A DNA stretch of 64,000 nt, taken from IMG/VR virus record IMGVR_UViG_3300022752_000014. One strand, written 5' to 3'. This document shows, one piece after another, positions 1 to 64,000 of this stretch. The translations under genes were made by a program, and so were the position numbers. This stretch comes from a virus. Its lineage: Duplodnaviria; Caudoviricetes. The notes beneath the pieces were generated by a model that was not told the origin of the DNA, ran no database searches, and worked only from the letters and a program-made list of their open reading frames with translations. How positions within the stretch are numbered: position 1 is the first letter of the stretch; each line of letters opens with the position of its first letter.

Positions 1-90
1 GTCCAAAAAAATTACTTCGATAGGAAAATGGGAATATCCCGATTGGTAGATATTCACGTCACATTTCCCCCGTGTAAAGTAAGTTTTTAA

Positions 91-96
91 TAAATA
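91..96 (+). promoter_or_regulatory. T4-type late promoter core (TAAATA) for gp18
   Basis: TAAATA about 35 nt upstream of the gp18 start. The same core recurs before most late genes (e.g. 2938, 4667, 7183, 8424, 11207, 12210). Confidence 0.7.
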
Positions 97-131
97 TTTT
101 TTAGATAAACTGAGAATTTACGGAGAAAAAA

Positions 132-2330
132 ATGGCGACTCCTCAATTATCTCCAGGCGTACTCGTCAGAGAGGTTGACTTAACTGTAGGAAGAGCTGAT
201 AATGTTTTAGATAATATTGGTGCGATTGCTGGACCTTTTCCAATCGGACCTGTTGATTATGCGATTGATATTACAACAGAACAAGATCTTATTAATGTAT
301 TTGGCAAGCCTCTTTCAACAGACGCTCAGTATGAATATTGGATGAGTGCTTCATCCTATCTTTCATATGGTGGAGTTTTAAAAGTTGTTAGAACTGATGG
401 TTCATCTTTAAATAACGCAAATGCGGGTGTTAGTATTGCATCCACATCTAGCTCAAAAATTAAAAACTATGATGATTATGTCGCCAATTATTCTGAGGCA
501 ACCAACTTTACATATGCAGCAAAGAATCCAGGCACCTGGGGCAATAATTTAAAAGTTTGTTTTATTGACGATTTTGCAGACCAAACAATCGGCATCAATA
601 CCACTAATCCTAGTGCATATGGTGCAACAATCGGATTTGGTGTAACAGCAGCACTCACAAATGCGGTTATTCCTGGAGCAGGATCAACTTCAACATTTAC
701 TGGATATTTAAAAGGTATTATTACTGGAGTTACAACAGACTCTACTAATGGCAACAGCACCATTGATGTTCATATTGTATCAAGAGTTTCCTCTGCTGGC
801 ACAGAAACAAATATCAATTATGCTCAGGGATATACCTCAGCATCATTTGCAACATCTCAAACTCTGCGTTTTATTAACAGCTCAGGTATTGCAACTGGAA
901 ATACATCCTCATCTGGATTCACTCCAGTTTCTGTTGTTGACTGGTACGACCAACAAACTCTAGGTCTTACAAACAGCACTATTTACTGGAAGTCAATCGC
1001 TCCAAAACCAACCACCAACCAGTATGTTGCAGACAGAAATGGTGAAGGTGATGGAATGCATATTGTGGTTGTTGATGACCTAGGAACTATCACTGGAAAT
1101 CAAGGAACACTTATTGAAAAACATTTAGGACTTTCAAAGGCACTTGATACTGTATCTGCAGTAAATTCCCCACAAAAAATTTGGTATAAAAATTATATTG
1201 CAGACTTCTCTGCTCAAATTTATGCTGGAAACAATCCATCGAGTGCAGCAGACTCTTACTGGGGAACCGCACCAAGAGCAGTTGGATTCTCAACTGGGTT
1301 TACCGCATATACAACTGGTCAGGGTCTCTGGGGTCAAAATGCCCAAGGCATAACCTTCAGTGCTATTGGTAATAAGACTTACACTCTTACTGGTGGTGTC
1401 AACTACTCTGCCGCTGGTGGAATGGCAGCAACTTTAGGTGATTTAACAACTTCATATGGACTTTTCTCCAATAAAGATCAAATCCAAGTTGACTATCTGA
1501 TTATGGGTCCTGGTTTAACTAGCAAGTCAGACTCTCAAGCAAAAGCAAATTATCTGATTTCTGTTGCACAACAGAGAGCAGATTGTATTGCTGCAATTGG
1601 ACCCCATAGAGCTGACCTCGTTAATGTCACAAATACTACAACACAAACAAATAATTTAATTAGTTACTTTACACCACTTTCTTCTTCATCTTATGCGGTG
1701 TTCGATAGTGGATATAAGTACACATATGATAGATTTAATAATCTATTCAGGTATGTTCCTTGCAACGCTGATGTTGCTGGTCTGATGTGCCGTACAAATA
1801 TTATTTCATATCCCTGGTTCTCTCCTGCAGGTCAGCAAAGAGGAATTCTTAATAATGCAATCAAACTTGCATATAATCCAAATAAGGCACAAAGAGATCA
1901 ACTCTATCCACTGAGAATCAACTCGATTGTCACTCAACCTGGAACAGGAACTCTTCTTTTTGGTGATAAGACCGCTCTTGCATATGCATCTGCATTTGAT
2001 AGAATCAACGTTCGTCGTTTGTTCCTTACAATTGAACAAGCACTTCAAAGAGCCGCTCAGGCACAACTCTTTGAACTTAACGATGAACTGACAAGAGCAA
2101 ACTTCAAGAATATTGTTGAACCATATCTCCGCGATGTTCAAGCGAAGAGAGGACTTTATGGATTCTTGGTCGTATGTGACACATCAAATAACACTCCTGA
2201 TGTGATCGACAACAATGAATTCAGAGCAGACATTTACCTGAAGCCTGCTAAGTCCATCAATTATGTAACTCTAACCTTTGTTGCCACACGCACTGGGGTA
2301 GCGTTTGAAGAAGTCGCTGGTACAGTTTGA
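132..2330 (+). CDS. gp18: Tail sheath protein
   Basis: N-terminal SPGVLVREVD; C-terminal PWFSPAG..RG, INVRRLF and PAKSINYVTLTFVATRTG sheath motifs; T4 gene order. Confidence 0.97.
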   Translation: MATPQLSPGVLVREVDLTVGRADNVLDNIGAIAGPFPIGPVDYAIDITTEQDLINVFGKPLSTDAQYEYWMSASSYLSYGGVLKVVRTDGSSLNNANAGVSIASTSSSKIKNYDDYVANYSEATNFTYAAKNPGTWGNNLKVCFIDDFADQTIGINTTNPSAYGATIGFGVTAALTNAVIPGAGSTSTFTGYLKGIITGVTTDSTNGNSTIDVHIVSRVSSAGTETNINYAQGYTSASFATSQTLRFINSSGIATGNTSSSGFTPVSVVDWYDQQTLGLTNSTIYWKSIAPKPTTNQYVADRNGEGDGMHIVVVDDLGTITGNQGTLIEKHLGLSKALDTVSAVNSPQKIWYKNYIADFSAQIYAGNNPSSAADSYWGTAPRAVGFSTGFTAYTTGQGLWGQNAQGITFSAIGNKTYTLTGGVNYSAAGGMAATLGDLTTSYGLFSNKDQIQVDYLIMGPGLTSKSDSQAKANYLISVAQQRADCIAAIGPHRADLVNVTNTTTQTNNLISYFTPLSSSSYAVFDSGYKYTYDRFNNLFRYVPCNADVAGLMCRTNIISYPWFSPAGQQRGILNNAIKLAYNPNKAQRDQLYPLRINSIVTQPGTGTLLFGDKTALAYASAFDRINVRRLFLTIEQALQRAAQAQLFELNDELTRANFKNIVEPYLRDVQAKRGLYGFLVVCDTSNNTPDVIDNNEFRADIYLKPAKSINYVTLTFVATRTGVAFEEVAGTV

Positions 2331-2362
2331 TTTAATTAAAAAACAACAAGGAGGACCTAAAA

Positions 2363-2932
2363 ATGGCACACAGTATTCAGGATTTTAAAACAGCACTCAA
2401 GGGCGGCGGCGCTCGCCCCAATTTATTTGAAGTTGTTTTGACCGACTTCCCAGGGGGAGCCGAATTTGATGCTAATGAATTCTCTGTATTATGCAAAGCA
2501 GCAAACTTACCAGCATCAAATATTGCATCTATTGATGTTCCTTTTAGAGGAAGAATCTTCAAAGTAGCTGGAGATAGAACATTTGATACTTGGTCTATCA
2601 CCGTTATCAACGATGAAGACTTCAAAATTAGAACCGCAATGGAAGCGTGGATGCAGTATGTTGGACAATATGCAGATGGTAGTGGTTCTACTGATCCAAA
2701 CGAATATATGAGAGATGTTCTGGTTAAGCAATTAAAGAGACTTCCAAGTAATGTTGGCGGAAACGCTGCAGTTGGTCAAGGACTTGAAGTTGCTAAACAG
2801 TATAAGTTCTATAGCATCTTCCCAACTAATATTTCTGCAATTGATCTTTCATACGATACCGCTGACACCATTGAAGAATTTACTGTAGAATTCCAAGTTC
2901 AGTACTGGACTCCATATACAGGCGAAAACTGA
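2363..2932 (+). CDS. gp19: Tail tube protein
   Basis: GGARPNLFEV, VPFRGR..KVAGDRTFDTW, IEEFTVEFQVQYW; follows gp18; GGAGG RBS. Confidence 0.96.
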   Translation: MAHSIQDFKTALKGGGARPNLFEVVLTDFPGGAEFDANEFSVLCKAANLPASNIASIDVPFRGRIFKVAGDRTFDTWSITVINDEDFKIRTAMEAWMQYVGQYADGSGSTDPNEYMRDVLVKQLKRLPSNVGGNAAVGQGLEVAKQYKFYSIFPTNISAIDLSYDTADTIEEFTVEFQVQYWTPYTGEN

Positions 2933-2973
2933 TCTAATAAATAGTCTCAAGACTAACAGTTAAAAAATAAATT

Positions 2974-4671
2974 ATGTCAAAATTGTTTGGATTCTCTATT
3001 GAGGATAACGAACCATCATCTCCCAGTGTTTTATCTCCCGTTGCTCCTAATAATGAGGACGGGAGTGATTTTTATCTAACTAGTGGATTTTTTGGTTCAT
3101 ATGTTGATATTGAAGGAGTATATAGAACAGAGTTTGATCTAATCAAAAGATATCGTGAAATGGCACTTCACCCAGAATGTGACAGTGCCATTGAGGATAT
3201 TGTAAACGAAGCAATTGTAAGCGATACAAATGATAGTCCAGTTTCAATTGAACTATCTAATCTCAATGCAAGTGATGGTATTAAGAAAAAAATTAGAGAA
3301 GAGTTTAAGTATATTTTAGAGTTATTGGATTTTGATAGAAAGTCACACGAAATTTATAGAAATTGGTATGTTGATGGAAGACTTTACTATCATAAAGTCA
3401 TTGATTTAAAAAATCCACACGAAGGAATTCAGGAACTGAGATATATTGACGCAATGAAAATGCGTTATGTTCGTCAACAGAAAAAAGCTGAAAGAGATAA
3501 GAAAATTTATAGACTAGCAAATATTAATGTTGATGATCCGATGGATTATGAATTCCCCGAAATCGAGGAATATTTCATCTATAATCCAAAAATGACTTAT
3601 CCAACCACCAATCCATCATCTCTTGGTGGTACGGGTGGAATCAAGTTTTCAAGAGATTCAATTACATATTGTACGTCTGGACTAGTTGATAGAAATAAAG
3701 GATCAACTCTTTCATATCTACATAAATCAATCAAATCACTCAATCAACTAAGGATGATTGAAGATAGTCTTGTCATTTATAGACTATCTCGTGCTCCAGA
3801 AAGAAGAATTTTCTACATTGATGTTGGTAATCTTCCTAAGGTAAAAGCAGAACAATATCTTCGTGATGTAATGATGCGTTATAGAAATAAAATGGTCTAT
3901 GATGCGAACACCGGAGAAATCCGCGACGATAAGAAGTTTATGGCAATGCTTGAGGATTTCTGGCTCCCTCGTCGTGAAGGTGGTAGGGGAACGGAAATCT
4001 CTACACTTCCCGGTGGTCAAAACCTTGGAGAAATCACTGATATTGAATACTTTAAGAAAAAACTGTATCGTTCATTGAATGTTCCTCCATCAAGAATGGA
4101 TGGAGAGGGTGGATTTAATCTTGGTCGTTCATCAGAAATTCTTCGTGATGAAGTTAAGTTCAGTAAGTTTGTCGCACGTTTAAGAAAGAGATTTTCTTAT
4201 ATGTTCAATGATATGTTGAAAACTCAACTTATTCTTAAAAATATCATTACCCCAGAAGATTGGGAGCAAATGGATGAACATATTCAATATGATTTCCTAT
4301 ATGACAATCACTTTGCAGAACTTAAAGATGCAGAACTTCTTAACGAAAGACTGAATATGGTTCAAGTTGCAGAACCTTATGTTGGCAAGTATTTCTCTCA
4401 AGATTATCTAAGAAGAAAGATTCTCCGTCAAACTGATGAAGAAATTTTAGAACAGGATAAACTAATTGAAAAAGAAATTAAAAACGGAGTTATTCCCGAT
4501 CCAAGTGCAATGGCAGTAGATCCAACAACTGGTATGCCAATGGAACCTGGACAACAACCAGGAGCAATGGATTTGGGACAACCAGTAATGGAACCAAATC
4601 TTGATGCTCAAGGCGCTGCCACTGAAGCTGACGGCAAAGCAGTAGAAATGCCCAAGGGTGGCGAGATATAA
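2974..4671 (+). CDS. gp20: Portal vertex protein
   Basis: YRLSRAPERRIFYIDVGNLPK, EDFWLPRREGGRGTEI motifs. Confidence 0.98.
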   Translation: MSKLFGFSIEDNEPSSPSVLSPVAPNNEDGSDFYLTSGFFGSYVDIEGVYRTEFDLIKRYREMALHPECDSAIEDIVNEAIVSDTNDSPVSIELSNLNASDGIKKKIREEFKYILELLDFDRKSHEIYRNWYVDGRLYYHKVIDLKNPHEGIQELRYIDAMKMRYVRQQKKAERDKKIYRLANINVDDPMDYEFPEIEEYFIYNPKMTYPTTNPSSLGGTGGIKFSRDSITYCTSGLVDRNKGSTLSYLHKSIKSLNQLRMIEDSLVIYRLSRAPERRIFYIDVGNLPKVKAEQYLRDVMMRYRNKMVYDANTGEIRDDKKFMAMLEDFWLPRREGGRGTEISTLPGGQNLGEITDIEYFKKKLYRSLNVPPSRMDGEGGFNLGRSSEILRDEVKFSKFVARLRKRFSYMFNDMLKTQLILKNIITPEDWEQMDEHIQYDFLYDNHFAELKDAELLNERLNMVQVAEPYVGKYFSQDYLRRKILRQTDEEILEQDKLIEKEIKNGVIPDPSAMAVDPTTGMPMEPGQQPGAMDLGQPVMEPNLDAQGAATEADGKAVEMPKGGEI

Positions 4672-4699
4672 ATAAAGGAAAATTGCTTAGGTATTAAAA

Positions 4700-4855
4700 A
4701 TGGATGATCTTTTAGATATGATTGCATCTGACGAATCCCCTTCTCAGATCAGCGATAAAATTAAGGAACTTCTTTTTGCAAAATCTGCAGAAAAAATTGA
4801 CACTGTTCGCCCAGAAGTAGCAGCTACAATTTTTGCAGATGCTGAAGAAGAGTGA
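4700..4855 (+). CDS. Small acidic protein (51 aa, MDDLLDMIASDESPSQISDKIKELL...), in the gp67/gp68 prohead-core position
   Basis: ORF read by hand (below the track cutoff), after late promoter 4667-4674 and directly downstream of the portal gene. Confidence 0.75.
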   Translation: MDDLLDMIASDESPSQISDKIKELLFAKSAEKIDTVRPEVAATIFADAEEE

Positions 4856-4861
4856 TGACTG

Positions 4862-5752
4862 ATGGCAGATTTATCGGACTTTTTCAAACTTGTAGCAGAG
4901 GATAAAAAGAAAAAGAAAGAAGAGTTTGATGCCATTGTTGGAGATTTAAATTTAAATTCTATCTTTGAAGAAGTAACTACTTTAAAGAAAAAGAATAAGG
5001 TTAAAAAAAAGAAAGAAGAAAAAACTTTAGAAGCATTCGAAAATTGGTTATATTCTGATAATATAAAGAAAAAACCAATTGAAGAAGTTCAAGAAGTTGT
5101 AGAAGATGTTATCGAAGAAGTTCAAGAAATCGTAGATAATATTTTAGAAGAGACTAAAGAAGAACCAACATTAATAGAAAAGTCTTTAGGTCTTCTTGCA
5201 GAGCCATCAAATGTTAAAGTTCAAAAAGATCCTTTAACACCATTGGATCAAAACTTTGCAACACTTGAAGATCTTCAAAATCATTACAAACTTTTTATTA
5301 GTCGCATACAACAACAACTTTCTACATTAGGTGGAAGTGGTGAAACTCGTCTTGAATTTTTAGATGATGTTGATAGAAACTCAGCAAAGAGAGATAATTA
5401 TTTTCTCAAGTATGATGCAACTATCAATAAATGGGTAGGTGATGATGGCGGTGGAGTTGGCATTACCAGTATTGTATTCATCACTGGAGTAACAACGTAT
5501 TATTCTGCAACAAGAGATGTTGATTATATTGGAGTCAGTGCTGATGTTCCGGTAACCATTGATTTACCTATAAATCCAGCAGCAGGAAAACAAATTATCA
5601 TAAAAGACGAGGGAAATAAAATATCTACATATAATATCACAGTTCGTGCCGGAATAGGTGCGAGTGTTGAAAACGATAGTTCTGTGATTATGAAAATCAA
5701 TCACGAAAGTTTTACTTATTTTTACAACGGTTATAACTGGTACATAGTATAA
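4862..5752 (+). CDS. Hypothetical virion protein: K/E-rich N-terminus and a C-terminal fibre/decoration-like beta domain
   Basis: 296 aa ORF in the head module; C-terminal VTIDLPINPAAGKQIIIKDE..YNGYNWY recalls T4-like fibre-associated domains. Confidence 0.6.
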   Translation: MADLSDFFKLVAEDKKKKKEEFDAIVGDLNLNSIFEEVTTLKKKNKVKKKKEEKTLEAFENWLYSDNIKKKPIEEVQEVVEDVIEEVQEIVDNILEETKEEPTLIEKSLGLLAEPSNVKVQKDPLTPLDQNFATLEDLQNHYKLFISRIQQQLSTLGGSGETRLEFLDDVDRNSAKRDNYFLKYDATINKWVGDDGGGVGITSIVFITGVTTYYSATRDVDYIGVSADVPVTIDLPINPAAGKQIIIKDEGNKISTYNITVRAGIGASVENDSSVIMKINHESFTYFYNGYNWYIV

Positions 5753-7173
5753 TGTCTTACAATCCTTTTCCACAACCAGCAGATGTAATTGTAGTTAGTG
5801 CTGGTTCAACAGTCACTGAAGTTAATCGTTTTCCAGTAGGTATCGGGACGACTGGACAAGTAAGTATTAACGTTGGTGGAGTTGGTGTAAGCACAACGAA
5901 TCCTTTTCCAGTTACAGGAACACTGGGCATTTCATCAACATCAGTAGTATCAGTAACTTTGCCGGCAACAGGAACTGATGCTTTTGGAAGACAAAGAATA
6001 TCAGCACCACTTACACTTTTTGATAGTTCTCACAGATATAGAGACAATAATCTTTTTACAAGTTTGATTGTAGGAACAGGTTCTACTGTTGGATTTGTGA
6101 CAACACAAGGATTAGTGCAGATTGGTATTGGAACCACTGCAGGGTGTTCTATTATCAGAGAAACCACAAAGGTATTTGCATATCAACCAGGAAAATCACT
6201 GGAAGTAATGAATACCTTTGTAATGGAACCGAAAAAAACAAATCTGCGTCAAAGAGTAGGATATTTTGGTGCAGATAATGGAATTTACTTTGAGGTTGAT
6301 GGAAATACTGCTTATTTTGTAGAAAGGAGCATTGTATCTGGAATGATATCCGAAAGCAGAGTTCCACAATCACAATGGTTATATGATACTTTACTTGGAG
6401 TTGGAAATACCAATCCATCAGGTATTACATTAGATACAACTCAAGCACAAATCTTCTGGATGGATATTGAGTGGTTAGGAGTTGGAACAGTAAGAGTTGG
6501 TTTTGTAATTGATGGTAAGTTCATTCATTGTCATTCATTCCATCACGCAAATAAAATTCAATCAACATATATCACAACAGGTTCATTGCCAATAAGATAT
6601 GAGATTGCAAATACTGGAATTACAACAAGTTCAAGCACACTCAAACAAATTTGTTCCACAGTTATTTCAGAAGGTGGTTATGAACTTCGTGGATTACAAC
6701 AAGGTGTAGGAACTCCCATTACATCTCCAGTAACTCTCACAACCGCTGGAACTTATTATCCTGTTATTTCATTAAGACTAAAAACATCCCCAAATAGATT
6801 AGATGCTATTGTAATTTTGACTGCTCTTTCCATTATGGGTATTACGAATAATGCTCATTATAACTGGAGAGTGCTTGCAAGTGCAGATACTAGTGGTGGA
6901 GGAACTTGGGTCAGTGCTGGACCTGATAGTGCTGTTGAATATAAGATTGATGGTGGAAGTGTGACTGGAGGTAGAATATTAGCAGAGGGATACAGTAGTG
7001 CATCTAATCAGGCAGTAACCGCAGTTGATATTCTCAAAGAAGCATTATTCAAATTCCAGTTAGAAAGAGATGGATTAACTGGAACTCCTTATGAATTAAC
7101 TGTCGTTGCTTCTGCTAGTTTAGCAAATGCCAGCATTCACACTTCAATGGATTGGGAAGAGATTAGTAGGTAA
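5752..7173 (+). CDS. Hypothetical virion structural protein (T/G/S-rich beta protein)
   Basis: 473 aa ORF coupled to the upstream stop (TAATG); DAFGRQRISAPLTLFDS start of domain. Confidence 0.65.
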   Translation: MSYNPFPQPADVIVVSAGSTVTEVNRFPVGIGTTGQVSINVGGVGVSTTNPFPVTGTLGISSTSVVSVTLPATGTDAFGRQRISAPLTLFDSSHRYRDNNLFTSLIVGTGSTVGFVTTQGLVQIGIGTTAGCSIIRETTKVFAYQPGKSLEVMNTFVMEPKKTNLRQRVGYFGADNGIYFEVDGNTAYFVERSIVSGMISESRVPQSQWLYDTLLGVGNTNPSGITLDTTQAQIFWMDIEWLGVGTVRVGFVIDGKFIHCHSFHHANKIQSTYITTGSLPIRYEIANTGITTSSSTLKQICSTVISEGGYELRGLQQGVGTPITSPVTLTTAGTYYPVISLRLKTSPNRLDAIVILTALSIMGITNNAHYNWRVLASADTSGGGTWVSAGPDSAVEYKIDGGSVTGGRILAEGYSSASNQAVTAVDILKEALFKFQLERDGLTGTPYELTVVASASLANASIHTSMDWEEISR

Positions 7174-7214
7174 TTTGGAATTTATAAATAACTAAAAGTG
7201 TATCTAATAAAATA

Positions 7215-7763
7215 ATGGCTCATAGACCAGTTGGGGCTGGATCCTCATTTACATTTACTGCAGGCACTGCAACAACTTCATCTACATTTACAGTTCAGTC
7301 AAATGTTTTAAGAGTTGTTGCAGTTGGTGGTGCTGCTTTTGTTGCAGTTGGAGCAACTCCTTCAGCAACAGCAGCAGACTATTATGTCCCTTCTGGGGAA
7401 ACTGCAACTCTTGCTTTAACAAAAGCATCAAATAGAGTTGTTGGCGTAACTACAGGAACGACAACCATTGTTACTGTACCAGAAGGAACTCAGGTTCCAT
7501 TTGGTGTGGGTGATTATGTAACCCTGTCAGTATCAGGACAGACTTATTACAACTTTACTCACCAGAGAGTCATTTCTGTTGATACCAGTTCAAATGTAGG
7601 TGGGTATTATCAAACAAGAATGACTGTTGATTATAACAGTGCTGGCATTGTAACAGCATTTGCATCAGAAGCATCTGTATCTGCATCAAACAAAGTATCA
7701 GTTTTTGGTGCTGGATCAGGAACCTTATATTATCAGCAAGTACAAGTCTCGGGGCAAGCATAA
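7215..7763 (+). CDS. Hypothetical virion structural protein (T/V/A/S-rich)
   Basis: 182 aa ORF after late promoter 7183-7190, coupled to gp21. Confidence 0.7.
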   Translation: MAHRPVGAGSSFTFTAGTATTSSTFTVQSNVLRVVAVGGAAFVAVGATPSATAADYYVPSGETATLALTKASNRVVGVTTGTTTIVTVPEGTQVPFGVGDYVTLSVSGQTYYNFTHQRVISVDTSSNVGGYYQTRMTVDYNSAGIVTAFASEASVSASNKVSVFGAGSGTLYYQQVQVSGQA

Positions 7764-8413
7764 TGAAACTTATTACCGAAGAAATCGAAGCAGTAGAAGT
7801 TATTACCGAAAGTGTAAACGGCAAAAAAACTCTCTATATTCAAGGACCTTTCCTTCAAACTGAAGTGGTGAATCGTAACGGCAGAATGTATCGTATGCCT
7901 GTTATGGAAAGAGAGGTAAGACGTTATACTGAACAGTATGTCAACAAAGGTCGTGCTCTTGGTGAACTCGGACACCCCGATGGACCAACCGTAAACCTAG
8001 ATCGTGTTTCTCATAAGATTGTTTCTCTTCAAAGAGAGGGTAACAACTTTATTGGTAAGGCACAAATTCTTTCTACCCCAATGGGTAAGATTGCAGAGTC
8101 ACTTCTTAAAGAAGGAGTTACTCTTGGCGTTTCTTCTCGTGGTATTGGTTCAGTAAAACAAAACAACGAAGGATATTCTGAAGTTGGTGAAGATTTTATG
8201 CTCGCCACTGCTGCTGATATCGTTGCTGATCCATCTGCCCCTGATGCTTTTGTTCAGGGAATTATGGAAGGAAAGGAATGGATCTGGGATGGTGGCATTT
8301 TAAAGGAAAAGGCAGCAGAGAACGCTAGACGTAGTATAAATACTCTAGTTGATCAAGGTATTCTTGAAGAATACAAGTTATCACTATTCAATGAGTTCTT
8401 AAATTCATTGTAA
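7763..8413 (+). CDS. gp21: Prohead protease
   Basis: NRNGRMY, ALGELGHPDGPTVNLDRVSH, GVSSRGIGS, DIVADPSAPDA. Confidence 0.97.
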   Translation: MKLITEEIEAVEVITESVNGKKTLYIQGPFLQTEVVNRNGRMYRMPVMEREVRRYTEQYVNKGRALGELGHPDGPTVNLDRVSHKIVSLQREGNNFIGKAQILSTPMGKIAESLLKEGVTLGVSSRGIGSVKQNNEGYSEVGEDFMLATAADIVADPSAPDAFVQGIMEGKEWIWDGGILKEKAAENARRSINTLVDQGILEEYKLSLFNEFLNSL

Positions 8414-8467
8414 TTTCTTAATTTATAAATAAATATAGATTTCATACAGGAAAATCGGAGAGTTCAA

Positions 8468-9667
8468 ATGTCTCGTGGCAAACAATTACAAGAAATGGAA
8501 GTAGGCACTAAACCATCCAAAACTGCTGTTAATGCAAATGCAAAAGCAGCAGATGCGATGCCAAGTCTTTCAGGTTCAACACCAGGTCAAACAGGTTCTT
8601 GGGAAGACCTAGGTGGTCCTGATCCTTCTAACTATCGTCCAGACGATGATTCTGCAAAGTTGAAGACCCCAGGTGCAACCCTAAAGCAGGTCAGAGATGT
8701 TGTAAACAAAGGTGCATCTGCTGCAGATCCAATGAAGGGTCTTAACAAAGAAGATGCAGATTATGATGAAGACGAAGAACTCTTAGAGGCAAAAGAAGAA
8801 GAGGAGGAAGAAGAAGAGGAAGAGGAAGAGGAAGAAGAAGAGGGCGGTAAGAAGAAAGCCAAGAAGATGGAAGAAGCTAAGAAGCATAAAGAAGAGGAAG
8901 AGGAAGAAGAAGAGGAAGAGGAAGAAGAGGAAATGGAAGAGTCTTTTGACATTGAAGAGGATGTAAATGCTCTTCTATCTGGCGAAGAACTCTCCGAAGA
9001 GTTCCAAGAAAAGGCACGTACCATCTTCGAAGCTGCTCTTCGTTCCAAGGTTTCTGAAATCAAAGAAACCATTGAAGAGCAGTATGCTGCTGCTCTTGCT
9101 GAGGAAGTTGAAGAAATTAAATCTCAACTTGCTGAGCGTGTAGATGCATATCTAGAGTATGTTGCTGACGAGTGGATGCAAGAAAATGCACTCGTCATTG
9201 AAAATGGTCTTAAGACCGAAATGACCGAATCATTCCTCTCAGGAATGAAGGAACTTTTTGAAGCACATTATGTATCAATCCCTGAAGATAAATATGATGT
9301 TCTTGAAAATATGGTAGAAAAACTTGATGATATGGAAACAAAACTCAACGAGCAAATTGAGAAGAACGTTTCCCTAAACAAGCGTCTCGCAGAGTCGGTT
9401 GCTGACGGAATCTTTGAAAAAGTCTCTGAGGGCCTTGCTGCTACTCAGAAAGACAAGCTCGCTTCACTTGCCGAAAGTGTTGAGTTTGAAAGTGAAGATC
9501 AATATCGTGAAAAACTGGAGATGCTGAAGGAGTCATACTTCTCAGCACAGAAAGCTCCAAAGGCAAAATCCGAAAGTCTGTCTGAACAGGTAGACAATGC
9601 ACCTGAGTCAATCTCAGGAACAATGGCTGCTTACCTTCAGACTCTGAAGGCAGTTGCTAAAAACTGA
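8468..9667 (+). CDS. gp22: Prohead core scaffold protein
   Basis: Acidic coiled coil with ELSEEFQEKARTIFEAAL; lies between gp21 and gp23. Confidence 0.93.
   Translation: MSRGKQLQEMEVGTKPSKTAVNANAKAADAMPSLSGSTPGQTGSWEDLGGPDPSNYRPDDDSAKLKTPGATLKQVRDVVNKGASAADPMKGLNKEDADYDEDEELLEAKEEEEEEEEEEEEEEEEGGKKKAKKMEEAKKHKEEEEEEEEEEEEEEMEESFDIEEDVNALLSGEELSEEFQEKARTIFEAALRSKVSEIKETIEEQYAAALAEEVEEIKSQLAERVDAYLEYVADEWMQENALVIENGLKTEMTESFLSGMKELFEAHYVSIPEDKYDVLENMVEKLDDMETKLNEQIEKNVSLNKRLAESVADGIFEKVSEGLAATQKDKLASLAESVEFESEDQYREKLEMLKESYFSAQKAPKAKSESLSEQVDNAPESISGTMAAYLQTLKAVAKN
8789..8940 (+). repeat. Two GAA/GAG poly-Glu tracts in gp22
   Basis: Two long E runs separated by GGKKKAKKMEEAKKHK. Confidence 0.9.
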
Positions 9668-9716
9668 ATTTAATATAATTCAAACGCAAACATTCACTTA
9701 CAAAAGGTAAACGCAA

Positions 9717-11153
9717 ATGTTCCATTCCGAACAATTGCAGGAAAAGTGGGCTCCTATCCTCAACTATGACGGTCTTGATTCAATCAAAGATTCGCACAGA
9801 AGAGCGGTAACCGCTGTCCTGCTAGAGAACCAAGAAAGATTTTTAAGAGAGCAAGCTTCTTTCGAGAGCGGCTCTATGGGAATGCTCACCGAGTCCCCAA
9901 CCAACAGCGCAAACTCAGCTGGTGGTTCAGGTGGTTTTGGTGGCACCTCCGCTGCTGGTGGTCCAACTGCAGGTTTCGACCCAGTTCTAATCAGCCTAAT
10001 CCGTCGTTCAATGCCAAACCTGGTCGCTTATGACCTCGCTGGCGTTCAACCAATGAGCGGTCCTACTGGACTCATCTTCGCAATGCGTTCACGTTATCAG
10101 AACCAAAGCGGTGCTGAGACCTTCTACAACGAAGTAGATTCAGCATTCTCTGGAAACGATGCTGGATTCGACGAGACCGCTGGTTATTCAGATGGTCCTG
10201 TTGGTTTCGGTACAACCGCACAGAGCGGCACCAACCCATCAGTTCTGAACCCAGTTGGTACTGCAACCACCAACCCCTCACCATATAACGTTGGTCAGGG
10301 TCTAGCAACTGGCGATGCTGAAAATCTTGATGGAAGCACCACTGATGCTTTCAACCAGATGGCATTCTCAATCGAGAAAGTCACCGTTACTGCAAAGTCA
10401 CGCGCTCTGAAGGCTGAGTACTCACTCGAGCTCGCTCAAGACCTCAAGGCAATCCACGGTCTGAATGCTGAAGCGGAATTAGCAAACATTCTCTCAACTG
10501 AGATTCTTGCTGAAATCAACCGCGAAGTTATCAGAACCATCTATAAGGTTGCTGAGCAAGGTGCTGTACAGAACGTTGCAACTCCTGGTATCTTTGACCT
10601 CGATGTTGACTCCAACGGTCGTTGGTCAGTTGAGAAGTTCAAGGGTCTTCTGTTCCAGATTGAGCGTGATGCAAACGCTATCGCTCAGAGAACTCGTCGT
10701 GGAAAGGGCAACATCATCATGTGCTCTGCTGACGTTGCTTCAGCACTGACCATGGCTGGTGTTCTTGATTACACCCCAGCACTCAACGCTAACCTCAATG
10801 TTGATGATACTGGCAATACTTTTGCTGGTACTCTGATGGGTAAATTCCGCGTCTACATCGACCCATATGCTGCTAACCTGACCTCTGCTAACGCAACTCC
10901 AGGTAATCAGTACTATGTTGTTGGTTATAAGGGTTCTTCACCTTATGACGCTGGTCTCTTCTACTGCCCATATGTTCCTCTCCAAATGGTACGTGCCGTT
11001 GGTGAGAACAGCTTCCAGCCCAAGATTGGCTTCAAGACTCGTTATGGTCTTGTTGCTAACCCATTCGCTGAAGGCACCACTCAGGGTCTCGGTAGACTGC
11101 GCCTCGACGCAAACCGTTACTACAGAAGAGTTGCTGTTAAGAACCTTATGTGA
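9717..11153 (+). CDS. gp23: Major capsid protein
   Basis: GVQPMSGPTGLIFAMRSRY, KSRALKAEYSLELAQDLKAIHG, FQPKIGFKTRYG. Confidence 0.99.
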   Translation: MFHSEQLQEKWAPILNYDGLDSIKDSHRRAVTAVLLENQERFLREQASFESGSMGMLTESPTNSANSAGGSGGFGGTSAAGGPTAGFDPVLISLIRRSMPNLVAYDLAGVQPMSGPTGLIFAMRSRYQNQSGAETFYNEVDSAFSGNDAGFDETAGYSDGPVGFGTTAQSGTNPSVLNPVGTATTNPSPYNVGQGLATGDAENLDGSTTDAFNQMAFSIEKVTVTAKSRALKAEYSLELAQDLKAIHGLNAEAELANILSTEILAEINREVIRTIYKVAEQGAVQNVATPGIFDLDVDSNGRWSVEKFKGLLFQIERDANAIAQRTRRGKGNIIMCSADVASALTMAGVLDYTPALNANLNVDDTGNTFAGTLMGKFRVYIDPYAANLTSANATPGNQYYVVGYKGSSPYDAGLFYCPYVPLQMVRAVGENSFQPKIGFKTRYGLVANPFAEGTTQGLGRLRLDANRYYRRVAVKNLM

Positions 11154-11173
11154 TCTATTTCACATAGATTCTC

Positions 11174-11202
11174 AAGGGGGACCCCAAAAGGGTCCCTTTT
11201 TT
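11174..11202 (+). terminator. Intrinsic terminator after gp23
   Basis: GGGACCC-caaaa-GGGTCCC followed by T6. Confidence 0.85.
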
Positions 11203-11223
11203 ATTCTAAATATTTAAAAAAAG

Positions 11224-11778
11224 ATGGCAAGAGCATCGCAGATAGAAAATAGAAATTTTCTATCACCAACAGGATTTAAATTCACATTAACTAGATTTCC
11301 TAAAGTTTCATTTTTTGCAAATGAAGCAAATATACCAGAACTATCTTTAGGCGTTGCTAATCAACCATCATATCTAAAGGATATTGATATTCCTGGAGAT
11401 AAAATTATTTTTGGTGATTTAAATCTTAGGTTTATTGTTGATGAAAATTTAGAAAATTATAATTCAATTCAAAAGTGGATTCGTGGTTTAGGGTATCCAG
11501 AAAAACTTGAGCAATTTGCTGAATTAAACAATTCGGATGCTTATGGTGGAGCAAACTATGTTCAAAAAGGATTGAACATTTATTCTGACGGAACTCTTCA
11601 AATTTTAACAAGTAGTCAAATACCAAACTTTCAAGTTCAATTTAAAGATCTTTTCCCATATAGTTTAGGAACACTTACATTTGATGCAACACAAACTGAT
11701 ATTCAATACTTTACAGCAGATGTAAGTTTCAAGTATACTATCTACAATATAACTGATTTGTCAGGCAATCCCTTATGA
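11224..11778 (+). CDS. gp3: Tail completion / sheath stabilizer protein
   Basis: NFLSPTGFKFTL, ANIPELSLG, DLFPYSLGTLTFDA; position after gp23. Confidence 0.85.
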   Translation: MARASQIENRNFLSPTGFKFTLTRFPKVSFFANEANIPELSLGVANQPSYLKDIDIPGDKIIFGDLNLRFIVDENLENYNSIQKWIRGLGYPEKLEQFAELNNSDAYGGANYVQKGLNIYSDGTLQILTSSQIPNFQVQFKDLFPYSLGTLTFDATQTDIQYFTADVSFKYTIYNITDLSGNPL

Positions 11779-12212
11779 GTGTTGATCTTGATACTATTCA
11801 AGAAATGTGGGAGAAAGATTCAAAAATAGATATGGATAATCTCCATACAGAATCTACAAATATCCCAGTTCTTCATGCAAAATACTTTGATTTATATAAT
11901 ACTATCTTTCTCCTAAGAAAGAAAGCAGAACAACAAAGAAAAAATATTCGTCACGAAAGATATGAGTATTATTCTGGAAAGGCAGATCCAGAAACATATG
12001 TAGAAGATCCGTTTCCCAAAAAGATTCGTGATAAAGACACAATGCAAAAGTACCTTGATGCAGATGAAAAACTTTCAACAGTGTGTTTAAAGATTGATTA
12101 TTACGATACGATGCTTGTTTATATTGAAAGCATTCTAAAGATGATTCAAAACAGGACGTATCAAATCAAGAATGCGATTGAGTTCATGAGATTTAACGCT
12201 GGACTGGGGTAA
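11775..12212 (+). CDS. uvsY: Recombination mediator UvsY
   Basis: LHAKY, YYSGKA, YLDADE, RTYQIKNAIEF. Confidence 0.92.
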   Translation: MSVDLDTIQEMWEKDSKIDMDNLHTESTNIPVLHAKYFDLYNTIFLLRKKAEQQRKNIRHERYEYYSGKADPETYVEDPFPKKIRDKDTMQKYLDADEKLSTVCLKIDYYDTMLVYIESILKMIQNRTYQIKNAIEFMRFNAGLG

Positions 12213-12240
12213 ATAAATATTCATAGATGCATGAGACATC

Positions 12241-13719
12241 GTGAATACGACAGACCTTGTTATATCCAAATCAAACGAAGTATTTTTGAAAATTAATACG
12301 GAACCCCATATCGAGTACGAACTTAGAGACCACTTTAAGTTTGAGGTTCCTAATGCAAAATTTATGCCCCAGTACCGTGGAAGGAATTGGAATGGGGAGA
12401 TTCATTTATATGATATGCGTTCAAAACAAATCTACGTTGGTTTGTTAGATAAGATTGTATCTTTCTGTGAGCAATACGGATACTCTTATAAGTTCGAAGA
12501 CAATAAGTTTTATGGACAACCTTTTGAAGTCAATGAACTTATTTCATATGAAGGTGTCAAAGATTATATGCAATCTATTTGCTCTCATTCTCCACGTCAG
12601 TATCAAATAGAGGGAGTATACGATGCATTAAGACATAATCGAAAGCTACTGATAAGTCCCACTGCATCAGGCAAATCTCTGATGATTTATTCGTTAGTGA
12701 GATACTATGTAGATAAGAACGAAAAAATACTTTTAGTCGTTCCAACGACATCTCTGGTAGAGCAGATGTATAAGGACTTTCAGGATTATGGTTGGGATGC
12801 TGAGACATATTGTCACCGTATCTATTCTGGTAGAGAAAAAACAAATGAGTTTCCAGTTACGATTACAACTTGGCAATCTGTCTATAAACTAGAACGCTCA
12901 TTCTTTGAAGACTATGGCGTCATTATAGGCGATGAAGCACATTTATTCAAGTCAAAATCTTTGATAGAGATTATGACCAAACTTCATCATGCTAAGTATC
13001 GTTTTGGTTTTACAGGAACTCTTGACGGAACACAAACTCACAAATGGGTTCTGGAAGGATTGTTCGGTCCTTCATACAAAGTAACAAGGACTGATGAACT
13101 GATGAAACAAGGTCATCTCTCTCAACTTGATATTCAGTGTATTGTACTTAAACATCCACCTCAAAAGTTTGAAACATATGAAGATGAAATTCAATATCTA
13201 ATCTCTCATGAACAAAGAAATAAATTTATTACTAATCTTACTCTTGATTTAAAAGGTAATACTCTGGTGCTATTCAGTAGAGTAGAAGCACATGGAGCAG
13301 TCTTATACGATAAGATAAATAGTCAAAAGCGAGATGATCGTAAAGTATTTTTTGTTCATGGTGGAGTGGATGCTGAAGAAAGAGAATTAGTTCGTGAGAT
13401 TACAGAAAGAGAAAACAACGCAATTATCGTTGCTTCTTATGGAACTTTTTCTACTGGTATCAACATTAAAAATCTCCATAATGTTATCTTCGCCTCACCT
13501 AGTAAATCCAGAATCCGTAACCTTCAAAGCATTGGACGAGTTCTTAGAAAAGGAAAAGACAAAGTAAAAGCAACACTTTATGATATCGCTGATGACTGCA
13601 CATATAACTCAAGAAAGAATTACACTCTAAATCACCTCATTGAAAGAATTAAAATCTATAATGAAGAGAACTTCAATTATGAAATAATCACTATACAACT
13701 TAAGAAAAATGGGAATTGA
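12241..13719 (+). CDS. uvsW: SF2 DNA helicase UvsW (GTG start)
   Basis: SPTASGKS Walker A, DEAH, TGTL, QSIGRVLR. Confidence 0.96.
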   Translation: MNTTDLVISKSNEVFLKINTEPHIEYELRDHFKFEVPNAKFMPQYRGRNWNGEIHLYDMRSKQIYVGLLDKIVSFCEQYGYSYKFEDNKFYGQPFEVNELISYEGVKDYMQSICSHSPRQYQIEGVYDALRHNRKLLISPTASGKSLMIYSLVRYYVDKNEKILLVVPTTSLVEQMYKDFQDYGWDAETYCHRIYSGREKTNEFPVTITTWQSVYKLERSFFEDYGVIIGDEAHLFKSKSLIEIMTKLHHAKYRFGFTGTLDGTQTHKWVLEGLFGPSYKVTRTDELMKQGHLSQLDIQCIVLKHPPQKFETYEDEIQYLISHEQRNKFITNLTLDLKGNTLVLFSRVEAHGAVLYDKINSQKRDDRKVFFVHGGVDAEERELVREITERENNAIIVASYGTFSTGINIKNLHNVIFASPSKSRIRNLQSIGRVLRKGKDKVKATLYDIADDCTYNSRKNYTLNHLIERIKIYNEENFNYEIITIQLKKNGN

Positions 13720-14098
13720 AGAAGACTTTTATGCAACAGTTAAATTGAAATCTGGAGAAGAAATCTTCGCAAAGGTAGCAGCCTCTGAAGAAGAAGATAG
13801 AACAATGTTGATTATTTCTAATCCAATTATTGTATCTGAAATTAAAGGTAGAATGGGTATTGTTGGATATAAATTAGAACCTTGGTTAAAAACAACAACA
13901 GAAGATATGTTCATTCTTAATTTAGAAGACGTTCTAACTCTAAGTGAATCTTCTGATATTGAAATGATTATGATGTATCAGTCTTATATTAGATCTGGGT
14001 CTAAAGATAATAAATCAAAGATTGATAGAAAAATGGGATATATTGCCAATGTCAATGATGCTAAAGAGATCTTAGAGAAACTATTTAAAAATAGCTAA
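13709..14098 (+). CDS. Conserved hypothetical protein (Sm-like fold possible)
   Basis: 129 aa ORF with VKLKSGEEIFAKV, between uvsW and gp55. Confidence 0.7.
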   Translation: MGIEEDFYATVKLKSGEEIFAKVAASEEEDRTMLIISNPIIVSEIKGRMGIVGYKLEPWLKTTTEDMFILNLEDVLTLSESSDIEMIMMYQSYIRSGSKDNKSKIDRKMGYIANVNDAKEILEKLFKNS

Positions 14099-14149
14099 AG
14101 ATAATCTTTTTAACCTCCACAAAGGTAATTGTACACAGTTTTGAATACC

Positions 14150-14178
14150 TTGTCAAGCATTTATTAAAATGGTATAAT
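14150..14178 (+). promoter_or_regulatory. Sigma70-type promoter for gp55
   Basis: TTGTCA-N17-TATAAT. Confidence 0.75.
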
Positions 14179-14203
14179 CTATACATAATAATGATAAAAA
14201 CTT

Positions 14204-14743
14204 ATGATAACCACAGCAGTTATGACCAAGAGAAAGAGGTCAGAGCACTACGTCAACAACAAAGAGTTTCTTGCAGCGATTATCAAGTATCGTGAAGATG
14301 TAGAAATAACCTTTATTAAGAAGTTCGGTAGAGAATTGACGAAAGAAGATCGTGCAAAGACTTGGGATACAAAACCTCCCATTCCTCGCTACATCGGAGA
14401 GTGTTTCCTAAAGATTGCGAATCACCTTTCCTTCAAACCAAACTTCGTGAACTATATGTTCAAGGAAGATATGATTTCTGATGGTATTGAAAATTGTGTT
14501 CAGTATATTCACAATTTCAATCCAGAGAAGTCCCAAAATCCTTTTGCATACTTCACTCAAATCATTCACTACGCTTTCCTCCGCCGCATTCAAAGAGAGA
14601 AGCGTCAACTAGAAATCAAAAATAAAATCCTAGAACGCTCAGGATTTTCTGAAGTATTCACTGACGATAATTCAGTTGACGGAGGGAACTATTCCGACTA
14701 TAATAGCATCAAAGATGGTGTCCATTCCAAACTTCGCTATTGA
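14204..14743 (+). CDS. gp55: Late-transcription sigma factor
   Basis: HYVNNKEFL, KPNFVNY, DMISDGIENC, NPFAYFTQII..AFLRRI. Confidence 0.95.
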   Translation: MITTAVMTKRKRSEHYVNNKEFLAAIIKYREDVEITFIKKFGRELTKEDRAKTWDTKPPIPRYIGECFLKIANHLSFKPNFVNYMFKEDMISDGIENCVQYIHNFNPEKSQNPFAYFTQIIHYAFLRRIQREKRQLEIKNKILERSGFSEVFTDDNSVDGGNYSDYNSIKDGVHSKLRY

Positions 14744-15784
14744 ATGAAAGTCGCTATTATCACTGACCAGCACTTCGGAGCACGAAAGAACTCTAAACTC
14801 TTTCACGATTATTTCTTGAAGTTTTATAATGATATTTTCTTTCCTACCCTAGAGAAAGAAGGTATCACAACGGTTATTGATATGGGTGATACTTTTGATA
14901 GTCGTAAAGGTATTGATTTCTCCGCTCTTTCCTGGGCAAAGAACAATTACTATGATCGCCTTAAAAATATGGGCATTCAAGTTCATACAATTGTAGGAAA
15001 CCATACTGCATATTATAAAAATACAAACGAAGTAAATGCTGTGGATTTATTGCTTCGTGAGTATGATAATGTGACTGTTTATGCTGAACCAAAAGAAGTT
15101 GTGATTGGTGGACTTAACCTTCTTTTTGTTCCTTGGATTAATCAGGATAATCAAGAAAAGACTCTTAAGATGATTAAGAAGACTACTTGTAAAGTTGCTA
15201 TGGGGCATCTTGAATTACAAGGATTTAGAGTAAACCGTTCAGTTGTAATGGAGCATGGACTGGAAGCAAATCTTTTTAAAAACTTCTTTAAGGTATTTTC
15301 TGGGCATTACCACACTCGTTCTAACAATGGAACTATTTTCTATTTGGGCAATCCTTATGAGATGTTTTGGAACGATGTAAATGATACTCGGGGATTTCAT
15401 ATTTTTGACACTGAAACTTTAGAACACAGTCCAGTTAATAATCCCCACAAATTATTTTATAATATCTACTATGAGGATACAAACCACCAAACATTTGATA
15501 CTCGTGAATATGAAAACAAAATTGTAAAAGTTGTTGTCCGCAAAAAAACGGATACTAAACAATTTGAAAAATTTGTTGATAAACTATATTCCTCAAATAT
15601 TTCAGAGTTGAAAATCATCGAAAACTTTGAAATGCAAGAGTCTGAAGAGTTTGAAGCATTTGAATCTGAAGACACCCTTTCAATCCTTAATAGATACATT
15701 GAGGAGGCAGAAGTTAATCTTGATAAATCAGTAGTTCAAAAAATGCTACAAGAAATTTATCAAGAAGCATGTGAGTTAGTTTAA
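14744..15784 (+). CDS. gp47: Recombination nuclease (Mre11/SbcD-like)
   Basis: TDQHFG, GDTFD, GNH, GHYH phosphoesterase motifs. Confidence 0.96.
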   Translation: MKVAIITDQHFGARKNSKLFHDYFLKFYNDIFFPTLEKEGITTVIDMGDTFDSRKGIDFSALSWAKNNYYDRLKNMGIQVHTIVGNHTAYYKNTNEVNAVDLLLREYDNVTVYAEPKEVVIGGLNLLFVPWINQDNQEKTLKMIKKTTCKVAMGHLELQGFRVNRSVVMEHGLEANLFKNFFKVFSGHYHTRSNNGTIFYLGNPYEMFWNDVNDTRGFHIFDTETLEHSPVNNPHKLFYNIYYEDTNHQTFDTREYENKIVKVVVRKKTDTKQFEKFVDKLYSSNISELKIIENFEMQESEEFEAFESEDTLSILNRYIEEAEVNLDKSVVQKMLQEIYQEACELV

Positions 15785-16056
15785 TGTTCATATTAACCAT
15801 CAATGGAAAAGAAACTGAAGGAGCATACTCAGTAGCAAATTCTGAAGGGGAGCAAGTCTTATATCTTTTTGAAGAGGAAGATGATGCTGTAAGATATGCT
15901 ATGATGTTAGAGGAAGATGGCAGTCCAGAGATGCATGTGATTGAGATTGAAGATGATGTGATGGTAAAAACTTGCGAAATTCATGGATATCAATACGTAG
16001 TTATTACTCCAGATGACATTGTAATTCCACCAAATTCTGATCATGATTTTATTTAA
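15784..16056 (+). CDS. Conserved hypothetical protein (DUF3110-like)
   Basis: 90 aa acidic ORF with LYLFEEEDDAVRYAMML, coupled between gp47 and gp46. Confidence 0.65.
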   Translation: MFILTINGKETEGAYSVANSEGEQVLYLFEEEDDAVRYAMMLEEDGSPEMHVIEIEDDVMVKTCEIHGYQYVVITPDDIVIPPNSDHDFI

Positions 16057-17755
16057 AACGATTCGTTGGAAAAATTTTCTTTCAACTGGAAATCAATATA
16101 CTGAACTTGATTTCACAAAAAATACAACTAATTTAATTATTGGTACGAATGGTGCTGGTAAGAGTACAGTATTAGATGCTCTTACTTTTTCTTTATTTGG
16201 TAAACCATTTCGCAAAATTAATAAACCTCAGTTGATTAACAGTGTCAATGATAAAGACTGTAAAGTTGAGGTGGAATTCTCCATTGGAAATGTTGAGTGG
16301 AAAGTTATACGCGGAATCAAACCAGCGGTATTTGAGATTTGGAGAAATGATGCCGTATTGGATCAATCTGCTGCCGCTTTAGATCAGCAGAAATGGTTAG
16401 AGCAAAATGTTCTGAAGATGAACTATAAGTCCTTTACTCAGATTGTAATTCTGGGTAGTAGCACTTTTGTTCCTTTTATGCAACTTCCTGCAGCTCACCG
16501 TCGTGAAGTGATTGAAGATTTGCTAGATATCAAAATCTTTTCTTCTATGAATATGATTATTAAAGAAAAGATTCGTCAATCAAAGGAAGATATCAAAGTT
16601 TTAGAACTTAAAAAAGAGTCTCTTCTTGATAAAGTTAAGATGCAGAAAGAGTTTATTGAGGAACTTGAGAATCGCGGTAATGCCAACATAAACTCCAATA
16701 AAGAAAAGATTACCAAGTTGGATAATGAAGTTGGTGTTTATATGAATGAGAATGCTCTCTTGGAAGAGGATGTCTTCAAGTATACAAAAGAGCAAGAGAT
16801 TGTTACCGGTGCGGCTGATAAACTTCGTAAGTTGGGGAATCTAAAAGGTAAACTCTCCCAAAAAGTATCTACCATTACTAAAGAACATAAGTTCTTCGCA
16901 GAAAATACGGTATGCCCAACCTGCACACAACCAATTGAAGAGACCTTCAGAATAAATAGAATTACAGACGCTCAAAATAAAGCGAAGGAGTTGCAATCTG
17001 GTTATAAAGAACTAGAGGAGGCAATTAAAGAGGAAGAGGAGCGAGAGCGTCAATTCACTACTCTTACGAAGGAGATTACAAAACTAACGCATGGCATTTC
17101 TCAAAACAATACTAAGATCGCTGGATATCAGAGACAAATCAGAGATCTTGAATCTGAAATTCAAACTATTACCGAGAACCTTGCAAACCGAAATTCTGAA
17201 CATGAGAAGTTAGAATCCTTCAACAAAAACTTAAAAACTACATACGACGAACTCGCTTCCAAAAAAGACACAATCAACTATTACGACTTTACGTATAGTT
17301 TGTTAAAAGACGGTGGAGTTAAAACCAAAATCATTAAGAAGTATCTACCGCTGATAAATCAGCAAGTTAACCGTTATCTTCAGATGATGGACTTCTATAT
17401 TAACTTCACTCTTGATGAGGAATTTAACGAAACCGTCCAGTCACCCATTCACGAAGATTTCTCCTATGCCTCTTTTAGTGAAGGAGAAAAAATGAGAATT
17501 GACCTTGCACTTCTTTTTACTTGGCGTGAAGTTGCAAGATTCAAAAACTCAGTCAATACTAATCTGCTGATTATGGATGAGGTATTTGATTCTTCACTTG
17601 ATGGATTTGGAACGGAAGAGTTTCTTAAGATTATTCGTTATGTGATTAAAGACGCAAACATTTTTGTCATCTCTCATAAGACAGGATTAGAGGACAGATT
17701 TGAAAGCGTCATAAAGTTCGAGAAAGTCAAAGGTTTTTCACGTATGGTGGTCTGA
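16043..17755 (+). CDS. gp46: Recombination ATPase (Rad50/SbcC-like)
   Basis: GTNGAGKS, CPTC zinc hook, FSEGEK signature, DEVFD. Confidence 0.96.
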   Translation: MILFKTIRWKNFLSTGNQYTELDFTKNTTNLIIGTNGAGKSTVLDALTFSLFGKPFRKINKPQLINSVNDKDCKVEVEFSIGNVEWKVIRGIKPAVFEIWRNDAVLDQSAAALDQQKWLEQNVLKMNYKSFTQIVILGSSTFVPFMQLPAAHRREVIEDLLDIKIFSSMNMIIKEKIRQSKEDIKVLELKKESLLDKVKMQKEFIEELENRGNANINSNKEKITKLDNEVGVYMNENALLEEDVFKYTKEQEIVTGAADKLRKLGNLKGKLSQKVSTITKEHKFFAENTVCPTCTQPIEETFRINRITDAQNKAKELQSGYKELEEAIKEEEERERQFTTLTKEITKLTHGISQNNTKIAGYQRQIRDLESEIQTITENLANRNSEHEKLESFNKNLKTTYDELASKKDTINYYDFTYSLLKDGGVKTKIIKKYLPLINQQVNRYLQMMDFYINFTLDEEFNETVQSPIHEDFSYASFSEGEKMRIDLALLFTWREVARFKNSVNTNLLIMDEVFDSSLDGFGTEEFLKIIRYVIKDANIFVISHKTGLEDRFESVIKFEKVKGFSRMVV

Positions 17756-17769
17756 ATCACCAAAGAACA

Positions 17770-17976
17770 ATGCAAGTCCCAAACTGGCGTCACCACTCCA
17801 AGAAAGAACAAAAACGAAAACTTAAACCGCAAGCACTGCGGCAAGCAAAAGCACGACTTGCCCAGTTTAAAAAGCGTCATATGGGTCGTCCAAAGGGCGA
17901 CCTTTCGTTTTATAATGGTTTCATACGAACAAAAACCAATGCCCGTCAGTCACGAAATCAAGTCCCAACTTGCTAA
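17770..17976 (+). CDS. Small basic hypothetical protein
   Basis: MQVPNWRHHSKKEQKRKLKPQALRQAK; its 3' part overlaps the next promoter. Confidence 0.55.
   Translation: MQVPNWRHHSKKEQKRKLKPQALRQAKARLAQFKKRHMGRPKGDLSFYNGFIRTKTNARQSRNQVPTC
17862..17916 (+). promoter_or_regulatory. Dyad box plus TATAAT promoter with no canonical -35 (copy 1)
   Basis: CCAGTT-N4-AAGCGTC dyad, GC hairpin, then TATAAT 49 nt after the box start; same spacing as 21244. Confidence 0.6.
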
Positions 17977-20122
17977 ATTGCTTGCTACGGAAGACCTTGT
18001 GGTTGAGCACAAGAAAGTAGCAACCGCTTGCTTCAACGTTCATACTCGTGTGCTCACGCTGCCTCTGTGGGAAAAGGCAAGCAACACTGTGTATGACCTG
18101 CTGGTGGGTCACGAGGTTGGACACGCTCTTTTTACTCCTGATGAGGATTGGACCGAGAAAGTAAAAGTTCCTGTCCAGTTTGTAAATGTGGTGGAAGATG
18201 CCCGCATTGAGAAACTGATGAAGCGTAAGTATTTGGGACTTGCTAAGACTTTCTTTAATGGTTATAAAGAACTGAACGAAGAGGATTTCTTTCAACTTGA
18301 AGACGAGAAGGTTGGTGAGATGAATCTTGCTGACCGTGCTAATCTCTGGTTCAAAGTAGGAAACTTCATTGACGTTCCTATTAAACGTGGCGAGGAGATG
18401 GATATTATCAATAAAATTGCAGAGACTGAAACGTTTGATGATGTTTTGTTTGCTGCAGAAGCACTTTATCAATATTGCAAAAAAGAGAAAGAACAGGAGC
18501 AGAAGGTTTCTAATTTTGATAATCACGAGACTCAAGGCAACTCCACTTCTTCTACTCAAGAAGAAGTAAAGACTGAAGAAAGTGATACTGAAGAAGATGG
18601 TGAAAAAAATAAACCTGAAGCGGAGCAAAGTGGTAATAATGAACTTAATCCAAATGGTCCTGATATTGTTCCCAATGACAATAAAGAACCTGAAGTTAAG
18701 ACTGCCGACAATTTGGAAGATAAAATTCGTGACTTAGTAAATGACGATGGTTATGAGAATGTTTATGTAGAAATCCCCCAAGTTAATCTTGAGACCATTA
18801 TTGGTAAGAACGAAGAAGTTCATACCCATATTGATGCTTCTTTTCACCAACAGCAAAAGTCCTACGAACAAACTCTAAAAGAAAATTACAAACATCTTAC
18901 TCCCGAAAGTTTGTTTCTGAAAGCAGATACTGAATTTAAGAAGTTTAAAGTATCCGCTCAGAAAGAAGTTAATTATCTGGTGAAAGAGTTTGAGTGCCGT
19001 AAAGCAGCAGATTCTTATTCCCGTGCTTCTATTGCTCGCACTGGAGTTCTTGATACTGCTCGTCTTCATACTTACAAATACAATGAAGATCTTTTCAAAA
19101 AAGTGTCTATAATTCCTGACGGCAAAAATCACGGTTTGGTGTTTATTCTAGACTGGTCTGGATCTATGTCCCAAGTTCTTACTGATACTTGTAAGCAACT
19201 TTTTAATCTTATTTGGTTCTGTAAAAAAGTCGCTATTCCTTTTGAGGTATATGCATTCACGAATGAATGGCGTCGTGGCGAACACGACTATGCTACTGGA
19301 ATGTTTACACCTGCCGACCGAACTTCTCATTATGAAAAGAAAGAAAATCTTCTTGCCATTGATGAAAGTTTTTCTCTGATGAATATTCTTACCAGTAAAG
19401 TTTCAGGTAAGGAACTGGAGCATCAGATGTTGAATATATGGCGTCTTGCTGTTTACTTTGGAGACACATATCAAACTCCTTACACTTATCCCAATCGTAT
19501 GTCTCTTTCTGGAACTCCTCTGAATGAAGCACTGGTTTCTCTTCATCAAATTCTTCCTAAGTTCCAACGTGAAAATAAACTCCAAAAAGTTCAATGTATT
19601 GTTCTGACTGATGGTGAGGCAAGTCATCTTCCCTATCATCGTGAAGTGAAACGTGCCTGGGAAAGTGAACCTTTTATTGGCACTCGTCATATTAATCCTC
19701 ACAATACTTTTCTCCGCGATCGTAAACTTGGGACTACATATAAGTTTGATTATGGATATCATGAATTTACTGATACTCTTCTTCACAATCTAAAAGATAA
19801 GTTTCCTTCAGTAAACTTTATTGGTATTCGCGTTCTTGAAAGTCGTAATGCTAATCGTTTTATTCATCTTTATCATAATGATATGGGCAAGGAATATCAA
19901 AAAATTCAAAACGATTGGAAAAAACTGAGGAGTTTTACGATTACGAACTCTGGATATGATGCTTACTTTGGTCTCTCAGCAACAGAACTTTCTCAAGATG
20001 CTGAGTTTGATGTTGCTGAAGATGCTACGAAGTCTCAAATTAAATCCGCTTTTGTAAAATCTCTGAAAACTAAAAAGTTGAACAAAAAACTTCTTGGCGA
20101 GTTTATTTCTCTCGTTGCCTAA
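17939..20122 (+). CDS. HExxH metallopeptidase-like plus VWA (CobT-like) domain protein
   Basis: HEVGH motif, NVVEDARIE, VWA MIDAS DWSGS and LTDGE; likely start MPVSHEIK at 17939 downstream of the promoter. Confidence 0.8.
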   Translation: MPVSHEIKSQLAKLLATEDLVVEHKKVATACFNVHTRVLTLPLWEKASNTVYDLLVGHEVGHALFTPDEDWTEKVKVPVQFVNVVEDARIEKLMKRKYLGLAKTFFNGYKELNEEDFFQLEDEKVGEMNLADRANLWFKVGNFIDVPIKRGEEMDIINKIAETETFDDVLFAAEALYQYCKKEKEQEQKVSNFDNHETQGNSTSSTQEEVKTEESDTEEDGEKNKPEAEQSGNNELNPNGPDIVPNDNKEPEVKTADNLEDKIRDLVNDDGYENVYVEIPQVNLETIIGKNEEVHTHIDASFHQQQKSYEQTLKENYKHLTPESLFLKADTEFKKFKVSAQKEVNYLVKEFECRKAADSYSRASIARTGVLDTARLHTYKYNEDLFKKVSIIPDGKNHGLVFILDWSGSMSQVLTDTCKQLFNLIWFCKKVAIPFEVYAFTNEWRRGEHDYATGMFTPADRTSHYEKKENLLAIDESFSLMNILTSKVSGKELEHQMLNIWRLAVYFGDTYQTPYTYPNRMSLSGTPLNEALVSLHQILPKFQRENKLQKVQCIVLTDGEASHLPYHREVKRAWESEPFIGTRHINPHNTFLRDRKLGTTYKFDYGYHEFTDTLLHNLKDKFPSVNFIGIRVLESRNANRFIHLYHNDMGKEYQKIQNDWKKLRSFTITNSGYDAYFGLSATELSQDAEFDVAEDATKSQIKSAFVKSLKTKKLNKKLLGEFISLVA

Positions 20123-20145
20123 ATACCTAAAAAGTATCCGTAGAT

Positions 20146-21063
20146 ATGAAGACCTACCAACAATTTGTCCTTGAAGCACGTAGACATAATCCACCTTATG
20201 GGTGGAAGTCTTCTGGTGGCGGTCCTGACGATAAACCAACTGTAAAAATTCCTTTATCGGGAGTAATGCAAGGTGGTTGGTTGGAGAAAGAAAAAGCAAA
20301 GAAAAAGGTTGAAGAGGAACTTGAAATTGAAGAGGGTATGACTCTCAAAGATTATAAGAAGAAGCGTAGTGCTCTCAAGCAAAAAGAAAAGAGAGCAGCA
20401 GATAAGATTGCTCCCAATCGCAGAAAAGATATTCATACTGATAGATATTCTCCAGAGAGAGCAGCAAGACATCGTGCTAATGTAGATCCTGATTTTGAAG
20501 GTAATGATGAAAGAAACTATCCAGGTGGCAAGTTAAATCCAAAGAAAGTTCGTAAGGCAAAAGCACTTGGAGAACTTGGTGAAGAGTTGGTAAATGAAAC
20601 CTCACTTACTCGTATCATGAGTAAGTCAAAGAAGGGCGGTATGGCAATCATGTCAGCTCAACGAGGTGACAAGTCAAAAGCAGAGAACAAGGCACGTTCA
20701 AAACAACTTGAAAAAGATGTAAGAGGTGCTGGTCTCCCTGGACCTACTAAAGTTGCTGGTAGATATACTGAAAATCCAGGAACCTCTCAGGAGAAAAAAG
20801 TAGGAGAGAAATCTCATGTTATTACTCCTGGCAAAAAAGGTAAGAGAAAATTTAAAAAAGCAATTGAAAAACTAGGTCAAAAGTACAATCAAGATTCTGT
20901 TCTAATCCAACGTAAAGCAGGTGGGAGTTCAACTCTCAAAGGAACTTCAAAGACCTCTTGGCCAGGTAAAGGAAAAAATGTTAAAATAGGAAGTATGAAA
21001 CCAGGTAGAACTGGTGAGTTTGATACTAAAGTTAAGAACAAAACATTTACTGTTGAGGATTGA
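20146..21063 (+). CDS. Late hypothetical protein with capsid-targeting-like N-terminus (MKTYQQFVLEA)
   Basis: 305 aa basic ORF; TAAATA at 20120. Confidence 0.75.
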   Translation: MKTYQQFVLEARRHNPPYGWKSSGGGPDDKPTVKIPLSGVMQGGWLEKEKAKKKVEEELEIEEGMTLKDYKKKRSALKQKEKRAADKIAPNRRKDIHTDRYSPERAARHRANVDPDFEGNDERNYPGGKLNPKKVRKAKALGELGEELVNETSLTRIMSKSKKGGMAIMSAQRGDKSKAENKARSKQLEKDVRGAGLPGPTKVAGRYTENPGTSQEKKVGEKSHVITPGKKGKRKFKKAIEKLGQKYNQDSVLIQRKAGGSSTLKGTSKTSWPGKGKNVKIGSMKPGRTGEFDTKVKNKTFTVED

Positions 21064-21064
21064 T

Positions 21065-21259
21065 ATGTCATTAAAACTTTCCAAATTTCCATTCGATCAT
21101 GTAGTTAAATGTGACACCAAAGAAATTTGGGTTACTTGTGATAGTAGTATTACTGCTATGGGTCTTCCTCGTTTAGTAGAAAAATATTATCCAGGATATT
21201 CTGCTAAAATTGCTACAAAAGAATATTTTGAGAAACTGAAGAACCAATTGGCAAACTGA
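21065..21259 (+). CDS. Hypothetical protein (64 aa)
   Basis: ATG at 21065 directly after the upstream stop. Confidence 0.65.
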   Translation: MSLKLSKFPFDHVVKCDTKEIWVTCDSSITAMGLPRLVEKYYPGYSAKIATKEYFEKLKNQLAN

Positions 21260-21298
21260 CCACTCGGGGTCCCAGCGACCCTTTTTTTATTTTATAAT
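21244..21298 (+). promoter_or_regulatory. Dyad box plus TATAAT promoter with no canonical -35 (copy 2)
   Basis: CCAATT-N4-AACTGAC dyad, GGGTC..GACCC hairpin with T-run, TATAAT at identical spacing to 17862. Confidence 0.6.
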
Positions 21299-21327
21299 GA
21301 CTTCAGTTGAAACAAACCACTCTGATT

Positions 21328-22428
21328 ATGTCTCGCATTCAAATGACCGACGATCAAATTATTGCCGATTTGAAGAGCACATTTGGTAAAGAATTTACCG
21401 CTGCAGATGTTCGCGGTTATTGTGCTTCTAAAGATATTTCTTATCCCACTGTTACCAAACGTTTGGAGCAGTTTAAAGTTGGTCGTGGTAAGTGGAATCT
21501 TGAAGTCACCCTTCAAAAAGTTGAAGAGATTGAACGTACTTTTCAAGCACCTGCAGTGATTCCTCCCACCGAACAAAATCTCATTCCTGATAAAGATGAT
21601 ACCTTCGTCAAGTTTGGTAACTTTGGTGATATTAAAAAAATTATTCAGTCCCGTATCTTTTACCCTGCGTTTATCACGGGTCTGTCGGGTAATGGTAAAA
21701 CGTTCTCGGTGGAGCAAGCGTGTGCTCAACTTAAGCGTGAACTCATCCGTGTAAACATCACGATTGAAACTGATGAGGATGACCTGATTGGTGGTTTCCG
21801 CCTGGTGAACGGTGAAACTGTGTGGCACAATGGTCCTGTGGTGGAAGCACTTGAGCGTGGAGCCGTTTTGCTTCTGGATGAGATTGACCTTGCTTCTAAC
21901 AAGATCCTATGCCTGCAATCTATCCTGGAAGGTAAGGGTGTCTTCCTCAAGAAGATCGGCCGCTTTGTGAAACCTGCCGCTGGATTCAACGTGATTGCCA
22001 CCGCGAACACCAAGGGTAAGGGTTCTGATGACGGTCGTTTTATCGGCACCAATGTGCTGAACGAAGCATTCCTGGAACGCTTCCCTGTGACCTTTGAGCA
22101 GTCTTATCCTGCTCCTGCAACTGAGCAGAAGATTCTGGAAGGCATCGCTCTGGACCTTGGTGTGGAAGACCGTGACTTCTGCAAGCGCCTGGTTGACTGG
22201 GCAGACATCATCCGCAAGACCTTCTATGATGGTGGTATTGAGGAAATCATCAGCACCCGCCGCCTGACCCACATTATCCGTGCCTACAGTATCTTCCAAG
22301 ATAAGGCAAAGGCAATCCAAGTGTGTGTGAACCGTTTTGATGATGAAACCAAGCAGTCCTTCTTGGAACTGTATGATAAGGTGGATGCTGATTTTCAACT
22401 CCCCGTTGACGCTGAACCTCAGTCCTGA
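21328..22428 (+). CDS. cobS: MoxR-family AAA+ ATPase (phage CobS-like)
   Basis: GLSGNGKT Walker A, LLLDEID Walker B, ATANTKG, LNEAFLERF. Confidence 0.88.
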   Translation: MSRIQMTDDQIIADLKSTFGKEFTAADVRGYCASKDISYPTVTKRLEQFKVGRGKWNLEVTLQKVEEIERTFQAPAVIPPTEQNLIPDKDDTFVKFGNFGDIKKIIQSRIFYPAFITGLSGNGKTFSVEQACAQLKRELIRVNITIETDEDDLIGGFRLVNGETVWHNGPVVEALERGAVLLLDEIDLASNKILCLQSILEGKGVFLKKIGRFVKPAAGFNVIATANTKGKGSDDGRFIGTNVLNEAFLERFPVTFEQSYPAPATEQKILEGIALDLGVEDRDFCKRLVDWADIIRKTFYDGGIEEIISTRRLTHIIRAYSIFQDKAKAIQVCVNRFDDETKQSFLELYDKVDADFQLPVDAEPQS

Positions 22429-22434
22429 TAGAAT
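22406..22434 (+). promoter_or_regulatory. Sigma70-type promoter
   Basis: TTGACG-N17-TAGAAT. Confidence 0.7.
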
Positions 22435-22483
22435 ATAGGGAGGTAAAAAGTGCCTCCTCTTTTGTCCTTTACTATGATTTACA

Positions 22484-23026
22484 ATGTCTGAAAAATTTAC
22501 TAAAAATTCCTATAATTCAGCAAATACTGATGTTCTTAATCTTGGAGCTCCTGTTGCTGCTCAAGATTTTTGGGAAGAGGACGGTATTAGTCTGACTGGA
22601 AATCCATATCATTCGCCAGATCAAATTGTTTTTACTGGTTCTGGCGTTCTTGGTGGTCTTGGAAATGACCATATTTCTCTCAATCCCTCCTCTACATTTA
22701 ATTTGACTGTGCCTGAAGATACTAACAAAAATGGTTTCTGGAAATATGAGGAAGATAAAACTCTGAAAGAAGTGGAGAGTTATCTTTCAAGCACCTATCA
22801 TTCTCACTACACTTCCGAAACTTCTAAAACTCAAACTCTTGATTTGATTGAGAGTATTGGTGATGCAGAAGCATTTACTCGTTCAAATGCTATTAAGTAT
22901 CTTTCGCGTTTCGGTAAGAAGAATGGTAAGTCTAAACAGGATATTCTAAAAGCAATTCATTATTGTGTTCTTCTCTATCACTTTGCTGGTCTTCATAAGA
23001 ACAACTCTAACAACTATCCTTATTGA
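22484..23026 (+). CDS. DUF3310/SaV-like protein (possible nucleotide-kinase-associated)
   Basis: HY..QTLDLIE..F.RSNAIKYLSRFGKK..QDILKAIHY motif. Confidence 0.7.
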   Translation: MSEKFTKNSYNSANTDVLNLGAPVAAQDFWEEDGISLTGNPYHSPDQIVFTGSGVLGGLGNDHISLNPSSTFNLTVPEDTNKNGFWKYEEDKTLKEVESYLSSTYHSHYTSETSKTQTLDLIESIGDAEAFTRSNAIKYLSRFGKKNGKSKQDILKAIHYCVLLYHFAGLHKNNSNNYPY

Positions 23027-23694
23027 TTATGAAACTTTCTGATAAAACTCTTTCTGTCCTTAAAAATTTCTCTTCTATCAATCAGTCCATCCTATTCAAA
23101 GAAGGCAGCAAACTTCGCACGATTAGTGTGATGAAGAATATTCTTGCTGAGGCAACAATTACCGAAGAGTTTCCTCAAGATTTTGGTGTTTATGATTTGA
23201 ATCAATTTCTTAATGGACTTAATCTTCACCAAAATCCTGAACTTGATTTTGCTAATGATGGATATGTCGTTATCCGTGAAGGCAAAATGCGTTCTAAGTA
23301 TTTCTTTGCAGATCCCAGTGTAATCATCACTCCTCCTGACAAGGCAATCAATCTTCCCAGTGAAGATGTGTGTTTTGAACTAAGCACTGAACAACTGGAT
23401 AAACTCCTGAAAGCAGCAGCAGTGTATCAACTCCCCGATATCTCTGCGGTTGGTGAAGGTGGTGTGGTGAAACTGGTGGTTCGTGATAAGAAGAATGATA
23501 CTTCTAATGATTTTGCAATTGTTGTTGGTGAAACTGACTCTGAGTTTGTTTTCAACTTCAAAGTTGAGAATATTAAAGTTCTCCCTGGAACTTATGAGGT
23601 AGTTGTATCTCAAAAACTTTTGTCACGTTTTACCAGCAAGAACCACGACCTGTGCTATTATATTGCTCTGGAACCTGATTCTACTTTTGGATGA
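23023..23694 (+). CDS. gp45: Sliding clamp
   Basis: LKNFSSINQSI, FGVYDLNQFL, YYIALEPDS. Confidence 0.95.
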   Translation: MIMKLSDKTLSVLKNFSSINQSILFKEGSKLRTISVMKNILAEATITEEFPQDFGVYDLNQFLNGLNLHQNPELDFANDGYVVIREGKMRSKYFFADPSVIITPPDKAINLPSEDVCFELSTEQLDKLLKAAAVYQLPDISAVGEGGVVKLVVRDKKNDTSNDFAIVVGETDSEFVFNFKVENIKVLPGTYEVVVSQKLLSRFTSKNHDLCYYIALEPDSTFG

Positions 23695-24215
23695 ACATCT
23701 TCGTAACGTCACCTTGGCCCGCTGAAAGTGCTGTCTGTCTTCCCGACAAACACATTGTCAAAATGCCCCTGGAATGCTGCCAAATGCTTTCCATTGTGGC
23801 ATCTGAAAAATGGGGTCATAACTACGGCACTCTTCCTAAAATTGATGGCACTCCCTATCGAACTGAAAAGGGTGCGTTTCGTAATCATCCCTGTACCAAA
23901 TGGGCATTGGATAGTATCCACAATGCCTATTGGTTGATTAAGTGGGGTATGAACTTGTGTGATGAGTACCAACTACGCTATAATAAAACTCACTCTTGCT
24001 ACAAGACTCTTGTAGATGCCTATTATCTTTTCCCCAAAGGAAAGATACCTGAAGTGACTCCATTTGCTAGGGCAATGCCTGAAGAATGGAAATTTGATGA
24101 TAGCATTGATACCTTTACTGCTTATAAAAGGTATATTGCTTCAAAACCTTGGGTGAAGGATAACTACCTTCGTATGCCTGAGCGTAAACCTGATTGGATT
24201 GATTATGAGTCGTAA
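23691..24215 (+). CDS. Pyrimidine-dimer DNA glycosylase (DenV-like family)
   Basis: MNIF..LPDKHIVKMPLECCQMLS, NHPCTKW. Confidence 0.75.
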   Translation: MNIFVTSPWPAESAVCLPDKHIVKMPLECCQMLSIVASEKWGHNYGTLPKIDGTPYRTEKGAFRNHPCTKWALDSIHNAYWLIKWGMNLCDEYQLRYNKTHSCYKTLVDAYYLFPKGKIPEVTPFARAMPEEWKFDDSIDTFTAYKRYIASKPWVKDNYLRMPERKPDWIDYES

Positions 24216-25152
24216 TGATTTTTTGTGGGTTGAAAAATATCGCCCACGTACTATTGAGGACTGCATTCTTCCCGATGCAACCAAACAAACTTTTAAAAAC
24301 TTCCTAGATAGGGGAGAAGTGCCAAATCTGCTTCTTGCTGGTCCTGCTGGATGCGGTAAGACTACAGTTGCAAAGGCACTATGCAATGAACTAGGAGTAG
24401 ATGTTTATGTCATCAATGGATCCGACGAAGGTAGATTCCTTGATACTGTCCGAAACAATGCGAAGAACTTCGCTTCGACCGTTTCGCTTTCGTCAACTGC
24501 TAAACACAAAGTCATCCTCATTGATGAGGCAGATAACACAACCAACGACGTTCAACTCCTCCTACGGGCGTCTATTGAGGAATTTGCTAATAACTGCCGA
24601 TTCATCTTCACCTGTAACTACAAAAACAAAATCATCGAACCCCTGCACTCTCGATGTGCTGTTGTTGACTTCTCTATCAAAGGTAAAGAGAAGGCACAAC
24701 TCGCTGCAGGTTTTTATGGACGCTTGCAAGACATTCTTCAAAAAGAGAATGTGAAGTTTGATAATAAAGTTCTTCTTGAACTGATTAATAAACATTTTCC
24801 TGATTGGAGGCGAGTTCTTAATGAGTGCCAACGTTATTCTTCGGGTGGCGAAATTAATTCTGGTATTCTTGCTTCTTTCTCTGATGTAAAAACAAATGAC
24901 CTCATTAAGTATCTCAAAGATAAAAACTTTACTGAAGTCCGAAAGTGGGTGGTCGGGAACCTGGACAACGACGCTAGTAATCTACTTCGCAGGGTTTATG
25001 ACGCCGCTTTTGATAATCTTTCACCCCAGTCTATTCCTGCTGCCGTTCTTGTTATTGCTAAGTATCAATACCAATGTGCGTTCGTTGCTGACCAAGAAAT
25101 AAATCTTCTTGCCGCTCTTACGGAAATTATGGTGGAGTGTGAGTTCAAATGA
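24205..25152 (+). CDS. gp44: Clamp loader large subunit
   Basis: WVEKYRP, GPAGCGKT, IDEAD, SRC. Confidence 0.96.
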   Translation: MSRNDFLWVEKYRPRTIEDCILPDATKQTFKNFLDRGEVPNLLLAGPAGCGKTTVAKALCNELGVDVYVINGSDEGRFLDTVRNNAKNFASTVSLSSTAKHKVILIDEADNTTNDVQLLLRASIEEFANNCRFIFTCNYKNKIIEPLHSRCAVVDFSIKGKEKAQLAAGFYGRLQDILQKENVKFDNKVLLELINKHFPDWRRVLNECQRYSSGGEINSGILASFSDVKTNDLIKYLKDKNFTEVRKWVVGNLDNDASNLLRRVYDAAFDNLSPQSIPAAVLVIAKYQYQCAFVADQEINLLAALTEIMVECEFK

Positions 25153-25430
25153 AAAACAAAAAACTAAAAGCACTCATTCAAAAACCCTTGCGGTTTCATC
25201 ATCAAGATATTCACGAAGAACTTGATGAACTTAAAAAACAACATCAGGTCAAGTCCAGATGGTATTATGTTTTCTGGGGTGCCTGTGCAGTTGCCGTTGT
25301 TGGTGGACAAATATATGTCGGAACTGGATATCGTGAAATGGCAGAGGCAACAAAGAAAACTGCAATTGCTGTGACTTGTCTTCCCCAATATATTACTTCA
25401 CCTAAAAATAAAGTGGGAGAGTTTGAATGA
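25149..25430 (+). CDS. Hypothetical membrane protein
   Basis: 93 aa with one hydrophobic segment (WYYVFWGACAVAVVGG); coupled overlaps at both ends. Confidence 0.6.
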   Translation: MKNKKLKALIQKPLRFHHQDIHEELDELKKQHQVKSRWYYVFWGACAVAVVGGQIYVGTGYREMAEATKKTAIAVTCLPQYITSPKNKVGEFE

Positions 25431-26275
25431 AATCACTAAAAACTCCTCTGAGGTATCCAGGCGGCAAATCCCGTGCTTGCGTAAAAATGGACCCTTACTT
25501 TCCAGATCTTCGTAATTACAAAGAGTTCCGTGAACCTTTTCTTGGTGGTGGAAGTGTTGCAATTCATATCACCAAGAAGTATCCCAGCCTAGATATTTGG
25601 GTGAATGATTTATATGAACCTCTTGTAAATTTCTGGCAGCAACTCCAGATGTTTGGTTCTGACCTAAAGGATAAGTTGGTAGATCTCAAATCAATTCATA
25701 ACAACCCAGCATCTGCAAAAGAACTGTTCCTCGCAAGTAAGGAGAAAGTTAATGACCAAAGTCTGCCCAGTCTTGATCGTGCTGTGGCTTTCTATGTTGT
25801 CAATAAGTGTTCTTTCAGTGGTCTCACAGAGAGCTCATCATTTTCAGAACAAGCCTCCAATAACAACTTTTCAATGCGAGGGATTGAGAAGTTGCCTGCG
25901 TATGCTACGTTAATTGCAAATTGGCGTATAACTAATTACTCGTATGATTATCTGATGGATGGAAACAAGGGTGCTTTTATGTATCTCGATCCTCCTTATG
26001 ACATTAAGGATAATCTCTATGGGCGTAAGGGAGCAATGCATAAAGGATTTGATCACGATAAGTTTGCTGCTGACTGCGATGCTTGTTCTATGCATCAACT
26101 AATCAGTTATAATTCAGATCAACTTGTAAAGGATAGATTCAAAAACTGGAGTGCCGCAGAGTTTGATCTGACTTATACAATGCGTTCTGTTGGTGAATAT
26201 ATGCGAGAGCAAAAAGATAGAAAAGAACTGTTGCTATTTAATTATGGAACTGAAGGATTGGCTCAACTCAATTAA
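25427..26275 (+). CDS. dam: DNA adenine methyltransferase (Dam/D12 family)
   Basis: RYPGGKS, EPFLGGGSV, DPPY catalytic motif. Confidence 0.92.
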   Translation: MKSLKTPLRYPGGKSRACVKMDPYFPDLRNYKEFREPFLGGGSVAIHITKKYPSLDIWVNDLYEPLVNFWQQLQMFGSDLKDKLVDLKSIHNNPASAKELFLASKEKVNDQSLPSLDRAVAFYVVNKCSFSGLTESSSFSEQASNNNFSMRGIEKLPAYATLIANWRITNYSYDYLMDGNKGAFMYLDPPYDIKDNLYGRKGAMHKGFDHDKFAADCDACSMHQLISYNSDQLVKDRFKNWSAAEFDLTYTMRSVGEYMREQKDRKELLLFNYGTEGLAQLN

Positions 26276-26612
26276 TTTTACAAAAGAAGATTTATCAGAA
26301 GATATTAAGTCTTATCCTCCATATATTATCAATCGTTGTTTATCCGGACATATTGATTGTTTGATGTATGCGAATGAAATGAATATGCATCATCAACTTG
26401 ATAAAGATATGCAATATTCTTTTTATCTAAATAGTTTGAGGAAAAAGAAGAGATTTTCTCCCTGGCTCCGAAAGGATAAGGTTACAGACTTAGAATGTGT
26501 TAAATCATACTATGGTTATAGTAATGAGAAGGCATCCCAAGCACTGAAAATCCTGACAAAAGAACAACTTAACTTTATTAAACAACGACTTGATATTGGA
26601 GGATCCAAATGA
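26244..26612 (+). CDS. gp62: Clamp loader small subunit
   Basis: MELKDWLNSIN, YPPYIINRCLS, YYGYSNEKA. Confidence 0.9.
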   Translation: MELKDWLNSINFTKEDLSEDIKSYPPYIINRCLSGHIDCLMYANEMNMHHQLDKDMQYSFYLNSLRKKKRFSPWLRKDKVTDLECVKSYYGYSNEKASQALKILTKEQLNFIKQRLDIGGSK

Positions 26613-27046
26613 CTACCACTGTAGAACCTACAGTTGAATGGGCTCAAGACCAGATGGTTGAGGTCATTCTAAATGAACCTGATGATTTCCTTAAAGTTCG
26701 TGAAACCTTGACCCGCATCGGAGTTGCTTCACGTAAGGAGAAAAAACTCTATCAATCTTGCCACATTCTTCACAAGCAAGGTAGATACTACATTGTTCAC
26801 TTTAAGGAACTGTTTGCTCTGGATGGTAAGCACGCTAACCTGACTGTGAATGACGTTCAACGCCGCAATCGCATTGTCCGTCTTCTTGCTGATTGGGGAC
26901 TAATCACGGTTGTAAAACCTGACAGTGTAAACGACATTGCACCTCTGAACCAAATCAAAGTTCTTGCATATAAGGACAAGGGCGATTGGATTTTGGAACA
27001 GAAGTATAATATTGGTAAGAAAGGAAAGACCGCAGAAGCAGAATAA
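26609..27046 (+). CDS. regA: Translational repressor RegA
   Basis: DFLKVRETLTRIG, LYQSCHILHKQGRYYIVHFKELF. Confidence 0.97.
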   Translation: MTTTVEPTVEWAQDQMVEVILNEPDDFLKVRETLTRIGVASRKEKKLYQSCHILHKQGRYYIVHFKELFALDGKHANLTVNDVQRRNRIVRLLADWGLITVVKPDSVNDIAPLNQIKVLAYKDKGDWILEQKYNIGKKGKTAEAE

Positions 27047-27094
27047 ATAGAACTGAGACCTTTCGTGCGGTCTCTACAAAAGTCGGAACACCCT

Positions 27095-27130
27095 AAAAAG
27101 AGGTTGGGTTTTTACCCTTCCTCTTTTTTT
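27095..27130 (+). terminator. Intrinsic terminator (A-run and T-run flanks, possibly bidirectional)
   Basis: AAAAAGAGG..GGGT-tttt-ACCC..CCTCTTTTTTT. Confidence 0.75.
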
Positions 27131-27152
27131 CGTATCTTATATAATTAGTAAT

Positions 27153-27208
27153 GGATGCCGAAAGGGTCCACAAAACACAAACTCGCTTTTAAAGGAGCTA
27201 CTATAATG
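27153..27208 (+). promoter_or_regulatory. ROSE-like RNA thermometer in the hsp20 5' UTR
   Basis: GGATGCC-GAAA-GGGTCC hairpin, then CTCGCTT-tta-AAGGAG pairing the SD with a bulged G (UCGCU motif). Confidence 0.65.
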
Positions 27209-27646
27209 TCTACATCAGGACTTATGCGTTATACTGCTGCGGATCTTCCTGCTCTGATGGAGAAGATTACTCGCAACTCAATTGGAATGGATGAATATTT
27301 TGACCGTCTTTTTCACTTACACGAAACCACTACTAACTATCCACCATATAACCTAGTCCAAGTCAGCAACGTAGAATCACGACTTGAACTTGCTCTTGCT
27401 GGATTTAAGAAGAAGGAGGTTTATGTCTACACACAAGATGGCAAACTCTTTATTGAAGGTCAAAAAGAAGATAAAGAAACGGAGTCCAACTATCTCCACA
27501 AAGGTTTGGCTCAACGGAGTTTTAAGAGAGCGTGGACGCTCTCTGATGATACGGAAGTACGATCAGTTGATTTTGAGGATGGGCTTCTAACAGTTACTCT
27601 TGGTAGGATTGTTCCCGATCACCACAAGCGAAAAGATTATCTCTAA
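27206..27646 (+). CDS. hsp20: Small heat shock protein
   Basis: NYPPYNL, LALAGF, YLHKGLAQRSF, DGLLTV; AAGGAG SD. Confidence 0.95.
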   Translation: MSTSGLMRYTAADLPALMEKITRNSIGMDEYFDRLFHLHETTTNYPPYNLVQVSNVESRLELALAGFKKKEVYVYTQDGKLFIEGQKEDKETESNYLHKGLAQRSFKRAWTLSDDTEVRSVDFEDGLLTVTLGRIVPDHHKRKDYL

Positions 27647-27659
27647 ATAAAAATAAAAA

Positions 27660-27836
27660 ATGAAAACTTTCGACGAGTTTCAACAAATAGCTTATTATGG
27701 AGCAGTTCCTCATACTGTCTATTCTCAAGGAAAATCTAAAAAAATTCCAAAAGGAAAAGCAGTCCCTGTAAGAAGTCGCTCAAGTGCGGGTGGCGATGGA
27801 GATGGTGGAAATGGTGGCGGGGACGGCGGTGAATAA
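27660..27836 (+). CDS. 58 aa late protein, MKTFDEF N-terminus and Gly/Asp-rich tail
   Basis: Read by hand; late promoter TAAATA at 27644. Confidence 0.65.
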   Translation: MKTFDEFQQIAYYGAVPHTVYSQGKSKKIPKGKAVPVRSRSSAGGDGDGGNGGGDGGE

Positions 27837-27860
27837 ATACTTTTGAATATCGTCGGCGTA

Positions 27861-27914
27861 AGAGGAGTTCCTGGCAAAATCCAGGTTGACTCCTCCTTTT
27901 TTTATTGGTAGAAT
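27861..27914 (+). promoter_or_regulatory. Terminator-like hairpin with embedded sigma70 promoter
   Basis: GAGGAGT..CCTGG-caaaat-CCAGG..ACTCCTC + T-run; TTGACT(27886)-N17-TAGAAT(27909). Confidence 0.75.
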
Positions 27915-27935
27915 GTATGGAGGTATGGAGTACAA

Positions 27936-28319
27936 ATGACGATCAAACTTTTACTTTTAAAGTCGGGAGAAGATATTATTTCCGACATTAAAGAAATGGT
28001 TGTGGGTGAAGATGAAGACCGAAGAGTGGTTGGATATTTTCTAAACAAACCTTGCTTGGTTAAAATGAGAGACCCTAGTCTTTTAACCGAAGAGAGCACT
28101 GAAGAGCAAAAGAAAGCAGCATATCAAGTTTCTTTGTATCCTTGGATGCCTCTTTCAAAAGATTACGTCATTCCAGTTGCCGCAGACTGGGTTGTGACTA
28201 TTGTAGAACCTATTGTAAAACTTTCAGAAATGTACGTGGAGGACGTTTTATCCCGTGGAACCGAAAACAATCAAGATACTAGCACTACTGAACAATCAAA
28301 TTCTAATAACACAGATTGA
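27936..28319 (+). CDS. Conserved hypothetical protein (Sm-like fold possible)
   Basis: MTIKLLLLKSGEDIIS; GGAG RBS; resembles ORF 13709 at the N-terminus. Confidence 0.7.
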   Translation: MTIKLLLLKSGEDIISDIKEMVVGEDEDRRVVGYFLNKPCLVKMRDPSLLTEESTEEQKKAAYQVSLYPWMPLSKDYVIPVAADWVVTIVEPIVKLSEMYVEDVLSRGTENNQDTSTTEQSNSNNTD

Positions 28320-28518
28320 AGAAGTTGGTGCTGACATTGGAGAACCAGACTGTAAACTAACCAATCCATTTGTTGTAAAAAACGACCAAACACTGGAACC
28401 ATTTTTACTTGGTTATACAAAACAAAATACATTTATGATGAGTTCGGAAAAGATTCTTACACTTGTAGATCCAACTCCAACTCTACTTGAAAAATATGAG
28501 GACTTGATTAAAGAATGA
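28255..28518 (+). CDS. Conserved hypothetical protein
   Basis: IGEPDCKLTNPF; coupled to gp43. Confidence 0.65.
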   Translation: MEPKTIKILALLNNQILITQIEEVGADIGEPDCKLTNPFVVKNDQTLEPFLLGYTKQNTFMMSSEKILTLVDPTPTLLEKYEDLIKE

Positions 28519-31010
28519 GATTTTACACTAATGTTCAATTGATTGGAAATCAATTTTTGGTTCGTGGCGTAGAGAATGGTAAAAGATTTGAGACGAGGGA
28601 TGAGTTCTTCCCAACTCTTTTTGTGAAGACTAAAAAAGATTCTAAGTATAGAACATTAAGTGGAGAAAAAGTTGAACCAGTCAAACCTGGTACTGTTCGG
28701 GATTGTCGTGAGTTTTATAGTAAGTATGAAGGCGTAGATGGATTTGAAATCTACGGTAATGACAGATACATCTATCAATATATCTCAGAAAAATATCCAG
28801 AGGATGAAATCAAGTTTGACATTAGTAAAATCAAACTTGTAACTTTGGATATCGAGGTTGCCTCTGAAGAGGGATTCCCCGATGTGGAATCTTGCTCTGA
28901 AGAGATTCTTGCGATTACAATTCAGGACTATACAACTAAGGAAATCATCACTTGGGGCGTTAAACCTTTCAAGCATGATCGTAAGGACTTGACGTATCAT
29001 CACTGCCCTTCTGAGTATGAGTTGCTGAGTCACTTCATCAACTATTGGATGGTGAATGTGCCTGATGTGATTACTGGATGGAATATTCAGTTGTATGATA
29101 TTCCTTATATCTGCAAACGACTTAATCGTGTCCTTGGTGAGAAACTAATGAAGCGATTCTCCAACTGGGGACTTGTAACTGAGGGAGAAACTTATATCAA
29201 GGGGAGAAAGCATACTACGTTTGATGTGGGTGGTTTAACTCAACTTGATTATCTTGATTTGTATAAGAAGTTTACCTATACAAATCAGGAATCATACCGC
29301 CTTGATTATATCGCTGAGGTTGAACTTGGTTCTAAAAAACTTGATCACTCTGAGTTTGATACTTTCAAAGACTTCTATACTCAAGGTTGGCAAAAGTTTA
29401 TTGAATATAACATCGTTGACGTAGAACTTGTTGATCGTCTTGAAGACAAGATGAAACTGATTGAGTTAGCACTTACAATGGCTTATGACGCCAAAGTAAA
29501 TTATGCTGACGTGTTTTATCAGGTTCGTATGTGGGATAATATTATCTACACCTATTTGAAGAAAAGAGATATTGTCATTCCCCCGAAGAATAAAACGCAG
29601 AAAGACGAAAAGTACGCTGGTGCTTATGTAAAAGAACCAATTCCTGGAATGTATGATTGGGTGGTGAGTTTTGACTTGAACTCACTATATCCACACCTGA
29701 TTATGATGTATAACATCTCTCCAGAAACTCTTGTAGAAGAAAAACATCCAACAGTTTCAGTTGATAAAATCCTGAATCAGAGTCTTAACTTTGAACTCTA
29801 TAAAGACTATGCGATTTGTGCCAACGGTGCTATGTATCGCAAAGACGTGCGTGGATTTCTCCCTGAACTGATGGAGAAGATTTACAATGAACGTGTAATT
29901 TTTAAAAAGAAAATGCTTGCGGCCGAGCAAGAGTATGAAAAGACAAAGAATAAGGAACTTGTAAAAGAGATTGCTCGCTGTAACAACATTCAAATGGCAC
30001 GTAAGATTCAACTTAACTCTGCTTATGGTGCGATTGGTAATCAGTATTTCCGTTATTACAAACTCGCAAATGCTGAAGCGATTACCCTCTCTGGACAGGT
30101 TTCTATTCAGTGGATTATGAATCGTGTCAATTCTTATTTAAACAAAGTTCTTAAAACGGATGGTGAAGATTATGTTATTGCCTCTGATACTGACTCTCTT
30201 TATATCAATATGGGTCCTTTGGTTGAAACTATATTCAAGGGAAGAGAGAAAACTACTGAAGGCATTGTCACGTTCCTTGATAAGATCTGTAAGGTGGAAC
30301 TTGAGAAGTATATTGAAGGTTCTTACCAAGAACTGGCTGACTACGCAAACGCCTACGAACAGAAAATGATTATGAAGCGTGAGTGTATTGCTGAACGTGG
30401 TATTTGGACTGCGAAGAAGCGATATATTCTCAGTGTATGGGATAGTGAAGGTGTTCGTTACGAGAAACCAAAACTGAAAATCAAGGGTATTGAAGCAATC
30501 AAATCTTCTACTCCTGCTCCTTGCCGTAAAATGCTGAAGGATTCTTTCAACATTATGATGAGTGGAACTGAAGATGATATGATTAGTTTTATTGATAAAT
30601 GTCGCCTTGAATTCAGGACACTTTCTCCAGAATCTATCTCTTTTCCACGTTCAGCATCAGACGTTCAAAAGTATCTATCATCATCGGACATTTATGTGAA
30701 AGGAACTCCCATTCACGTTCGTGGAGCACTTCTGTTTAATTATTACATTAAGAAGAACAAACTTACTAATAAGTATTCTGCTATCCAAAATGGCGAAAAG
30801 ATTAAGTTTGTTTATCTTAAGAAACCAAACACTATTCACGAAAATGTCATCTCATTTATTCAAGATTTTCCCAAGGAACTCAATCTTGACAAATACATAG
30901 ACTATGACTTACAATTTGAGAAAGCATTTCTAGAACCACTCAAAATTATCCTTGATTCTATTGGGTGGAGTGTGGAAAAAACTGTAAACCTTGAACTCTT
31001 TTTTGCTTAA
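28515..31010 (+). CDS. gp43: Family B DNA polymerase
   Basis: DIEV exonuclease motif, SFDLNSLYP, KIQLNSAYG, SDTDS, KKRY; uninterrupted. Confidence 0.98.
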   Translation: MRFYTNVQLIGNQFLVRGVENGKRFETRDEFFPTLFVKTKKDSKYRTLSGEKVEPVKPGTVRDCREFYSKYEGVDGFEIYGNDRYIYQYISEKYPEDEIKFDISKIKLVTLDIEVASEEGFPDVESCSEEILAITIQDYTTKEIITWGVKPFKHDRKDLTYHHCPSEYELLSHFINYWMVNVPDVITGWNIQLYDIPYICKRLNRVLGEKLMKRFSNWGLVTEGETYIKGRKHTTFDVGGLTQLDYLDLYKKFTYTNQESYRLDYIAEVELGSKKLDHSEFDTFKDFYTQGWQKFIEYNIVDVELVDRLEDKMKLIELALTMAYDAKVNYADVFYQVRMWDNIIYTYLKKRDIVIPPKNKTQKDEKYAGAYVKEPIPGMYDWVVSFDLNSLYPHLIMMYNISPETLVEEKHPTVSVDKILNQSLNFELYKDYAICANGAMYRKDVRGFLPELMEKIYNERVIFKKKMLAAEQEYEKTKNKELVKEIARCNNIQMARKIQLNSAYGAIGNQYFRYYKLANAEAITLSGQVSIQWIMNRVNSYLNKVLKTDGEDYVIASDTDSLYINMGPLVETIFKGREKTTEGIVTFLDKICKVELEKYIEGSYQELADYANAYEQKMIMKRECIAERGIWTAKKRYILSVWDSEGVRYEKPKLKIKGIEAIKSSTPAPCRKMLKDSFNIMMSGTEDDMISFIDKCRLEFRTLSPESISFPRSASDVQKYLSSSDIYVKGTPIHVRGALLFNYYIKKNKLTNKYSAIQNGEKIKFVYLKKPNTIHENVISFIQDFPKELNLDKYIDYDLQFEKAFLEPLKIILDSIGWSVEKTVNLELFFA

Positions 31011-31174
31011 TGGATCTACCTATTAATGATCAAGAACTGAATACTATTATTAATGCTATGGCTCTTGGTGGAGACACTGCATTGTTTCAAAAACTTAAAC
31101 TTGTAAAAGAACTCAGGGAACAGGGTTTACCTTATAAAAAAATACTTCGTGAAGAATACGGGATGGTAGCGTGA
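31010..31174 (+). CDS. Hypothetical protein (54 aa, MDLPINDQEL...)
   Basis: Read by hand; TAATG and GTGATG couplings on both sides. Confidence 0.65.
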   Translation: MDLPINDQELNTIINAMALGGDTALFQKLKLVKELREQGLPYKKILREEYGMVA

Positions 31175-32178
31175 TGGATTTTCTTAAAGATATTGTAAAA
31201 GAAATTGGTGATGACTTTACTAAGTTAGCGTCCGATATTGATGAGACTGAGACTTATGTTGACACGGGTTCGTACATTTTTAATGCACTGGTTTCAGGTA
31301 GCATATTTGGTGGTGTATCTGGGAATAAGATTACTGCTATTGCTGGAGAGTCTTCTACTGGAAAAACTTTCTTCTCTCTCGCTGTGGTTAAGAATTTTCT
31401 TGATACTCACCCCGATGGTTATTGTCTCTACTTTGATACTGAAGCCGCTATTACCAAGTCCCTTGTAGAATCCCGTGGAATCGATACTTCTCGCCTTGTT
31501 GTTGTTAATGTTGTTACAATTGAGGAGTTCCGTACTAAAGCACTCAAAGCAGTAGACTTATACTTAAAAAAACCTGTAGAAGAACGCAAACCTTGTATGT
31601 TTGTGTTAGACTCTCTCGGTATGCTTTCCACTGAGAAAGAAATTACTGATGCACTGAACGATAAACAAGTTCGTGATATGACTAAATCGCAACTTGTTAA
31701 AGGTGCTTTCCGAATGTTAACCCTTAAACTAGGACAGGCAAATGTACCGCTCATTGTCACAAATCATACATACGATGTCATCGGAGCTTACGTACCAACG
31801 AAAGAAATGGGCGGAGGTTCTGGACTCAAGTACGCAGCCTCTACGATCATCTATCTCAGCAAAAAGAAAGAGAAGGATGGAACAGAAGTGGTCGGCAATA
31901 TTATCAAAGCTAAGACTGCTAAATCGCGTTTGAGTAAGGAGAACAAAGATGTTGAAGTCCGTCTGTATTATGATGAGCGCGGCCTTGATCGTTACTATGG
32001 TCTTCTGGAACTTGGTGAGATTGGTGGACTCTGGAAGAATGTAGCAGGTCGCTATGAGATTGATGGTAAGAAAGTATATGCTAAACAGATTCTCAAAGAA
32101 CCTGAAGCATACTTTACTGAAGAAGTGATGCAAAAACTTGATGAAATTGCAAGAGAAGAGTTTAGTTACGGATCGTGA
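31174..32178 (+). CDS. uvsX: RecA-like recombinase UvsX
   Basis: GESSTGKT, FDTEAA, LDSLGML, MGGGSGLKYAAS. Confidence 0.96.
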   Translation: MDFLKDIVKEIGDDFTKLASDIDETETYVDTGSYIFNALVSGSIFGGVSGNKITAIAGESSTGKTFFSLAVVKNFLDTHPDGYCLYFDTEAAITKSLVESRGIDTSRLVVVNVVTIEEFRTKALKAVDLYLKKPVEERKPCMFVLDSLGMLSTEKEITDALNDKQVRDMTKSQLVKGAFRMLTLKLGQANVPLIVTNHTYDVIGAYVPTKEMGGGSGLKYAASTIIYLSKKKEKDGTEVVGNIIKAKTAKSRLSKENKDVEVRLYYDERGLDRYYGLLELGEIGGLWKNVAGRYEIDGKKVYAKQILKEPEAYFTEEVMQKLDEIAREEFSYGS

Positions 32179-32717
32179 TAAAGGTTCTTAAGACTGGAAT
32201 CAATGTATCTAAAGTTGTAGAACAACTTAAAAAGTATCCTCAGGACTGGGATCATCAGAAACATCTAAAGGATTCTCAGTCCTTAGTTGATAGAGGATTT
32301 GCTGACTTGCCAGTCAGTGCTCTTCAACTTATAATGGGTGGAGTCAAAAGTAAAGAAGACTTTGTTGGAGATTCTGAGATCAGCATCAAAACTCCAGCAT
32401 ATGAACATCACAGCGAAATCCGAAAGATTATACGCAAGCATTTTGGAAATAGAGAACTACATCGTTGTGGGTTTCTTTCTCTTCCTGTTGATGAAATTGT
32501 GGGTGCTCATATTGATGAAGGCACTTATTACTTAACAAGAGACAGATATCACCTTTCCATTGTTGGAAGATATCAGTATTTCTGTGGAACTGATAGTGTG
32601 ATTGTAGAACCTGGCACACTTTTATGGTTCAATAATAAACTACCACACGGCACCGTGAATATCGGTGATGAGACAAGAATAACATTCGTATTTGATATGC
32701 CCCATGGACAAAGTTGA
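32175..32717 (+). CDS. 2OG-Fe(II) oxygenase, aspartyl/asparaginyl beta-hydroxylase-like
   Basis: HID facial-triad motif, RYHL, WFNNKLPHG..N...RITFVFD. Confidence 0.8.
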   Translation: MIKVLKTGINVSKVVEQLKKYPQDWDHQKHLKDSQSLVDRGFADLPVSALQLIMGGVKSKEDFVGDSEISIKTPAYEHHSEIRKIIRKHFGNRELHRCGFLSLPVDEIVGAHIDEGTYYLTRDRYHLSIVGRYQYFCGTDSVIVEPGTLLWFNNKLPHGTVNIGDETRITFVFDMPHGQS

Positions 32718-34080
32718 GTTTCTGATTCTTCGCAATCTTCTTCATAATGAAGAGTATGTTCGCAAAGTTATTCCTTTTATTAAGGGGGAATATTTTGAGG
32801 ATACAAATCAGAAAGTTGTATTTGAAGAAATCTTGAAATTTATTCAAGAGTACAATGAACCTGCAACAAAAGAGGTTCTCTGTATTGAAGTAGAAAAGCG
32901 TCAGGATATTACTGACACTTCTTTCAAAGAAATTACTCATCTGATTGGTTGTCTTGACGATGTTCCTGCAGAATTTAATTGGTTAGTAGATACTACTGAA
33001 AAGTGGTGTCGTGACCGTGCCATCTATCTTGCTCTTATGGAGTCTATTCATATTGCAGATGGCAAAGATGAAAACAAAAATCGTGACAGCATCCCTACAA
33101 TTTTATCAGATGCTTTGGCAGTATCTTTTGATACTCACATCGGACACGATTATCTGTTAGACTATGAACTACGTTATGAGTCCTATCATAAAAAGGAAGA
33201 CAAAATTGAATTTGACCTGGAATATTTCAACAAAATCACGAAAGGTGGTCTCCCTAATAAGACTCTCAATATCGCTCTCGCTGGGACGGGCGTTGGGAAA
33301 TCGCTATTCATGTGTCATGTGGCTAGTTCCGTCTTACTGCAAGGCAGGAACGTTCTCTATATCACTCTTGAAATGGCGGAGGAGCGAATTGCTGAGCGAA
33401 TTGATGCCAACCTTCTCAATGTACCCATCCAAGATATTACTGACCTTCCCAAACAAATGTTTGAGAATAAGGTTACCAACCTTGCGAAGAAGACTCAAGG
33501 AACTCTTATAATTAAGGAATACCCTACGGCATCTGCTCATGCTGGGCACTTCAAGTCACTTCTTAATGAACTTGCACTTAAGAAATCATTTAGACCTGAT
33601 ATTATTTTCATTGATTACCTTAATATTTGTGCTTCCAGTAGGTATCGCGGAAATAGCAACATCAACTCTTATACTTTCGTCAAAGCAATTGCTGAAGAAC
33701 TTAGGGGGCTCGCAGTGGAGTTTAATGTCCCAATTGTCTCCGCTACTCAGACCACTCGTTCAGGTTATGGTTCTTCTGATGTTGAACTTACTGATACTTC
33801 TGAGTCCTTTGGTCTTCCTGCTACTGCTGACCTTATGTTTGCCCTTATTAGCACTGAAGAGTTGGAGGGACTTGGACAGATTTTAGTTAAGCAACTTAAG
33901 AATCGTTATAATGATCCTACCATTCATAAACGTTTTGTGATTGGTATTGATCGTGCCAAGATGCGTCTTTATGACTGTGAACAATCTGCTCAGCAAGATA
34001 TTCTTGACAACGGAAAAGAAGAAGAGTATGATTATGAAGAAAAGAAACCTAAAAAATCATTCGAAGGATTTAAATTCTAA
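32704..34080 (+). CDS. gp41: Replicative DnaB-like helicase
   Basis: AGTGVGKS, IFIDYLNI, SATQTTRSG, SESFGLPATAD. Confidence 0.97.
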   Translation: MDKVEFLILRNLLHNEEYVRKVIPFIKGEYFEDTNQKVVFEEILKFIQEYNEPATKEVLCIEVEKRQDITDTSFKEITHLIGCLDDVPAEFNWLVDTTEKWCRDRAIYLALMESIHIADGKDENKNRDSIPTILSDALAVSFDTHIGHDYLLDYELRYESYHKKEDKIEFDLEYFNKITKGGLPNKTLNIALAGTGVGKSLFMCHVASSVLLQGRNVLYITLEMAEERIAERIDANLLNVPIQDITDLPKQMFENKVTNLAKKTQGTLIIKEYPTASAHAGHFKSLLNELALKKSFRPDIIFIDYLNICASSRYRGNSNINSYTFVKAIAEELRGLAVEFNVPIVSATQTTRSGYGSSDVELTDTSESFGLPATADLMFALISTEELEGLGQILVKQLKNRYNDPTIHKRFVIGIDRAKMRLYDCEQSAQQDILDNGKEEEYDYEEKKPKKSFEGFKF

Positions 34081-34484
34081 TGACTATTGATCTTAACAAA
34101 TATGTTGAATTTGTTGATGCAACCACATCAAACCCCAGCAAACAATATAGTGAATTTCTCAAGCGTCTTCACAATCTTGAAGTTGAAGGATTTCCTACCG
34201 AGCGATTGCTTACTGCTGCTGTAGGAATGTCTGCCGAAGCAGGTGAATTTACTGAAGTTGTAAAGAAAATGATTTTCCAAGGCAAACCGGTAAATGAAGA
34301 AAATCTATTTCACCTGAAGCGTGAACTTGGAGATATTATGTGGTATGTTTCTCAAGCGTGTATTGGTTTGGATATTTCTCTTGAAGAAGTCATTCAAATG
34401 AACTTTGAGAAACTGAGTGCTCGTTATCCTGAGGGTGCTTTCACTATTGAACGTTCTGAAAATCGTAAAGAAGGAGACCTATGA
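34080..34484 (+). CDS. mazG: MazG-like nucleotide pyrophosphohydrolase
   Basis: EAGEFTE..KK, ELGDIMWY, NFEKLSARYP. Confidence 0.92.
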   Translation: MTIDLNKYVEFVDATTSNPSKQYSEFLKRLHNLEVEGFPTERLLTAAVGMSAEAGEFTEVVKKMIFQGKPVNEENLFHLKRELGDIMWYVSQACIGLDISLEEVIQMNFEKLSARYPEGAFTIERSENRKEGDL

Positions 34485-34636
34485 GTGAAACAACTTGGCC
34501 TTATAATCACCGACATTCTTCCGAACTCTGGGACATCACTGCTGAAATTCTTACAGAACTTTCCCGAAGAGATGAGGTTGAATATAGAGTCAAAGCAACA
34601 TCAGAATCTGTAAAGCAAAAATTAGAGGCATTATGA
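34481..34636 (+). CDS. Hypothetical protein (51 aa)
   Basis: Read by hand; GGAG RBS; ATGA overlaps at both ends. Confidence 0.6.
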   Translation: MSETTWPYNHRHSSELWDITAEILTELSRRDEVEYRVKATSESVKQKLEAL

Positions 34637-34821
34637 CCAAGGAAAAACAAGTATCAATCAAAGTAGATGTTCGTGCTGCAGCAGCAGTTCGCCAAGTTCT
34701 GTTTGATGCACAGCGAGGATATACTTATGATGAAGTAAGTGTTCCTCCTCGTATTGCTGATATTCGCTCAGTCGTTCAACAACTTGATGAAAGTATTGGT
34801 TCAGTATTAGGTGTTGAATAA
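34633..34821 (+). CDS. Hypothetical protein (62 aa)
   Basis: Coupled ORF. Confidence 0.65.
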   Translation: MTKEKQVSIKVDVRAAAAVRQVLFDAQRGYTYDEVSVPPRIADIRSVVQQLDESIGSVLGVE

Positions 34822-34838
34822 ATACTTAGAAAACAGCA

Positions 34839-35348
34839 ATGTATTTTTCTGAGTGGAGAAAACTTCAAAGAGACAGTGAGATGTTTAATATTTCACTGTC
34901 TTTTGTTGCAGAAGGAATTAGTAAAGAACACTTTGAAAAAATCGTTCATATGTTTCTTCCTTTTGCAAAAAAAGAACTTGGAATTAAAGAACTTCCAAAA
35001 ATACACTTTGTTGATGATCCAAAGTTTGCAAAGAGAATTGCTGCATTTGGACAGATTAAAGATAATCGTATTGTGATTGATATTCAAGATCGCCATACAA
35101 TAGATATTTTAAGAACTGTTGCTCACGAACTTACACATTATCGCCAACATAGAAGTGGAGTTCACGGAAATAGTGCTGCTGGAAGTCCTTCGGAGAATGA
35201 GGCAAATAAACTTGCTGGAACAGTTGTAAGAAAGTTTGGTGAAAAACATCCAAACTTATTCACAGTTTCCGCAGTAAATGAAGCTAGAAAGAAAAGAAAG
35301 AAAACGATTAACATTGATTCCGAACACTATCCAACGGAACTAGTCTGA
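34839..35348 (+). CDS. Late HExxH zinc-metallopeptidase-like protein
   Basis: LRTVAHELTHYRQH..ENEAN; TAAATA at 34819. Confidence 0.7.
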   Translation: MYFSEWRKLQRDSEMFNISLSFVAEGISKEHFEKIVHMFLPFAKKELGIKELPKIHFVDDPKFAKRIAAFGQIKDNRIVIDIQDRHTIDILRTVAHELTHYRQHRSGVHGNSAAGSPSENEANKLAGTVVRKFGEKHPNLFTVSAVNEARKKRKKTINIDSEHYPTELV

Positions 35349-35378
35349 TTGATAAATAAATCAGAAGATATTGTTAAT

Positions 35379-35951
35379 CTAATGGATAGCAAAGAACTTA
35401 GAGGTTTGATGGAAGCATATTCTGAAGTGTATGCTCCTCTAGATATCTTTGTTGATGAGGGATATCAAAGAGATCCTGAAGGTGCTGAGAGAAAGAAAAC
35501 TCATTCCAAGCAACCAGATCCATCTAAACCTGGATTCACTGGTATTGGAAATATGAGCATCGATCAGATTAGAAAAATGTCTGCTCGCATTGAAAAAGAA
35601 AATACGAAAAAGGAAGAAGTAGATATCTTTGATACAGTTCTTGAGTATCTCGTTGCTGAAGGTTATGCTGATAATAACCAAGAAGCACTTTATATTATGG
35701 CAAATTTAAGTGAAGAGGAAATTCTTGAGTATAGAAAATTAGCAGCAGGGCTAGTTGGTGGAATGATGGCACTGAATATGATGAAGCCTGGAGTGGCTCC
35801 AACAGGAATAAAGAGCCAGGCGCCAGAACCAGACAAAACAGAATTAGTATCTAAAGCAGATAAAGCAAAAAAAGATGCAGAAGAGCGCAGACAAGCAGAT
35901 TTATACGCACAGTCTAGAGTTGAATATTCAAGACAAATTGGTATGAAGTGA
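35379..35951 (+). CDS. Late hypothetical protein (MDSKELRGLMEAY family)
   Basis: TAAATA at 35353; ATG start chosen downstream of the promoter. Confidence 0.7.
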   Translation, partial: LMDSKELRGLMEAYSEVYAPLDIFVDEGYQRDPEGAERKKTHSKQPDPSKPGFTGIGNMSIDQIRKMSARIEKENTKKEEVDIFDTVLEYLVAEGYADNNQEALYIMANLSEEEILEYRKLAAGLVGGMMALNMMKPGVAPTGIKSQAPEPDKTELVSKADKAKKDAEERRQADLYAQSRVEYSRQIGMK

Positions 35952-35953
35952 TG

Positions 35954-35981
35954 AAAAAAAGGAGGGATAAAACCCTCCTTT
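35954..35981. terminator. Bidirectional terminator between convergent genes
   Basis: A7-GGAGGG-ataaaa-CCCTCC-TTT. Confidence 0.75.
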
Positions 35982-35985
35982 AACT

Positions 35986-36189
35986 TTATTTGGAACTCAC
36001 AAAAGAGTTGATTTTATTTGCAAGTTCTTCAATATACTCATAAGAAGGAAATTGGGGATAATCCATCTTTACAGTATTCATAGAGTTCTCATTCCAGCAA
36101 CGAGCAGTATCATATTCAATATTAAACTTATCATTTGCGTGAGCATATGCTTGCTTGAAAATTTCAAACCGAAGTTCATAAGGTGTCAT
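35986..36189 (-). CDS. Hypothetical protein (67 aa, MTPYELRFEIFKQAY...)
   Basis: GGAGA RBS on the minus strand, own promoter, ends at the bidirectional terminator. Confidence 0.75.
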   Translation of the reverse strand: MTPYELRFEIFKQAYAHANDKFNIEYDTARCWNENSMNTVKMDYPQFPSYEYIEELANKINSFVSSK

Positions 36190-36234
36190 AGGTATTCTCC
36201 TAATTTGTGTGTGATGTGTATTAAACACAAAAGC

Positions 36235-36262
36235 ACTATATCATAAATAATCAAAAAGTCAA
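36235..36262 (-). promoter_or_regulatory. Sigma70-type promoter (minus strand) overlapping the plus-strand late promoter at 36244
   Basis: TTGACT-N16-TATAGT with a TG extended -10. Confidence 0.6.
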
Positions 36263-36268
36263 GAAATA

Positions 36269-36814
36269 ATGAAAACCTTTCAACAATTTGTGAATGAAGC
36301 ATATCAGAAACTTGATGAAAGATATAAACCACTTCCAGTAGGAAGAATGGATCGCAGAGCAATTAGAACTGCTGCAACTGGAGTAGGTCATTTGGGAGTT
36401 GCTGGAGCAGCAATTGGAGCAGAAAATGCTGTTGGTGAAATTGGTGATTTGCCAGATGAAATTGCCAGAAGGTCTGTAGAGAGGTCAGTTAGACCTTTAG
36501 AAAGATCTTCTAAAATAATAAAAACAAGATTAACTCACTCTCCAGAAAGATCTCAAGAAAGAGAAAAGATTAACAAACAAAAAGCAAATAAAGTTAATGA
36601 AGATTTAAGACAACTTCAAAAAGATTTGGATACTCTTGAGTATAAGGCAGGACCTAGACAAAGACTTGCTGCAAGAAAACAAGCAGCAAGACAAAGAAGT
36701 AGAACTTCGGCAGCGGACTTTAGAGAAAGGTCTCTACAAAGAGCAGCAAGTATGAAAGCAAGACAGCAACAAATGAGAAAAGACTATCTTCATAGGACTG
36801 GACAGGCAAACTAA
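36269..36814 (+). CDS. Late basic protein with capsid-targeting-like N-terminus (MKTFQQFVNEA)
   Basis: 181 aa, R/K-rich; TAAATA at 36244. Confidence 0.7.
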   Translation: MKTFQQFVNEAYQKLDERYKPLPVGRMDRRAIRTAATGVGHLGVAGAAIGAENAVGEIGDLPDEIARRSVERSVRPLERSSKIIKTRLTHSPERSQEREKINKQKANKVNEDLRQLQKDLDTLEYKAGPRQRLAARKQAARQRSRTSAADFRERSLQRAASMKARQQQMRKDYLHRTGQAN

Positions 36815-36835
36815 ATAAACACGGAAGGTTGCTCC

Positions 36836-36871
36836 AACCCACTTGACTTTTAGTTAAGTGGGTTTTATAAT
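36836..36871 (+). promoter_or_regulatory. Hairpin with embedded sigma70 promoter for tRNA-Ala
   Basis: AACCCACTTGAC-tttta-GTTAAGTGGGTT; TTGACT(36843)-N17-TATAAT(36866). Confidence 0.8.
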
Positions 36872-36881
36872 ATCTGTATTC

Positions 36882-36954
36882 GGGGAATTAGCTCATTTGG
36901 TAGAGCACCGCCTTTGCACGGCGGGGGTGAGGGGTTCGAGTCCCCTATTCTCCA
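36882..36954 (+). tRNA. tRNA-Ala (TGC)
   Basis: Cloverleaf, G3:U70 pair, anticodon loop ttTGCac, TTCGA loop; no encoded CCA. Confidence 0.95.
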
Positions 36955-36986
36955 TTCTAAATACTTAAAATAAGTATGAAATATAA

Positions 36987-38528
36987 ATGGCAGGCAAGAT
37001 AGCTGCAGAAACTTTAAACGAAACAATGTGGGTTGTTTATTATGCCATTTGTAAGAAATCCAGCAACTTTGTTATAAGAGGAACTAATATTGATGCAAAC
37101 TATTGGATTGATGTGTTTGGGTCAAAGGATAAACTAAAAGGATTTCTAAAGAAGTTTGGATTGGAATCTGACTTGGAAGAGTTTTCTTATGAGATAAGAG
37201 ACATTGATTCAAAGATGGATGCAACTTATGCTAAAAGTTTTTTTGTTAGTAATGACTGGCACAACGCACTGAAATCACAAGTTCAAAATTTTCTAAAGAA
37301 TAGTAAAGTTGGTTTTACTAAAAATCTAGATATTATTCGCCAAGATGGTTTTTATAAGGTCAGTGGTTTAGAAGAATTTTTAAAAAAGATTTGGAACGTA
37401 TTCCAATTTAGGGGAACTTTTGATCGTTGGAATCCATCCGACGTTTGGTTTTATGATGCATCTTCCATTAGAGAAATAAAGGCATATCTGAAAACAACCT
37501 CTGTTTATAATCGGGAAGTAATACTTCTCTCTCAAAGAGTTCAAAAAAATTATGCTTTGGAGGACGTTGTTGGATTAAACAGATTATTTGTTAAATTATA
37601 TGAGGAGAAAAAATTAGCACCAATATCACTTAAAAAGGCAACATCCACAAAGGGAGTTTATTCTTCCCGAATTGGATTGGTGAATGTTCCTCAAGATGAT
37701 ATGGGAAGACCAACTCCACCAAAAGTTACTGCAACACAATTACCAATTAAACCTTATCCTAAAGATTATGTCGCTGGTGGTTTATCTGGTAGTGGTGGTA
37801 AAGATTTGAAATATGATATTGAAATTGACCAAGTGATTTTGGATGAGAATGGAAGAAAAAAGTATGTGAGAGAATATGATTACGTCGGATATAATGCAAA
37901 GGGAAAAACTCTTGGTGTTAAAAAGGAAAGGCAATTCTCTCAAGCACAAGGCGGTTCTTTAGGACTGGATATTGCAGAAAAGGTTTTATACACTGCTCAG
38001 GGAAGTAGAGAAATTAAAAAAGTCAGAGATGAGGTATTTAAATCAAGTTTATCCGCTGATATGTTAAGTAAGGGTGAGATGAAGGGTAAAGATAGAGATG
38101 CACAATTTAGTAATGCTCTTGATTATATCCAGAGAATGTGTGAGGAACTTGAACCATCTGTTAAGAACAAATCAATTAGATTTGCTAGAACCGATGCAAA
38201 CAATAACCGAGAACTCAAAAACAAAGATGCTTATATAGAAGCGCAAAATAAACTTGAAATTGCAATGGCGATTGAAAAATCAGGAGTGCCTGATGAAATT
38301 GTGTTAGACTTGTGGAAGGCAATTACAAGTAAAGGTATAACTAATAGAAAAGATTATGAAAGATTGATTGAAAGAATTGGTAAGTCTAAGTATGAACAAT
38401 CCAGAAAGAAAGGACAAAAAAGACTCACTCAACAACAAGCGGATGAAGCAGCAGCACAATCTTTAAGAGCAACTATTGTTGGTAGTGCATCAAAGGTCCC
38501 TGGGTCCTTTCATTTAAAACTCTATTAA
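36987..38528 (+). CDS. Late hypothetical protein, possible PD-(D/E)XK nuclease fold
   Basis: DRWNPSDVWF...PISLKK motif pair; TAAATA at 36958. Confidence 0.55.
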   Translation: MAGKIAAETLNETMWVVYYAICKKSSNFVIRGTNIDANYWIDVFGSKDKLKGFLKKFGLESDLEEFSYEIRDIDSKMDATYAKSFFVSNDWHNALKSQVQNFLKNSKVGFTKNLDIIRQDGFYKVSGLEEFLKKIWNVFQFRGTFDRWNPSDVWFYDASSIREIKAYLKTTSVYNREVILLSQRVQKNYALEDVVGLNRLFVKLYEEKKLAPISLKKATSTKGVYSSRIGLVNVPQDDMGRPTPPKVTATQLPIKPYPKDYVAGGLSGSGGKDLKYDIEIDQVILDENGRKKYVREYDYVGYNAKGKTLGVKKERQFSQAQGGSLGLDIAEKVLYTAQGSREIKKVRDEVFKSSLSADMLSKGEMKGKDRDAQFSNALDYIQRMCEELEPSVKNKSIRFARTDANNNRELKNKDAYIEAQNKLEIAMAIEKSGVPDEIVLDLWKAITSKGITNRKDYERLIERIGKSKYEQSRKKGQKRLTQQQADEAAAQSLRATIVGSASKVPGSFHLKLY

Positions 38529-38565
38529 CTTAAAAATAATAAATATAGGTATAGAAACAAACAAT

Positions 38566-39858
38566 ATGAAGAGTTTTTTCCAATTTTTATCAGAGGCAGC
38601 ACAATCGCAAGCATCAATGCAAGCGAAGAAACTTGGATTGACTGGTGATGGCCACGGCGGTTGGATAGACCGTAGCGGAAAAACTGTAGCGAGAACAGAT
38701 AAAGGCAAACTCAAATTCATTGATGGTCGTCAAGCAAATGGTGCCGAAGAACCAGCACCTGCAGCACAACCAGCAGCACCTGCACCAATGCCTCAACAGG
38801 CAGCACCTGCATCTGCACCACAACCTCAAGCAGCACCAGCGGGAGCACAGGCACCTGAGGAACAACCTCAAGAACTTCCACCACTCACCATTGTATTTGG
38901 TCGCTTCAATCCACCAACAGTAGGGCACGAAAAACTTCTTAAGTCTGCGAAGAGAATTTCGGGTGGAGGAGACATTAAGATTTATCCTTCAAGAACTCAA
39001 GATCCTAAGAAGAACCCATTAGACCCGAGTAAGAAGGTTGGGTATATGAAGAAGATGTTCCCTGAGTTTAAGGATAACATCATCAATGACCCTGAGATGA
39101 AATCAATTTTCAATGTTCTTGTAACTGCAAACGAAGACGGATATACTTCAGTCAATATCGTTGTTGGTTCAGATCGTCAGGCAGAGTTTGAAAATCTAGC
39201 GCAAAAATATAATGGAGACCTATATGACTTTGATCAAATCCGTGTAATCTCTGCTGGTGCTCGTGATGCTGATGCTGAAGGTATTGAAGGAATGTCAGCA
39301 TCTAAAATGAGAAAAGCAGTGATGGACGATGACTTCAAATCTTTCCGCAGAGGAACTCCAAAAACTTTGAGTGATGGTGAAACACAATCACTTTTCAATG
39401 CAGTTCGCCAAGCGATGGGAGTTAAGAAGGCAAAGGTCAAGAAGGAAAATTATTCTTTATGGGAAGTTGCTCCAAAATTTGATATGAAAAATCTTCGTGA
39501 GAATTATGTATTAGGAAACATTTTTAGAATCGGAGACAGTGTTCAAAACTTGAATACTGGATTAGTTGGTGAAGTCATTCGTAGAGGAACGAACCATCTT
39601 ATCTGTGTAACTGAAGAAGGTTATATGTTCAAGTCCTGGATTAAGGATGTGATGGAATATACTGAAGTCAAAATGGATAAGACATATAGACTTCCTGGAA
39701 AACCAAATACTCTTGCTGGAACCACTGGGTATTTGAAATATGCAAAACAACAAACACCAGGATCTACTTTAGGAAAACAAAATCTTCAATCTGGCGGTAA
39801 GGCATTTTTAGACAAATTTATAAATAAGTATAAGAAAGAAAAAGTACGTACTTATTAA
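38566..39858 (+). CDS. HIGH-family cytidylyl/nucleotidyltransferase with capsid-targeting-like N-terminus and P/A/Q linker
   Basis: FGRFNPPTVGHEKL, VVGSDR, MSASKMR; starts MKSFFQFLSEA; TAAATA at 38540. Confidence 0.85.
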   Translation: MKSFFQFLSEAAQSQASMQAKKLGLTGDGHGGWIDRSGKTVARTDKGKLKFIDGRQANGAEEPAPAAQPAAPAPMPQQAAPASAPQPQAAPAGAQAPEEQPQELPPLTIVFGRFNPPTVGHEKLLKSAKRISGGGDIKIYPSRTQDPKKNPLDPSKKVGYMKKMFPEFKDNIINDPEMKSIFNVLVTANEDGYTSVNIVVGSDRQAEFENLAQKYNGDLYDFDQIRVISAGARDADAEGIEGMSASKMRKAVMDDDFKSFRRGTPKTLSDGETQSLFNAVRQAMGVKKAKVKKENYSLWEVAPKFDMKNLRENYVLGNIFRIGDSVQNLNTGLVGEVIRRGTNHLICVTEEGYMFKSWIKDVMEYTEVKMDKTYRLPGKPNTLAGTTGYLKYAKQQTPGSTLGKQNLQSGGKAFLDKFINKYKKEKVRTY

Positions 39859-39859
39859 G

Positions 39860-41497
39860 ATGTCTATCAATCCTCTGAATGATATTTCCAGAGTGTATCT
39901 GGAACAGGTTGCCGCAGAAGCATTTGTCGATCCAGAGCACGGTGAGGCACCTAGCGGAAGAACCCCCCTTCAAAATGTATCTGATCATCCAAAAGCATCT
40001 GTGAGAAAAAGGGCGGTTGGTGCATTTAAGAAGCAGATGGGTAAGGAGTATGGTGGAACTTGGAAGTCAAGATCAAAAGACCCGGTTGATGAAGCAGCAA
40101 AACCAGATTACTTAGATTTTGACAAAGATGGCGATGAAAAAGAATCAATGAAGAAGGCTTTAAAGGACAAAGCAAAGAAAAAAATAGAAGAAGCAAAGAA
40201 AGAAAAACCAAAGCGTTGGTGGGATGATGATGGTGATAATATTGGATATGAACCCGGCGAAGTGTCTGGTAAATTTAAGAAAAAAGTTGCAAAAGAAGGA
40301 TTCTCAAATTGGAGAGAAGAATTGATTGAAGTTGTTGATAAAATTGAAACCAATAAAACTAAGGATCAGAGAATAACTGAAAAGGAAGTTAATAACAAAA
40401 TTGTAATCAATCCTAAACTTGACCTTGGTGAAGCGATTGAAAACTTGGGTGGTCAATTGCTTGAGATGGTTGAAATTGAAAGTTTTGATTCTATTTTTGA
40501 TGACCTTTCTGAATCTGAAATCTTTTTACTATCTGATGATTTAATTGAAGAAGTTGTAGAGGAGTTTTTTCAAGAGTGCCTAGAAGAAGGTTATGACGCT
40601 GAGTATATTGAAAATACTTTGGTAGAATCAATTGAACTTTCTGCTGCTCTGTTGAATGAAGCAAAAGTAACTCTTGGTCACGATACCCAAATCAAGAGTG
40701 ATAGACTTGAAAAAGTAAAAACTGCTGTTAAGAAAGTTGGTGGTGCTGTTGCCCGTGGTGCTGGGTATGTCGCCGGTGCTGCAGTGAGAGGAGCAAAAGC
40801 GGCAGGTAGAGAATTTGCTGCTGGATATGCTAGAGGTAGGGGAGGTTCTTCTTCTCAAGCATCTGCCCCTTCATCATCAACTGCTTCAAGCACTGGTTCT
40901 TCAAGACCAGGACTCCTTGGAAGAATTGGTTCTGCTCTTAAGAGTGGATTGAAGAGAGCTGTTGCAAAAGGAGCAAGAGCAGTTTCCAGAGGAGCAAGAA
41001 ATGTTGCTCGTAGAATGGAAACCGGAGAAGCACCAAAGGCAGCAACTCCAACTCCAACAACACCAAAAGCAGCAGCAAAACAAAAAGCACCTTCTAAGAG
41101 CAAAAGGGGTCAGTTAAGTTCAAAAGCAGATGAACTCCTTGCTGATATTAGAAAAGAGGAGACTCAACTTGACGAAAAAACACTGACTTCTGCTGAAACT
41201 AAAGAAAAGGAAAGAATTGTAAAATCTATGAAAGATAAGGCAGCAGATTTTGAAAAGAGATACCCTGGTCGTGGTAAAGAAGTGATGTATGCTACTGCTA
41301 CTAAAATGGCGAAGAAAGTAGCGGAGCAAGCTATGGAACTTCAACCAAAAACCCAACCACAAACAGCACAACCAGACCCAAAAGCAAAAGTTGCTGCACA
41401 GAGAGCAAAGTCTGCCGAGATTAACATTCTCCAAAGAAGACTTCAAGCAATCCGTCAAACTCCTGCTGGAACACCAGTATCTGGAATTGGTGGTTGA
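39860..41497 (+). CDS. Late mosaic hypothetical protein (probable internal head protein)
   Basis: 545 aa; TATAAATA at 39819; alternating acidic and basic segments. Confidence 0.7.
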   Translation: MSINPLNDISRVYLEQVAAEAFVDPEHGEAPSGRTPLQNVSDHPKASVRKRAVGAFKKQMGKEYGGTWKSRSKDPVDEAAKPDYLDFDKDGDEKESMKKALKDKAKKKIEEAKKEKPKRWWDDDGDNIGYEPGEVSGKFKKKVAKEGFSNWREELIEVVDKIETNKTKDQRITEKEVNNKIVINPKLDLGEAIENLGGQLLEMVEIESFDSIFDDLSESEIFLLSDDLIEEVVEEFFQECLEEGYDAEYIENTLVESIELSAALLNEAKVTLGHDTQIKSDRLEKVKTAVKKVGGAVARGAGYVAGAAVRGAKAAGREFAAGYARGRGGSSSQASAPSSSTASSTGSSRPGLLGRIGSALKSGLKRAVAKGARAVSRGARNVARRMETGEAPKAATPTPTTPKAAAKQKAPSKSKRGQLSSKADELLADIRKEETQLDEKTLTSAETKEKERIVKSMKDKAADFEKRYPGRGKEVMYATATKMAKKVAEQAMELQPKTQPQTAQPDPKAKVAAQRAKSAEINILQRRLQAIRQTPAGTPVSGIGG

Positions 41498-41542
41498 TAA
41501 ATCCTAAATAGGACAGGATACACTCTTTATACGGAGGTCATT

Positions 41543-41722
41543 ATGTCAGCACTCGTCGCTTGGTGTCTTGCTAATCAGGCTCTAATCGCAACCGTTTTGT
41601 TTGCGGTTTCTGAGGCACTGGGAGCAAACCCAAAAGTAAAATCAAATGGCATTCTTTCACTCATTCTTCTACAAGCACAAGCACAGTTGAAGAAGAAGGG
41701 TGCAACAGATTTAACTCCTTGA
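41543..41722 (+). CDS. Small membrane protein (59 aa), holin-like candidate
   Basis: Read by hand; GGAGG RBS; late promoter at 41505; hydrophobic N-terminus and basic C-terminus. Confidence 0.65.
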   Translation: MSALVAWCLANQALIATVLFAVSEALGANPKVKSNGILSLILLQAQAQLKKKGATDLTP

Positions 41723-41740
41723 TTTAATCAATTAAAATTT

Positions 41741-41772
41741 ACAGAGACCCTTTTTCAGGGTCTCTGTTTTTT
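41741..41772 (+). terminator. Intrinsic terminator followed by late promoter TATAAATA (41772-41779)
   Basis: ACAGAGACCCT-tttt-cAGGGTCTCTGT + T-run. Confidence 0.85.
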
Positions 41773-41813
41773 ATAAATATTTCTAAGAAATTTAACCTTA
41801 CGGAAGAAAGAAC

Positions 41814-42575
41814 ATGGCACTCTGGGGAAATAATGATGCTAAAGGTTCAGGGGGAACAGTATCTCTAGACTATTCTACTGGTGTAGTAACTGGTTCTGGA
41901 ACCACCTTTGGTCAAGTTGGTGCTGCTGCAACTGGAGATATTATTCGCTTTGGTAGCAGAACTGGAACTTACTATGGTGATGCTGTAATTGTTGGCATTG
42001 CCAGCACCACCCAATTATCAATTGGAAGAACTTGTGGTTTAAGTGGTGCAGCAATTTCTGGAGTTCAATTTGATATTAGCGAACTTCCAAAATATACAAT
42101 TAAGGATCCAAGATATCAACAAATTTTTACTGATCCTACCGAAACTTCTCTTGCTCTTGAAACTACCGCATCTTTAACTGCTGGTATTGGAACTAATATT
42201 GTTGCAATTGCTAGCACTTCTGGAATTATTGTTGGAGATACTTTAGTAAGTAATAGTGTTTCTAAAGTTGTTACTTCCATTGCTTCAACAACGGTTTCTC
42301 TTGCATCTACAATTGCCACGGCAATTACTGCAGGAAGTTTAGTTAGATTTACTAGAGTCACTGGTGGATATGAAGCATCAATTTATGGTGTTGCTGAAGG
42401 TGGAATGGATTCTGCCGCTACAACCAGATATGAACTATCCCACGAGGGATGGGTTGGTATTCAAACCTATATGGATGCTGAAGGTAATCTAAGAGTTAAG
42501 AAAGAAACTCTTGTAGCAATGTCTGGCATCACCACTGGCAATACTCCACTTTATGATTCTAATCCACTAGTCTGA
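41814..42575 (+). CDS. Late virion structural protein (MALWG family)
   Basis: T/G/S-rich, MALWGNND start, C-terminal HEGWVG..RVKKETLVAM. Confidence 0.7.
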   Translation: MALWGNNDAKGSGGTVSLDYSTGVVTGSGTTFGQVGAAATGDIIRFGSRTGTYYGDAVIVGIASTTQLSIGRTCGLSGAAISGVQFDISELPKYTIKDPRYQQIFTDPTETSLALETTASLTAGIGTNIVAIASTSGIIVGDTLVSNSVSKVVTSIASTTVSLASTIATAITAGSLVRFTRVTGGYEASIYGVAEGGMDSAATTRYELSHEGWVGIQTYMDAEGNLRVKKETLVAMSGITTGNTPLYDSNPLV

Positions 42576-42581
42576 TAATAT

Positions 42582-42974
42582 ATGATCTTTAATGAATTGA
42601 ACGAGGACAACTTCCTCTTATTCGCTATTAAAAATTATGAAAATCCTCAGGCAGTAACCAGAGAAGATTTTGAAAAGGACTTAAATCATTTCAAGTATAT
42701 TAAAAGACTCTTGAAGCGATACAAGAATACAGGTGAGCTAAAAACTCACCTTCTTCTTAATCACTTTATTGTTCTTTATAATATTTTTGGCGAAGCAACA
42801 ACTCCAATGTTATTTTTTAAAATTGAAAAAGATTTATGGTCATCTATGAAAAGTTTTATTATTTTTTTGAATAGACTTCCAGAATACCCTAAATCAAGTA
42901 TTCATGATATAAAAGTCGATCTAGACTGTTTATCCGAACTTAATAAAATCTACAATGGATCCCAAGAAACTTGA
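42582..42974 (+). CDS. Conserved T4-like hypothetical protein
   Basis: NFLLFAIKNYENPQ, LLLNHFIVLYNIFG. Confidence 0.75.
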   Translation: MIFNELNEDNFLLFAIKNYENPQAVTREDFEKDLNHFKYIKRLLKRYKNTGELKTHLLLNHFIVLYNIFGEATTPMLFFKIEKDLWSSMKSFIIFLNRLPEYPKSSIHDIKVDLDCLSELNKIYNGSQET

Positions 42975-43179
42975 TAAAATTATTTCAATAGTCAGAGAGC
43001 AAATGGTTGCAAATGCTCCAGGAGGTTCTGGTGGTTTTAGTGGTTCAGCAGATCCTAAGGGACCTGTTGCTGGATTTGATCCTGTTATGAAATTTGATGG
43101 CAGAGGTAAATTGGCTAGAAGATTGCCTCCTCCATATCGTGCTGACTTAATTAAAAAGAAAAAGAAGTCAACCCCATAA
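42955..43179 (+). CDS. Hypothetical protein (74 aa)
   Basis: GGFSGSADPKGPVAGFDP; overlaps the upstream ORF. Confidence 0.6.
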   Translation: MDPKKLDKIISIVREQMVANAPGGSGGFSGSADPKGPVAGFDPVMKFDGRGKLARRLPPPYRADLIKKKKKSTP

Positions 43180-43184
43180 ACGCC

Positions 43185-43532
43185 ATGTTCGGTCAAGACT
43201 CAAAAATTAAAGTTGCAGTTCTTGAAGAGAGAGTTAAAATTCATGAGGAAATGGTAGAGCGCGTAGATGCTGCCATTACAACTCTCAGTGAAACTAATCA
43301 AAACATCTGCAAAATGCTAGCAGTTCATGATGAAAGAATTTTCAACTGTGCTAGAAACGATGAAGATACTAATGAGAAGATTGGAAAACTTGAAACTAAA
43401 GTTGATGAACTCTCTAAATTTAGATGGATGGCAGCGGGTGTTGTAGCACTTGCTTTGTTATTTGTTCCCGTTGTAACAGATTTTATTACTTCATCTCTAA
43501 ATTCAGTCACAGAACAAGTAAAAAATAAATAA
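43185..43532 (+). CDS. Coiled-coil protein with a C-terminal transmembrane segment
   Basis: VAVLEERV..LAVHDERI; WMAAGVVALALLFVPVV. Confidence 0.65.
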   Translation: MFGQDSKIKVAVLEERVKIHEEMVERVDAAITTLSETNQNICKMLAVHDERIFNCARNDEDTNEKIGKLETKVDELSKFRWMAAGVVALALLFVPVVTDFITSSLNSVTEQVKNK

Positions 43533-43554
43533 TTGAGTGTTGGCACTTGCTGCC

Positions 43555-43662
43555 ATGAAAACTAAAAAGAAACTGTCCGCTTACTCTCTTCAAAAAATAA
43601 CAAACTCTGTTATAAAATGGACAGGAATTATGACGTATTTTTGCCTTGACAAGGCGCGATAG
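43555..43662 (+). CDS. Possible 35 aa basic peptide
   Basis: Read by hand (MKTKKKLSAYSLQK...); overlaps the primase promoter. Confidence 0.35.
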   Translation: MKTKKKLSAYSLQKITNSVIKWTGIMTYFCLDKAR

Positions 43663-43673
43663 TCTGATAGAAT
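43646..43673 (+). promoter_or_regulatory. Sigma70-type promoter for primase-nrdAB
   Basis: TTGACA-N16-TAGAAT. Confidence 0.65.
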
Positions 43674-43696
43674 AGATAGACCTTGAAGATTTGATT

Positions 43697-44665
43697 ATGG
43701 ATTATGTTGATGTTAAATACATCAATCTGATTTCTGCGCGATTTCAAAAGTTTAAAAAGGTAAAGAATAATCTTTATAACTTTCGATGTCCCATTTGTGG
43801 AGATTCCCAGAAGAACAGGAACAAGGCAAGGGGATATTTGTATCAAGTCAAGAATAATACAAACTTCAAGTGTCATAACTGTGGAGTTAATATCTCTTTC
43901 AATAATTTTCTGAAAGAGATAGATTCAGTTATTCATAAACAATATACATTTGAAAAATTTAAAGAGGGTCATACTGGTAGAAATTTCACTGTAGAAGAAC
44001 CAGTGTTTCAATTTGAAGTACCAAAGTTTAAACCAAAGTTAGACTTACCAAAAGCATCAGAAAATCCTGACGCAAAAGAATATCTAGTAAGGAGAAAGTT
44101 AAATCCGGATAAATTCTATTACACCGATAAATTTAAATCGTGGACAAATTCTATTAAGAAAGTCTTCGATGATACAACTAAAGATGAACCTAGGATTATT
44201 ATTCCTTTGTTCTATCAAAATACTCTTGTTGGATTTCAGGGTAGAGCACTTGGTCCCAGCAAGATTAAATACATTACTGTGATGCTTAATGATGACGCAC
44301 CAAAAATATATGGGCTCGATGAAATTGAAAAGAACAAAACTGTATACATTACCGAAGGACCTTTCGACTCAACATTCATTTGTAATGCGATTGCTATGTG
44401 CGGAGCTGATGCTGATGTTAGTAAGTGGGGGATTAGCAATCCTGTTTGGATCTATGATAATGAACCACGGAACACAGAAATCGTATCCAGAATCTCCCGC
44501 ACCCTTGATAAAGGAGAAAACATCGTCATTTGGCCATCTAGTGTAAAAGAAAAAGATATTAATGATATGGTTTTATCTGGACTAGATGTTCAGTCTGTGA
44601 TAGAATTAAATACTTATTCTGGATTAGAAGCAAAACTTAAATTTACCACCTGGAAGAAAATATGA
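43697..44665 (+). CDS. gp61: DNA primase
   Basis: RCPICGDS..KCHNCG zinc finger, TEGPFDS, YDNEPRN, KDIND TOPRIM motifs. Confidence 0.96.
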   Translation: MDYVDVKYINLISARFQKFKKVKNNLYNFRCPICGDSQKNRNKARGYLYQVKNNTNFKCHNCGVNISFNNFLKEIDSVIHKQYTFEKFKEGHTGRNFTVEEPVFQFEVPKFKPKLDLPKASENPDAKEYLVRRKLNPDKFYYTDKFKSWTNSIKKVFDDTTKDEPRIIIPLFYQNTLVGFQGRALGPSKIKYITVMLNDDAPKIYGLDEIEKNKTVYITEGPFDSTFICNAIAMCGADADVSKWGISNPVWIYDNEPRNTEIVSRISRTLDKGENIVIWPSSVKEKDINDMVLSGLDVQSVIELNTYSGLEAKLKFTTWKKI

Positions 44666-46959
44666 GCAACGGAACCAAAGTTAAAAAGCGTGATGGACGT
44701 ATTGAGTCTCTTGACCTAGAGAAAATGCATTTAATGGTCGAAGAGGCGTGTAAAGGTCTTGCAGGCGTCTCTGCGAGTCAAGTAGAAATGAAGTCTGGTA
44801 TTCAATTTTATGACGGCATTACAACTGCAGAGATTCAGGAGATTCTAATTCGTTCTGCTTCTGACCTGATTGATCTGGACCATCCCAATTATCAATTCGT
44901 TGCTGCTCGTCTGCTCCTTTTTGCTGTTCGTAAGCAACTTTATGGGAAGATGAAGGAACTTCCTCATCTTGAACAGCATATTTACACCTGCACAAACATT
45001 GATGTATATGATAAAGACATCTTTGCAAAATATTCACGAGAAGAAATTGATAAAGCTAATTCGTTTATTGATCATGATCGTGACTATCTGTTCACTTATG
45101 CGGGTCTACGTCAAGTCGTTGACAAGTATCTTGTGCAGGACAGGAGTAATGGTGGAGTATATGAAACTCCACAGTTCATGTATATGATGATTGCGCTGAC
45201 TATCTTTGCAGAATATCCCAAAGAAACCAGAATGTCATACGTCAGGAGGTACTATGACGCAATCTCCAAGCACAAAATCAACATTCCAACTCCCATCATG
45301 GCAGGAGTGCGGACACCACTGCGACAATTTGCTAGTTGTGTTCTTGTTGATGTTGATGACACCCTCGATAGCATCGGTAGTAGCGACTTGGCTATTATGC
45401 GCTATGTTGCTCAAAGGGCGGGAATCGGTATCAACGCAGGCAGAATCCGTGGTATCAATAGCAAAATCAGAGGCGGAGAAGTTGCTCATACTGGGGTTAT
45501 CCCATTCCTCAAGAAGTTTGAAGCAACTGTGCGATGCTGTACACAGAATGGCATCAGAGGTGGAAGCGCAACGGTCCACTTCCCAATCTGGCACCAAGAA
45601 ATAGAAGATATTCTTGTTCTTAAAAATAACAAGGGTACGGAAGATAACCGCGTCCGTAAACTTGACTACTCAATTCAAATTAGCAAGTTGTTCTATGAAA
45701 GATTTATTCAAGACGGTGAGATCACACTTTTCTCTCCGCACGATGTCCCTGGACTTTATGATAGCTTTGGACTCCCTGAGTTTGACGCTCTCTACGTACA
45801 ATATGAAAAAGATCCGTCCGTTAAGAAAAAAACTCTTAAGGCGCAAGAACTCATCCTTAACCTTCTTAAGGAACGTGCGGAGACGGGTCGCGTCTACATT
45901 ATGAACATTGACCATTGCAACTCTCACTCCTCATTTAAAGATAAGGTGAATATGTCTAATCTCTGTCAAGAGATTACTCTACCAACCTATCCCATCAATC
46001 ATATTGATGATAAGTTTGGTGAGATTGCATTGTGTATTCTTTCTGCTATTAACGTTGGAAAGGTAAAGTCTGATGAAGAACTTGAGGAACTTTGTGATCT
46101 GTCTGTTCGTGGACTTGATGAGTTGATTGACTATCAGAAGTACCCCGTAGAGGCAGCAGAAATCGCCACCAAGGCGCGTCGTTCCCTTGGCATAGGGTTT
46201 ATTGGTCTTGCCCATTATTTGGCAAAACTTGGATTTAATTATGATTCTCAAGAAGCATGGGATGCAGTCCATGGACTCTCAGAGTCATTCCAGTATTATC
46301 TACTGAAAGCATCCAACCAACTTGCCAAAGAAAAGGGACACTGTGAATACTTTGGTCGCACAAAGTATGCGGATAGTCTTCTTCCGATTGATACATACAA
46401 AAAAGATGTAGACGAAATCACTTCAGTTTCTTACCAACATGATTGGGAATCTCTCAGAGCGTCTATCCTGGAGCACGGGTTACGGCACTCAACACTGTCC
46501 GCACAGATGCCATCGGAGAGCAGTTCCGTTGTGTCAAACGCAACCAACGGAATCGAACCACCTCGCGGATACTTGTCCATTAAGAAGTCGAAGAAGGGAC
46601 CACTCAAGCAAATCGTTCCTCAGTATCATACCCTTAAGAACAATTACACGTTACTGTGGGATATGCCTAGCAATCGTGGGTATATCAATATTGTTGCTGT
46701 TATGCAGAAGTTCTTTGATCAGGCGATTTCTGGAAACTGGTCCTATAACCCAGAGAATTATGAGGATAATGAAGTCCCAGTGTCCGTGATGGCACAAGAC
46801 TTTCTGACTACATACAAGTATGGGTGGAAAACTTCTTACTACCAAAACACTCACGATATGAAGAATGATGAGGTAGAAGAAGAAAAACCCAAACTTCAAG
46901 ATTTGCTAAGTGAGTTAAGTTCAGTAGAGGAGGGAGAGTGTGAATCCTGTGCAGTTTAA
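44662..46959 (+). CDS. nrdA: Ribonucleotide reductase class Ia, alpha subunit
   Basis: ATP cone (VKKRDG), PTPIMAG, SCVL, SNLCQEI, AQMPSESSS. Confidence 0.98.
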   Translation: MSNGTKVKKRDGRIESLDLEKMHLMVEEACKGLAGVSASQVEMKSGIQFYDGITTAEIQEILIRSASDLIDLDHPNYQFVAARLLLFAVRKQLYGKMKELPHLEQHIYTCTNIDVYDKDIFAKYSREEIDKANSFIDHDRDYLFTYAGLRQVVDKYLVQDRSNGGVYETPQFMYMMIALTIFAEYPKETRMSYVRRYYDAISKHKINIPTPIMAGVRTPLRQFASCVLVDVDDTLDSIGSSDLAIMRYVAQRAGIGINAGRIRGINSKIRGGEVAHTGVIPFLKKFEATVRCCTQNGIRGGSATVHFPIWHQEIEDILVLKNNKGTEDNRVRKLDYSIQISKLFYERFIQDGEITLFSPHDVPGLYDSFGLPEFDALYVQYEKDPSVKKKTLKAQELILNLLKERAETGRVYIMNIDHCNSHSSFKDKVNMSNLCQEITLPTYPINHIDDKFGEIALCILSAINVGKVKSDEELEELCDLSVRGLDELIDYQKYPVEAAEIATKARRSLGIGFIGLAHYLAKLGFNYDSQEAWDAVHGLSESFQYYLLKASNQLAKEKGHCEYFGRTKYADSLLPIDTYKKDVDEITSVSYQHDWESLRASILEHGLRHSTLSAQMPSESSSVVSNATNGIEPPRGYLSIKKSKKGPLKQIVPQYHTLKNNYTLLWDMPSNRGYINIVAVMQKFFDQAISGNWSYNPENYEDNEVPVSVMAQDFLTTYKYGWKTSYYQNTHDMKNDEVEEEKPKLQDLLSELSSVEEGECESCAV

Positions 46960-48124
46960 AATTTCTTCCACAGAAGAAACCCAAATCAAAGGAATGACGG
47001 TTTTTAATACTGAAAAAGTTGATACTAAAAAACAACCAATGTTTTTTGGACAACCTCTTGGAATTCAGAGATACGATTCATACAAATATCCTGTATTTGA
47101 TAAACTAACCACTCAGCAACTTGGATACTTCTGGAGACCCGAAGAGGTGTCTCTCCAGAAGGATCGTGGAGATTATCAGACTCTTCGCCCAGAACAAAAG
47201 CATATCTATACTTCTAATTTGAAGTATCAGATTATGCTTGATTCTGTTCAAGGTCGTGGTCCTGGCATGGCATTCATTCCATACTGCTCACTTCCTGAAT
47301 TGGAAGCATGTATGGAAGTGTGGGGATTTATGGAGATGATTCATAGTCGCTCATACACTTACATCATTAAAAATGTCTATTCAGACCCCAGTGAGGTGTT
47401 TGATACTATCATCAAAGATGAGCGTATTCTGGAACGTGCTAAGACCGTTACAGAGTCTTATGATGACTTTATTCAATCAGCACAAAACTATGGAACTTCC
47501 AACGACTGGATGTTCAGACTTGAAGGAGTTCAAAACGCAAAAGAAACACTCAACGATGTCAAACGAAAACTGTACAGAGCAGTCGCAAACGTTAACATTC
47601 TTGAAGGTATTCGGTTCTACGTTAGTTTTGCTTGTAGTTTCGCCTTTGGCGAACTTAAGCTTATGGAAGGATCCGCTAAGATCATCTCTCTTATCGCAAG
47701 AGACGAAAACCAACATCTAGCCATTACTCAGAATATTCTGAACAAATGGCGTGATGGTGATGATCCAGAAATGAAGCAAATTATGAAAGAAGAGGAAGAG
47801 TGGACGTATAAAATGTTTGACCGTGCTGTAAACGAAGAAAAGAAATGGGCAGATTATCTGTTCAAAGATGGCAGCATGATTGGACTGAACGATAAACTTC
47901 TTCAACAATACGTAGAATGGATTGCAAATAGAAGACTTAAAGCAATTGGGTTAAAGCCCCAGTATGATATTTCAGCAAACAATAACCCACTTCCTTGGAC
48001 ACAGCACTGGATTTCTTCCAAAGGTCTTCAGGTTGCTCCCCAGGAAACTGAGGTAGAATCATATGTTGTAGGCGGAATTAAACAGGATGTTACCAAAAAT
48101 ACTTTCTCAGGATTCAAACTATGA
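46940..48124 (+). CDS. nrdB: Ribonucleotide reductase class Ia, beta subunit
   Basis: FWRPEEV, EMIHSRSY, EGIRFY, DENQH, APQETEVESY. Confidence 0.98.
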   Translation: MNPVQFKISSTEETQIKGMTVFNTEKVDTKKQPMFFGQPLGIQRYDSYKYPVFDKLTTQQLGYFWRPEEVSLQKDRGDYQTLRPEQKHIYTSNLKYQIMLDSVQGRGPGMAFIPYCSLPELEACMEVWGFMEMIHSRSYTYIIKNVYSDPSEVFDTIIKDERILERAKTVTESYDDFIQSAQNYGTSNDWMFRLEGVQNAKETLNDVKRKLYRAVANVNILEGIRFYVSFACSFAFGELKLMEGSAKIISLIARDENQHLAITQNILNKWRDGDDPEMKQIMKEEEEWTYKMFDRAVNEEKKWADYLFKDGSMIGLNDKLLQQYVEWIANRRLKAIGLKPQYDISANNNPLPWTQHWISSKGLQVAPQETEVESYVVGGIKQDVTKNTFSGFKL

Positions 48125-48251
48125 TGAGTGGTGTGAACAGGCAATTCTAAATGCCTATCAAGAGGCAGCAGAATGCGATGAGTTTATGTTTGGAGATTAT
48201 GACTATTGTAAAGAGTGGATGAGTAATAATGACTACATAGAGGAGCAATAG
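48087..48251 (+). CDS. Acidic hypothetical protein (54 aa, MLPKILSQDSNYDEWCEQ...)
   Basis: Read by hand; overlaps the nrdB 3' end. Confidence 0.5.
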   Translation: MLPKILSQDSNYDEWCEQAILNAYQEAAECDEFMFGDYDYCKEWMSNNDYIEEQ

Positions 48252-48264
48252 TCTCCTCTTTTTT

Positions 48265-48426
48265 ATGTCTAAGAATTCGGTATCAAAAGAAGAACTCAAG
48301 GTCCGTGTCTTAAAACTCAAGAATCAACTTCATACAGAGCACGTTAGACACGATATGGATATGAAAGGACTTGCTCATAAATATCTGGACGAAGTGTTAC
48401 ATATTCTTGATGAGTATAGATATTGA
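48265..48426 (+). CDS. Hypothetical protein (53 aa, MSKNSVSKEELKVRV...)
   Basis: Read by hand; fills the gap and overlaps the next start. Confidence 0.55.
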   Translation: MSKNSVSKEELKVRVLKLKNQLHTEHVRHDMDMKGLAHKYLDEVLHILDEYRY

Positions 48427-48853
48427 CTATGAAAATCCTTGGACCTACGATGGAGAGGTATTTGGTTCAAGTGATATTCAAGATTATTTTGGCTTTGTAT
48501 ATCACATTCATTGCAACAAAACTAATCGTGACTATATTGGTAGAAAGTATTTCTGGAGTTTCCGCACACCAAGAGGAAAATCTAGAAAAGTTAAGTCGGA
48601 GTCTGACTGGAAAAAATACTACGGATCATGTCCAGAACTTAAGGAAGATGTAGATAAGTATGGTAGGGAGAATTTTACGCGCACTATTTTATCATTACAT
48701 AAAACAAAGGGCAAAACTAACTTTGAGGAAACGAGACAACTCTTCGCGCATAACGTCCTCACAGAGTCCCTTGACAACGGAGTGCCAAGATACTACAATA
48801 GCAACATCCTCAATAGGTACTTCCGAAAAGATTATTATGAACGCAACGACTGA
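48410..48853 (+). CDS. GIY-YIG family nuclease
   Basis: GFVYHIHCNKTNRDYIGRK, then conserved E and YN. Confidence 0.75.
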   Translation: MSIDIDYENPWTYDGEVFGSSDIQDYFGFVYHIHCNKTNRDYIGRKYFWSFRTPRGKSRKVKSESDWKKYYGSCPELKEDVDKYGRENFTRTILSLHKTKGKTNFEETRQLFAHNVLTESLDNGVPRYYNSNILNRYFRKDYYERND

Positions 48854-49010
48854 AGATATCGTCGCGCATGTGAGGGAGTGGTCCCTTGACCGTGCTGCAG
48901 ATATGAGTATTCCAAAAGAGGATGCCCGTGCTATTCTTGCTGAGTTCTATGAATGGATTGAACCAGAAGGTGACGAATTAGAAATTGTCTCTCTAGACCC
49001 AGAATCTTGA
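48837..49010 (+). CDS. Hypothetical protein (57 aa)
   Basis: MNATTEDIVAHVREWS...; overlaps the GIY-YIG stop. Confidence 0.6.
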   Translation: MNATTEDIVAHVREWSLDRAADMSIPKEDARAILAEFYEWIEPEGDELEIVSLDPES

Positions 49011-49035
49011 CAAAATCTAAATAAAAACTTATAAT
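49007..49035 (+). promoter_or_regulatory. Nested sigma70 and late promoters for the lysozyme leader
   Basis: TTGACA-N17-TATAAT with TAAATA (49018) inside the spacer. Confidence 0.75.
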
Positions 49036-49041
49036 GCTAAT

Positions 49042-49160
49042 AACCCACTGAAAGGTGGGTTTTCTCGTAATGAGACTTTGATTTGATTTAGAGCCGTGGG
49101 GTCTGCCCTCTGAGAAGAGGGAAGTGCGCTTTCCCTATACGGATGTAGAGTTCAATTAAA
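49042..49160 (+). ncRNA. Structured 5' leader of the lysozyme gene
   Basis: Two hairpins, then a three-way junction (CCGT/ACGG, CCCTCT-GAGA-AGAGGG). Confidence 0.5.
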
Positions 49161-49164
49161 ACTA

Positions 49165-49800
49165 GTGCAAAATTTCTTTACAGTAGCCCTGCCTCTTCTG
49201 GCAACGGTTACAACCAATGTGGCAACACTGCCGATATTTCCTCCTTTGACGGCACCTCCAGTGCCCTTCTCAATCATTAAGGAGTTTGAAACACCGACAG
49301 CGACCAAAGAGGTTGCTCCCGCTGAAAAGCCAAAAGAGAAAAGGCTAATTTGTAAAGGGTGTAATGAACATGAGAATGCTACCCTGGCATTTTTCCAGGA
49401 TCGTGGTATTAAAGACAGAAACGCCCTTGCTACTATCATGGGCAACATTAGGCAAGAGTCTACTTTTGTTCCTAATGTTTGTGAAGGTGGTAGCAGGACC
49501 AGTTACTATAACTGCTACGGCGGTTATGGACTGATCCAATGGACATCTGCCAACAGATATTATGGATTGGGTGATTTTGCTAAGAAGATTGGTGGTTCTC
49601 CATCAGATCTTCACACGCAACTTCGTTATCTCACGAATGAAGTTCAATGGCAACGTATTGAGGACAGGATGAAAATTCCTGGCAAGTCTATCAATCGTTA
49701 CATGGACTATGCGTATAGTTGGATTGGTTGGGGGCATCATGGTGCCCGCACTTCGTATGCTCATGAGTATGCTTCCAAACTGATCACGGTAGAAGTTTGA
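49165..49800 (+). CDS. Phage tail-type lysozyme (Phage_lysozyme2-like) with N-terminal signal-like peptide
   Basis: ATIMGNIRQES, GYGLIQWT, TQLRYL; hydrophobic N-terminus; GTG start. Confidence 0.75.
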   Translation: MQNFFTVALPLLATVTTNVATLPIFPPLTAPPVPFSIIKEFETPTATKEVAPAEKPKEKRLICKGCNEHENATLAFFQDRGIKDRNALATIMGNIRQESTFVPNVCEGGSRTSYYNCYGGYGLIQWTSANRYYGLGDFAKKIGGSPSDLHTQLRYLTNEVQWQRIEDRMKIPGKSINRYMDYAYSWIGWGHHGARTSYAHEYASKLITVEV

Positions 49801-49822
49801 TACAATTAAATACAAAATAAAA

Positions 49823-49857
49823 TAAATATAGGGGAGTGCTGCAGACCTCCCCTTTTT
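49823..49857 (+). terminator. Late promoter plus terminator cassette (copy 1)
   Basis: TAAATA, then AGGGGAG..CTCCCCT TTTT. Confidence 0.75.
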
Positions 49858-49863
49858 AGTAGA

Positions 49864-51474
49864 ATGAAAACGTTTAAAGAATTTATAATTGAATCTAATC
49901 AATGTATAATTAATTCCATTCTTTTTTTATGTGAAGGTGATTATAGTGATGAGGACGCTTTTAGAAAAATATGGAATCATTTTATAACTCATAAAAAATA
50001 TGGTTCTGAACTTAGACAACTTCTTCGTGCTAAAGATTTTAATGGTGCTAAAAAATATATGGAAAGTGAAGTTGAAAGTGCTAGAAATAATCCCAATCAT
50101 CCATTAAGTTTTGAAAAGGCAAAAAGAGGTTTTAAGGGAGGAAAAACTTCCGGAGATATAGATTCATATTTTAATATGATGAAATTAGCTCCAGATAGCG
50201 TCACTGCATTCGTTAAAGGACGTAGAGGTTCTAATACTTCAGATAGGGTTGGAGTTTATGCAAGAGTTTCGGGTGGGGCAAAACCGCCAACTTCTTCCGA
50301 ATGGGAGAAAGAAACCGGAAAGTCATCAGATACTTCCAAAAGAGATATTGAGTTTGTTGATCCCAAAAATAGAAAATATGGTTTAGGATTGAGTTTAAAA
50401 ATGGGTAAAGGTTCTCAGACAATTTCAGCAGAACCGGATGAAGCATATGCTACTTTCCAAGCAGCAGGAAAAGAATATATTAAAAAATTAAGAAAACGAG
50501 GTGCATCAAGAGAAGAAATTGATGCCTTTCAATCTCAATTGAACAAAACATCACAACAGGTGCGTAAATCATTGGGATTTACCTCACCTCAAATGACACC
50601 AAAGGTAAATAAAGAACTTTCTGATAGAAGACTTTCTTTAGCGCAAAGAAGTATTGATAAACTCTTTGATAATCATCCAAAATTTATTTCTGATTTTGAT
50701 AAAGAAGGTGCTGAAGGTAGAGTAAAGTTTGGTAAAGGAGTATCTTCCTTACCTGACAATGAATCACCTCAGGTGCGTGCAGCAAAAGATGCTTTGCAAG
50801 TTAGGAGGGGTGAAATTGAAATATCAGGATTTAAAGCAAATAAAAATGACGATACGGACGATACTGAACATAAAAAACTTGTAAGAGGTTTATATAAAAA
50901 TCCGAAAAAAATAATCGCGGCATTAAAGTCGTCTCCATCAGGAAGTGCTCAAGAAGTTGTCACTGGAACTAATATTGATAGTAAAGGTAATATTATTTCC
51001 GGAGCAAAAAGTGTTCCTGTATCACAACGTGGCAGAACAACACCAGAAACAGGGCCTGCTGCCAGTGCTCCTAAAGGAATGACTAAAGATCCTAATGTTT
51101 CTAGACCCGCGAATGTCAAGTTAAGAGTTTCTGGATCGCAAGAACCAGTTTCTAGACAATCTTCTTTTGCCGCTTTTTCTCAACAAGCATCTCAACAACA
51201 AATTCCCCCACCACCACAACCAACACAACCAGTTGTCCCTAAAGGTATAAAATTACAACACATAGGTAATTTCATCAGAAATCAAGCAGCGCAGCAAGCA
51301 CATCAAACAAGACTTCAACAAGCACAAGCACAAGCAGCAACACAACAACCTCAACCTCAGACCACACAACCTCAACCAACACAGCAACAAACTCCACCAC
51401 CAGACCAACAGAATCAAAGAAAGAAAAGAATACAACCACAACAACCTGTTCTAGCTACACCAATTACACAATAA
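49864..51474 (+). CDS. Late protein with capsid-targeting-like N-terminus (MKTFKEFIIES), possible PD-(D/E)XK domain and Q/P-rich tail
   Basis: SKRDIEF..LSLKMGKGSQ; low-complexity C-terminus. Confidence 0.65.
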   Translation: MKTFKEFIIESNQCIINSILFLCEGDYSDEDAFRKIWNHFITHKKYGSELRQLLRAKDFNGAKKYMESEVESARNNPNHPLSFEKAKRGFKGGKTSGDIDSYFNMMKLAPDSVTAFVKGRRGSNTSDRVGVYARVSGGAKPPTSSEWEKETGKSSDTSKRDIEFVDPKNRKYGLGLSLKMGKGSQTISAEPDEAYATFQAAGKEYIKKLRKRGASREEIDAFQSQLNKTSQQVRKSLGFTSPQMTPKVNKELSDRRLSLAQRSIDKLFDNHPKFISDFDKEGAEGRVKFGKGVSSLPDNESPQVRAAKDALQVRRGEIEISGFKANKNDDTDDTEHKKLVRGLYKNPKKIIAALKSSPSGSAQEVVTGTNIDSKGNIISGAKSVPVSQRGRTTPETGPAASAPKGMTKDPNVSRPANVKLRVSGSQEPVSRQSSFAAFSQQASQQQIPPPPQPTQPVVPKGIKLQHIGNFIRNQAAQQAHQTRLQQAQAQAATQQPQPQTTQPQPTQQQTPPPDQQNQRKKRIQPQQPVLATPITQ

Positions 51475-51505
51475 ATAGAGGGGAGTGTTGCTACTCCCCT
51501 TTTTT
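51472..51505 (+). terminator. Late promoter plus terminator cassette (copy 2)
   Basis: TAAATA, then AGGGGAGT-gttgct-ACTCCCCT TTTTT. Confidence 0.75.
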
Positions 51506-51904
51506 ATGTTCAATTTTAATTTCGGAAAGAAGAAACCAGATAAGAACCAGATAATCCTTATAAGCGTTGTATTAAGTGGTATCGTAGCAACACTCTCCCA
51601 ATGCACTGGAGCGTCCCAGGAGACGCTCTGGGACCTCTTAGACGAGGTTCAGAGGTCTCTGTTCCCAGGAACGATAATCAACGATGTGCTGCTTAAAGAC
51701 CCAAAGATTATCGAAAGGAGAGTTGAGCGTGATGTTGATAGAGCCATTCGTGAATATGAACGCTTGACAGGGGACACTGGAACGCCTAAAATACCTTTGC
51801 CACGGTTAAGCGAGAAAGCTCCAGATGGCTCAGAGGTTCAAAGATTATTAGGAGGTGAAATGAGAATCTGTTCTGTATGGGTTGACGACTGCCCTAAGGA
51901 CTGA
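51506..51904 (+). CDS. Membrane-anchored protein (spanin-like candidate)
   Basis: Basic N-terminus, TM IILISVVLSGIVATLSQC, helical body. Confidence 0.55.
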   Translation: MFNFNFGKKKPDKNQIILISVVLSGIVATLSQCTGASQETLWDLLDEVQRSLFPGTIINDVLLKDPKIIERRVERDVDRAIREYERLTGDTGTPKIPLPRLSEKAPDGSEVQRLLGGEMRICSVWVDDCPKD

Positions 51905-51918
51905 TACAATACTCTTAT

Positions 51919-51992
<74 letters not shown>

Positions 51993-51996
51993 CCTT

Positions 51997-52078
51997 GTCG
52001 ATGTGGCGGAATTGGTAGACGCGCTGGGTTTAGGTTCCAGTAGATTAATCTGTGAAGGTTCAAGTCCTTTCATCGACA
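51997..52078 (+). tRNA. tRNA-Leu (TAG)
   Basis: GTCGATG/CATCGAC, loop ttTAGgt, long variable arm. Confidence 0.92.
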
Positions 52079-52079
52079 C

Positions 52080-52108
52080 TTGACAATCATACTCAACTAC
52101 TCTATGAT
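52080..52108 (+). promoter_or_regulatory. Sigma70-type promoter inside the tRNA array
   Basis: TTGACA-N17-TATGAT. Confidence 0.7.
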
Positions 52109-52118
52109 TGTCTTATAA

Positions 52119-52189
52119 GCGGGTATGGTGTAGCGGTAACACGCCATCCTTCCAAGTTGGAATCACCGGTTCGAACCCGGTTACCCGCT
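52119..52189 (+). tRNA. tRNA-Gly (TCC)
   Basis: GCGGGTA/TACCCGC, loop ctTCCaa. Confidence 0.93.
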
Positions 52190-52277
52190 CTTGGTAGTCG
52201 TTAGGCAGATAGCCTAGAAAGACGCCAATGGGAGAAGTGATCCTGCGGGTTCGCCCAAGAGCTCTCCTTCTCCTCAT

Positions 52278-52349
52278 TCCTCCTTGGCGCAGCGGTAGCG
52301 CAGATGACTGTTAATCATTTGGTCCCTGGTTCGAATCCAGGAGGGGGAG
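52278..52349 (+). tRNA. tRNA-Asn (GTT)
   Basis: TCCTCCT/AGGGGGA, loop ctGTTaa. Confidence 0.94.
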
Positions 52350-52478
52350 TTGGAAGTACTTCGGTTCTTCCAACTATGTTCTGGGTGGAATTCCCAGCGG
52401 TTTCGTTAGAGACTGTCCTTTGTAGGTTCGATGCCTACATCTTCCTTATGGGAGATAAGAGTGGCTACTGGAAACATA
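52349..52478 (+). ncRNA. Multi-stem RNA with a tRNA-type T-arm
   Basis: cUUCGg hairpin, CTGGG/CCCAG, CGGTTTC/GAGACTG, GTAGG-TTCGATG-CCTAC, ATCTTCC/GGGAGAT, closing TATGTT/AACATA. Confidence 0.5.
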
Positions 52479-52482
52479 ACAC

Positions 52483-52554
52483 GGGCGATTAGCGCAGCGG
52501 TAGCGCAGTTGCTTTACACGCAATTGGTCGGCGGTTCGAATCCGTCATCGCCCA
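52483..52554 (+). tRNA. tRNA-Val (TAC)
   Basis: GGGCGAT/ATCGCCC, loop ttTACac. Confidence 0.95.
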
Positions 52555-52582
52555 CTTGATAAATATTTAAAAAAAGAGTATA

Positions 52583-53017
52583 ATGGAAAAACTATTTAAA
52601 CTCTTGAGTGATGCTCAGTCATCACTTTTTGTTTTGTTTCATAAAACTTGGGCATTTCATTGGAATGTAGTTGGTTCTGATTTTACTCAACTACATCAAC
52701 TCTTTGGTGGACAGTATGAAACTATGTTTGAAGAGATTGATCGTCTCTCAGAGCATATGCGTTATTTGAATGTAAAACCTCTCAGTTCTCTCTCTAGAAT
52801 GCTTGAGGTTACACAGATTAAGGAGGCAGCAAGTTCCACAGGAGCAAAAGAAATGCTCCAAGAACTTCTTGAAAATAACGAAAAGTTTTGTGAATTAATG
52901 CAAGGGATTTCAGAAGAAGCAGAAGAGCAAAAGCAATATGCGACTGCTAATCTAGTTCAAGATTTAATGGAATCTCACGGCAAATTTGTTTGGCAGTTAA
53001 GATCTCATTTACAATGA
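52583..53017 (+). CDS. dps: Dps / mini-ferritin
   Basis: HWNVVG..LHQLF..QYE..IDRLSEH ferroxidase motifs; HGKFVWQLRS; TAAATA at 52560. Confidence 0.9.
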   Translation: MEKLFKLLSDAQSSLFVLFHKTWAFHWNVVGSDFTQLHQLFGGQYETMFEEIDRLSEHMRYLNVKPLSSLSRMLEVTQIKEAASSTGAKEMLQELLENNEKFCELMQGISEEAEEQKQYATANLVQDLMESHGKFVWQLRSHLQ

Positions 53018-53032
53018 GTAGGATGAAGGACA

Positions 53033-53284
53033 ATGATTTCAATACGATGCAAAGATTGCAATAAAGAAATAACAGGGCACCCAACAAAAACAATCACTTG
53101 TGGTTGTTCAAATATGGCAACAATTCGTGGCGATAAGATTTCAGCACTTGACTTATCACGTATTGTAATGCTAAACTCTATTCAGAAAGAACAAAAAACA
53201 AATGTTCTCTCTTCACAAGATATTGCCTGGCAAGAGGCAAGACGCCAACGCAAAGTAAAGCGTTTGGATTTTGAGGTTCGTTGA
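53033..53284 (+). CDS. Small Cys-containing (zinc-ribbon-like) protein
   Basis: CKDC..CGCSN; AAGGA RBS. Confidence 0.65.
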   Translation: MISIRCKDCNKEITGHPTKTITCGCSNMATIRGDKISALDLSRIVMLNSIQKEQKTNVLSSQDIAWQEARRQRKVKRLDFEVR

Positions 53285-53295
53285 ACCTCCCCACT

Positions 53296-53380
53296 GGAAA
53301 GGTGGTCGAGTGGTTGAAGGCTCTAGTCTTGAAAACTAGCGATGTGAAAGCATCCGTGGGTTCGAATCCCACCCTTTCCG
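53296..53380 (+). tRNA. tRNA-Ser (TGA)
   Basis: GGAAAGG/CCTTTCC, loop ctTGAaa, long variable arm. Confidence 0.95.
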
Positions 53381-53494
53381 TTTCAATAAGTTACAAATTT
53401 AACAATTGCTTAATAAGTGTTACGTAACGAACACAAAAGATTGACTGTGAAAGTCTTGTGGATAGTATATAGTAGTATCACAAGTATTAAACCT

Positions 53495-53644
53495 ATGGAT
53501 CAACACACCTATGAAAACTGGGTGAAGATCAAGGAAACTTTTGAAGCTTCTGGCAACACCGACAACATGTTTTATTATAGATCTTGCGAAATTGTAAAAA
53601 CTAAAAAAGATCCTCTTGCAAAATTTCTTGGAGACGAGAAATGA
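53495..53644 (+). CDS. Conserved cyanophage hypothetical protein (49 aa, MDQHTYENWVKIK)
   Basis: First ORF of a coupled small-gene run. Confidence 0.65.
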   Translation: MDQHTYENWVKIKETFEASGNTDNMFYYRSCEIVKTKKDPLAKFLGDEK

Positions 53645-53844
53645 TGCACGAACAAGAAGAATTAGTTACACGTTCTGAAGTTCAGGAGATGATTGATGCT
53701 GCTATACGAAGGCACAATCGGAATGCTTCCATTATTAGTATGTGCGTTGGGTGGGTGGTTCTTGCTTTATTTGCTGAAGGACTGCTAAGACTGATTGGGG
53801 TTATTCCGCCAGTTCTACCATGGCTCAAGATTACTCTCCACTAA
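53641..53844 (+). CDS. Small membrane protein
   Basis: IDAAIRRHNR, then TM IISMCVGWVVLALFAEGLL. Confidence 0.7.
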   Translation: MMHEQEELVTRSEVQEMIDAAIRRHNRNASIISMCVGWVVLALFAEGLLRLIGVIPPVLPWLKITLH

Positions 53845-54131
53845 TATTTTTAGTTCCTTGGTTTGTACTTGTGGGTATTGCACTTTCAATGATTGTGCAA
53901 GGTTGGATGATTATGAATGCTCAACACGGGTATTCTAAGAGTCCAAAAGTAAAACATCCAGAGTTAAACGACGTTAAAGCAGGAGACCCGTTACTAGTGG
54001 TTAGATTTACAGACGAAGACATCGAACAACTTCAAAGAAGAGTTTTACAACAGAAGATAGACGAATTATTCGAAGAACCCTCTAGTTACGAGGACGACGA
54101 TGATGACGATGGAATGGCAGGAGTTAATTGA
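53820..54131 (+). CDS. DUF2973-like membrane protein
   Basis: N-terminal TM, then KHPEL..GDPLLVVRF. Confidence 0.65.
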   Translation: MAQDYSPLIFLVPWFVLVGIALSMIVQGWMIMNAQHGYSKSPKVKHPELNDVKAGDPLLVVRFTDEDIEQLQRRVLQQKIDELFEEPSSYEDDDDDDGMAGVN

Positions 54132-54222
54132 ATTCCTTACAAAACAAATCTTGATTTTTATCGTGTTTATGTGTGGACTTATTGTTGGTTATGTTTATGG
54201 ACTACGAGAAGGAGGACAATGA
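54109..54222 (+). CDS. 37 aa single-TM peptide (MEWQELIEFLTKQILIFIVFMCGLIVGYVYGLREGGQ)
   Basis: Read by hand; its 3' end supplies the GGAGG RBS for the next ORF. Confidence 0.6.
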   Translation: MEWQELIEFLTKQILIFIVFMCGLIVGYVYGLREGGQ

Positions 54223-54311
54223 ACAAAAATTTACTGTTCAATGCATTAACTGTAATTGGTGCAATTGGATGCTTTGTTATATGGGGTTTAAATAACGCTT
54301 ATCCACAATGA
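54219..54311 (+). CDS. ndhQ: NdhQ-like NDH-1L small subunit (30 aa)
   Basis: GGAGG RBS, ATGA couplings; ALTVIGAIGCFVIWGLNNAY aligns without gaps to recalled cyanobacterial NdhQ C-terminus AVLILGFIAGLIWWALHTAY. Confidence 0.6.
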   Translation: MNKNLLFNALTVIGAIGCFVIWGLNNAYPQ

Positions 54312-54808
54312 AAAAACTCAACGATACAATTCTAACAGTCACGATTGCAATCATTGACTTTCTGTATCGTGACTTACCCATTCAAAGATTCTGGGTTCTA
54401 GAGACTATTGCCAGAGCACCTTACTTTGCCTTTTTAAGTGTGTTGCATCTGAGAGAGTCTCTTGGATTGCGAACAGATTCACACTACTATTTGATGAAAG
54501 AACACTTTGCACAAACCGTCAATGAAACAGAACACCTTATCGAAATGGAATCGCGTGGTGGGAGTAACCGTTGGATTGACCGCTTTTTCGCTTATCATTT
54601 GGTTATCATCTATTATTGGATTCTGGTGGTTTATTATTCTATTGCTCCCATCTCTGCTTATCATCTAAACACGGGTATTGAGTATCACGCCACAGAAACT
54701 TATCTCTCATACCTCTGGGAGCATCCAGAAGACACAAAGATCGCTGAGATTGCGGTTGATGAAATGAATCACTATATTGAACTTACAAGAGCAATGGAGA
54801 TGATTTGA
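54308..54808 (+). CDS. ptox: Plastoquinol terminal oxidase
   Basis: RFWVLETIARAPYF, NETEH, EYHATETY, DEMNH diiron motifs. Confidence 0.93.
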   Translation: MKKLNDTILTVTIAIIDFLYRDLPIQRFWVLETIARAPYFAFLSVLHLRESLGLRTDSHYYLMKEHFAQTVNETEHLIEMESRGGSNRWIDRFFAYHLVIIYYWILVVYYSIAPISAYHLNTGIEYHATETYLSYLWEHPEDTKIAEIAVDEMNHYIELTRAMEMI

Positions 54809-54930
54809 TGTTATTAGCAAAAGCACTTTTATTTGTTTCAATTCCTTTCGTTTTAGCAACACTCTATTTCGGAACAAAAGGAGGGTATTATGACTCCAAA
54901 GATTATAAGGGAAACGGAACCGCACATTAG
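54808..54930 (+). CDS. ndhP: NdhP NDH-1L small subunit (40 aa)
   Basis: TM followed by LYFGTKGGYYDSKDYKGNGTAH, matching recalled NdhP tail LFFGTRNGFYDTDQYHGNGSAH; TGATG coupling to ptox. Confidence 0.85.
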   Translation: MLLAKALLFVSIPFVLATLYFGTKGGYYDSKDYKGNGTAH

Positions 54931-55108
54931 GCAAAGATACCACTTTGCGACAACTGCATTTGTAAGAATGTGGGGGCACAGTTCACTACACGATCATAAG
55001 ATTGTAGACTTTTGTATTGAATGGGCACATAAAGAAGAGAATGCTCCACTTGACAACACAGTTGATCAATATTTTTATTATGAATTTAAGACTTGGAGGG
55101 GATATTGA
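54890..55108 (+). CDS. Hypothetical protein (72 aa)
   Basis: GGAGG RBS; overlaps ndhP. Confidence 0.6.
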   Translation: MTPKIIRETEPHIRQRYHFATTAFVRMWGHSSLHDHKIVDFCIEWAHKEENAPLDNTVDQYFYYEFKTWRGY

Positions 55109-55260
55109 TGGGACACTTTGCAAGATGGGTATTAGAAAATCCATATACTCTGGGTATTATTGGATATCTGTTAATTGTTGTACCTATTATGGGTATCTGG
55201 GCAATTCATAAGTATGGTTGGCAGCACTGGGCTCCATTTGACAAGGGGCACAAGGAGTAG
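55108..55260 (+). CDS. 50 aa single-TM peptide (..VPIMGIWAIHKYGWQHWAPF)
   Basis: Read by hand; GGAGG RBS, TGATG coupling. Confidence 0.65.
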   Translation: MGHFARWVLENPYTLGIIGYLLIVVPIMGIWAIHKYGWQHWAPFDKGHKE

Positions 55261-55266
55261 TATAAT
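55238..55266 (+). promoter_or_regulatory. Sigma70-type promoter for tRNA-Pro
   Basis: Perfect TTGACA-N17-TATAAT. Confidence 0.85.
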
Positions 55267-55300
55267 TAGTTCTGTTGAGAGGCAAGACCACTCAACGCAA

Positions 55301-55374
55301 CGGGGTGTAGCGCAGCTTGGTAGCGCATCTGCTTTGGGAGCAGAGGGTCGCAGGTTCGAATCCTGTCACCCCGA
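55301..55374 (+). tRNA. tRNA-Pro (TGG)
   Basis: CGGGGTG/CACCCCG, loop ttTGGga. Confidence 0.95.
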
Positions 55375-55392
55375 CTCATAAAACTTTACATT

Positions 55393-55632
55393 ATGAAAAT
55401 GTACAAAGACCTTAACGAACTCGAATCATTTACGGTTGAACAGTTTCAGGTAGATTTTGATACTCTGATAGAAAGAGTTGAAAATGGAGAATCATTTATC
55501 ATAACAGATGGGGAAAGGAACGCGGTAATAGTTCCTTATAACGAAACTATTAAGTTTGCAGTAGAATCAACAGAATCAATTGTGGATGACGAAATGATAC
55601 GTCTTCACACTGATCACGAAGAGGGATCGTAA
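55393..55632 (+). CDS. Phd/YefM antitoxin-like protein
   Basis: TVEQFQVDFDTLIERVENGESFIIT..AVIVP pattern. Confidence 0.55.
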   Translation: MKMYKDLNELESFTVEQFQVDFDTLIERVENGESFIITDGERNAVIVPYNETIKFAVESTESIVDDEMIRLHTDHEEGS

Positions 55633-55639
55633 ACTAACT

Positions 55640-55711
55640 GGGGGTGTCGCATAAAGGTCAATGCGCTCTGCTTATAACGGAGTCATCCTGGTTCAAGTCC
55701 AGGCATCCCTA
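55640..55711 (+). tRNA. tRNA-Ile (TAT)
   Basis: GGGGGTG/CATCCCT, CTCTG-ctTATaa-CGGAG, CCTGG-TTCAAGT-CCAGG. Confidence 0.88.
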
Positions 55712-55712
55712 T

Positions 55713-55762
55713 GGAGGTTTCGTGCCTGTGAAGAGGAAACTCTGAGGCTGTGTAAATCCTCC
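55713..55762 (+). ncRNA. Kink-turn-containing hairpin RNA
   Basis: GGAGG/CCTCC outer stem; CC-UGU-GA-AGAG-GAAA-CUCU-GA-GG standard k-turn pattern. Confidence 0.5.
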
Positions 55763-55766
55763 TTTT

Positions 55767-55839
55767 GCTCCTTTAGCTATCTGGTGAAAGCACCCGACTC
55801 ATAATCGGATACAGGCGAGTTCGATCCTCGCAGGGAGCA
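55767..55839 (+). tRNA. tRNA with CAT anticodon (Ile2-like or elongator Met)
   Basis: GCTCCTT/AGGGAGC, loop ctCATaa; lacks initiator features; C4-G69 and C5-G68 as in Ile2. Confidence 0.88.
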
Positions 55840-55840
55840 C

Positions 55841-55870
55841 TTGACAGAAACCCTGTCAAACCCTTATAAT
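55841..55870 (+). promoter_or_regulatory. Sigma70-type promoter with an inverted repeat over the -35
   Basis: TTGACAG-aaacc-CTGTCAA; TTGACA-N18-TATAAT. Confidence 0.7.
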
Positions 55871-55892
55871 ACTAAGGTCAACATTCAAAACA

Positions 55893-56105
55893 ATGACTCT
55901 CACAGCAAAATTCAAGAAAGACGTTCAAACTCTGCGTGGTGCAGCAAACGGCGAATTCTACCTTGATGTAAAGAATCCGAAACTCTACAAAAAGGTTCGT
56001 CGGTACTATGAGAATGAGGGTGTAGTATTTTCTGGTGATCCTCTGGATGATTATGAGATGCTTATGGAATACGTCGCTAGTGATCTTGAAGCGGTCGAAG
56101 CGTGA
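55893..56105 (+). CDS. Conserved cyanophage hypothetical protein
   Basis: LDVKNPKLYKKVRRYYENEGVVFSGDP. Confidence 0.75.
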   Translation: MTLTAKFKKDVQTLRGAANGEFYLDVKNPKLYKKVRRYYENEGVVFSGDPLDDYEMLMEYVASDLEAVEA

Positions 56106-56368
56106 TGAATGTAGTAAGAAAACCAACTGTTCTTATGGAGCGGTTTCCTTATCGTTATGTTCAGGTCGGTACTTTGGAAATCAATGGAAAACCTGATTGT
56201 CGAATTCAAAAAGTAGATTCCTATACTGGTCGTTATCGTGATATGTATCTCTGCGATAATGAGATGCAACTGATGACTGCTATGGAAGACTTTGATTATA
56301 CCTGTTGGTTAGATCCAGACAGGGTTCCTGCTTATGTGCAGGACGATGAAGACACGGATGGTCTATAA
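56102..56368 (+). CDS. Conserved cyanophage hypothetical protein
   Basis: ERFPYRYVQVG..RIQK..YLCDNEMQL. Confidence 0.75.
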   Translation: MMNVVRKPTVLMERFPYRYVQVGTLEINGKPDCRIQKVDSYTGRYRDMYLCDNEMQLMTAMEDFDYTCWLDPDRVPAYVQDDEDTDGL

Positions 56369-56394
56369 CAGCACTGGTCGGGAGCAAACCCCTT

Positions 56395-56622
56395 ATGGAA
56401 AAGTCTGATTTACTTCGGTGGATTGGAAATAGTCTTCTCATTATTGGTTATCAAATTATGCTATGGGGAGACTTTAAAAATGGTTTGTTGCTAAAATGTA
56501 TTGGAGGATTACTCACAGTACCTTTTGCGATCAAACTTAAACTTTGGGATGTGCTTTTCTTATGCGCTTTCTTTGGTATTTCCGAGATATCAAAATTATC
56601 CCAACTTTTCTTGGTTTCCTAA
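56395..56622 (+). CDS. Multi-TM membrane protein
   Basis: Three hydrophobic segments. Confidence 0.6.
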   Translation: MEKSDLLRWIGNSLLIIGYQIMLWGDFKNGLLLKCIGGLLTVPFAIKLKLWDVLFLCAFFGISEISKLSQLFLVS

Positions 56623-56752
56623 AACCAAGTGGTGGAGTCAAGTATGACCCTATTATGAGTTTCTTGCTTCTCTCAAGAGCAAGTGGTGCGGATGGGACTC
56701 TCTCCCGCCTGGTTTCCAATTTCCAGTCAAAGAATTGGTGGCGAGCCTGAGT
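56604..56752 (+). ncRNA. manA-like structured RNA with three repeated stem modules
   Basis: Three TTTC-stem-TGGYG units; sits near tRNAs and upstream of sugar genes, the context described for manA; family call from memory. Confidence 0.55.
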
Positions 56753-56757
56753 TACCT

Positions 56758-56794
56758 AAGGTGGGTTGCATAAACCCACCTTTTTTAGTATAAT
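56758..56794 (+). promoter_or_regulatory. Stem-loop promoter cassette (copy 1)
   Basis: GGTGGGTT-gcat-AAACCCACC-T6; TTGCAT-N17-TATAAT. Confidence 0.75.
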
Positions 56795-56812
56795 GACAAA
56801 AACTATATTCAT

Positions 56813-57304
56813 ATGAAAATCGGTTTTAACTGTAGTTGCTTTGATCTTTTTCACGCAGGGCACGTTACAATGCTCAAGATGGAAAAAGAAATGTGTGACT
56901 ATTTGAAGATAGCACTTCAGGTTGATCCGACAGTTGATAGACCAGGTTTAAAAAATAAACCAGTGCAGTCCATCTATGAAAGATATGCTCAGGTGCAAGG
57001 ATGTAAATATGTGGATGAGATACTTGTTTATGATTCAGAAGCAGATCTTTTGAATTTAATTAAAACTCAAACCTTTCACATTAGATTTTTGAGTGAGGAA
57101 TATAAGGATATTGATTTCACAGGTAAGCAATATTGTATTGATAACGATATTGAGATTTACTATCATCTGAGAAGGCATCAATATTCAACCACAGAACTCA
57201 GAAATCGTGTTTACGAACTTGAGAAAGCAAAAAGGGAAGAGAAAGATATTAAAGATATTTTACAGTATTCTCCAGAACTCTTAGAAAGATACGGACAAAA
57301 ATGA
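56813..57304 (+). CDS. Cytidylyltransferase (TagD/RfaE-like)
   Basis: FDLFHAGH HIGH motif, ER..QV.GCKYVDEI, YSTTELR. Confidence 0.85.
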   Translation: MKIGFNCSCFDLFHAGHVTMLKMEKEMCDYLKIALQVDPTVDRPGLKNKPVQSIYERYAQVQGCKYVDEILVYDSEADLLNLIKTQTFHIRFLSEEYKDIDFTGKQYCIDNDIEIYYHLRRHQYSTTELRNRVYELEKAKREEKDIKDILQYSPELLERYGQK

Positions 57305-58233
57305 CTATCTTAGTTACAGGTGGAGCAGGATTTATTGGAAGTAATTTTCTTCATTACCTTGTTGCATGTACTACCGAAGAAATTATTTGTCTTGATAAAT
57401 TGACCTATGCTGCGGATTGGCATAATATTCCAGATCCAGTAAAACTTTATACAATAGATATTGCTAATGAACAAGAATGTGAAATAGCATTTAAGAATAA
57501 TAAAATAACAAATGTATTCCACTTTGCCGCAGAAAGTCATGTAGATAATTCAATTAAAGATTGTTCTCCATTTGTTCATACTAATATTAGTGGTACTATA
57601 AGTATTCTGAACTTGTCTTTAAAGTACGGAGTTGAGAAGTTCATCCACATCTCTACTGATGAAGTTTATGGGTCAATTGATTTTGGTCAATTTACAGAAC
57701 AATCAAATTATTCTCCAAGAAATCCATACTCCGCATCAAAGGCAGCAAGCGATCATTTTGTAATGGCATATCATAACACATATGGTCTGCCTGCAATAAT
57801 TACGAATTGTTCCAACAACTATGGACCTAGACAATATCAGGAAAAGATGATTCCGAAGACAATCACCAATTTGTTGTCTGGTAAAAAAATTCCTGTTTAT
57901 GGAGATGGTAAACAAGTTCGTGATTGGTTATATGTACAGGATCACTGTGAAGCGTTGATCGAAGTTTGGTTAAAAGGTAGAATCGGGCAAAAATATAATA
58001 TTGGTGGTGAGTGTGAAGTTCGCAATATCGATCTGGTCAGAATGATTCTAGACCGTATGAATATGAAAGAAGATATGATAGAATATATCAATGATAGACC
58101 TGGGCATGACCGTCGTTATTCTACGGATATTGCTAAGATTCGCCACGAATTAAAATGGTCTCCCAGATTTGACCTAGATACTGGGTTGGATAAAACTATT
58201 GCTTGGTATACTGAACGACATGATCATAATTGA
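57301..58233 (+). CDS. rfbB: dTDP-glucose 4,6-dehydratase
   Basis: GGAGFIG, AAESHVD, STDEVYG, YSASKA, RPGHDRRY. Confidence 0.93.
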   Translation: MTILVTGGAGFIGSNFLHYLVACTTEEIICLDKLTYAADWHNIPDPVKLYTIDIANEQECEIAFKNNKITNVFHFAAESHVDNSIKDCSPFVHTNISGTISILNLSLKYGVEKFIHISTDEVYGSIDFGQFTEQSNYSPRNPYSASKAASDHFVMAYHNTYGLPAIITNCSNNYGPRQYQEKMIPKTITNLLSGKKIPVYGDGKQVRDWLYVQDHCEALIEVWLKGRIGQKYNIGGECEVRNIDLVRMILDRMNMKEDMIEYINDRPGHDRRYSTDIAKIRHELKWSPRFDLDTGLDKTIAWYTERHDHN

Positions 58234-58293
58234 TTATTTGCTACATACTAAACTAATTATCAATCGAAATATTGGCGTCAGAGATGAATTACA

Positions 58294-58330
58294 AAAGTGG
58301 GTTGCATAAACCCATCTTTTTTAGTATAAT
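58294..58330 (+). promoter_or_regulatory. Stem-loop promoter cassette (copy 2)
   Basis: GTGGGTTGCATAAACCCATC-T6-AGTATAAT; near-identical to 56761-56794. Confidence 0.75.
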
Positions 58331-58353
58331 AATGTAAATACTTTTATGAATTT

Positions 58354-59598
58354 ATGAATATGTTTCATAAAATAGAAAAATGTAGAGTTTGTGGAAATAA
58401 AAATTTTTTCACACTTTTAGATCTGGGTAATCAATATTTGTCTGGAATTTTTCCCAAAATGATTGACTTAGATATGTATCGTGGTCCATTGAAACTTGTA
58501 AAATGTGACGAAACAACAGGTGGGTGTGGTCATGTTCAATTGGAACATACATTTGATTTGCCAACAATGTATGGACAAGAATATGGATATCGTTCTGGAT
58601 TAAATTCCAGTATGGTTAGTCACCTTCATCAAAAATATAAAAATATTACAAAATTCATTGATTTAAAAAATGAAGATATTGTAGTTGACATCGCGGGGAA
58701 TGATGGAACATTTCTTGGATTTTTTCCAAGTAATCTTAGACTTGTAAGTATTGACCCCACATCTAGTAAGTTTAAAAAATATTTTGCGGAACATGTAAAT
58801 TACATCGCAGATTTTTTTACTGAAAAAACATTTAGGGATTTTTTTGGAACTTCTAATGCCAAGTTGGTGACTTCATTTTCAATGTTTTATGATTTAGAAG
58901 ATCCGTGTGATTTTGCCAGACAAGTTAATTCTATTCTTGATCAAGAAGAAGGAATATGGGTTTTGGAGCAAAGTTATATGCCAGAGATGCTTAAAGTTAA
59001 TTCGTTTGATACTATATGTCACGAACATCTTTCTTATTATAGTATGAGGCAATTGAAATATATTATGGATAATGCCGGATTAAAAATCATTCAATTTGAA
59101 TTTAATGATGCTAATGGTGGAAGCGTATCTTTGACTGTTGCCAACAAAGATAGTAAGTATGAAGAGTGTAGTGAAATGTTGAATGAAATTCTTCATAAAG
59201 AACTTGAACTCGGACTTGACACTATAAAACCCTGGCAAGAATTTTCTTTTAGAATTAATGAGTGTAAAACTAAATTCTGGAAACTTATTGATGAGTGTAA
59301 AAAAGATGGTCTTAGAATTGCTGCTCTTGGAGCAAGCACTAAAGGTAATGTGACTCTCCAAACCTGGGAAATTACATCACAAGATATTTTAGCAATCGGT
59401 GATGTTAATCCGGATAAAGAAGGATCATTTACTCCAGGAACATGGATTCCCATTAAATCTGAAGATTTCGTTATTAATGAATATGATGTCTTTGTAGTCT
59501 TGCCTTGGCACTTTAAAAATTTCTTTATTAATAATCAAAAATTCAAAGGTAAAAAACTGCTATTTCCTCTTCCTAATCCTGAAATCGTGAGTGTTTAA
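58354..59598 (+). CDS. NDP-hexose C-methyltransferase
   Basis: CRVCG zinc site, YGYRSG, DIAGNDG SAM motif, HEHLSYYS, GASTKG, LPWHF. Confidence 0.85.
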   Translation: MNMFHKIEKCRVCGNKNFFTLLDLGNQYLSGIFPKMIDLDMYRGPLKLVKCDETTGGCGHVQLEHTFDLPTMYGQEYGYRSGLNSSMVSHLHQKYKNITKFIDLKNEDIVVDIAGNDGTFLGFFPSNLRLVSIDPTSSKFKKYFAEHVNYIADFFTEKTFRDFFGTSNAKLVTSFSMFYDLEDPCDFARQVNSILDQEEGIWVLEQSYMPEMLKVNSFDTICHEHLSYYSMRQLKYIMDNAGLKIIQFEFNDANGGSVSLTVANKDSKYEECSEMLNEILHKELELGLDTIKPWQEFSFRINECKTKFWKLIDECKKDGLRIAALGASTKGNVTLQTWEITSQDILAIGDVNPDKEGSFTPGTWIPIKSEDFVINEYDVFVVLPWHFKNFFINNQKFKGKKLLFPLPNPEIVSV

Positions 59599-59600
59599 TT

Positions 59601-60536
59601 ATGAATAAAAATTCTAAAATATTTGTTGCAGGACATCGAGGACTAGTTGGATCTGCTATTGTTAGGACACTAACTGAACGAGGATATACAAATATTATTA
59701 CAAGAACTCGTCAAGAACTAAATCTTTTAAATCAAAATGCTGTAGAACATTTTTTTGATACTGAAAGACCAGAATATGTTTTTGATGCAGCTGCTCGCGT
59801 TGGTGGCATCTATGCAAACGATACGTACTCAGCAGATTTCATTTATGAAAACATTCAAATTCAAACAAATTTAATTCATAATTCTTGGAAGCACGGAGTT
59901 AAGAAGTTTTTGTTTTTAGGATCTGTTTGCATTTATCCAAAGTTTGCTGAGGTTCCTGTAAAAGAAGAATCTTTACTGACTGGTTTTCTTGAACCAACAA
60001 ACGATGCCTATGCTGTTGCAAAAATTTCTGGAATTAAAATGCTTCAAGCATATCATAAACAATATGGATTTAAGAGTGTTTCTTTAATGCCCTCTAATTT
60101 GTATGGTCCTGGTGATAATTTCCATCCAGAAAATGGACACGTCATTCCTGCTATGATGAGTAAATTTAATAATTCAAATGGCAAGACTGTATCTTTTTGG
60201 GGAGATGGAACACCAATGAGGGAATTTTTGTATTCTGATGATTTGGCAGACGCTTGTCTTTTTGCTATGGACAAATTTGAAAGTGCAGAACTTATTAATG
60301 TTGGATCTGGATATAACGTAAGTATTAAAGAACTTGCAGAGACTGTTGCGGCGGTTGTTGGATATGGTGGTGAAATCAAATGGGATATTTCTCGTCCAAA
60401 TGGCACTCCTAATCGCCCTCTTGATTATTCTAAAATGACTGAACTTGGTTGGAAACCAAAATATAGTTTACTTTCAGGACTTTTAAAAACTTATAAGTGG
60501 TTTAATGAAGCAACTTATTTGGATAGTTGTAAATGA
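59601..60536 (+). CDS. fcl: GDP-L-fucose synthase
   Basis: GHRGLVGS, AARVGGI, LGSVCIYP, YAVAK, NLYGPGDNF. Confidence 0.93.
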   Translation: MNKNSKIFVAGHRGLVGSAIVRTLTERGYTNIITRTRQELNLLNQNAVEHFFDTERPEYVFDAAARVGGIYANDTYSADFIYENIQIQTNLIHNSWKHGVKKFLFLGSVCIYPKFAEVPVKEESLLTGFLEPTNDAYAVAKISGIKMLQAYHKQYGFKSVSLMPSNLYGPGDNFHPENGHVIPAMMSKFNNSNGKTVSFWGDGTPMREFLYSDDLADACLFAMDKFESAELINVGSGYNVSIKELAETVAAVVGYGGEIKWDISRPNGTPNRPLDYSKMTELGWKPKYSLLSGLLKTYKWFNEATYLDSCK

Positions 60537-61351
60537 AATTTTCAATTTATGGAGGAACAGGATTTGTCGGTAGAAATTTCTGCCGACTTTTTTCTGACAA
60601 TGTGATTCTCCAACAGAGGGAAGAACGAAAACCAAATACAAATGAGATAATTTATTTCATTTCTACAGTTGATAATTATAACGTTTATACGAATATTACT
60701 CTAGATGTCGAGACTAACCTCAAAGTTCTTTGTGAAGTTTTGGATTTTTGTAGAGATACTAATATTGTTTTCAATTTTATTAGCTCTTGGTTTGTTTACG
60801 GGGAAGTTGAATTACCAGCAAAAGAAGACGACTATTGCAATCCCACAGGATTTTACTCAATCACAAAAAAGGCAGCAGAAGATCTTTTGATTTCTTTTTG
60901 TAGAACCTATGGAGTCAAGTATCGTATTCTTCGTCTATGTAATGTAATGGGCAATGGAGATGGTAAAGTCTCTGCTAAAAAGAATGCTCTGAGTTATATG
61001 ATAGACCTTCTCAAGAAAGATGAAGATGTCTATTTGTATGATGACGGAACCCCAATTAGAGATATTATGCACGTTGATGATGTTTGTCGTGCCATCGAAC
61101 TCGTCTGTAGAGAGGGTGAATTTAATGAAATATATAATATCGGAAGTGGACAACCAACACCTATCTCTGCTATAATTGAAACAGCAAAGAGGTATTTGGA
61201 ATCCAACTCAGTTATCAAATCTAAAGAAGCACCTGAGTTTCACAAGATTGTCCAGGCAAAAGACTTTTGGATGGACACAACTAAACTAAATCGACTTGGA
61301 TTCACTCGTCAAATTAGTAATGAACAAATCATTCAACAACTATGTCAATAA
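60533..61351 (+). CDS. NAD-dependent epimerase/dehydratase (extended SDR)
   Basis: GGTGFVG, SSWFVYG, YSITK, RD..HV.D. Confidence 0.85.
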   Translation: MKFSIYGGTGFVGRNFCRLFSDNVILQQREERKPNTNEIIYFISTVDNYNVYTNITLDVETNLKVLCEVLDFCRDTNIVFNFISSWFVYGEVELPAKEDDYCNPTGFYSITKKAAEDLLISFCRTYGVKYRILRLCNVMGNGDGKVSAKKNALSYMIDLLKKDEDVYLYDDGTPIRDIMHVDDVCRAIELVCREGEFNEIYNIGSGQPTPISAIIETAKRYLESNSVIKSKEAPEFHKIVQAKDFWMDTTKLNRLGFTRQISNEQIIQQLCQ

Positions 61352-62661
61352 ATCAAGAGGTTTTAAATCTCATTTCCAACCTTCAAGATAAGGGTGAGAA
61401 ACTCTTTCCCTATATCTGCAACAACAACTATGAGAAGGGGAAAAGTAATATCTATTATTCTGGTCCTTACTGGGATGAGAAAGAAGTTGCTGCTGCAATC
61501 ACTACACTTCTGAGTGGTAAGTGGCTTCCTTCTGGTGAGGAAGTTAATAAGTTTGAACGTGCTTTTTCGAAGAGGTTTGGATTCGAGCATTCTGTGATGG
61601 TGAACTCTGGTAGTTCTGCCAATCTTGTAATGATCGCTGCTCTGAAAAAGTATTTTGGTTGGGAAGATGGGGATGAAATTATTGTTTGTGTCTGTGGATT
61701 CCCAACTACAATTAACCCAATTATTCAGAATAATTTAAAACCAGTATTTGTTGATATTAGTTACGATGATTTGAACTGGGATCTTGACCAAGTTAGAGAA
61801 AAAATTACATCAAAAACCAAAGCAGTTTTCTCTTCGCCTGTCCTTGGAAATGCTTATGACTATGACAAACTCCTTGACATCTGTAATCGTTACAACATTA
61901 AGTTGATTGCCGATAACTGTGATAGTCTTGGTAGTAAGTGGAAAGGTGAGTATCTAACTAAACACGCTGTAGCAGCATCGTGTTCTTTCTATCCTGCCCA
62001 CCACATTGCCGCCATTGAAGGTGGTATGGTTTCATCTAACATCAAGGAGATTGTAGATATCGCCCGCAGTTTTGCCTGGTGGGGTCGTGATTGCTATTGT
62101 GTGGGAGCACAAAATCTTCTGGAGTGCGGTGTCTGTGGTAAGAGATTTGATTATTGGTTGGAGGGATATAATGAACTTGTGGATCACAAATATGTGTTTG
62201 GACATATTGGATATAATTTGAAACCAGCAGATCTTCAGGGGTCAATTGGTCTTGTTCAACTTGAAAAGTTTGATGAGATTCACCAAAAGCGTCGTCATAA
62301 TAAAGAACGCCTTCATAAAATCTTTGAGAAACTTCCTTTTTGTAGGCTAATTGATGAAAGAGCAGAAGCAGAAACAAGCTGGTTCGGTGTTCCAATTGTA
62401 TTTGAATACGATAAGGCAGGATTAGTTAAATGGTTAGAAAGTCATAAGATTCAAACTCGTAACTATTTTGCTGGTAATATTCTGATGCACCCTGCATATA
62501 AGCATCTTGAACCAGCAAGTAATTATCCAAATGCTTCTAAAGTTCTTGATAACGTTTTCTTTGTCGGTTGCTCACCAACAATTACAGATGAAATGATTGA
62601 TTATATTGATGAAGTCGTTGAAAAATATAAAAATATTCAAATTAACTATCACCCAGTATAA
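61342..62661 (+). CDS. rfbH: CDP-4-keto-6-deoxyglucose 3-dehydrase-like (RfbH/DdhC, DegT family)
   Basis: NSGSSANL, SFYPAHH (His in place of the PLP Lys), GRDCYC..CGVCGKRF Cys cluster. Confidence 0.82.
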   Translation: MSINQEVLNLISNLQDKGEKLFPYICNNNYEKGKSNIYYSGPYWDEKEVAAAITTLLSGKWLPSGEEVNKFERAFSKRFGFEHSVMVNSGSSANLVMIAALKKYFGWEDGDEIIVCVCGFPTTINPIIQNNLKPVFVDISYDDLNWDLDQVREKITSKTKAVFSSPVLGNAYDYDKLLDICNRYNIKLIADNCDSLGSKWKGEYLTKHAVAASCSFYPAHHIAAIEGGMVSSNIKEIVDIARSFAWWGRDCYCVGAQNLLECGVCGKRFDYWLEGYNELVDHKYVFGHIGYNLKPADLQGSIGLVQLEKFDEIHQKRRHNKERLHKIFEKLPFCRLIDERAEAETSWFGVPIVFEYDKAGLVKWLESHKIQTRNYFAGNILMHPAYKHLEPASNYPNASKVLDNVFFVGCSPTITDEMIDYIDEVVEKYKNIQINYHPV

Positions 62662-62665
62662 AAAT

Positions 62666-63379
62666 ATGATTCCCCTATTAGGCATTTCTACTTTAAATCA
62701 AATTGATGGATTTGAAAGACTTATTAAATCAATTAACTTTCCTGTAGATGTTGTTTCGATTGTTGTTAATTCTACTTTTGAATACTTTGAAGAGGTAAGA
62801 AAATTATCAAAATCTAGTTTTGTTAATAAATTTGAAATTGCTTTTTGTCCGCAAAATTTAGGATTTGGTCCCAGCGTCAATTATCATATCAAAGCATATC
62901 CAAGTAAAGATTATTGGGTATTTGTGCAGGATGATGTTATAATGGGAAAAGATGATTTATCTCAAATACAAAATTTGATCAAATCCCACGATGGAGTTTT
63001 TTGTGATAAGAATGCAGAATATATTTTCTTTGCTCTTAATAGAAATATGATTAAGAAAGTTGGATTTTTTGATGAAAATTTTTATCCATCTAATTATGAA
63101 GATAATGACTATAGAGATAGAATATCAATTTCCGATGTAAAGGTTTGTCATTTTAATAGTTCTTGTCTGCATAATGAACTTCCAATAGAACAAGAAGGTG
63201 GAGGAAGTACTGGAAAAAAAATTCAAAAACTATCGCCAGAAAAATTTAGTGAATTGGAAAGATGTTATAATATGAACGGTGAATATTATTATAGAAAAAA
63301 ACAAAATCTCAATTCAAATAATGTTAATGATTATTTGTATGATATTGATGAAAGATCTAAAAAAGAATTTAGGATTTAA
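62666..63379 (+). CDS. Glycosyltransferase (GT2-like)
   Basis: NLGFGPSVN, QDD, VGFFDENFYPSNYEDNDY. Confidence 0.8.
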   Translation: MIPLLGISTLNQIDGFERLIKSINFPVDVVSIVVNSTFEYFEEVRKLSKSSFVNKFEIAFCPQNLGFGPSVNYHIKAYPSKDYWVFVQDDVIMGKDDLSQIQNLIKSHDGVFCDKNAEYIFFALNRNMIKKVGFFDENFYPSNYEDNDYRDRISISDVKVCHFNSSCLHNELPIEQEGGGSTGKKIQKLSPEKFSELERCYNMNGEYYYRKKQNLNSNNVNDYLYDIDERSKKEFRI

Positions 63380-63382
63380 CAA

Positions 63383-64000
63383 ATGAAAAATATATCCATA
63401 TTTGCGGGTCATGATGCAAATATTACATTTGCAGATACTGAAAAGAACAAGTATCACGTAATAGAAATTGAGAGACTTGTTAAAAAAAGATATTTTAGAC
63501 TTCACGTTGATAATTCTTTTGAGGAGATTTTAAATATTCTTTTAGAATGCCAAAGAATTGCAAAGAAATCTTTTGGTATGGACGATGAATATGACGTTCT
63601 TACAATAGTCGCTGATGGAGGATTGATTCCCTATGAGATTTTAAAACAGGTCTTTCCTCATAAAAGAATAGAAACTTATGATCATCACTTATCACATGCT
63701 GCATCTACTTTCTATCAATCTTCATTTGAAGAGTCATTAATTATTTCATATGATGGTGGCGGGAATGATGGATTCTTTAATGTTTATCATGCAAACGAAA
63801 ATGGCGTTCATCCCATAGAAAGCATCAAATCTGATTTTGGTGGTGGATACTTGCTTCTTGCATCTTGTTGCACTGAGATTACAAAAAGTAGTCGGCATGA
63901 GTTATCTCTTGCTGGTAAATTGATGGGTCTTTGTGCTTATGGAAAAACAGATCAAAAACAAATTGATGTTATGAAGCATCTGTTTATTGATAAAAACTAT
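63383..64000 (+). CDS. Carbamoyltransferase (NodU/CmcH family), truncated by the window edge
   Basis: Read by hand: GHDAN, EIERL, DHHLSHAAS, YDGGG, AGKLMGLCAYG. Confidence 0.88.
   Translation, partial: MKNISIFAGHDANITFADTEKNKYHVIEIERLVKKRYFRLHVDNSFEEILNILLECQRIAKKSFGMDDEYDVLTIVADGGLIPYEILKQVFPHKRIETYDHHLSHAASTFYQSSFEESLIISYDGGGNDGFFNVYHANENGVHPIESIKSDFGGGYLLLASCCTEITKSSRHELSLAGKLMGLCAYGKTDQKQIDVMKHLFIDKNY

Follow-up and report, generated by a model that had tools for sequence, protein, structure and literature searches.

T4-like cyanophages are among the most abundant viruses in water, and how they open their hosts is poorly understood. Signal-peptide and SAR endolysins, such as Lys44 of the Oenococcus phage fOg44 and Lyz of P1, carry an N-terminal export segment and reach the wall without a canonical holin pore. 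In the leader of T4 gene e (described with I-TevI and mobE), the SD and the AUG are sequestered in a helix whose 5' arm contains the late promoter, and leader structure together with early and late promoters restrains a wall-degrading enzyme (PMC3014915). Several T4-like cyanophages are listed without gene e (PMC3014915), and cyanophage genomes are described as devoid of the T4 r genes for lysis inhibition (PMC2984593). Split initiation at T4 genes 38 and 25 uses a conserved hairpin with a geometric job: located between two short conserved single strands a little 5' of the start codon, it brings SD and AUG close to one another (PMC3014915). T4 RegA operators are A/U-rich, unstructured sites that include the start codon (PMC3014915). 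PeSL cassettes combine a strong sigma-70-like promoter with a G/C stem-loop that ends upstream transcription; in one subclass the stem-loop lies just past the -10 box, and PeSLs flank accessory genes and have been linked to gene swapping (PMC2839356, PMC4122927). In cyanomyoviruses the late motif is NATAAATA, and its overlap with an early, sigma-70-type promoter has been described (S-PM2, Syn9) and proposed for the 'middle' genes of T4-like cyanophages (PMC2984593).

We analysed a 64,000-nucleotide stretch of DNA (the window) from a T4-like cyanophage (Kyanoviridae). As read from its sequence, one region of the + strand is a self-contained expression cassette for a peptidoglycan hydrolase whose export is predicted from its N-terminus, and the structured leader of this gene probably controls when or how much of the enzyme is made. 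The cassette begins with a sigma-70-type early promoter, TTGACA-N17-TATAAT (49007..49035, +), matching the consensus at 12 of 12 positions (-35 at 49007-12, -10 at 49030-35, spacer of 17 nt). Both hexamers are conserved in about 90-106 of the 108 unique relatives, and the upstream ORF ends within the -35 box (stop codon at 49008-10). The spacer contains a late-promoter-like box, CTAAATA (49017..49023, +), conserved as [C/A]TAAATA in 87 of the 89 recognisable promoters of relatives (first base C in 74/108 and A in 31/108). The window box, TCTAAATA, matches the cyanophage late motif at 7 of 8 positions and is a candidate promoter. Compared to the S-PM2 and Syn9 middle genes, the overlap with a sigma-70-type promoter is alike, but the box is CTAAATA instead of ATAAATA and the putative late promoter lies exactly inside the 17-nt spacer.

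Hairpin 1 (49042..49065, +) follows the promoter; 49042-49 is predicted to pair with 49054-61 around a GAAA loop, and a short U run comes after it. A hairpin of at least 5 bp was found at the same place in 87 of 89 relatives, in 58 different sequences. It resembles a terminator but stands where the early transcript of the cassette itself begins, and a simple terminator scan of the window did not include it among its calls. The early promoter (49007-35) with a stem-loop (49042-61) just past the -10 box reproduces the PeSL arrangement, and a scan of the window revealed other promoters with nearby hairpins. However, PeSLs recur many times within one genome and have an SD at their end, whereas the leader described below is single-copy, gene-specific and SD-less, and the hairpin clamping it is not part of the PeSL description (PMC2839356, PMC4122927). 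Hairpin 2 (UCUC-GUAAU-GAGA, 49063..49075, +; 49063-66 with 49072-75) has only 4 bp in the window; in distant relatives of the DPBB lineage (see below) its place is taken by 8-10 bp, directly 3' of their late motif. The loop of hairpin 2 contains a YAUWAUG box conserved among relatives. A mini-ORF in this region (ATG AGA CTT TGA, 49070-81) was rejected, its ATG being ATT or ATA in about 14 of the 108 relatives. The nested promoters and the two hairpins had already been claimed in a preliminary description of this DNA, and the comparison with relatives upholds the sigma-70 promoter, the late-promoter box and both hairpins. At the other end, the cassette is closed by an ATAAATA box (49822-28) and a terminator, GGGGAG...CTCCCC plus T5 (49831-57), both read from the sequence (49822..49857, +). 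A weak, sub-threshold Rfam near-match falls on this end.

The gene (49165..49800, +) encodes a murein hydrolase of 211 aa with a hydrophobic N-terminus, a Pro-rich linker and a lysozyme domain. PF18013 (Phage_lysozyme2) matched residues 72-204 with 58.9 bits (cut-off 28.2, E 8e-16); phrog_512 was also matched, as was phi29 gp13 (3csr, E 6e-4), with GNIRQES aligned to GNMQSES of gp13. E98 in this GN(I/M)xxES motif is invariant in 7 cyanophage homologues, and its equivalent is presumably the catalytic Glu of phi29 gp13. Some database records label homologues as virion or tail proteins. The best 12-aa Kyte-Doolittle mean of the N-terminus was 2.17 (residues 4-15), compared to 1.7-2.45 in relatives with clear signal peptides, in agreement with the hydrophobic N-terminus first described. 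The first 8 residues of the window protein contain no K or R that would form a positively charged n-region; S-T4, S-SCSM1, L171 and all of the DPBB proteins have 1-2 K/R there. Candidate cleavage sites lie between NVA and T in the window, between (S/T/N)xA and S or T in relatives, and between AKA and A, SQA and I, or ATA and V in DPBB proteins. The predicted N-terminal export segment is shared with Lys44 and P1 Lyz, but the catalytic domain is of the phi29 gp13/tail-lysin type (PF18013) and a role in lysis is putative.

Between hairpin 2 and the gene there is an irregular hairpin of 49 nt with a GAGA loop at 49112-15 (49094..49142, +). Its basal helix P1a pairs 49094-97 (CCGT) with 49139-42 (ACGG), with A49137 and U49138 as a 3' bulge; P1b pairs 49098-102 with 49132-36, and after the single pair G49105-C49129, P2 pairs 49106-11 with 49116-21, leaving a 3' bulge of 7 nt at 49122-28. 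In an alignment made from sequence only (A4, 36 distinct sequences) this nested fold was 97.6% paired and 9 of its 16 pairs had compensatory changes (9-10 across alignments). In a larger alignment (A5, 91 distinct sequences), 95.7% of the cells were paired and 275 were compensated; the covariation score was 0.494, compared to 0.181 when shuffled and at most 0.124 when slid. The fold is retained with entirely different helix sequences, such as ATCAAC/GTTGAT in L354 and GTTGC/GCAAC in L360, and also in L175 and L087. Folding energies did not differ significantly from those of shuffled sequences (z-scores of -1.45 over 49042-49200 and of -0.64 for the isolated hairpin); the case for structure rests on covariation, which bears out a structured element between CCGT and ACGG. 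The three-way junction drawn for this element is replaced by one continuous hairpin, since G49105-C49129 covaries (GC, CG, AU) and 49122-28 is consequently a bulge. The GAGA loop and the bulge nucleotides CUAU are conserved among the 108 relatives. A pseudoknot (GAACUU/GAGUUC) was discarded, being possible solely in the 'AACUUCUCC' subtype. Rfam gave no match in 49007-49165 at E-values up to 10, and the leader is a candidate new RNA family for that database.

The hairpin is bounded by two single-stranded half-sites, UUAGAG on the 5' side (49088..49093, +; 103-108 of 108 relatives per position) and AUGUAGAGUUCAAU on the 3' side (49143..49156, +; 101-108 of 108 per position). Across Kyanoviridae (L164, S-T4, S-SCSM1, S-RIM8 and the window) the length of the hairpin interior ranges between about 5 and 47 nt, with nearly invariant flanks. 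The (A/U)GAG core of the 5' half-site is conserved in marine and DPBB-lineage relatives. The 3' half-site opens with AUG and then UAG (49143-48) and is conserved as AUG-NN-GA(G/A)UUC-N-AU in S-SCSM1, S-T4, S-RIM4 and S-RIM8. Invariant flanks are unable to covary, so it is their conservation that points to a role. An antisense partner of the 3' flank was not found elsewhere in four phage genomes.

The 3' half-site is followed by an A/U-rich variable spacer (8 nt) and the GTG start codon, with no SD (49157..49167, +; 108 relatives), and the hairpin ends (49142) 22 nt before the start. Relatives have ATG (71 of 108) or GTG (35 of 108) at this position, confirming the SD-less GTG start, and some of them contain CGGAGUUA in the spacer. 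The predicted unpaired probability of 49151-49175 was 0.6-0.8 over the 108 relatives. By contrast, a hairpin predicted in the region coding for the hydrophobic segment (49183..49211, +; 49183-88 with 49206-11, 49190-93 with 49200-03) had unpaired probabilities of 0.01-0.13 and was 97.5% paired. It shows no covariation because its stems are invariant, and a helix occupies this position in divergent N-termini and in DPBB genes too. Another predicted helix, GUAGAG (49145-50) with CUUUAC (49176-81), fits the fixed C-ending codon 4 and TTT codon 5 and was rejected, as the flank variants GUCGAG and GUAGAA are uncompensated. Start position and hydrophobic segment are both conserved in the protein, with synonymous variation, which argues against a true start downstream of the segment. 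A special conservation of synonymous sites in the first 20 codons was rejected, since their value, although low (0.35 bits), has parallels elsewhere in the gene.

A leader of identical type stands before genes of two families, PF18013 lysozymes, with 132 unique proteins, and lytic transglycosylases of the DPBB/RlpA-like kind (PF03330), with 13 unique proteins and 38 more loci, sometimes in the same locus. In L135 the DPBB gene has surroundings like those in the window, 3' of a 392-aa ORF (putative nrdB). All of the proteins behind it, in both families, have N-terminal export-type segments, and the DPBB signal peptides are clean. It is present once per phage genome, always on the sense strand and at a fixed distance to the start codon, and its metagenomic loci number more than 600. 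The leader RNA is conserved from freshwater to marine phages and common to two unrelated enzyme families; such signatures earlier led to riboswitches and protein-binding operators. The marine homologues of S-RIM2, Syn19, P-TIM40, S-SSM4 and S-TIM5 are among the many that have no leader, indicating that it is dispensable for the gene family. It was absent from 151 sampled cyanobacterial genomes (top candidates per genome scored) and from 80 bacterial contigs that have the 16-mer by chance. The earlier claim of a leader tied to a peptidoglycan hydrolase gene is sustained by this conserved, structured and gene-specific distribution, which singles out a single-copy cassette for a predicted exported wall hydrolase. 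With about 80 nt, the leader is a short and concrete experimental target, and cultured phages are at hand (S-SRM01, DSL-LC02/03, S-SCSM1, S-T4 and S-RIM8).

We tentatively favour, at somewhat less than even confidence, a leader that acts as a hairpin-clamped two-part translation operator for the exported murein hydrolase. The composite promoter with its PeSL-kind stem-loop would drive transcription, from a host-type early promoter with a late box in its spacer. The irregular hairpin, whose shape is kept and whose sequence is not, would clamp UUAGAG and AUGUAGAGUUCAAU together, forming a two-part site. This site would border the 5' side of an open, SD-less, A/U-rich ribosome-binding stretch, which the helix in the signal-peptide coding region would close on the far side. 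A trans-acting factor (an RNA-binding protein from phage or host, or else the 30S subunit) may read the clamped site and thereby determine how much of a potentially self-destructive enzyme is made, and when. What the data show is the structure, its conservation, its association, in single copy, with two unrelated families of hydrolases, and a start region predicted to be open; translation as the target, and the factor involved, are what we infer from it. One candidate factor may be the RegA translational repressor, whose gene (regA) was present in 4 of 4 relatives searched; the spacer with the start is similar to T4 RegA sites as given in PMC3014915, which are rich in A/U and contain AUG. In relatives, UAAAAUUAAUGC resembles the rIIB and dexA sites. 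However, the likeness concerns the generic A/U-rich start region and not the conserved flanks, and neither a conserved hairpin nor a GAGUUCAAU box adjoins the T4 RegA sites; the match is a resemblance only.

The operator reading differs from T4 gene e in where the structure falls. In the window the helix stops 22 nt short of a start that is predicted to be open, and the late box (49017-23) precedes all of the hairpins; only in the distant L175, L106, L087 and L345-L357 is it beside or inside the upstream hairpin. No structure lies 5' of either window promoter, so the full leader is common to transcripts of both lengths, and T4 gene e, which the preliminary description had cited as a precedent, does not apply. 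Post-transcriptional control is nevertheless a reasonable reading, because a conserved, structured, gene-specific leader stands before a hydrolase with an export-type N-terminus; from the timing control of a secreted hydrolase claimed earlier, this much is kept, while the two-state switch and the gene e logic are dropped. In a bolder version, which we regard as possible if rather unlikely, the leader would be a new phage regulatory RNA class and the control point of lysis: a specific protein, encoded by phage or host, that binds both half-sites would release translation of the putatively Sec-exported murein hydrolase (PF18013/RlpA-like) at the right time, with the coding-region helix as part of the device.

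The leader might instead act on the message itself. As a processing or stability element, its hairpins would be RNase III- or RNase E-type sites or barriers that set the half-life of early compared to late transcripts, and the element would not act on translation initiation. Such a role would suit the long irregular helix, which has internal loops and consists of about 16 bp plus Y-Y mismatches. It would also suit the start region, which is not sequestered, and the position of hairpin 1, 1-3 nt from where the early transcript is expected to begin and approximately 13 nt inside the expected late transcript; RNase E is also major in T4 mRNA decay (PMC3014915). We consider this explanation unlikely, as the hairpin interior shrinks to 5-6 nt in L164 and S-T4, too short for a double-strand-specific nuclease, and the best-conserved parts are the single-stranded flanks beside the start codon.

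A further possibility is split initiation or start-stop reinitiation, for which T4 genes 38 and 25 are the precedent (PMC3014915). The hairpin would join the GAG purine box to the AUG at 49143, and ribosomes would load there; in window-type sequences they would terminate at once at the UAG and start again at the GTG, which has no SD and lies 16 nt further on, and in marine relatives the AUG would be the in-frame start. This AUG is present at the 3' foot of the hairpin in every variant seen, the most divergent included. UAG follows it in 101 of the 108 window-type sequences, and in S-SCSM1, S-T4, S-RIM8 and S-RIM4 (annotated from it) the AUG is in frame and open, 21 nt 5' of the start. However, the T4 5' flank is a true SD with a folded spacing of 5-11 nt to a real AUG, whereas the 5' box here is GAG/GUG, a poor SD, and abuts the upstream AUG (0 nt with the hairpin folded) instead of the annotated start, which has no SD. 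Moreover, about 7% of the window-type sequences and several of the DPBB lineage have AUG UCG or AUG CCG, out of frame and with no nearby stop, and the invariance of GAGUUCAAU after the AUG, where it is non-coding, is left unexplained. We therefore regard reinitiation as quite unlikely.

The two-state switch of the preliminary description, in which G49119-21 would pair either with C49106-08 or, as GGGAAG, with CTTTCCC, with translation timed, as in T4 gene e, by transcripts of two lengths, is improbable. The alternative helix can be drawn, and within the 'AAGUGCG' subtype (36 distinct sequences) it is 95.6% pairable, with P1b and the shared P2 arm changing by transitions only, so that both folds stay possible. 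Late transcripts of distant relatives would also be missing one arm, as their late box falls inside an upstream hairpin or immediately 5' of it. Yet no compensatory change supports the alternative helix, compared to 9-10 of 16 pairs in the nested fold; it is 4.9 kcal/mol weaker on average, and other subtypes allow just 2-3 bp of it. L065 and L133 break its closing pair G49124-C49129 and repair the nested pair G49105-C49129. Neither fold reaches the start region, and the window promoters are both 5' of all the structures.

We also give little credence to a feature acting mainly at the DNA level, with the flanks as recombination or homing sites for hydrolase gene swapping and the hairpin as a tolerated palindromic insertion without RNA function. 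Such swapping would account for near-identical leaders before two unrelated genes. In L135 the gene order around the DPBB gene resembles that of the window. PeSLs mediate shuffling of this kind (PMC2839356), a SegE-type homing endonuclease gene is located 290 nt upstream in the window and directly abuts the leader in S-T4, and some relatives have a very small hairpin or none. Recombination sites, however, need no invariance across lineages whose proteins are only 45% identical. The many independent compensatory changes indicate selection for pairing, and the single copy, constant sense orientation and fixed distance to the start codon also speak against this explanation. A riboswitch sensing a metabolite or second messenger, a kind of element that precedes numerous bacterial genes for cell-wall hydrolases, would fit the gene context, which is like that of the ydaO (c-di-AMP) class, and the conserved GAGA loop and CUAU bulge nucleotides but is very improbable and largely refuted, given an interior of about 5-47 nt and a largest bulge of three unrelated sequence types among relatives, which leave no conserved pocket, the lack of an Rfam family match and the absence from the sampled cyanobacterial genomes.

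The leader was also considered as coding sequence. The window frame is open from 49082 to 49158, like the tail of the SegE-like ORF in S-T4; this candidate was rejected, and the leader is taken as non-coding, because inserts of 46 nt and 47 nt are both common among relatives and the extensions made by gene callers yield unrelated peptides. The annotation of these genes has two problems: gene callers prolong them through the leader, giving products of 237-238 aa, and the S-RIM4 gene is annotated from the upstream AUG of the leader.

The leader ahead of the hydrolase gene (49165-49800) was shared by two enzyme families. Among 145 unique downstream proteins, 132 belonged to PF18013; the other 13 matched PF03330 (E 1e-18 to 2e-28), carried clean predicted AXA signal peptides and were DPBB/RlpA-like lytic transglycosylases. 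A search from the DPBB proteins gave 38 further loci in which the leader ended exactly at their start codon. Because a non-coding element common to unrelated genes of one function points to a regulator of that function, this is good evidence that the leader regulates murein-hydrolase function. One copy of the leader was present in the window and in each of five related genomes, and a sample of 151 cyanobacterial genomes yielded none. The leader had no Rfam family match and no antisense partner in the phage genomes searched. It is a well-supported candidate RNA family associated with putatively exported murein hydrolases in cyanomyoviruses, and is present in no searched catalogue.

The 211-aa product matched PF18013 (E 8e-16) and phrog_512, and its closest solved relative was the lysozyme domain of phi29 gp13 (GNIRQES aligned with gp13 GNMQSES). 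The gene family occurs in more than 400 cyanophage records, annotated from 'hypothetical' to 'tail lysozyme' or 'virion structural protein'; no proteomic evidence for or against a virion role of the homologues was found in the literature. Of 108 relatives, 71 had ATG and 35 had GTG at the start position, and these codons support the annotated start. The hydrophobic segment MQNFFTVALPLLATVTT was conserved as protein with synonymous changes and is therefore translated. Its core matched in strength that of relatives whose signal peptides are textbook cases; a basic n-region was absent, and marine homologues had the N-terminus MLKKLLPLALAVSIPAACA|YP. Two annotation artefacts were seen: in S-RIM4 (L206 955-978) the annotated gene starts 7 residues early, at the in-frame upstream AUG of the leader, and metagenomic calls of 237-238 aa (P0021, P0030, P0066) extend through the leader with unrelated N-terminal peptides.

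The main element of the leader is a hairpin (49094-49142). When sequences were anchored on an invariant 16-mer, with no other alignment, all three helices varied on both arms: the basal helix CCGT/ACGG to CCCA/TGGG, CCTA/TAGG, CCGA/TCGG, CCGG/CCGG and CCAG/CTGG; the next, GGGG/CCCT, to GGAGA/TCTCT, GGAAAG/CTTTCT, GGGT/ACCT and GGGC/GCCT; and the apical, CCCTCT/AGAGGG, to CCCCTT/AAGGGG, CCCATC/GATGGG and others. In an ungapped 40-sequence MAFFT alignment (A4), 97.6% of the cells of the nested fold were paired, with two-sided changes in 9/16 pairs. A covariance-model alignment of 91 distinct sequences gave 95.7% paired and 275 compensated cells, with a covariation score of 0.494 vs. 0.181 in shuffles and at most 0.124 in slid controls; such an alignment is biased towards its model, and the sequence-only A4 agrees with it. 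The pair G49105-C49129 covaried (GC, CG, AU), so that the supposed third helix is a 7-nt bulge and the three-way junction of the preliminary description becomes a single irregular hairpin.

The hairpin interior was the least conserved part of the leader. Its length was 47 nt in the window, 21-23 nt in S-SCSM1, S-RIM8 and S-RIM4, approximately 6 nt in S-T4 and 5 nt in locus L164, and its sequences were unrelated in L354, L360, L175 and L087. The flanks hardly varied: the 5' one (49088-49093) kept (U/A)GAG and the 3' one (49143-49156) kept AUG-NN-GA(G/A)UUC-N-AU, with 7-8 variable nucleotides between the latter and the start. To judge from this pattern, a helix serving to hold two flanks together is favoured. 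Our committed, still tentative reading is that the hairpin would clamp two half-sites into a two-part translation operator. RegA was encoded in 4/4 relatives searched, and the start region is similar to T4 RegA sites, by resemblance only. Rather than an operator, the same leader might be a processing or stability element, which we consider unlikely. A little less probable again is a split initiation site, or start-stop reinitiation, at the universal AUG (49143); marine relatives have this AUG in frame, and a precedent exists in T4 genes 38 and 25 (PMC3014915).

The preliminary description was largely right as an observation, with its anatomy in need of correction and its specific mechanism unsupported. 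It had proposed a switch-like leader, and a two-state switch is now very improbable. The alternative helix, in which 49118-24 pair with 49129-36, was 95.6% pairable in one subtype, where it showed no compensatory change and varied only from G-C to G-U or A-U to G-U; in L065 and L133 its closing pair was broken and the nested pair repaired. The remaining subtypes (bulge UGUAC or AACUUCU) could form only 2-3 bp of it, and forcing the 5' arms open cost a mean of 4.9 ± 2.9 kcal/mol. A DNA-level shuffling site is equally improbable. That the interior varies while the flanks stay fixed speaks against a ligand pocket, and a riboswitch is the least probable reading.

A sigma-70 promoter (TTGACA-N17-TATAAT, 49007-35, 12/12 match) was conserved in relatives, and the putative late box CTAAATA was kept within its spacer in 87/89 recognisable promoters. 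According to the review PMC2984593, the cyanomyovirus late motif is NATAAATA, and an overlap of early and late promoters is presumed for genes that behave as 'middle' genes; the nesting in the window is thus an arrangement already known. Hairpin 1 (49042-61) directly follows the -10 box; its site held 58 different sequences in relatives, all folding, usually with A and T runs on either side. The same combination of promoter and stem-loop is found in the PeSL cassette of T4-like phages, where the stem-loop terminates upstream transcription and, in one subclass, lies just after the -10 box (PMC2839356). Hairpin 2 (49063-75), with only 4 bp in the window, has the conserved YAUWAUG box as its loop; DPBB-lineage relatives had 8-10 bp there.

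Both promoters lie upstream of all structures in the window, so early and late transcripts would carry an identical leader and the T4 e logic (PMC3014915), which had been invoked as precedent, does not apply; the start also lies outside both folds. DPBB-lineage relatives (L175, L198, L106, L087, L345-L357) have the late box CTAAATA 100-115 nt ahead of the start, after the sigma-70 promoter and before the leader. A covarying hairpin, with a YAUWAUGA box in its loop or interior, either follows this late box directly or carries it in the loop. Late transcripts of these relatives would be without one hairpin arm, so that other members of the family may have some e-like geometry.

Positions 49151-75 were predicted to be 0.6-0.8 unpaired in 108 relatives. 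Helices were also predicted where both hydrolase families encode the signal peptide, in PF18013 at 49183-49211 and 49221-49232. The first (+19 to +47) was invariant, including third codon positions, and is for that reason neither proven nor refuted; variable sites of this region fell in loops, and divergent N-termini had a helix of other sequence at the same place. In DPBB genes (A8), +26-34 pairs with +62-70, with 4/9 pairs compensated, including synonymous GCC...AAG to GCT...AAA. With helices up- and downstream of the start, an open start window would thus lie between two structured regions. The 3'-flank sequence GUAGAG (49145-49150) can also pair with CUUUAC of codons 4-6 (49176-49181), placing the start codon within a 25-nt loop; flank variants were uncompensated in this pairing. 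In 114 sequences codon 4 always ended in C (TTC, ATC, TAC or CAC) and codon 5 was always TTT.

The source of the window is a T4-like cyanophage, its nearest cultured relatives being Synechococcus phages DSL-LC02, DSL-LC03 and S-SRM01 (Kyanoviridae; freshwater and estuarine). An ORF at 46940-48124 reads like the ribonucleotide reductase small subunit gene nrdB, and DSL-LC03 has an annotated nrdB upstream of its own gene copy. Locus L135 has an nrdB-sized ORF of 392 aa (putative nrdB) a few ORFs upstream of its DPBB gene, which is oriented like the lysozyme gene of the window. In the window, a SegE-type GIY-YIG homing endonuclease ORF (48371-48853; PF19835, E 1e-52) separates the nrdB-like ORF from the hydrolase cassette. 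The end of a small ORF is at 49010, and a terminating hairpin with a T5 run (49831-57) ends the unit. In S-T4 (L205, ~470-970), an unannotated ORF similar to the SegE type reads through the leader flank sequences and stops 7 nt upstream of the lysozyme start. In S-SRM01, a further gene annotated as 'lysin' (L002 385-849) lies ~760 nt ahead of the PF18013 gene with the leader; a second muralytic gene is therefore present close by in at least this phage. A 536-aa ORF (49864-51474) with a Gln/Pro-rich tail had no match in Pfam or PHROG; ahead of it are an ATAAATA box and a hairpin resembling a terminator (49822-57). Five tRNA genes (Arg-TCT, Leu-TAG, Gly-TCC, Asn-GTT and Val-TAC) cluster at 51919-52555, several directly 3' of sigma-70-like promoters (51882-910, 52080-108).

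What the first reader, a model, noticed from the sequence alone, without database searches (positions are those of the whole stretch)
52349..52478. T-loop multi-stem RNA resembling a permuted or degenerate tRNA
Seen: a canonical T-arm (GTAGG-TTCGATG-CCTAC) followed by ATCTTCC. This can pair either with upstream GGAAG (a 95 nt class-II-like fold with a broken D-arm) or with downstream GGGAGAT (an acceptor-like helix with a G3:U70 pair, closed by a 4 nt loop). Two more hairpins and a TATGTT/AACATA closing stem are present. Inference: a tRNA mimic or decoy for anticodon nucleases, RNase P or synthetases.
Basis: partly seen in the sequence, partly recalled or inferred. Interest (0 to 1): 0.6.

Follow-up and report, generated by a model that had tools for sequence, protein, structure and literature searches.

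The report
Sealed tRNA look-alike RNA in cyanophage
Between two tRNA genes of this T4-like cyanobacterial virus lies a conserved, roughly 104-base folded RNA that copies the top half of a tRNA, but its amino-acid end is closed by a loop and it has no working anticodon, so it can imitate a tRNA without decoding; its partner is unknown.

Summary
Window 52350-52478 contains a spacer hairpin (52350-52373) and a ~104-nt multi-helix RNA (52375-52478). The RNA lies between tRNA-Asn and tRNA-Val in a T4-like cyanophage tRNA array.

I found the same RNA in 116 loci from IMG/VR and metagenomes, with 54 distinct core sequences. I found none in about 185,000 prokaryote genomes by pattern scan, and none in about 50,000 deposited phage genomes by blastn. 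No Rfam family matches it.

Comparative data fix the fold:
- a closing stem;
- an almost invariant 5-bp hairpin with a 7-nt loop;
- a covarying tetraloop hairpin;
- a 3-bp helix (UCC/GGA);
- a canonical T-arm stacked on a 7-bp acceptor-like helix, which is sealed by UUAU;
- a conserved 13-nt strand in place of the D-arm.

On the alignment, 96.7% of cells are paired and 10 pairs show compensatory changes; 0 of 500 shuffles reach that value.

The RNA is a permuted tRNA mimic without a D-stem. Its architecture is close to the tRNA-like domains of YrlA and tmRNA, but it fails the membership tests for tRNA, YrlA, tmRNA and T4 RNAC/RNAD.

The function is inferred: it probably mimics the tRNA top half and engages tRNA-recognising machinery, possibly being opened by RNase P. 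Other readers and follow-up agents of this scan noted the same family on other DNA.

The parts
52080..52108 (+). Promoter-like site (TTGACA, 17 nt, TATGAT) upstream of tRNA-Gly. It probably starts the transcript that carries tRNA-Gly, a spacer RNA, tRNA-Asn, the element and tRNA-Val.
   Evidence: Consensus scan, 11 of 12 matches. This is a consensus match only.
52277..52349 (+). tRNA-Asn (GUU), the upstream neighbour. Its 3' processing would define the 5' end of the released spacer RNA.
   Evidence: ARAGORN; Rfam tRNA model, 65.6 bits.
52350..52373 (+). Hairpin 1 (UUGGAAGUAC-UUCG-GUUCUUCCAA). This is a spacer hairpin that follows tRNA-Asn. It is not part of the core element.
   Evidence: Sequence. 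In the L001 and L002 types the corresponding hairpin is 14 bp with compensatory changes. It is absent where the element follows tRNA-Gly or a promoter.
52375..52380 (+). P1a 5' strand (UAUGUU) of the closing stem.
   Evidence: Pairs with 52473-52478. Four pairs of this helix show changes on both sides, for example GC/CG/UA and GC/AU.
52381..52397 (+). Hairpin A: a 5-bp stem with the 7-nt loop UGGAAUU. It is nearly invariant in sequence.
   Evidence: the stem never covaries. Loop variants are UGGAACU, UGAAAUU, CGGAAUU, UGCAAUU and CGAAAUU.
52398..52415 (+). Hairpin B: a 7-bp stem with a variable tetraloop (GUUA here; UUCG, GAAA and UUUA elsewhere). It sits where a variable arm would, or acts as a structural spacer.
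   Evidence: Compensatory C-G/U-G/U-A and C-G/U-A pairs.
52416..52418 (+). P1b 5' strand (UCC). It pairs with GGA at 52470-52472.
   Evidence: 100% paired. In the L012 lineage C changes to U together with G changing to A.
52422..52438 (+). T-arm: GUAGG, loop UUCGAUG, CCUAC. The 5-bp stem and 7-nt T-loop have U54, U55, C56 and A58 in the canonical places.
   Evidence: Two compensatory stem pairs occur in L006.
52439..52456 (+). Acceptor-like helix: AUCUUCC (52439-52445), sealing loop UUAU (52446-52449), GGGAGAU (52450-52456). It follows the T-arm with no spacer and has a G:U wobble at the 3:70 position.
   Evidence: 7 of 7 pairs in 52 of 54 cores. At 3:70: G:U 49, A:U 4, G:C 1. U precedes G1 in 47 of 54.
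52457..52469 (+). Conserved 13-nt single strand (AAGAGUGGCUACU; family consensus AAGAACGGCUAYU) in the place of the D-arm. It has no D-stem. Its GG is a candidate partner of the T-loop.
   Evidence: Nearly invariant. GG becomes AG only in the three sequences whose T-loop U55 is G (L006, L043, L162).
52470..52478 (+). P1b 3' strand (GGA, 52470-52472) followed without a break by the P1a 3' strand (AACAUA, 52473-52478).
52483..52555 (+). tRNA-Val (UAC), the downstream neighbour. RNase P cleavage at its 5' end would define the element's 3' end.
   Evidence: ARAGORN; Rfam tRNA model, 70.6 bits.

Best explanation
**What it is.** This is a member of an unannotated family of phage small RNAs of about 104 nt.

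**Shown**
- The RNA lies on the tRNA strand inside tRNA arrays of T4-like cyanophages, or directly behind its own sigma-70-type promoter.
- It folds into a defined set of helices: closing stem P1a, invariant hairpin A, spacer hairpin B, a 3-bp helix P1b, and a T-arm stacked on a 7-bp acceptor-like helix. That helix is sealed by a 3-5-nt loop.
- A conserved 13-nt strand stands in place of a D-arm.

**Inferred: structure**
- P1b, the T-arm and the acceptor helix form a tRNA-like three-way junction.
- The GG of the 13-nt strand docks on the T-loop and builds a tRNA elbow, as in the D-stem-less tRNA-like domain of tmRNA.
- P1a, hairpin A, hairpin B and P1b form a perfectly paired four-way junction that replaces the anticodon half.

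**Inferred: release and mechanism**
- In the window the RNA is released from the tRNA-Gly/Asn/Val transcript by the enzymes that mature the flanking tRNAs.
- It acts in trans as a non-decoding mimic of the tRNA top half.
- It occupies or recruits a factor that recognises the acceptor/T minihelix and the elbow. Because no known partner was found in the phage records searched, that factor is more likely host-encoded, though an unrecognised phage protein is not excluded.
- RNase P is the most concrete candidate. It may also cut the sealing loop 5' of G1.
- The invariant hairpin A probably supplies a second, sequence-specific contact.
For: **Family and distribution**
- Exact and degenerate pattern scans found about 78 viral contigs and 39 metagenome contigs.
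- Together these give 116 loci with 54 distinct cores.
- There is one copy per record.

**Structure**
- RNAalifold gives the consensus fold.
- Pair counts: 96.7% of cells paired, 10 pairs with changes on both sides, 0 of 500 shuffles as high. Slid controls reach only 38-52% paired.
- Indels of 1-2 nt fall in loops, which argues against a coding reading.

**tRNA likeness**
- The T-loop is canonical, and there are zero nucleotides between the T-stem and the 7-bp helix.
- T-loop position 55 and the first G of the strand's GG change together: U with GG in 51 cores, G with AG in 3.

**Independent unit**
- TTGACA-N17-TAACAT or TAATAT sits 7-9 nt upstream of P1a in L041-, L049-, L058- and L061-type contigs.
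- L043 and L006 have no tRNA nearby.
- The closest isolate, DSL-LC02, has tRNA-Asn and tRNA-Val abutting without the element.

**Precedents and partners**
- M. smegmatis YrlA, which has a 7-bp sealed acceptor stem, is cut by RNase P RNA in vitro and is cleaved and CCA-tailed in vivo (PMC4201824).
- U precedes G1 in 47 of 54 cores.
- Five phage records that carry the element have no Ro/TROVE, no RtcB and no CCA-adding enzyme. Three of these records are estimated complete. Any partner is therefore not one of the known phage-encoded ones.
Against: - There is no expression, end-mapping or binding data for any member.
- No cultured phage in the deposited collection carries the element.
- Hairpin A shows no covariation, and one variant has an A-C mismatch. 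Its pairing therefore rests on thermodynamics and invariance alone.
- The tertiary covariation of position 55 with the GG comes from one sublineage of three sequences, so it may be a single evolutionary event.
- The family is very conserved (87% mean column identity). Several helices therefore have little variation to test.
- The mimicry target is not identified.
- The G:U at 3:70 is lost in 5 of 54 cores, so AlaRS-type recognition is not strictly required.
Confidence: 0.55

Rival explanations
1. Split, chargeable tRNA-like RNA. RNase P cuts the sealing loop 5' of G1, the UAU tail is trimmed, and CCA is added. The resulting two-piece RNA carries a G3:U70 acceptor helix that AlaRS can charge. 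This would be a miniature, permuted analogue of the tRNA-like domain of two-piece tmRNA, able to engage EF-Tu, SmpB or the ribosome.
For: - The 7-bp helix plus the 5-bp T-stem makes a 12-bp minihelix.
- The 3:70 position is G:U in 49 of 54 cores, and U precedes G1 in 47 of 54.
- The architecture lacks a D-stem, like tmRNA.
- M. smegmatis YrlA is cleaved by RNase P and CCA-tailed in vivo (PMC4201824).
- From general knowledge, the probable hosts (picocyanobacteria) use permuted two-piece tmRNA.
Against: - No CCA is encoded, and position 73 would be U rather than A.
- G:U is replaced by A:U or G:C in 5 of 54 cores.
- The element has no tag reading frame.
- The cyano_tmRNA model hits only ordinary tRNA junctions, not the element.
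- ARAGORN, which detects permuted tmRNA, reports none.
- By my reading, the tmRNA D-loop motif UUCGAC is absent.
Confidence: 0.12
2. Cis-acting punctuation or stability element. It would be a tRNA-shaped module that only guides RNase P, RNase Z or RNase E cleavage, or protects the polycistronic tRNA transcript, with no function in trans.
For: - In 52 of 73 distinct contexts a same-strand tRNA lies within 150 nt upstream, and in most a tRNA follows within 400 nt.
- In the window the element sits 5 nt before tRNA-Val.
Against: - Some contigs place a strong promoter directly in front of the element.
- L043 and L006 carry it with no nearby tRNA.
- DSL-LC02 matures tRNA-Asn and tRNA-Val without it.
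- Near-invariant loops and junction strands (hairpin A, the 13-nt strand) exceed what a cleavage signal needs.
Confidence: 0.12
3. A YrlA-type Y RNA that binds a host Ro60/Rsr ring and tethers it to an exoribonuclease.
For: - It has the same permuted order as YrlA: T-arm, then a loop-closed acceptor stem.
- It gives a weak YrlA hit, 17.3 bits.
- YrlA homologues occur in phages (PMC4201824).
Against: - The hit is far below the 69-bit gathering score. It is also chimeric, because it borrows the D-arm of the neighbouring tRNA-Val.
- The element has no D-arm stem.
- The closing stem is only 4-6 bp and variable, with no conserved Ro-binding helix. By my reading, no GNCGAA motif is present.
- Five phage records that carry the element have no TROVE gene.
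Confidence: 0.04
4. A decaying remnant of tRNA genes (for example a fused junction of two tRNAs), or passenger DNA spread by homing endonucleases. The RNA itself would not be under selection.
For: - The element is present or absent between close relatives.
- An ORF with a weak HNH hit overlaps its 5' end in some contigs.
- Its neighbours are shuffled between contigs.
Against: - Compensatory changes maintain five of the six helices.
- The sequence is nearly invariant across contigs whose flanks are unrelated.
- Only 2 of 54 cores have a damaged acceptor helix.
- Outside the T-arm the tRNA model finds no homology.
Confidence: 0.06
5. A decoy substrate for host anticodon nucleases, with hairpin A acting as a bait anticodon arm.
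For: - Hairpin A has the 5-bp stem and 7-nt loop geometry of an anticodon arm and is the most conserved part.
- The same arrays carry other candidate counter-defence RNAs, for example an abiF RNA in L069.
Against: - The loop has G, not U, at position 33 and a pyrimidine at position 37.
- The middle triplet varies between GAA, AAA and CAA.
- From general knowledge, known anticodon nucleases read specific anticodons and modifications.
Confidence: 0.05

Closest known systems
YrlA (Y RNA-like A, Rfam RF02553; Chen et al. 2014, PMC4201824)
   Same: - It is a permuted tRNA mimic: variable region, T-arm, then an acceptor-like stem closed by a loop.
- Its T-loop is canonical, and it also occurs in phages.
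- The 7-bp version in M. smegmatis is an RNase P and CCA-adding substrate.
   Different: - The element has no D-arm stem, no long Ro-binding terminal helix or motif, and no neighbouring Ro/TROVE gene.
- It scores 17 bits against a 69-bit threshold.
- It has two extra hairpins in a four-way junction.
tRNA-like domain of tmRNA, especially permuted two-piece tmRNA (Rfam RF01851, cyano_tmRNA)
   Same: - The acceptor helix carries G3:U70 and is stacked on a T-arm.
- The D-arm is replaced by an unpaired strand of about 13 nt that contains GG.
- A helix (P1b here, P2a in tmRNA) stands where the anticodon stem would be.
- The gene order is permuted, with the 3' acceptor strand upstream of the 5' strand.
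   Different: - The acceptor end is sealed by 3-5 nt rather than split by a long intervening segment.
- There is no encoded CCA, no tag reading frame and no pseudoknots.
- The tmRNA D-loop consensus is absent.
- ARAGORN and RF01851 give no match.
Phage T4 small stable RNAs RNAC and RNAD (species 1 and 2; rnaC, rnaD)
   Same: - They are non-tRNA small RNAs encoded on the tRNA strand inside a T4-type tRNA cluster, and their role is unknown (PMC3014915).
- RNAC also carries a T-arm next to a terminal helix.
   Different: - The family model gives no hit to either.
- RNAC has the ordinary topology: its free 5' and 3' ends form the acceptor-like stem. Here that stem is sealed and the ends lie in the closing stem.
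Circularly permuted tRNA genes (Cyanidioschyzon merolae type; recalled from memory, Soma et al. 2007)
   Same: The T-arm and 3' acceptor strand lie upstream of the 5' acceptor strand, joined by a short linker.
   Different: - After un-permuting there is no complete cloverleaf: no D-arm and no canonical anticodon loop.
- No bulge-helix-bulge motif was seen.
- The context is bacterial and phage, which lacks a splicing endonuclease.

Membership tests
tRNA (RF00005) | Cloverleaf in standard order, recognised by tRNA detectors | tested here: not met
   ARAGORN calls the flanking tRNAs but nothing in 52350-52482. RF00005 gives no hit on the element even at E up to 10. The only hit is a 13.3-bit tRNA-Sec alignment that borrows the 3' end of tRNA-Asn.
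tRNA (RF00005) | Canonical T-arm (5 bp, 7-nt loop UUCRANN) stacked on a 7-bp acceptor helix | tested here: met
   52422-52438 and 52439-52456; conserved and covarying.
YrlA (RF02553) | Score at or above the Rfam gathering threshold (69 bits) | tested here: not met
   17.3 bits. The alignment uses the D-arm of the adjacent tRNA-Val.
YrlA (RF02553) | T-arm followed by a loop-closed acceptor-like stem | tested here: met
YrlA (RF02553) | D-arm (stem and loop) after the acceptor-like stem | tested here: not met
   The 13-nt strand AAGAACGGCUAYU has no conserved internal pairing.
YrlA (RF02553) | Encoded next to a Ro60/Rsr (TROVE) gene, with a Ro-binding terminal helix | tested here: not met
   PF05731 is absent from 5 phage records that carry the element, 3 of them estimated complete. 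The closing stem is 4-6 bp and variable.
tmRNA / two-piece tmRNA (RF00023, RF01851) | Detected by ARAGORN or the Rfam tmRNA models | tested here: not met
   ARAGORN finds no tmRNA. RF01851 hits in the phage records fall on ordinary tRNA junctions.
tmRNA / two-piece tmRNA (RF00023, RF01851) | Tag-peptide reading frame with a resume codon | tested here: not met
   The element is about 104 nt of helices with no room for a frame.
tmRNA / two-piece tmRNA (RF00023, RF01851) | G3:U70 acceptor helix, T-arm, D-loop without a stem | tested here: met
   G:U in 49 of 54 cores.
tmRNA / two-piece tmRNA (RF00023, RF01851) | Free CCA 3' end that is aminoacylated | not testable with these tools
   The end is sealed in the gene. 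Opening by RNase P is only inferred from the YrlA precedent.
T4 RNAC/RNAD | Sequence and structure homology to rnaC or rnaD | tested here: not met
   Model R1, run with filters off on the T4 tRNA region, gives no hit on rnaC or rnaD. The folds differ.
T4 RNAC/RNAD | Non-tRNA small RNA gene within the phage tRNA cluster, on the same strand | tested here: met
Circularly permuted tRNA genes | A full cloverleaf with an anticodon loop once the halves are reordered | tested here: not met
   There is no D-arm. The only 7-nt loop lacks U33 and R37, and its triplet varies.

The most novel reading that the evidence does not exclude
The sealing loop is opened by RNase P and the new 3' end receives CCA. 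That would give a phage-encoded two-piece, circularly permuted tRNA-like RNA with a G3:U70 helix that is charged with alanine. It would be a minimal tmRNA-like domain without a message. The phage could use it to tie up or redirect the host's ribosome-rescue or elongation machinery (SmpB, EF-Tu, AlaRS) during infection.
Probability: 0.1. Interest if true: 0.85.

Novelty: new variant of a known kind. Interest (0 to 1): 0.6.

Why it matters
Phage tRNA clusters have been known for 50 years to encode small stable RNAs whose roles remain unknown (T4 RNAC and RNAD). This family is a well-defined, strongly conserved example with a clear architectural message: it keeps the tRNA top half, seals the amino-acid end, and replaces the anticodon half.

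That narrows the search for its partner to factors that read the acceptor/T minihelix and the elbow. These include RNase P, the CCA-adding enzyme, T-loop modifiers, AlaRS, EF-Tu, SmpB, and acceptor-directed toxins.

The family gives a testable handle on how viruses of globally important cyanobacteria manipulate host tRNA biology. It also supplies a new covariance model for annotating viral metagenomes.

Tried and rejected
Rejected. GGAAG lies in a separate hairpin that covaries on its own and is missing in other contexts.
2. **D-stem GAAC/GUUC** as an alternative to the closing stem. Rejected. The covariation follows P1a and not this pairing (my reading).
3. **Hairpin A as a decoding anticodon arm (GAA, Phe) or as a CCA-binding UGG loop.** Rejected. 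Loop position 3 varies between G, A and C, and position 1 between U and C.
4. **Kissing dimer through AAUU in loop A.** Rejected. The common UGGAACU variant breaks the palindrome.
5. **Origin from the tRNA-Ala that neighbours tRNA-Asn in marine relatives.** Rejected. tRNA-Ala lies upstream of tRNA-Asn there, and its sequence is unrelated.
Not supported. Outside the T-arm there is no detectable tRNA homology.
7. **A weak model hit in DSL-LC02** (20.9 bits). It lacks the T-arm and acceptor helix, so it is not a member.
8. **Phage-encoded partners.** TROVE, RtcB and the CCA-adding enzyme are absent. An RNA ligase is present in only 1 of 5 records.
9. **Pattern false positives.** L009, L010, L025, L032, L037, L055, L078 and most of L127-L171 are chance matches.
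10. **The 2023 catalogue of IMG/VR structured RNAs (PMC10690425).** I could not check whether the motif is listed there, because no supplementary files are held.

Full report
**Setting.** The window is part of a T4-like cyanomyovirus.
- Its nrdA/nrdB, primase and neighbouring genes are about 76% identical to those of Synechococcus phages such as DSL-LC03, S-SM2 and DSL-LC02.
- It carries a wcaG RNA and ten tRNA genes.
- IMG/VR contig L003 (184 kb) is nearly identical across the region.
- The finding lies in the 133-nt gap between tRNA-Asn(GUU), 52277-52349, and tRNA-Val(UAC), 52483-52555.
- A promoter-like site (TTGACA-17-TATGAT, 52080-52108) precedes tRNA-Gly. The element is therefore probably co-transcribed with tRNA-Gly, tRNA-Asn and tRNA-Val.

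**Observation.**
- hairpin 1 with a UUCG loop (52350-52373);
- the closing stem TATGTT/AACATA (52375-52380 with 52473-52478);
- CTGGG-TGGAATT-CCCAG (52381-52397);
- a second hairpin (52398-52415);
- the T-arm GTAGG-TTCGATG-CCTAC (52422-52438);
- ATCTTCC-TTAT-GGGAGAT (52439-52456).

The gap folds at -46.5 kcal/mol with z = -3.78. ARAGORN and Rfam do not call anything here. The only weak hits are two. One is a chimeric 17.3-bit YrlA alignment that borrows the D-arm of tRNA-Val. The other is a 13.3-bit tRNA-Sec alignment that borrows the end of tRNA-Asn.

**Relatives.**
- An exact 24-mer search and then degenerate pattern scans of IMG/VR recovered about 78 viral contigs.
- One metagenome scan recovered 39 more contigs.
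- After chance matches were removed there are 116 loci with 54 distinct core sequences.
- A pattern scan of one genome from each of about 185,000 prokaryote species found nothing.
- blastn of the element against about 50,000 deposited phage genomes found only chance T-loop matches.
- A covariance model built from the alignment (R1) finds one copy per record at 117-143 bits and nothing else in the window.
- The closest cultured relative, DSL-LC02, has tRNA-Asn and tRNA-Val directly abutting. Hairpin 1 plus the element therefore behaves as a 133-nt insertion or deletion.

**Structure.** RNAalifold and explicit pair counting on 38 distinct sequences support six helices.
- P1a is the closing stem. 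Its core is 4 bp, extendable to 6, and four of its pairs show changes on both sides.
- Hairpin A has 5 bp and a 7-nt loop. It is essentially invariant, with no covariation and one A-C variant.
- Hairpin B has 7 bp. Its loops vary (GUUA, UUCG, GAAA, UUUA) and two of its pairs are compensatory.
- P1b pairs UCC with GGA. The L012 lineage changes C to U together with G to A.
- The T-arm has two compensatory pairs in L006.
- The acceptor-like helix has 7 bp, with one compensatory pair in L043.

Overall 96.7% of cells are paired, and 10 pairs change on both sides. None of 500 shuffles reaches these values, and slid controls give 38-52% pairing.

There are no unpaired nucleotides between P1a, A, B and P1b, so these form a fully paired four-way junction. 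P1b, the T-arm and the acceptor helix form a three-way junction. Its long strand, AAGAACGGCUAYU, occupies the place of the D-arm but has no stem.

The T-loop keeps U54, U55, C56 and A58. In the only three sequences where position 55 is G (L006, L043, L162), the first G of the strand's GG is A. All 51 others have U with GG. This is what a G18-U55 / G19-C56 elbow would predict. The three sequences form one sublineage, so it may be a single event.

That GGAAG belongs to hairpin 1. Hairpin 1 covaries on its own in the L001 and L002 types. It is replaced by a different short hairpin after tRNA-Gly, or by a promoter, in other contigs.

**An independent RNA, not a degenerate tRNA and not only a processing signal.**
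- In several contig types a strong sigma-70-type promoter (TTGACA-N17-TAACAT or TAATAT) ends 7-9 nt before P1a.
- In L043 and L006 no tRNA is nearby.
- Across 73 distinct contexts the upstream neighbour is tRNA-Asn in 34, tRNA-Gly in 15 and no tRNA in 18. The downstream neighbours are many different tRNAs or other small modules, always on the same strand.
- The core stays about 90% identical while the flanks are unrelated. Loop indels of 1-2 nt exclude a coding explanation.

**What it works like.** The order of parts is: variable region, T-arm, 3' acceptor strand, short loop, 5' acceptor strand, D-region, closing helix. This is the permuted order described for bacterial YrlA Y RNAs (PMC4201824). 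The lack of a D-stem, the G:U at the 3:70 position (49 of 54 cores), and a helix in place of the anticodon stem resemble the tRNA-like domain of tmRNA more closely.

[quoted passage not shown] M. smegmatis YrlA is the one YrlA with a 7-bp sealed stem. It is cut by RNase P RNA in vitro and is cleaved and CCA-tailed in vivo. In this family U precedes G1 in 47 of 54 cores.

I therefore favour a trans-acting mimic of the tRNA top half that engages tRNA-recognising machinery. RNase P is the most concrete candidate, and opening of the loop is a real possibility. This step is inference.

Five phage records that carry the element, three of them estimated complete, encode no Ro/TROVE, RtcB or CCA-adding enzyme. 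Only one has an RNA ligase domain. The partner is thus more likely host-encoded, or an unrecognised phage protein.

Hairpin A is the most conserved part, but it is not an anticodon arm. It has G at position 33 and a pyrimidine at 37, and its central triplet varies between GAA, AAA and CAA. I read it as a sequence-specific contact site of unknown partner.

**Comparison and membership.**
- The element fails the tests for tRNA, because no detector calls it.
- It fails for YrlA: 17 against 69 bits, no D-arm, no Ro-binding helix, and no TROVE neighbour.
- It fails for tmRNA: no model hit and no tag frame. The RF01851 hits in these phages fall on ordinary tRNA junctions.
- T4 RNAC and RNAD are the positional analogues. 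They are small RNAs of unknown role in the T4 tRNA region (PMC3014915). However, model R1 does not hit them, and RNAC has free ends forming its acceptor-like stem beside the T-arm, which is the opposite topology.
- A 2023 catalogue predicts 8,495 unnamed structured RNAs in IMG/VR (PMC10690425). I could not check whether this motif is among them.

**Earlier notes of this scan.** Other readers and follow-up agents described the same family on other DNA as a sealed, rearranged tRNA look-alike with YrlA or T4 RNAC/RNAD as the closest known. I reached the same reading before opening those notes. My tests agree with it. One note proposes an origin from the junction of two tRNA genes; I found no support for that, since there is no tRNA homology outside the T-arm. 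Their remark that these arrays also carry an orphan RNA antitoxin is borne out by an abiF RNA hit in L069.

**Verdict.** This is a real, conserved and so far unannotated tRNA-mimic RNA family, found here only in T4-like cyanophage-type viral and metagenome contigs. Its structure is well supported and its function is unknown. The most novel reading still open is a split, alanine-chargeable, tmRNA-like domain produced by RNase P opening.

Noticed in passing
window 56655-56752 (+): wcaG RNA (RF01761), 104 bits. It also occurs a few kb from the element in L001, L019 and L034.
   Followed up: no
window 52190-52277 (+): The 86-nt spacer between tRNA-Gly and tRNA-Asn folds into two hairpin modules (-33.1 kcal/mol, z = -2.9). 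The first module (about 52191-52229) recurs right after tRNA-Pro in the isolate S-SZBM1 and also in DSL-LC02. It matches no Rfam family.
   Followed up: partly
L124 1786-1936 (Synechococcus phage DSL-LC02): In the closest cultured relative, tRNA-Asn and tRNA-Val abut with no spacer. Hairpin 1 plus the element is therefore a clean 133-nt presence/absence difference.
   Followed up: yes
L069 2804-2840 (+): abiF RNA (RF03085, 44.7 bits, above threshold) lies immediately upstream of tRNA-Ile in a phage contig that also carries the element. It may be an orphan RNA antitoxin within the tRNA array.
   Followed up: no
L043 5051-5248 (+): A group I intron (RF00028, 53.6 bits) lies about 175 nt downstream of the element in a 250-kb phage record in which the element is not next to any tRNA.
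   Followed up: no
L056 3268-3825 (-); the same arrangement in L007, L059, L064 and L065: A 185-aa ORF with a weak HNH_2 hit (18.2 bits, below the cut-off) ends inside the first ~35 nt of the element. It may be a homing endonuclease parked against this conserved sequence.
   Followed up: partly
L040 about 11050-11130; L043 about 4700-4760; L001 about 12085-11990 (-): Conserved small hairpin modules recur beside the element. CCUAAG-UUCG-CUUAGG followed by GGGGAYUUGAUCACCCC is found on either side of it. A CACUGC...GCAGUG hairpin followed by GCAGAA...UUCUGC is also seen. None matches Rfam.
   Followed up: no
L041, L049, L058, L061 and similar contigs, 30-40 nt upstream of the element: A near-consensus promoter (TTGACA-N17-TAACAT or TAATAT) sits directly in front of the element, making it a stand-alone transcription unit in those phages.
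   Followed up: partly

Follow-up and report, generated by a model that had tools for sequence, protein, structure and literature searches.

Nine small plus-strand genes, set between a tRNA-Ser and a tRNA-Pro gene, form an unbroken string in the window—the whole stretch of 64,000 nt that we analysed—and, on a direct reading of the sequence, overlap at every junction (Table 1). At the centre of the string, ptox is bracketed by an upstream ORF of 30 aa (ndhQ-like, hereafter also Q) and a downstream ORF of 40 aa (ndhP, or P), both of which are present exactly as an earlier note on this DNA had quoted them. The start of the ndhQ-like gene overlaps the stop of TM40 in an ATGA, its own stop overlaps the ptox ATG in a second ATGA (54308-54311), and the TGA of ptox has one base in common with the ATG of ndhP (TGATG). 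The translational coupling that the earlier note proposed for both ends of ptox is thus borne out by the overlaps, and the one between Q and ptox recurs in three lineages, whose ptox genes are 65-89% identical to that of the window.

Table 1. Features of the overlapping gene string, with position, strand and the observation that places or identifies each
Feature	Position	Strand	Observation
tRNA-Ser	53295-53381		flanks the string
orf75	53417-53644	+	upstream part of the overlapping string
orf67, single-helix	53641-53844	+	upstream part of the overlapping string
DUF2973-like protein, 103 aa	53820-54131	+	upstream part of the overlapping string
TM40, 40-aa single-helix ORF	54100-54222	+	ATGA overlap with the ndhQ-like start
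Shine-Dalgarno AAGGAGG	54209-54215	+	three bases 5' of the ndhQ-like ATG, read directly
ndhQ-like gene, 30 aa	54219-54311	+	ORF, couplings, profile homology
ptox, 166 aa	54308-54808	+	PF01786, phrog_4235, di-iron motifs
ndhP, 40 aa	54808-54930	+	PDB NdhP chains, phrog_2173, host genomes
phrog_593 gene, 72 aa	54890-55108	+	begins 41 nt within ndhP, in a different frame
phrog_1184 gene, 50-aa single-helix	55108-55260	+	PHROG match
tRNA-Pro	55301-75		flanks the string

All relatives of the small genes were found in Kyanoviridae cyanomyoviruses, and metagenomes of lakes and other fresh waters, from 11 studies, contain the same DNA; because of these relatives and this occurrence, we take the source to be a freshwater T4-like cyanophage. 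A Megablast search of the region against GenBank phages gave no match, and the virus thus has no close relative among them. Beyond the string, the window also holds nrdA, nrdB, a ferritin-like gene, nine tRNAs, and sugar-nucleotide enzymes.

The middle gene of the central trio is predicted with confidence to be PTOX, the plastoquinol terminal oxidase, in agreement with the earlier assignment. It matches the Pfam family AOX (PF01786) at 1e-13, with 51.9 bits where the cut-off is 22.7, and phrog_4235 at 6.5e-79, end to end (covering 1-166 of 167). Along with this AOX-family fold, all four di-iron ligand motifs (E, ExxH, E, and ExxH) are there, as LET at 31, ETEH at 73, EYHA at 125, and EMNH at 152. 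A scan of genome contigs for PTOX returned one Nostocales locus only.

Similarly, the 40-aa ORF is, by its homology, the NdhP that had been proposed—full length, and thus the putative single-helix subunit P of NDH-1L. Searched against the PDB, it matched 6khi_P at E 5.8e-8, with the alignment reaching the last residue, and 6hum_P at 5.4e-7; it also matched phrog_2173 at 4.3e-21, and, in five picocyanobacterial genomes, it found a single locus apiece, 57-69% identical and with E 1e-9 to 1e-12. Besides homology to the NdhP of T. elongatus, it has the one helix and the tail FGT-x-x-G-x-YD-x-x-x-Y-x-GNG-x-AH. Host NdhP is confined to NDH-1L (PMC4131877). Phage NdhP is common, with tblastn matches in 386 phage records, where the gene often lies between zwf and gnd and mostly carries the label hypothetical, or none. 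Its presence in cyanophages, which the earlier note had mentioned as known, is indeed reported both in PMC10452541, which credits it to Nowaczyk et al. 2011, and in PMC12801897, where NdhP is annotated in P-TIM68 and S-SCSM2R and called uncommon in phages, a status that fails given the 386 matching records.

The 30-aa ORF required closer attention, as Pfam, NCBIfam, and PHROGs gave no family match for its peptide. A word-indexed protein search returned one near-identical protein, and a first tblastn search with the peptide gave weak matches, restricted to cyanophages and mostly in unannotated places; read directly, the loci behind these matches encode the same type of peptide. With a second tblastn query, we found the gene in at least 73 GenBank records, all of Synechococcus phages or cyanophages and nearly all unannotated at this place, while 1.8 billion representative proteins, searched exhaustively with a profile, yielded 32 small peptides of this type, nearly all of them about 29 aa long and named, where the sources give any name, ‘hypothetical protein’. 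Two scans of IMG/VR with a back-translated pattern gave at least 132 matches, of which at least 121 are convincing members—that is, with a hydrophobic helix followed by WG[LIVM]xNAYP and then by a stop within 0-4 codons. The window's own peptide reaches a Kyte-Doolittle mean of 2.04 over 19 residues (6-24), and an alignment of 14 members (A1) has W22, G23, N26, A27, Y28, and P29 invariant. Given the strong Shine-Dalgarno sequence and a family of at least 121 conserved copies, in which six residues near the C-terminus are invariant, we regard the ORF as a real and conserved gene. In two studies, metatranscriptome contigs match parts of the cluster at 90-99% likeness, and one of them bridges the Q-like 3' end of a relative into ptox; these contigs come from relatives, DNA may be present in libraries of this kind, and the cover is only a hint of expression. 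Uncovered stretches carry no weight.

NdhQ, chain Q of the structures 6KHI, 6L7O, 6NBY, and 6HUM, is a single-helix, oxygenic-photosynthesis-specific subunit of cyanobacterial NDH-1L, reportedly described by Nowaczyk et al. 2011. Against the whole PDB, the A1 profile matched NdhQ chains only (6khi_Q at E 0.35, 6l7o_Q at 0.94), with the C-termini in register, a direct match that is suggestive though not significant alone. We also searched 401 cyanobacterial genomes in six frames. Matches at E <= 1 were present in 271 of these, and most of the listed ones lie at profile positions 4-27 and within an open frame of 45-75 aa; the best matches (E 9e-9 to 1e-5) came from small picocyanobacterial genomes, and in five picocyanobacterial genomes the ndhQ locus was found with E-values between 1e-7 and 1e-9. 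The host peptides extracted from these searches are of two types. Beta-cyanobacterial peptides (A3) read MSDLNRGIMKF-GADSP, then the helix, then W-x-L-x-x-AYA, and match T. elongatus NdhQ (6khi_Q) at 2.4e-26. Picocyanobacterial peptides (A2) are about 39 aa long and end in FIVWGLTNAYP; three NdhQ chains are their top PDB matches, and UniRef gives the name NdhQ to a member from Prochlorococcus MIT 9303. The connection between the phage family and the experimentally defined NdhQ passes through these peptides, whose probable status as NdhQ rests on sequence likeness (best E 2.4e-4, to T. elongatus NdhQ) and on a database name.

Profile-profile comparison with hhalign connected all three groups, at 98.5% for A1 and A2 (score 59.7), 96.7% for A1 and A3 (score 41.8, E 4e-10), and 97.5% for A2 and A3. 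The window peptide alone aligned with A2 at 97.6%, and by BLASTP it shares 13 of 27 residues (48%) with the UniRef-named NdhQ of Prochlorococcus. Against the real scores of 41.8-59.7, reversed host profiles reached 9.6-13.3 and the best of 100 column shuffles reached 17.5. As natural controls, three neighbouring single-helix phage families (A4-A6) had no match below E 0.2 in those five host genomes, nor did they match any photosynthetic chain in the PDB. Because hhalign links the phage peptides to both host groups while reversed, shuffled, and natural controls fail, we accept the homology, and the 30-aa ORF is best described as a trimmed homologue of host NdhQ. An N-terminally shortened NdhQ had been the riskiest guess of the earlier note, staked on the existence of an NdhQ profile match, and it has held up in the PDB as well as at the host ndhQ loci; the C-termini of NdhP and NdhQ that the note gave are essentially right when compared with 6khi_P and 6l7o_Q.

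Two other resemblances were set aside. A CP43 helix ending in FNNTAYP, brought up weakly by a single-sequence PDB search at E ~0.5, we regard as a chance match, since it was gone once the family profile was used, with NdhQ remaining. PetN, considered for a likeness to its VVWGRNG end, was brought up by no search.

Taken feature by feature, the window peptide is small, has one transmembrane helix, and ends in WGLNNAYPQ, so that the motif W-[GA]-L-x-x-A-Y that follows the helix in A2 and A3 reads WGLNNAY here; its homology to the experimentally identified T. elongatus NdhQ holds at the profile-profile level, next to the direct E of 0.35. The N-terminal segment NRGIMKF-GADSP is absent from all phage copies in A1. 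Picocyanobacterial NdhQ, whose start is shorter and acidic, lacks the segment as well, which therefore does not define the family across all cyanobacteria. The phage version appears to be a minimal NdhQ, in which the helix and WGLxNAYP were kept and 8-17 residues ahead of the helix were lost; without the N-terminus, it may differ in behaviour from the host subunit.

We then considered the gene order around Q in relatives, where a conserved cluster comprises orf75, orf67, the DUF2973-like gene, TM40, Q, phrog_593, and phrog_1184. Most of the 121 loci listed keep the order orf75-orf67-DUF2973-like upstream of Q, and TM40 lies upstream in 26 of them. The commonest downstream neighbour is phrog_1184, within 600 nt of Q in 61/121 listed loci, and the counts at the same distance are 56/121 for phrog_593, 30/121 for ndhP, and only 8/121 for ptox, such that most Q genes are not beside ptox. 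For TM40, phrog_1184, and orf67, we found no meaningful relatives in the PDB or in hosts, and TM40 is probably a phage-specific single-helix ORF. TM40 also matched designed proton channels weakly (E 0.019), seemingly an effect of helix composition.

Among loci with P downstream of Q, the slot between the two genes varies in content—it is empty in five loci, with a gap of 4-5 nt, holds a 55-aa ORF in two, ptox in three (the window, L087, and L166), gnd in three others (L067, L148, and L165), and longer stretches that include gnd or zwf in several more. The one-base overlap of ptox and ndhP recurs in L087 and L158. With the query used here, NdhP was not detected in the Q-bearing phages ACG-2014i and S-RIM12 or in a Q-bearing IMG/VR genome that is 96% complete, and NdhP phage records (386) far outnumber Q records (at least 73). 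The two genes need not occur together. Of the micro-operon put forward in the earlier note, the coupled Q-ptox-P string stands, whereas a fixed operon does not, as the slot may be empty or filled by ptox, gnd, or zwf and some phages have Q without detectable P.

In the host complex, NdhP and NdhQ lie on opposite sides of NdhD and hold it between them, contacting both NdhD and NdhF, and losing either of the two small subunits disassembles NDH-1L (Pan et al. 2020, PMC6992706); the same paper cites Zhao et al. 2015 for the requirement of host NdhQ in NDH-1L stability. We co-folded the 30-aa peptide with the NdhD of Synechococcus WH8102 (Swiss-Prot NU4C_PARMW; an NdhD, not necessarily NdhD1) using ESMFold2. 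The docking score was 0.62 in three of three runs, compared with 0.01 for the best of three controls, and it passed a mark that 51 of 78 solved complexes attain, as do 2 of 108 mismatched pairs. Contacts agreed between runs at >=97%, with a partner pLDDT of >=82. On the peptide, the modelled contacts involve residues 16, 19-20, 23-24, and 26-29, six of the nine in invariant or nearly invariant columns, and on NdhD they involve residues 291-304 and 423-431 (WH8102 numbering). Because NDH-1L has been solved with NdhQ in place, the model may be reproducing a known structure, and we read it as indicating likeness to the known NdhQ-NdhD pair, rather than as proof of binding.

We consider it probable, at roughly 60%, that a freshwater T4-like cyanophage captured the genes of both NDH-1L-specific single-helix subunits from picocyanobacterial hosts, and that their products sustain NDH-1L. 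This reading builds on the homologies, the conservation, and the gene linkage observed above, to which the docking adds a model; in this phage, a full-length ndhP and a minimal ndhQ flank ptox in one coupled string. From here on we infer translation, incorporation into NDH-1L, and a physiological effect. A bias toward NDH-1L over the NDH-1MS forms and a gain of ATP production over carbon fixation, both proposed in the earlier note, would belong with these inferences. After infection, phage-made NdhQ and NdhP would insert into the thylakoid membrane and occupy their sites on opposite faces of NdhD1, beside NdhF1. The distal module of NdhD1 and NdhF1—the module that defines the cyclic-flow and respiratory form of NDH-1—would thereby stay attached, and NDH-1L would stay assembled as host protein synthesis fades. 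The complex could then go on passing electrons from ferredoxin to plastoquinone and pumping protons, in cyclic flow and NADPH respiration, while PTOX would drain excess plastoquinol to oxygen. In relatives, gnd or zwf, whose products would make NADPH, fill the same slot between Q and P. Viruses appear to target specifically the attachment of the NdhD1/NdhF1 module.

Other roles for an NdhQ homologue must be weighed against this reading. The trimmed peptide could act as an antagonist that occupies the NdhQ site on NdhD1 and alters or loosens NDH-1L, for example by freeing NDH-1M or changing the distal module, and the modelled position of the conserved tail on NdhD would suit a mimic and a competitor alike. 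The loss of the N-terminal segment of host NdhQ from every phage copy and the occurrence of Q in phages without detectable NdhP point in the same direction. However, the N-terminus of picocyanobacterial NdhQ is already short and poorly conserved, and its loss may not matter; moreover, a full-length, host-like NdhP accompanies Q in many phages, where both stand next to genes that supply or drain the same electron path, which suggests support and not sabotage. We consider antagonism unlikely.

Also improbable, in our estimation, is that the peptide descends from NdhQ and now serves a different membrane partner, such as PTOX or the phage single-helix proteins, as an anchor or assembly aid. The recurrence of the ATGA-coupled Q-ptox pair in three lineages is consistent with such a partnership, as is the place of Q in a conserved string of small membrane proteins found only in phages, of which phrog_1184 is the most frequent downstream neighbour (61/121 listed loci). 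Against this, ptox lies close to very few of the listed Q genes (8/121 within 600 nt), and the residues that are invariant in phages are those conserved in host NdhQ, which in the model make the contacts with NdhD. Finally, convergence or chance likeness among short hydrophobic helices, or an ORF that is not translated, is very unlikely despite the peptide's length of only 30 aa, its direct E of 0.35 to solved NdhQ, and its lack of a Pfam or NCBIfam match, because reversed and shuffled controls (9.6-17.5 against 41.8-59.7) and other single-helix phage families fail where the real profiles succeed, and because WGLxNAYP is identical in phage and picocyanobacterial NdhQ, the amino-acid sequence is conserved in at least 121 copies, and the window copy follows a strong Shine-Dalgarno sequence.

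Returning to phage subunits that sustain NDH-1L, the contents of the slot suggest a further and more tentative idea, which we hold to be possible though rather doubtful—that the NdhQ-NdhP pair frames a swappable cassette, in which both clamps of the distal module of NDH-1L are encoded by cyanomyoviruses and the slot between their genes is given to either a source of electrons (zwf or gnd) or a sink (ptox), yielding a virus-specified route to ATP. If this is true, the virus would dictate its own path with proton pumping, in which electrons from NADPH reach PTOX by way of ferredoxin, NDH-1L, and plastoquinone; once the host is shut off, ATP could be made with no need for carbon fixation and with only a partial need for the photosystems. 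That ptox, gnd, or zwf is repeatedly found between Q and P ties NDH-1L to the pentose-phosphate and plastoquinol-oxidase genes of phages, and the two small, easily cloned peptides offer a means to ask how phages sustain their ATP supply.

PTOX in cyanophages is already known, and NdhP is, to our knowledge, the sole tiny NDH-1L subunit previously known from phages. NdhQ is a second, present on at least 121 contigs and in dozens of sequenced isolates, the culturable S-CAM9 among them, and it has almost never been annotated because it is only about 29 aa long, an instance of a conserved auxiliary metabolic gene missed by gene callers with length cut-offs. What the window itself contributes is the variant in which Q and P bracket ptox, and the recurrence of that variant. 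We found no mention of a phage NdhQ in the literature searched, where NdhQ appeared only in the title of a cited reference; the founding paper on NdhP and NdhQ lies outside that search, and an earlier mention cannot be fully excluded. The auxiliary metabolic genes of cyanophages shape much of aquatic photosynthesis during infection.

These genes can be compared with three known systems. Like host NdhQ, the phage peptide has one transmembrane helix and, after it, the tail W-[GA]-L-x-x-A-Y, whereas it differs in length (30 aa, compared with 38-46 aa in hosts), in lacking both the NRGIMKF-GADSP segment of beta-cyanobacteria and the acidic, Ser-rich start of picocyanobacteria, and in being virus-encoded and a putative part of NDH-1L. 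The window's 40-aa gene belongs with the NdhP of other cyanophages, which are the precedent for a phage with a tiny NDH-1L-specific subunit; here, by contrast, the gene is coupled to the stop codon of ptox and paired with the gene of a second NDH-1L subunit. Lastly, the ptox gene is a standard phage PTOX (phrog_4235), to be grouped with the other auxiliary metabolic genes of cyanophage electron transport (petE, petF, ndhI, ndhD, zwf, and gnd); it sits in the usual hypervariable region of small genes near tRNAs, with petE, gnd, and zwf nearby in relatives. What sets it apart from other cyanophage PTOX genes is that one NDH-1L subunit gene overlaps its start codon and another its stop codon, an arrangement that few lineages share.

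In this small-gene string phrog_593, a 72-aa gene, starts 41 nt within ndhP in another frame, and the codons for the conserved GGYYD motif of NdhP make up its Shine-Dalgarno sequence, GGAGG. This overlap also occurs in relatives, for example L004 and L009. Further upstream in the string, a 103-aa protein scored 21.0 bits against Pfam DUF2973, a family of unknown function with a cut-off of 22.2; in some relatives its region is instead split into a 59-aa helix ORF and a 38-aa acidic ORF. The nine tRNA genes listed below surround the cluster. Where the string ends, a scan of the window predicted a perfect sigma-70 promoter (12 of 12 consensus matches), with tRNA-Pro (55301-55375) lying 35 nt downstream.

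Features in and around the small-gene string (window coordinates) and at two host loci
Feature	Position	Details
Nine tRNA genes	51919-55840	Arg, Leu, Gly, Asn, Val, Ser, Pro, Ile-UAU, Met
Ferritin/Dps-like gene	52583-53017	
DUF2973-like protein	53820-54131	103 aa; Pfam score slightly under cut-off
phrog_593/ndhP overlap	54890-54930	41 nt, different reading frames
Predicted sigma-70 consensus promoter	55238-55266	TTGACA, 17 nt, TATAAT
Divergent NdhQ-like gene, host locus in G323 or G327	L035:1453-1584	44 aa
Divergent NdhQ-like gene, host locus in G323 or G327	L042:1453-1584	44 aa

The phage-derived NdhQ-like profile also matched genes in two picocyanobacterial genomes, G323 and G327, whose products at L035 and L042 share the C-terminal end VIWGLFNAYPNML. 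Because each genome contains another, weaker match elsewhere, the putative canonical ndhQ, these divergent genes may encode an NdhQ paralogue.

At least half of the words sampled from 53400-55300 were present in 12 sequencing runs, all from lake, freshwater, or sediment metagenomes, which points to a freshwater host for this phage; its named GenBank relatives are all Synechococcus phages or cyanophages.

With respect to previously described phages, ndhP was characterized as uncommon in cyanophages in a 2025 paper (PMC12801897); using tblastn, we found an NdhP-like ORF in 386 GenBank phage records, many of these ORFs sitting between zwf and gnd, and mostly annotated as “hypothetical” or not at all.
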